Origin: Escherichia coli
GTDB taxonomy: Bacteria; Pseudomonadota; Gammaproteobacteria; Enterobacterales; Enterobacteriaceae
Assembly (NCBI RefSeq): GCF_003334355.1
Contig: NZ_QOWP01000114.1
DNA length: 338 nucleotides
Reading direction: 5' to 3' (one strand)
Shown here: positions 1 to 338 of the stretch, in pieces
How positions within the stretch are numbered: the first letter of the stretch is position 1
Layout: the number at the start of each line of letters is the position of its first letter
Made by a program: the position numbers and the translations under genes
The notes under the pieces: model-generated
What the model saw: the letters and a program-made list of their open reading frames with translations, nothing else
The model's database searches: none
What the model was told of the DNA's origin: nothing

Positions 1-338
1 CTCAGCATGTGGCCGGATAACCGTATCGCCCGTGACGCGCACTATCTTTACCGGTATGACCGTCACGGCAGGCTGACAGAGAAAACCGACCTCATCCCGG
101 AAGGGGTTATCCGCACGGATGATGAGCGGACTCACCGGTACCATTACGACAGTCAGCACCGGCTGGTGCACTACACGCGGACACAATATGAAGAGCCGCT
201 GGTCGAAAGTCGCTATCTTTACGACCCGCTGGGCCGCAGGGTGGCAAAACGGGTATGGCGGCGTGAACGGGACCTGACGGGCTGGATGTCGCTGTCACGG
301 AAACCGCAAGTGACCTGGTACGGCTGGGACGGCGACCG
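1..338 (+). CDS. Rhs-family / YD-repeat protein, conserved core region; internal fragment, partial at both ends (frame 1, codons at 1..336)
   Basis: Seen in sequence: frame 1 on the + strand has no stop codon across the window (112 codons). Translation: [112 protein letters not shown]. It contains three YD repeats matching the Rhs consensus (RYxYDxxGRL). The stretch [15 protein letters not shown]...VTWYGWDGD matches, from memory, the C-terminal part of the conserved core of E. coli Rhs proteins. I cannot say which paralog (rhsA/B/C/D or other) this is, so no gene symbol is given. About 61% GC fits the known GC-rich composition of rhs cores. Confidence 0.9.
43..75 (+). repeat. YD repeat unit 1 (protein-level), encodes [11 protein letters not shown]
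   Basis: Frame-1 translation of 43..75 is [11 protein letters not shown], matching the Rhs/YD consensus xYxYDxxGRL. This is a periodic motif within the CDS, not a separate genetic element. Confidence 0.65.
136..165 (+). repeat. YD repeat unit 2 (protein-level), encodes [10 protein letters not shown]
   Basis: Frame-1 translation of 136..165 is [10 protein letters not shown], matching RYxYDxxGRL with His in place of Gly. Confidence 0.65.
211..240 (+). repeat. YD repeat unit 3 (protein-level), encodes [10 protein letters not shown]
   Basis: Frame-1 translation of 211..240 is [10 protein letters not shown], matching RYxYDxxGR(L). Spacing from the previous units is 25-30 codons, consistent with degenerate YD-repeat periodicity. 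Confidence 0.7.

Follow-up and report, generated by a model that had tools for sequence, protein, structure and literature searches.

A 338-nucleotide Escherichia coli stretch as an internal Rhs core fragment of a dispersed repeat found in front of different toxin tips

The stretch of DNA studied here (the window, 338 nt in total) is, with a probability of about 97% in our estimate, an internal piece of an Rhs core of the E. coli RhsA/B/C/F subfamily, which would encode cocoon wall and lies in a dispersed repeat that would provide homology for tip swaps, while its extent of 338 nt is most likely an artefact. Descriptions of E. coli Rhs cores go back to the 1980s, and it is established that they form a cocoon, undergo autoproteolysis and have their tips displaced. 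The content of the window is therefore already known: it is an ordinary E. coli Rhs core with nothing novel inside. This agrees with the original prediction, which had placed the informative parts of the locus outside of the window, and indeed the tips vary behind identical copies of it.

Identity and reading frame of the window

Frame +1 of the window is free of stop codons across 112 codons, and the remaining five frames contain one to nine stops each. In composition-matched shuffles frame 1 stays open in about 2% of the cases and at least one of the six frames in about 16%; therefore the open frame alone is weak evidence and the homology is decisive. The 112-aa translation matches the NCBIfam profile RHS_core (NF041261) in a colinear manner over profile positions 935-1046 of 1261, with an E-value of 2.3e-72 and 244 bits, a score which has to be read against the fact that the curated cut-off of this profile (2000 bits) applies to the whole protein and that a fragment of 112 aa is too short to reach it. 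With the shorter profile TIGR01643 (YD_repeat_2x) the translation scores 29.8 bits and lies above the curated cut-off of 15.8, and the Pfam profile RHS_repeat (PF05593) matches the fragment weakly (best i-E 0.016). On the DNA level, the window is identical to annotated Rhs core genes in many complete E. coli genomes, and each of the 30 records listed shows 100% identity along the full 338 nt. The assignment to an Rhs core made in the original prediction is thus confirmed, with no observation speaking against it, and so is the expectation that a protein search with the 112-aa translation would find Rhs and YD-repeat families. The reading of the open frame as a chance ORF in GC-rich DNA, for which the shuffles would have left some room, is ruled out by the RHS_core match together with the complete DNA identity to annotated genes in thousands of genomes.

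The base composition fits as well. With 60.7% GC and a GC3 of 71% the window is typical of the GC-rich Rhs core, and it sides with the cores (61-63% GC) in the contrast between these and the AT-rich tips (37-41% GC). The translation contains three full motifs of the type Yx[YF]D..G/H.[RL] and the beginning of a fourth one. The features of the window are the following:

1-338, + strand: Rhs core coding fragment, internal and open at both ends, in frame 1; equals codons 921-1032 of K-12 RhsA/RhsB/RhsC
49-75, + strand: YD-repeat motif 1, YRYDRHGRL (aa 17-25), by motif reading; aa 16-30 match Pfam RHS_repeat weakly
139-165, + strand: YD-repeat motif 2, YHYDSQHRL (aa 47-55); best TIGR01643 stretch at aa 38-61, Pfam RHS_repeat at aa 44-61
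214-240, + strand: YD-repeat motif 3, YLYDPLGRR (aa 72-80); Pfam RHS_repeat at aa 70-82
316-338, + strand: first part of a fourth motif of the YD type (WYGWDGD...), truncated where the window stops and continued by RLTTIQ... in genomic copies
107-298, - strand: antisense ORF of 63 codons beginning with GTG, regarded as a chance product of the GC-rich frame on the sense strand

It could be asked whether the window has a second function in addition to its coding role, either as an internal promoter for the expression of toxin tip and immunity gene or as an antisense gene. We regard this as very improbable. For Salmonella and EHEC rhs genes, promoters have been documented which lie within the ORF, 5' of the autoprotease site (PMC7043789; PMC7618764), and an antisense ORF is indeed present. 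However, a crude consensus scan, which a weak promoter could escape, detects no sigma-70-like and no terminator-like site on either strand of the window, and a search against Rfam up to E 1 remains empty. An ORF of this kind is to be expected opposite a frame with such a high GC3, and the antisense ORF was rejected as a gene; it has no promoter-like site, and none of the genome records inspected carries an annotated feature on the antisense strand. The repeats within the window comprise only direct repeats of 10-15 nt and weak inverted repeats, and the direct repeats (D1-D3) are present because YD codons recur.

Position of the window within the Rhs protein

In K-12 RhsA, RhsB and RhsC the core-end motif PxxxxDPxGL (aa 1238-1247) begins 613 nt beyond the end of the window. 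The full-length proteins reach 2644-2684 bits with the RHS_core profile, clearly above the cut-off given above, and residues 1170-1247 are assigned to Rhs_assc_core (TIGR03696). According to Pfam, a full-length K-12 Rhs protein carries DUF6531 (46-123) and RHS (PF03527, 1143-1179) with many RHS_repeat matches between them. As predicted for the downstream continuation of frame 1, the genomic copies run into a PxxxxDPxGL-type motif at this distance, which is followed by an AT-rich tip of 130-168 aa and a small gene.

Among proteins of known structure, the 112 aa match Tse5 of P. aeruginosa (8cp6, residues 864-940, E 1.2e-7), the shell region of the S. bongori Rhs protein (8qjb/c/d, E about 1e-4) and Rhs1 of P. 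laumondii (7q97, residues 1070-1139, E 5e-3). For the last one, the barrel is formed by residues 420-1262 and the aspartyl-protease plug by residues 1263-1357, with the toxin inside the cavity (PMC8636562). In all these solved T6SS Rhs effectors the aligned region is the C-terminal part of the YD-repeat barrel wall, before the plug, although they are distant in sequence (E 1e-7 to 5e-3). Judged from these alignments, the window probably encodes a late part of the barrel in the wall of the beta-cocoon, with the autoprotease plug following after about 140 residues. Its roughly three and a half YD repeats would form beta-hairpins and thereby the last part of the cocoon wall around the C-terminal toxin, and the PxxxxDPxGL motif of the aspartyl autoprotease plug would, on the basis of homology and literature, mark the point at which the toxin tip is cleaved.

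Copies in E. coli genomes and K-12 paralogs

A megablast search of 5426 complete E. coli genomes finds matches to the window in 3882 of them, at 14268 places in total, with a median of four and a maximum of eight places per genome. In 2731 records the identity of the best place amounts to 99% or more. The K-12 MG1655 genome contains the following copies:

rhsA: 337/338 nt identical to the window
rhsB: 337/338 nt identical to the window
rhsC: 335/338 nt identical to the window
orphan ybfO: 331/338 nt identical to the window
rhsD: 271/338 nt identical to the window

RhsA (b3593) and RhsB (b3482) share with the window all 112 of 112 aa, the reading frame and the distance to the core-end motif, and differ from it by a single synonymous base at position 255 (A instead of G). 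The three differing bases of RhsC (b0700) include one amino-acid change, E64A. RhsD (b0497) is also colinear, has the same architecture and carries the core-end motif at the same distance, but its nucleotide identity to the window is only 80% and 16 amino acids differ. The window thus lies outside the RhsD/E subfamily. Its DNA is part of a dispersed repeat of 3.7 kb which is nearly identical among the paralogs.

Chromosomal sites and toxin tips behind identical copies

Exact copies (338/338) were placed by locus in finished genomes, where they occur at four chromosomal sites:

rhsC site: neighbours ybfA / kdp (loci L001 and L014)
rhsA site: neighbours yibF / selAB (loci L002 and L015)
rhsB site: neighbour nikR (locus L003)
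rhsF site: neighbours rpmE / priA (loci L012 and L013)

Behind these exact copies the following tips are encoded:

RhsA-type tip: Ntox34 (PF15606)
RhsB-type tip: DUF4329
RhsC-type tip: without Pfam match
RhsF-type tip: divergent DUF4329
ybfO-type tip: without Pfam match

The small genes located 3' of the tips behind identical copies in finished genomes are yibA, yhhH, ybfB, dsORF-f3 or ybfC. Because identical DNA precedes five different tips, a count which refers to finished genomes only, the window gives no information on the toxin. It had been stated beforehand that the window cannot reveal which pair of toxin and immunity gene is present, and this holds true. The proposal to extend the sequence by 1-2 kb downstream was right with respect to the distance, since motif and tip are encoded within this range, but it has no single answer: the 338 nt are a multi-copy repeat, and therefore no unique downstream extension exists.

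The rhs genes at three of these loci (L001 6241-10435, L003 6228-10476 and L002 7618-10374), which belong to three finished stool isolates from Bangladesh or India, carry annotations as pseudogenes with a frameshift or a truncated N-terminus. Frame 1 of L001, for example, ends at a stop 81 codons past the window copy. These pseudogene calls may reflect real decay or sequencing errors in the repeat.

Metagenome contigs were scanned with an allele-specific 70-mer. This yielded 65 contigs, 25 of which contain the exact 338 nt, and they add tips of the VDINL type, which is common, and of the Ntox16 and HExxH types. The VDINL-type tip (VDINLYPESDLIHSVADEINIPGVFTIGGHGTP...) comprises 162 aa, has no Pfam match and is found about 640 nt past exact copies of the window in L017, L023, L028, L040, L048, L069 and others. 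A related ADMNF tip is encoded on contig L052; on the same contig, an rhs gene (41-1673) is apparently interrupted about 376 codons in and followed by an IS-like ORF. The Ntox16 tip is found on contig L024, and the HExxH tip, which shows a weak Peptidase_M91 match, on L080. The 65 contigs also yield many combinations of site and tip. These were set aside as unreliable, because short-read contigs across a multi-copy repeat of 3.7 kb can be chimeric.

Linkage to the T6SS

The original prediction also mentioned, in general terms, that Rhs loci are often linked to T6SS components (vgrG, PAAR, hcp). This is not borne out here: no vgrG, hcp or separate PAAR gene is present within 6-9 kb upstream at any inspected locus, nor on the metagenome contigs having upstream sequence. 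Instead, the upstream neighbours at the inspected rhs loci are housekeeping genes, namely yibF-selAB, nikR/nikA-E, ybfA-kdp, rpmE-priA and ybbP. In this respect the E. coli loci differ from the solved T6SS Rhs effectors, in which the N-terminus is a full PAAR or prePAAR and a vgrG or chaperone gene is located next to the effector gene; at the inspected E. coli loci neither vgrG nor a chaperone gene is adjacent.

The N-terminus of K-12 RhsA (L004 4184-4300) begins with MSGKPAARQGDMTQYGGSIVQGSAGVRIG and contains a literal PAAR (MSGKPAARQGD), in resemblance to a single PAAR repeat. With an E-value limit of 10, Pfam detects no PAAR domain in residues 1-1200 of K-12 RhsA, and the N-terminus may be vestigial or minimal PAAR-like. 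Since an adjacent T6SS gene and a Pfam PAAR match are both missing, T6SS delivery of the E. coli RhsA/B/C/F subfamily is suggested by analogy to other Rhs proteins.

Extent of the window

Four contigs of NCBI draft assemblies (L008-L011), each 338 or 340 nt in total, encode exactly the same 112-aa product, whereby the exact-product look-up by construction returns only contigs which are cut at the window coordinates. On the DNA level they deviate from the window in 2-7 positions, and therefore they come from other strains. Among 73 copies with flanking sequence, common polymorphism outside the window is first met at -3 (6/73) on one side and at +339 (11/73) on the other. The contigs of 340 nt span -2 to 338 and are thus exactly bracketed by these two variable sites. 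Those of 338 nt begin 2 nt inside the -3 site; as no polymorphism at -1 or -2 is seen in the sample of 73 copies, the left boundary is accounted for to within 2 nt.

Independent assemblies hence break at the same points, as is the case for a de Bruijn-graph unitig common to paralogs. Because its ends are bracketed by paralog-variable sites, the window is most likely a collapsed-repeat contig, which we infer to be complete, and its extent of 338 nt has then no biological meaning. In general, short GC-rich YD-repeat windows which match E. coli Rhs cores with 100% identity should be taken as short-read debris of collapsed repeats that can not be extended unambiguously. The biological weight of the window itself is little.

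Such debris of Rhs cores is occasionally deposited as "phage" or "plasmid". It should be filtered out, or be resolved by long reads if the toxin repertoire is of interest. Two records illustrate this. OR845342.1 (L081), labelled "UNVERIFIED_ORG Escherichia phage", consists of 3258 nt of which 3177 nt are Rhs core DNA with 98% identity to K-12 rhsA, and NZ_CP069827.1 (L082), a linear "Klebsiella pneumoniae plasmid unnamed6" of 2340 nt, contains 2338 nt of Rhs core DNA with 96% identity to K-12 rhsA. Both are likely to be misclassified repeat contigs or contamination. A plasmid or phage origin of the window was considered and rejected: the sole matches of this kind are 95-99% identical and are found in mislabelled chromosomes or in tiny unannotated records made up entirely of Rhs core.

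It is conceivable, at slightly less than even odds, that the source genome links one of the collapsed copies to a toxin tip of unknown activity, e.g. of the RhsC, ybfO or VDINL type, which are without Pfam match. If so, the window would be all that is visible of a locus which deserves to be resolved. Even then the window itself would add nothing new, and public genomes already contain such tip sequences.

Orphan cassettes and recombination

The orphan ybfO of K-12 lacks the N-terminal part of about 900 codons and keeps the last 1 kb or so of the core, including the window region. K-12 rhsC and ybfO have 1047 nt in common at 96.8% identity, from 66 nt before the window start to the core end, and the two copies of this shared segment are 1871 nt apart. 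The window DNA accordingly falls within the 3' core segment of about 1 kb which is retained by silent orphan tip cassettes. Being part of both this segment and the 3.7-kb repeat, it would therefore belong to the homology that allows tip swaps and chromosome rearrangement.

An arrangement of this kind is found at the rhsC site of E. coli ECONIH4 (L014 6241-11006), where a full-length core is joined to the ybfO tip, which is the same as in K-12 in 152 of 152 aa. ECONIH4 has ybfC directly behind the gene with the ybfO tip and lacks the RhsC tip and ybfB that K-12 (L006 2584-9220) contains. This is compatible with a deletion by recombination between main gene and orphan across the shared segment of about 1047 nt, the direction and mechanism of which are putative. 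The arrangement matches the recombination between rhs-main and orphan in Salmonella, which was shown experimentally over 522 bp of 95% identity (PMC3967940), and also the C-terminal displacement model that was proposed for enterobacterial rhs genes (PMC2935791).

The retention of the window region by orphans raises the question whether the window itself might stem from a silent, N-terminally truncated core-tip cassette of the ybfO type located downstream of a main rhs gene. Both the K-12 ybfO and the orphan of L001 (330/338 nt identical) include this region, and the homology of orphans to the core begins no more than about 66 nt before the window. Nevertheless we consider such an origin unlikely, because the orphans encountered show 7-8 differences to the window, while the 100% copies inspected in finished genomes are all located in full-length genes. 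Moreover, if the window is a collapsed-repeat contig, full-length and orphan copies may both be represented by it at once. The preferred reading thus remains that of an internal core piece of the RhsA/B/C/F subfamily.

The K-12 orphan cassette also shows a variant of the core-end motif, PVQYIDSMGL, in which DSMGL replaces DPxGL with a serine in place of the proline. Cassettes of the ybfO type with this variant are found in K-12 (L006 from 7215 on) and also in L014.

Follow-up and report, generated by a model that had tools for sequence, protein, structure and literature searches.

The 338-nt stretch of Escherichia coli DNA analyzed here, referred to below as the window, is almost certainly an internal segment of an Rhs core gene that is read in frame +1 and is equivalent to residues 921-1032 of RhsC, and the minus-strand open reading frame (ORF) at 107..298 is, with the same near certainty, a chance by-product and not a gene. 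The identity of the segment, its reading register, its family match, the selection pattern and the chance expectation were all computed in this analysis. With a size of about 3.7 kb, the Rhs core is a repeat rich in G+C. The segment found here is well known and present in multiple copies in E. coli; the finding is already known, and the window contains no new biology. Its sole significance lies in annotation hygiene in rhs repeats: where the Rhs core is fragmented or frameshifted, protein entries are sometimes created from off-frame and antisense ORFs, and several of the contigs that we examined start or stop within the core.

A preliminary description of the window had proposed that the true coding frame is absent from the list of ORFs and that the only listed ORF is antisense. 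At the default threshold of 60 aa this is indeed the case, as 107..298 on the minus strand is listed alone; lowering the threshold to 20 aa adds 119..277. The following features are referred to below:

1..336, plus strand: internal part of the Rhs core coding sequence; frame +1, codons 921-1032 of the 1397-aa RhsC
107..298, minus strand: antisense ORF with a GTG start, 63 aa, read as spurious; the single ORF listed at a threshold of at least 60 aa
119..277, plus strand: frame +2 ORF with an ATG start, 52 aa, read as spurious; appears at the 20-aa threshold
1..294, minus strand: in-register antisense open stretch in frame -3, 98 codons, continuing beyond the left end; missing from the ORF track

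Identity and reading register of the segment

Annotated E. coli Rhs coding sequences are 100% identical to the window across all 338 nt. Megablast located the sequence in 3882 of the 5426 complete E. coli genomes, at a median of 4 places per genome, and the genes with identical sequence are named rhsC, rhsB, "RHS element core protein" or "polymorphic toxin type 34 domain-containing protein". The RhsA copy of K-12 W3110 is 99.7% identical to the window. In strain CP53 (locus L002) the window corresponds to positions 6001..6338, within an intact rhsC coding sequence at 3241..7434 (1397 aa), and it begins 2760 nt past the rhsC ATG. Since this distance equals 920 whole codons, frame +1 is the annotated frame, and no segment read in another frame was found among the annotated copies examined. 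In strain E2865 the identical sequence is located in an intact RHS core gene adjoining rpmE. As it thus occurs at both the ybfA (rhsC) and the rpmE loci, under different toxin tips (e.g., Ntox34), the window is not assignable to a single rhs locus. A second, 97.6-97.9% identical copy of the window is located about 1.9 kb downstream of the first one (7872..8209 in L002, 7873..8210 in L001), as part of an orphan "RHS repeat-associated core domain" fragment, which has no N-terminus and follows ybfB.

Frame +1 comprises 112 codons without a single stop, as had been described, and the remaining five frames contain 1 to 9 stops each. The accompanying statement that this frame has neither a start nor a stop holds for the stop, but not for the start, as in-frame ATG codons are found at 7 and 286 and in-frame GTG codons at 166, 241 and 310. 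It is the lack of a stop in that frame within the 338-nt window that makes a start-to-stop ORF listing miss it. Stop codons just outside the window would have argued against this frame; in the intact rhsC, however, it continues uninterrupted over 920 codons upstream and 365 codons downstream. Mononucleotide shuffling of the window yielded at least one fully open frame among the six in 16% of cases, and therefore openness alone is weak evidence; it is homology that decides.

Family matches and predicted place in the Rhs protein

The 112-aa translation of frame +1 matches the NCBIfam model NF041261 (RHS_core) with E=2.3e-72 and 244.3 bits over profile positions 935-1046 of 1261. NF041261 is an equivalog model with a whole-protein cutoff of 2000 bits, below which the fragment remains because it covers only 9% of the model. 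The full L002 RhsC scores 2647.5 bits over profile positions 1-1261, above that cutoff, and thus belongs to the family. With TIGR01643, the YD repeat, the fragment scores 29.8 bits (cutoff 15.8) in three stretches and is accordingly a member of the YD-repeat family. The three repeats in 1..336 are shown as [23 protein letters not shown] and [12 protein letters not shown]. The Pfam model RHS_repeat (PF05593) remained below threshold on the fragment alone (E=0.016, 0.18 and 5), and therefore the YD repeats in this segment are degenerate. The strong Rhs/YD-repeat hits that had been predicted for frame +1 are hence found with the NCBIfam models, but Pfam gave only weak ones, E=0.016 being the best.

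When the 1397-aa RhsC was analyzed with Pfam, as two overlapping pieces, it showed DUF6531, at least 10 significant PF05593 RHS_repeat matches, and RHS at residues 1143-1179. TIGR03696 matches the L002 protein at residues 1170-1247, its translation contains DPIGL and DPLGL, and the small gene ybfB begins at the rhsC stop. The L002 gene therefore has the architecture of an Rhs polymorphic toxin, namely an RHS core with DPxGL, a variable tip and a downstream gene, all of these features being located outside the window. Compared with the E. coli RhsA, RhsB, RhsC and RhsD core (NF041261, "RHS element core protein"), the window itself is without any distinguishing feature. A scan of both strands of the window against Rfam, with E values up to 1, gave no match, and a scan of the window for promoter-like and terminator-like sites gave none.

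Several solved Rhs shells were matched by sequence, the best one being Tse5 of Pseudomonas (8cp6, E=1.2e-7), and the others being 8qjd from Salmonella bongori, 8qjb, 8qjc and 7q97. Residues 864-940 of Tse5 align with window residues 3-88, and the two share repeats of the YxYD..GRL type. The likeness of the window to the solved type VI secretion system (T6SS) Rhs effectors (8cp6, 8qjd, 7q97) is distant, with E values of 1e-7 to 5e-3. Tse15 and related Rhs effectors are reported to form a beta-cocoon that encloses the toxin (PMC11461821). By homology to the solved structures, the window residues would be part of such a shell. The segment, with its degenerate YD repeats, would lie in the C-terminal third of a beta-cocoon surrounding the variable C-terminal toxin domain; its position is about 110 residues upstream of the RHS-associated core region that ends in the DPxGL motif. 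The same structural homology, taken together with general knowledge of the family, suggests that the Rhs protein functions in toxin delivery; from the literature on related proteins (PMC11461821), its C-terminal domain would be expected to be secreted, self-cleaved and toxic.

Selection, composition and the open antisense frames

To assess selection, six distinct copies from the fetched loci were compared with the window: two orphan-fragment copies (about 98% identity) and four paralogs (about 80% identity), including the K-12 rhsE type. Paralogs from E. coli at about 80% identity, with dS near 1, are sufficient for such a test. The "plasmids" collection served as a source of diverged copies only. 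Several of its records resemble chromosomal fragments more than plasmids. One record in it is the 19-kb linear "plasmid unnamed5" of Klebsiella oxytoca FDAARGOS_1334 (L005), whose rhsD is 97.3% identical to K-12 rhsE (L004) over 1530 nt and shows no difference from it in the 336 nt that correspond to the window. Two further records are a 4.8-Mb one from E. coli and an unannotated 2.3-kb one from K. pneumoniae, the latter sharing 96% protein identity with the window. These three "plasmids" may be chromosomal fragments, or may reflect contamination or transfer.

Frame +1 was open and free of indels in all six copies. The paralogs with about 80% identity differ from the window at 66-70 sites, of which 43-46 are at position 3 of the +1 codons; dS is about 1 and dN/dS 0.08-0.13 in this frame, the wider ranges for frame +1 being 0.05-0.13 against these paralogs and 0.05-0.18 overall. 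The other frames show the opposite pattern, with dN/dS values of 1.5-4.5 for the antisense ORF at 107..298 (2.2-4.5 against these paralogs), 2.0-2.6 for the in-register antisense frame -3 and 1.7-2.4 for the frame +2 ORF. Purifying selection on the antisense peptide, named beforehand as an observation that would overturn the reading of frame +1, was thus not found. The RhsE-type paralogs (the K-12 rhsE pseudogene b1456 and its relatives) share frame and length with the window over all 112 codons and are 81-86% identical to it at the protein level; they differ in lacking both the GTG start of the antisense ORF and the ATG of the frame +2 ORF.

Composition likewise distinguishes frame +1 from the other frames, as had been anticipated for codon usage and GC3. 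The G+C fraction by codon position is 0.65/0.45/0.71 in frame +1 and 0.63/0.48/0.68 in the whole rhsC. Codon log-odds trained on the rest of rhsC amount to +39.7 bits for frame +1 and to -20 to -73 bits for the other frames, including -46.8 bits for the antisense ORF and -27 bits for the frame +2 ORF. The overall G+C content is 59.4% for L002 rhsC (3241..7434), 60.7% for the window and 56.2% for kdpA, priA and metB of the fetched loci taken together. The compositional oddity of the Rhs core is known, and the contrast between rhsC and these three genes fits it.

In its genome context the antisense ORF is longer than it appears in the window. It has no in-frame stop upstream of its GTG inside the window, and in L002 it extends to 80 aa (6107..6349) from a TTG start located 11 bases past the right end of the window. 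The GTG itself is an Ala codon in the diverged paralogs, and none of the motifs AGGA, GGAG and GAGG was read from the sequence 4-14 nt upstream of it. No NCBIfam family was matched by the antisense peptides, in agreement with what had been expected for the minus-strand ORF, and a set of about 15 billion proteins does not include the exact 63-aa sequence.

An antisense ORF of at least 63 aa was obtained in 43% of shuffles of the window's 112 sense codons and in 26% of in-frame 338-nt windows of rhsC, a gene that carries 13 antisense ORFs of 62-240 aa at a threshold of at least 60 aa. The length of 107..298 thus does not exceed what chance would produce. The in-register open stretch in frame -3 is in fact longer than the listed ORF and is part of a 139-aa ORF in the genome context (L002 5767..6186); within the window it is closed by just one stop, which lies opposite the Ser codon TCA of the sense strand at 295..297. 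Coding sequence rich in G+C generally tends to carry long antisense "shadow" ORFs. The window ORF is like them in its chance-level length and in the excess of nonsynonymous over synonymous change, and no difference from them was seen. G+C-rich sense codons rarely make the complements of stop codons, and antisense frames are in this way open over tens of codons by chance; the other off-frame ORFs of the window arise as the antisense ORF does. A genuine antisense overlapping gene would be expected to show purifying selection, a conserved start and independently annotated homologs, none of which was found for 107..298.

Off-frame proteins in databases and rival readings

The preliminary description had further warned that annotation pipelines could miscall the antisense ORF on short contigs. 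Such miscalls exist, although they are rare: when the 80-aa antisense form was used as a homology query, three singleton proteins were retrieved among 5.8 billion clusters, each of them in a broken rhs context. P0017 represents exactly the scenario envisaged, as it comes from a 1722-bp Logan contig with a one-base indel in the rhs frame, on which two antisense genes were called in place of rhs. P0018 is a 75-aa "hypothetical protein" inside an rhsC in which an internal deletion has brought residue 47 next to residue 971. At its locus (L014 3461..3787, GCA_016684955.1 contig DADDVZ010000001.1) the deletion junction falls at about window position 150, and the antisense ORF spans it. The remaining protein, P0016, is encoded on a 6.3-Mb contig. 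In the RefSeq plasmid record pL65-4, an rhs gene with many frame changes is accompanied by a minus-strand "hypothetical protein" derived from other antisense frames.

The frame +2 ORF is a commoner database artefact than the antisense ORF. Its 52-aa product appears in public databases as "rhsB element core RshB domain protein" and belongs to a cluster of 16 members. The exact sequence was found on 18 contigs, and a further 30 and 26 contigs carried near-identical 52-aa forms; in total, the misleading name is carried on about 100 contigs, compared with three singletons for the antisense miscall. On the contigs examined, the 52-aa call stands where no product is recorded for the true rhs gene, in most cases near a contig end. 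Longer members of the cluster (P0002, P0009, P0012) start at the window's in-frame ATG at 7..9 ([10 protein letters not shown]...) and pass out of frame +1 into frame +2 near window positions 105-125, at points that vary between them: after PEGV, PEG or IRT. One of these points falls in the GGGG run at 103..106. As the switch points differ, indels or sequencing errors fit better than one programmed event. The 52-aa entries appear to be an annotation artefact with a name that recurs across many assemblies, and that name reflects the DNA neighbourhood and not a tested function.

Against this background, we consider it extremely unlikely that the minus-strand ORF, in its 63-aa form in the window or its 80-aa form in the genome, is a real overlapping gene expressed from an antisense transcript in rhs. 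The antisense frame does stay open, and for even longer, in the paralogs at about 80% identity (1 stop vs 3), but this is what composition predicts, and the protein sequence is not conserved between them. The three database entries with homologous antisense peptides would be in line with a gene, were they not all singletons from deleted or frameshifted rhs contexts. The absence of NCBIfam matches and of the exact sequence in the protein collection, the unfavorable codon log-odds, the replacement of the GTG by an Ala codon in the diverged paralogs and the lack of an upstream Shine-Dalgarno motif or promoter-like site all speak against a gene as well; on the evidence of dN/dS and chance length, the antisense ORF was rejected as an overlapping gene. 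A real small protein, or the product of a programmed frameshift, is just as improbable an explanation of the frame +2 ORF at 119..277. Such a product might be suggested by the deposition of its exact and near-identical forms on so many contigs and by fusions such as P0012 that run from frame +1 into frame +2. In the paralogs, however, its ATG is lost and a stop occupies the position directly before it, the sole family match is noise (E=0.22), and the codon log-odds are negative; a programmed-frameshift product was rejected on account of the differing shift points together with dN/dS. Should either off-frame ORF, the 80-aa antisense or the 52-aa frame +2 one, nevertheless be expressed as a small overlapping protein, for which we see hardly any chance, its repeated appearance in databases would go beyond an artefact of annotation.

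Another reading, which we regard as rather unlikely, accepts frame +1 but takes the sampled copy to be a relic, i.e., a frameshifted rhs pseudogene or an orphan C-terminal fragment, in which frame +1 is ancestral and no longer translated as part of a full Rhs protein. Relics of both kinds exist: rhsC of strain 600468, with 100% identity across the window, is annotated as frameshifted, the second window copy at 97.6-97.9% identity belongs to orphan fragments located downstream of rhsC, and many deposited products contain +1 to +2 frameshifts inside the segment. Yet the window itself shows no frame disruption, the intact exact-match copies examined are complete genes of 1397 aa (L002) and 1394 aa (L003), and the orphan copies examined are below 100% identity to the window. 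An internal segment of an Rhs core gene read in frame +1, with 107..298 as a by-product of chance, therefore remains our preferred explanation.

A full-text literature search returned no report of an overlapping or antisense gene in rhs, the one paper retrieved being an unrelated study of PhoB. The K-12 small protein YncO (b4745; L004 10320..10505, minus strand), encoded on the opposite strand to ydcD, overlapping it and just downstream of rhsE, represents a recognized small antisense gene within an rhs locus, although one located outside the core and without relation to the window ORF.

Follow-up and report, generated by a model that had tools for sequence, protein, structure and literature searches.

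A 338-nt GC-rich segment of an Escherichia coli Rhs core and candidate explanations for its composition

Results

An internal segment of an Rhs core gene

The window, by which we mean the whole 338-nt stretch of E. coli DNA that was analysed, almost certainly codes for part of the conserved core of an Rhs protein of the E. coli RhsA/B/C/F subfamily (Table 1). Frame +1 is the sole frame free of stops across its length, and it runs off both ends, since the gene extends past the window on either side. Chromosomal E. coli genes annotated as RHS element core protein, rhsB or rhsC match the window at 100% identity. In K-12, nt 2761-3098 of rhsA and rhsB (codons 921-1032) agree with it at 337 of 338 positions, and rhsC at 335 of 338. 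Against the NCBIfam equivalog model NF041261 (RHS_core), its translation scored 244 bits (E = 2.3e-72) over model positions 935-1046 of 1261, a score in line with expectation because 112 of the 1261 positions are covered; full-length K-12 RhsA scored 2647 bits over positions 1-1261, with a curated cutoff of 2000. The earlier note had identified the window as rhs core, and these identities to annotated rhs core genes and to K-12 rhsA and rhsB, together with the RHS_core match (E = 2e-72), bear this out.

Table 1. Features of the 338-nt window, with coordinates counted from its first base
Feature	Coordinates	Strand	Basis
Internal Rhs core ORF segment (RhsA/B/C/F subfamily)	1..338	+	Frame +1; codons 921-1032 of a ~1,380-1,410-aa protein
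Compositional feature: 60.65% G+C, GC3 71.4%, statistically homogeneous	1..338	.	Base counts; binned test
YD-repeat unit, residues 16-30; predicted strand-turn-strand element of the Rhs shell	46..90	+	Pfam RHS_repeat, i-E 0.016; motif in translation
YD-repeat unit, residues 38-61	112..183	+	TIGR01643 YD_repeat_2x, 29.8 bits vs cutoff 15.8; Pfam RHS_repeat at residues 44-61
YD-repeat unit, residues 70-82	208..246	+	Weak Pfam RHS_repeat match; aligns to Tse5 cocoon 8cp6 residues 864-940; direct repeats D1-D3

Compared with RhsA, RhsB and RhsC of K-12 (RhsA-B-C-F subfamily; clade I of Jackson et al. 2009), the window has the same position, frame, GC and GC3, and nothing material differs. The homologous segment of the E. 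coli RhsD/RhsE subfamily is likewise GC-rich, in the same register and of the same YD-repeat architecture, but it is more GC-rich than the window (64.0%, GC3 82%), its nucleotide identity to the window is 80% for both rhsD and rhsE of K-12, and third positions across the core are 59% identical. The Rhs-associated core domain TIGR03696, checked on the containing gene, lies outside the window at RhsA residues 1170-1247, as does the PxxxxDPxGL motif (aa 1238-1247 in RhsA/B/C and 1249-1258 in RhsD).

Of 5,426 complete genomes, 3,882 carry the window sequence. The number of places in a genome ranges from 1 to 8, with a median of 4, and 14,266 of the 14,268 places are chromosomal. Together with the empty site of strain CFT073 described below, this is the multi-copy, accessory distribution of the E. 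coli Rhs element. Paralogues and strains share the segment without a difference, so that it marks neither one strain nor one paralogue, and the automatic naming of rhs genes is no guide to the locus. The identical 338 nt are variously annotated as rhsB, rhsC, RHS element core protein or 'polymorphic toxin type 34 domain-containing protein'. In the O26 strain RM8426, a gene that bears the name 'rhsC' (L029 7741-11925) has rpmE on one side and yiiX/metJ on the other, whereas rhsC of K-12 is at the kdp-ybfA site. The rhsC of strain 600468 (L001 17241-21435), in which the window is matched at 100%, carries the annotation of a frameshifted pseudogene; its frame breaks at about codon 1112. A search for homologous proteins with the window returned almost only short E. 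coli fragments, several of them frameshifted or IS-fused, and some database 'proteins' (P0063, P0079) are Rhs core fragments fused to transposase-like N-termini.

A late part of the Rhs shell

In solved Rhs and Tc-toxin structures, a beta-sheet shell of YD repeats, the cocoon, encloses a variable C-terminal toxin; autoproteolysis takes place at the core/tip junction, and delivery of Rhs toxins is by the T6SS. YD-repeat motifs (YxYDxxGR[LI]), including YLYDPLGRR, are readable in the translation of the window, with TIGR01643 above its cutoff and three weak matches to Pfam RHS_repeat (Table 1). Window residues 3-88 aligned to the late part of solved Rhs shells, foremost P. aeruginosa Tse5 (8cp6, residues 864-940, E = 1.2e-07), and further matches were to the T6SS Rhs core of Salmonella bongori (8qjd, 8qjb and 8qjc) and to the Rhs family protein 7q97; the similarity to these cocoons is distant and lies in sequence alone. 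Because the alignment falls in the late part of the Tse5 shell, the window was placed near the end of the shell, and it is predicted to encode three YD-repeat units that would form shell strands shortly before the C-terminal plug and the cleavage motif.

Other candidate features of the window were rejected. For an RNA or structural element, a search of Rfam gave no match at E <= 1, the RNA fold was no better than shuffled controls (z-score +0.36; 64 of 100 shuffles equalled or surpassed it), inverted repeats were just 77-79% complementary, and direct repeats were short, with D1-D3 coinciding with the repeated YD codons of the third unit. Two further ORFs, at 107-298 on the minus strand (63 aa) and at 119-277 on the plus strand in frame 2 (52 aa), were rejected as genes because frame +1 alone is open from end to end and has homologues; long off-frame stop-free stretches are expected in GC-rich coding DNA. 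Chi sites (GCTGGTGG) occur twice on the coding strand of each K-12 rhsA, rhsB and rhsC core, at gene nt 633 and 2433, and are absent from rhsD; the window is without Chi and carries the near-Chi sequence GCTGGTGC at 161-168. At a background of 45 Chi sites per 200 kb, ~0.8 would be expected per 3.6-kb core, and two per RhsA/B/C core is no notable enrichment.

GC content of the window and of the surrounding core

An exact recount gave 108 G and 97 C, that is 205 of 338 bases or 60.65%, the same count as in the earlier note, and GC1/GC2/GC3 in frame +1 were 65.2/44.6/71.4%. The description of this composition as roughly uniform also holds: GC in 100-nt sliding windows ranged from 56 to 66%, and heterogeneity among six 56-nt bins was not significant (chi2 = 6.06, df 5, p = 0.30). 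Positions 201-338 have a higher GC (64-66%) and a positive GC skew (+0.2) relative to the first two thirds, which is within sampling noise by the same test.

E. coli chromosomes have 50.8-50.9% G+C (PMC3032704, Table 1). In strain 600468, 32 kb of DNA flanking the rhsC locus had 51.5% GC, and 2.1% of 338-nt windows there reached 60.65%; in 178 kb of non-rhs DNA of K-12, GC was 51.8%, with 1.7% of 338-nt windows at or above 60.65% and a maximum of 63.6%. Taken alone, the GC of the window is therefore in the upper tail and not unique. The compositional anomaly becomes decisive through its context, a stretch of 3.6 kb around the window over which GC stays at 62%. Of the K-12 genes, rhsA, rhsB and rhsC have 62% GC over their first 3.6 kb and rhsD has 64%; the sampled 3.3-kb background windows peaked at 59.0% and 79 gene-like ORFs at 58.4%, so that the whole core exceeded all of them. 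We regard the anomaly of the window as near certain to be real, with an excess over the host of 9 to 10 points in GC and 12 to 16 points in GC3. The prediction that the window would be atypical in an enterobacterial host thus stood, with the host at ~50.8% GC and the local flanks at 51.5-51.8%; a host of about 60% GC or higher would have made the composition unremarkable.

Composition changes with the modules of Rhs loci

A GC-rich Rhs core joined to an AT-rich tip is an already known, long-described signature. A passage of PMC2935791 credits Hill and co-workers with describing a GC-rich core (~62%) joined to an AT-rich core extension and to AT-rich downstream ORFs, and this composite layout of the E. 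coli Rhs element was found at the tested loci. K-12 cores had 61.9-64.0% GC and GC3 of 72-77%, and their tips 34-41% GC and GC3 of 16-31%. When the genes were divided at the PxxxxDPxGL motif, RhsA had 61.6% GC before and 40.3% after it (GC3 72% vs 28%); the same pattern was seen in RhsB, RhsC and RhsD. As far as the motif, the four cores had 61.3-63.3% GC, with GC3 of 72-75%, and beyond it GC was 36.7-41.6%. The tip and the immunity, orphan and H-repeat genes that follow it have 31-41% GC, vs ~51-52% in the chromosome around the locus.

The same mosaic ran along the rhsC locus of strain 600468. The rhsC CDS had 59.8% GC vs 51.5% in the flanks, 31% in ybfB and 36% in ybfC; GC along the core was 58-69% in 200-nt bins, and ISAs1/H-repeat remnants at the locus had ~38%. 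In the orphan core fragment downstream, GC was back at 61-64% and then fell at the fragment's own tip. Copies of IS5 and IS1 are inserted in Rhs loci of strains CP53 and ECONIH5 (L027 13995-14975 and 16990-17687; L031 12236-12933), and the rhsC of ECONIH5 is truncated by an IS insertion.

The genome of Serratia marcescens has roughly 59% GC. The clade II rhs gene SMA1610 of this species resembles the E. coli locus in its core of 67.7% vs a tip of 46.4% and in a downstream low-GC trough with orphan core and tip fragments (PMC2935791), but it belongs to another clade and host and its absolute GC is higher.

The Rhs element at the rhsC site is old

Between housekeeping genes, the element is either present or absent as a block. 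A kdpA-ybfA-rhsC junction was found in 3,699 of 5,426 genomes, and ~1,700 matched only as far as ybfA. In CFT073 the site is empty (L035 8199-8300), with ybfA followed directly by ybgA. In occupied strains ~8 kb lies between these two genes (L001 ~17050-25390), comprising rhsC, ybfB, the orphan core with its tip, ybfC and ISAs1/H-repeat remnants. The absence from some E. coli strains is equally compatible with loss.

In E. albertii, 11 kb (L003 1-10981) is collinear with the E. coli rhsC locus (L001 9944-20982); the collinear stretch reaches from kdpD through the Rhs core and is 92% identical. Core identity between the two species was 92.2% and kdp flank identity 93.0%. The copy at the rhsC site thus predates the split of E. 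coli and E. albertii, because the E. albertii orthologue occupies the same kdp-ybfA site and its core is as diverged as the flanks. Neither sign of a recent arrival, that is absence from the site in the sister species or a divergence unlike that of the flanks, was found at the rhsC site.

Rhs genes also lie in a cytR-priA...metB-metL(-metF) neighbourhood in E. coli O26 (L029), Citrobacter amalonaticus (L012 172-19256) and Pseudocitrobacter faecalis (L010 1-9760), with one locus each. The flanking proteins at these three loci are 88-95% identical and the Rhs cores ~50-85%. This neighbourhood, shared by three genera, could reflect ancient residence or a shared hotspot of insertion or replacement. 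Jackson et al. 2009 argued that the rhs family is ancient in Enterobacteriaceae (PMC2935791).

Rhs composition in other hosts

At 17 loci from other species (Enterobacteriaceae and Pseudomonas) with sufficient flanks, the homologous segment had 56.5-73% GC and GC3 of 67-97%, and in 15 of the 17 it was above the non-rhs DNA of the same locus, as judged with host proxies that are crude (mechanical ORFs, island flanks), especially for Pseudomonas. Where possible, these proxies were replaced by housekeeping neighbours identified by homology. The core-minus-neighbour offset in GC3 was then +0.12 in E. coli O26, +0.12 in E. albertii, +0.06 in C. amalonaticus and +0.02 in P. faecalis, the last from a short fragment.

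The scan of genome contigs yielded just close enterobacterial relatives and distant Pseudomonas homologues at 32-50% identity, and no candidate for a donor lineage of matching composition. Two short contigs also encode E. coli-type Rhs core segments: a 2.6-kb contig binned to a 'Collinsella sp.' MAG (L005 412-747) and a 270-nt contig (L009 5-202; coverage 0.77) in the assembly of 'Jeotgalibacillus sp. ET6', their amino-acid identities to the window falling in a range of 82-88%. Both are likely to be enterobacterial contamination or misbinning.

Direction of substitution in the core and its flank

We compared the direction of third-position change in the core and in the kdp/ybfA genes by the same method, with eight E. 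coli strains and E. albertii as the outgroup, so that the flank served as the control. The Rhs core showed S>W : W>S = 75 : 41, implying an equilibrium GC3 of 0.54 (95% CI 0.44-0.63) at a current GC3 of 0.70. The kdp/ybfA flank showed 161 : 109, implying an equilibrium of 0.50 (95% CI 0.44-0.56) at a current GC3 of 0.63. The core is thus further above its implied equilibrium than its neighbours, and the direction of substitution did not differ significantly between core and flank among these eight strains (Fisher p = 0.36). The rhsA/B/C paralogues, polarised with the E. albertii outgroup, gave S>W : W>S = 48 : 21, equal per-site rates and an equilibrium GC3 of ~0.5. Polarisation with an RhsD-type outgroup gave 84 : 25; this ratio was discounted because the third positions of that outgroup are 59% identical and 77% G/C, and such an outgroup biases parsimony towards G/C ancestors. 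Taken together, no special GC-raising regime is detectable in the core now; an offset of ~+0.1 in GC3* would lie within the confidence intervals, and the power of the comparison is modest.

Discussion

Legacy of the Rhs lineage or bias of the family

Probably, the core owes its GC content to the distant past of the Rhs lineage and not to the present mutation-selection regime of E. coli. Rhs cores would have diversified in a more GC-rich background, as the classical view holds, and core composition would have been inherited from that history. The copy at the rhsC site was already in place in the ancestor that E. coli shares with E. albertii, and its evolution since then has resembled that of its neighbours. 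An inherited legacy is favoured because the core shows no special GC-raising regime and sits further above equilibrium than the genes beside it, and it would be an old one because the rhsC-site copy was at its present site before the two species split. The presence or absence of the element as a block, and its joining of modules of very different composition, also speak for a separate history.

Several observations weigh on the other side. We infer the step of a GC-rich donor, and the contig scan gave no candidate for one. A simple reading as foreign DNA is opposed by the relatives in other hosts, which are also GC-rich against their surroundings (at 15 of 17 loci, and in the S. marcescens core), by the GC3 offsets against true neighbours in E. 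albertii and C. amalonaticus, by the shared cytR-priA...metB-metL neighbourhood and by the argued antiquity of the family in Enterobacteriaceae. Subfamilies whose third positions are near saturation (59% identity) still share a high GC3, which also goes against a legacy, and the substitution comparison is of limited power. Either any foreign origin lies far back, then, or the bias belongs in part to the family itself. The earlier note had mentioned horizontal origin as the classical interpretation of such composition. The deviation in composition on which that interpretation rests is confirmed; any such origin would, however, predate the split of E. coli and E. albertii, and a family-intrinsic bias is possible.

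A bias of this kind would keep Rhs cores GC-richer than their hosts wherever they reside, through GC-biased gene conversion between cores, which are multi-copy and prone to recombination, or through selection on DNA or mRNA, and GC would then say nothing about a foreign origin. We hold this explanation, the chief rival of the legacy, to be possible, though on the unlikely side. It gains from the excess of the segment over local non-rhs DNA at 15 of 17 loci and from controlled GC3 offsets that are positive in four species, alongside the Serratia core at 67.7%. The orthologous site in E. coli and E. albertii and the neighbourhood common to three genera agree with it, as does the hold of divergent subfamilies on GC3 of 0.72-0.79 despite 59% third-position identity. 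Moreover, genomes carry several copies of the core, the median being 4, and by point estimate GC3* of the core lies slightly above that of the flank (0.54 vs 0.50). Against it stand the lack of a significant difference from the flank (p = 0.36) and an equilibrium that, at 0.54 with a CI of 0.44-0.63, is well under the current 0.70-0.72. The offset also dwindles to +0.02 to +0.06 in Citrobacter and Pseudocitrobacter and is absent at one Pseudomonas locus and one C. amalonaticus locus, and the host proxies behind the 17-locus count are crude. Furthermore, Jackson et al. (PMC2935791) state that rhs genes tend to resemble the genome of their host in composition and codon usage.

A fuller form of this explanation, which we put forward tentatively, is that Rhs is ancient and vertically inherited and that core GC and GC3 are actively maintained across hosts, by gene conversion or by selection for distinctness from the AT-rich exchangeable tips. 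Ancient vertical residence would explain both the site shared by E. coli and E. albertii and the neighbourhood shared by the three genera.

Residues, codon choice and chance

A YD-repeat shell rich in Gly, Arg, Asp, Pro and Ala could by its amino-acid composition alone make the DNA GC-rich. GC1 and GC2 are indeed 65.2 and 44.6% in the window vs 60.7 and 41.9% in host genes, and GC2 is 0.47-0.48 in the core vs 0.42-0.45 in its neighbours. We rewrote the 112 residues of the window with the synonymous usage of 25 flanking host genes in 5,000 simulations, which gave 54.8% GC and GC3 of 55.3%, compared with the observed 60.4% and 71.4%; one simulation of the 5,000 reached the observed GC. The recoded sequence still lies ~1.5-2 points over the typical host coding average. 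Protein composition is a small part of the excess, because host codons bring the sequence to 54.8% and not to 60.4%, and third positions show the largest gap. Of the window's excess over the host coding average, about three quarters is located at synonymous third positions. Recoding therefore leaves amino-acid composition as a minor contributor, and very unlikely as the main cause.

Codon optimisation in an abundantly expressed gene would be another source of high GC3, and some preferred codons are frequent in the core (CTG 67%, CAG 95%, GAC 65%, CAC 73%). However, the reference set of 30 highly expressed genes (ribosomal proteins, tufA, fusA and rpoA) itself has a GC3 of merely 50.3%, and the CAI calculated from it was 0.336 for the window and 0.37-0.41 for the cores, below the mean of 42 ordinary K-12 genes (0.464 +/- 0.083). 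Codons that are rare in the highly expressed genes are enriched in the core: CGG (29% vs 1%), GGG (20% vs 2%) and ACG (36% vs 6%). CGG, at 7% in ordinary genes, accounts for 9 of the 18 Arg codons of the window. The codon choices (CGG, GTG, ACG, GCC, CAG) are of the mutational-bias type and are not those of highly expressed E. coli genes. The two comparisons proposed in the earlier note thus agreed with its prediction, with GC3 at 71% in the window vs 57-59% in host genes and CAI at 0.34 vs 0.46 +/- 0.08 in ordinary genes. On the CAI and the codon tables, translational selection is rejected as the cause and is extremely improbable.

Chance, by which the window would be the upper tail of normal E. 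coli variation, has next to no probability once genomic context is counted: although 1.7-2.1% of host 338-nt windows reach its GC, it lies inside 3.6 kb at 62% that is above every 3.3-kb background window sampled, the GC boundaries match those of the gene modules, and the same composition recurs in all paralogues and orthologues.

Significance

The GC finding in itself matters little and will not surprise a specialist. Its practical value is that of a sanity check and lies in the recognition of an Rhs core from 338 bases, and the prediction of its compositional anomaly, by a reader without tools. The classical answer, import from a GC-rich background, fits poorly with the orthologous and syntenic positions of Rhs genes and with the positive offsets in most of the other hosts sampled. 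Synteny and cross-host offsets also suit poorly a simple reading in which atypical composition marks a recent transfer. The cause of core GC would bear on the weight that compositional atypicality can carry when horizontal transfer is argued for repeated, recombining gene families.

Follow-up and report, generated by a model that had tools for sequence, protein, structure and literature searches.

The question raised by this stretch of Escherichia coli DNA (338 nt; hereafter the window, by which we mean the whole stretch at its full length) is which part of an Rhs element it encodes and how far beyond it the variable toxin tip should lie. An earlier note had placed a 41-residue peptide encoded in its 3′ part toward the C-terminal part of the E. 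coli Rhs core, upstream of the PxxxxDPxGL autoproteolysis motif and the core/tip junction, with the toxin tip probably only a few hundred codons downstream.

Coding frame and position in the Rhs core

On six-frame translation, frame +1 of the window is without a stop over all 338 bases (112 codons plus 2 bases), and the five remaining frames contain one to nine stops each. Against the NCBIfam equivalog model NF041261 (RHS_core), the 112-aa translation scores 244 bits (E = 2.3e-72), spanning positions 935-1046 of the 1261 in the profile. The curated cut-off of this model, 2000 bits, is set for whole proteins and is beyond the reach of a 112-aa fragment; the full-length genes that carry the window score 2644-2788 bits against it, over profile positions 1-1261. 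Within the window, the model TIGR01643 (YD_repeat_2x) also matches at amino acids 38-61, with E = 5.7e-7 and above its 15.8-bit cut-off. The GC content of the window is 0.607, and that at third codon positions of frame +1 is 0.71, which fits a GC-rich coding frame. The presence of two other open reading frames, one of 63 aa on the minus strand (107-298) and one of 52 aa in frame +2 (119-277), could be taken to mean that the Rhs similarity is spurious or that the real gene lies in another frame or on the other strand. However, frame +1 is open from end to end with the profile match given above, and in every genome annotation examined the rhs coding sequence lies on the plus strand here; hence, such a reading has a negligible chance of being correct. 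Short antisense open reading frames are expected in DNA of 61% GC, and we judged both of these to be chance frames in GC-rich coding DNA.

Alignment with the K-12 RhsA and RhsB proteins and with the core model, the check proposed in the earlier note, puts the window at codons 921-1032 and confirms the profile position given above. In K-12 MG1655 the window corresponds to nt 2761-3098 of the coding sequences of rhsA (b3593, NP_418050.1) and rhsB (b3482, YP_026224.1), with 337 of 338 nt and 112 of 112 aa identical, the single nucleotide difference (window position 255) being synonymous; the amino acids, the frame, the position, and the distance to PxxxxDPxGL are the same. RhsC (b0700) has the same core segment at codons 921-1032 (335 of 338 nt and 111 of 112 aa), carrying E64A relative to the window. 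In RhsD (b0497), which belongs to a more divergent core subfamily, the equivalent segment occupies codons 932-1043 (271 of 338 nt, or ~80%, and 96 of 112 aa). YD repeats are repetitive, so that a short fragment could in principle be misplaced, but nothing favors a position near the N terminus or midway along the core. The window has a unique, near-perfect full-length match at the equivalent codons of each paralogue, the profile places it toward the end of the model, and no second match was found within any of the main rhs genes; we regard such a position as vanishingly improbable. Thus, neither an N-terminal or middle placement nor an absence of similarity to the Rhs core, the outcomes that the earlier note had named as contrary to its proposal, was seen on alignment.

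We estimate at about 0.97 the probability that the window is an internal coding piece of an Rhs core gene of the rhsA/B/C subfamily (residues 921-1032), which, as predicted from sequence, would include the last canonical YD hairpins of the cocoon wall. It is an ordinary, well-known segment of the conserved E. coli Rhs core, and as such it is already known. The 41-residue peptide is encoded exactly, in frame +1, at positions 214-336 of the window and corresponds to RhsA residues 992-1032, i.e., 80-83% of the way along the 1,247-residue core, which bears out its placement toward the C-terminal part. The range of 211-338 that accompanied it additionally takes in the Arg codon before the peptide (211-213) and the first 2 bases of the next Arg codon (337-338). 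The features of the window are as follows:

1-338, plus strand: internal fragment of an E. coli rhs core open reading frame, in frame +1 (K-12 RhsA/RhsB/RhsC codons 921-1032; RHS_core profile 935-1046 of 1261)
43-75, plus strand: YD repeat of 11 residues, the strict motif of which, YRYDRHGRL, starts at RhsA 937 (motif scan; weak Pfam RHS_repeat match at RhsA 936-950)
139-165, plus strand: YD repeat YHYDSQHRL, RhsA 967-975 (motif scan; TIGR01643 match at window amino acids 38-61; Pfam RHS_repeat match at RhsA 939-981)
214-240, plus strand: YD repeat YLYDPLGRR, RhsA 992-1000, with which the strict motifs of the core end and the 41-residue peptide begins (motif scan)
241-312, plus strand: 24-residue linker, RhsA 1001-1024, longer than in Tse5, with a gapped alignment (alignment to 8cp6_B)
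313-338, plus strand: TWYGWDGD(R), a degenerate YD-like unit at RhsA 1025-1033, truncated where the window stops (aligns with FGWDGDR of Tse5)

Distance to the core/tip junction

A sole PxxxxDPxGL motif is present in each of the K-12 proteins, at residues 1238-1247 in RhsA (PVTNTDPLGL), RhsB (PISDIDPLGL), and RhsC (PISNIDPLGL) and at 1249-1258 in RhsD. The window ends at residue 1032 of RhsA and lies, as had been proposed, upstream of both the motif and the junction; from its end, it is 205 residues to the start of the motif and 215 residues (643 nt) to the last core residue, where the junction stands. This 215-residue spacing is identical in RhsA, RhsB, RhsC, and RhsD, and so the expectation of a toxin tip only a few hundred codons downstream holds for all four paralogues. 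The spacing was then followed across the complete E. coli genomes with a 981-nt query, running from the first base of the window to the last codon of DPLGL, with a match counted as collinear if a single piece covered at least 80% of the query. In matches sampled from across the ranking, the subject span equals that of the query apart from one 9-nt deletion. The distance from the window to the junction is effectively constant, because the 981-nt stretch is found as one collinear piece in 3,875 genomes, essentially all of the 3,881 that carry the window; the caution of the earlier note that the exact distance could not be determined can be dropped.

The core/tip junction after L1247 is real, as is evident from a collapse in identity and a drop in GC content. 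When all four paralogues are aligned, the proportion of columns with identity across RhsA, RhsB, and RhsC is 0.88-1.0 up to residue 1238, 0.24 in 1239-1262, and ~0 thereafter. Likewise, the GC content is 0.57-0.68 (about 0.61) along the core of rhsA but drops to 0.34-0.44 (about 0.36) in its tip and in yibA, the next gene downstream (L004:1184-6180). The RHS_core model covers residues 1-1247 in RhsA, RhsB, and RhsC, and TIGR03696 (Rhs_assc_core) covers 1170-1247. A Pfam scan limited to RhsA residues 701-1377 recovered the last RHS_repeat (PF05593) matches at ~936-981, PF03527 at 1143-1179, and Ntox34, which constitutes the tip, at 1298-1372; the variable tips of K-12 RhsA, RhsB, RhsC, and RhsD are 130-168 residues long. 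The TIGR03696 domain and PxxxxDPxGL lie outside the window, yet they are present in every examined full-length gene that carries it. The window itself holds no catalytic, motif, or variable residues, and D1221, D1243, and L1247, the residues that correspond to the autoprotease dyad and cleavage site (see below), are found 189-215 residues downstream of it.

Copies among E. coli genomes and the locus of origin

A megablast search against 5,426 complete E. coli genomes recovered the window at 14,268 places in 3,882 of them; 2,731 records have at least 99% identity to it, and many are 100% identical over its full length. The features beneath the matches listed are annotated as rhs element protein RhsB/RhsC, RHS element core protein, and polymorphic toxin type 34 domain-containing protein. 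The exact 338 nt occur, in different strains, beside ybfA (the rhsC locus; L001:6001-6338), nikR (the rhsB locus; L002:6001-6338), and yibF (the rhsA locus; L003:6001-6338), and a ~98% copy is found in a ybfO-type orphan. Assignment of the window to one rhs locus was attempted and rejected: with identical copies at three loci, no single one can be named as its origin. The occurrence of an identical window at three chromosomal loci across strains is consistent with homogenization among the paralogous cores.

Two further observations concern the matches themselves. The 981-nt query used above has 20,045 places, compared to the 14,268 of the window alone; the ~5,800 extra places hold only the part of the core 3′ of the window and presumably represent shorter orphans, of which yibJ and ylbH would be examples. 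Further, in CP025849, CP025851, and CP025859 (RefSeq assemblies from one study), the rhs genes bearing the window (L001:3241-7435, L002:3228-7476, and L003:4618-7374) are flagged as pseudogenes with frameshifts or N-terminal truncations, which could reflect either real decay or assembly errors in long repeated genes. Codons were counted on K-12 MG1655 because the first three 100% matches inspected carry these flagged genes.

The orphan copies raise the possibility that the window comes not from a main rhs gene but from a promoterless ybfO-type fragment downstream of one, in which case it would be part of a silent recombination cassette rather than of an expressed shell. Indeed, the entire window is contained in the K-12 ybfO pseudogene (L006:5715-6052, 97.9%) and in its counterpart in strain 600468 (L001:7873-8210, 97.6%), and the homology between orphan and core starts merely 66 nt upstream of the first base of the window, at nt 2695 of the rhsC coding sequence. 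However, all of the 100%-identical places inspected are in main rhs genes, and an orphan origin is the less likely one because 7-8 mismatches separate the window from the two orphans examined, as against 0-3 for the main genes. We consider it an unlikely origin, although one with some chance of being true. It would, moreover, leave the placement of the junction unchanged, the orphan homology being collinear with the core to nt 3738 of the coding sequence. The K-12 ybfO orphan is an N-terminally truncated pseudogene that carries E64A, as does RhsC, and follows the rhsC core collinearly as far as that point; the homologous stretches are L006:5649-6692 in K-12 and L001:7807-8850 in strain 600468, corresponding to nt 2695-3738 of rhsC. 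At its junction, ybfO has PVQYIDSMGL, with DS in place of DP, and in this departs from PxxxxDPxGL.

The distal shell and its putative structural role

Taking the window as a piece of a main rhs core gene, we asked how far it lies from the distal limit of the YD-repeat shell, near which the earlier note had put it. A relaxed YxYDxxGxL scan finds 11 strict motifs in RhsA, of which the last three, starting at 937, 967, and 992, are all within the window, and none is found in RhsA after 992. The last of these, YLYDPLGRR, has as its aligned counterparts YRYDALSRR in Tse5 and YKYDPFGRR in the Salmonella bongori Rhs protein. In that it takes in the final canonical YD motifs, the window is indeed near the distal end of the shell; the shell polypeptide itself runs on past it, and ~137 residues, including a non-YD insert, still separate it from the Rhs-associated core domain (1170-1247), i.e., the protease domain. 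The insert is a ~70-residue segment without a YD signature at RhsA ~1064-1135 (L004:4373-4588), between the last repeats and the Rhs-associated core domain. Over this segment, the fraction of columns identical between RhsD and RhsA/B/C is 0.60-0.72, versus 0.92-0.96 in its flanks.

Solved Rhs proteins offer a framework for what these repeats might do. In the structure of RhsA from Pseudomonas protegens, the Rhs repeats form a closed β-spiral cocoon around the toxin, and the conserved C-terminal region, in an inward spiral, closes off one end and constitutes an aspartyl autoprotease, with cleavage after W1350 in PxxxxDPxG(W/L/F) (PMC8765631). Both cleavage and killing are lost upon a D1324N or D1346N substitution (PMC8765631). 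The PxxxxDPxGL motif is needed for autoproteolysis and marks the end of the barrel versus the variable Rhs-CT (PMC8765631; for the demarcation of the Rhs-CT, also PMC3150448). E. coli RhsA 1190-1246 aligns without gaps to residues 1233-1289 of the 7q97 chain, and its D1221, D1243, and L1247 stand opposite chain residues 1264, 1286, and 1290, which, with a constant offset of 60, are D1324, D1346, and W1350.

The alignment extends to the other solved Rhs cocoons of type VI secretion systems (T6SS). The window aligns at 862-953 of the 1121 residues of the cage chain of Pseudomonas aeruginosa Tse5 (8cp6_B), which ends at DPTGL; this alignment runs on as far as 984 and, after a short unaligned stretch, picks up again at 1012-1121, the C-terminal conserved region. 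A collinear alignment, as with Tse5, was obtained for the S. bongori Rhs protein (8qjb/c/d, of which 8qjd was aligned) and for P. protegens RhsA (7q97). The identity between the window and these solved cocoons is low, with E values of 1e-7 to 5e-3; the C-terminal protease region, both catalytic Asp residues, and the DPxG(L/W) site align ungapped. The C components of Tc toxins (TccC3 and YenC2) and the teneurins also have in common with RhsA a YD-repeat cocoon and a conserved C-terminal region, which matches RhsA 1186-1247; here the similarity is confined to the C-terminal protease/plug region, short of the window, and the delivery systems differ. Teneurins do not cleave (PMC8765631).

By comparison with these proteins, we propose that the repeats in the window would be purely structural, forming late YD β-hairpins in the cocoon wall that probably belong to the final turn of the hollow β-spiral. 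This final-turn placement draws on the low-identity alignment to the solved Rhs homologues and on the homology with the shells of Rhs, Tc, and teneurin proteins. Past the window, the chain continues downstream into the Rhs-associated core or aspartyl autoprotease domain (1170-1247), with D1221 and D1243 as the likely equivalents of the catalytic dyad. Cleavage would then take place after L1247, at the core/tip junction, as the homologous structures and the published mutagenesis suggest for autoproteolysis. Beyond L1247, there follow the 130-168-residue polymorphic toxin tip and then its immunity gene.

E. coli RhsA differs from Tse5 in its longer linker (1004-1024) and in the longer non-YD segment at ~1064-1135, the counterpart of which is residues 985-1011 in Tse5 and is also much shorter in the S. 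bongori Rhs protein. Around the rhsA, rhsB, rhsC, and rhsD loci examined, the annotation shows neither vgrG nor any other T6SS gene over about 3-6 kb, and an NCBIfam scan of the four K-12 Rhs proteins found no PAAR model. One speculation, to which we give very little credence, is that the extended basic 20-residue linker and the ~70-residue non-YD segment do something specific to this clade instead of simply making up shell wall; a related option, viewed with the same reserve, is that the start of the ybfO-type homology is a preferred recombination boundary. If true, the clade-specific role might lie in toxin release, as an element for docking or gating, or it might concern an export route in strains without T6SS linkage at their rhs loci.

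For the Rhs family in E. coli, the practical meaning of these results is that a fragment of 338 bases is enough for codon-exact placement within the Rhs core. The 643-nt distance to the tip is useful only for extending a read or contig so as to identify the toxin/immunity pair attached to the core.
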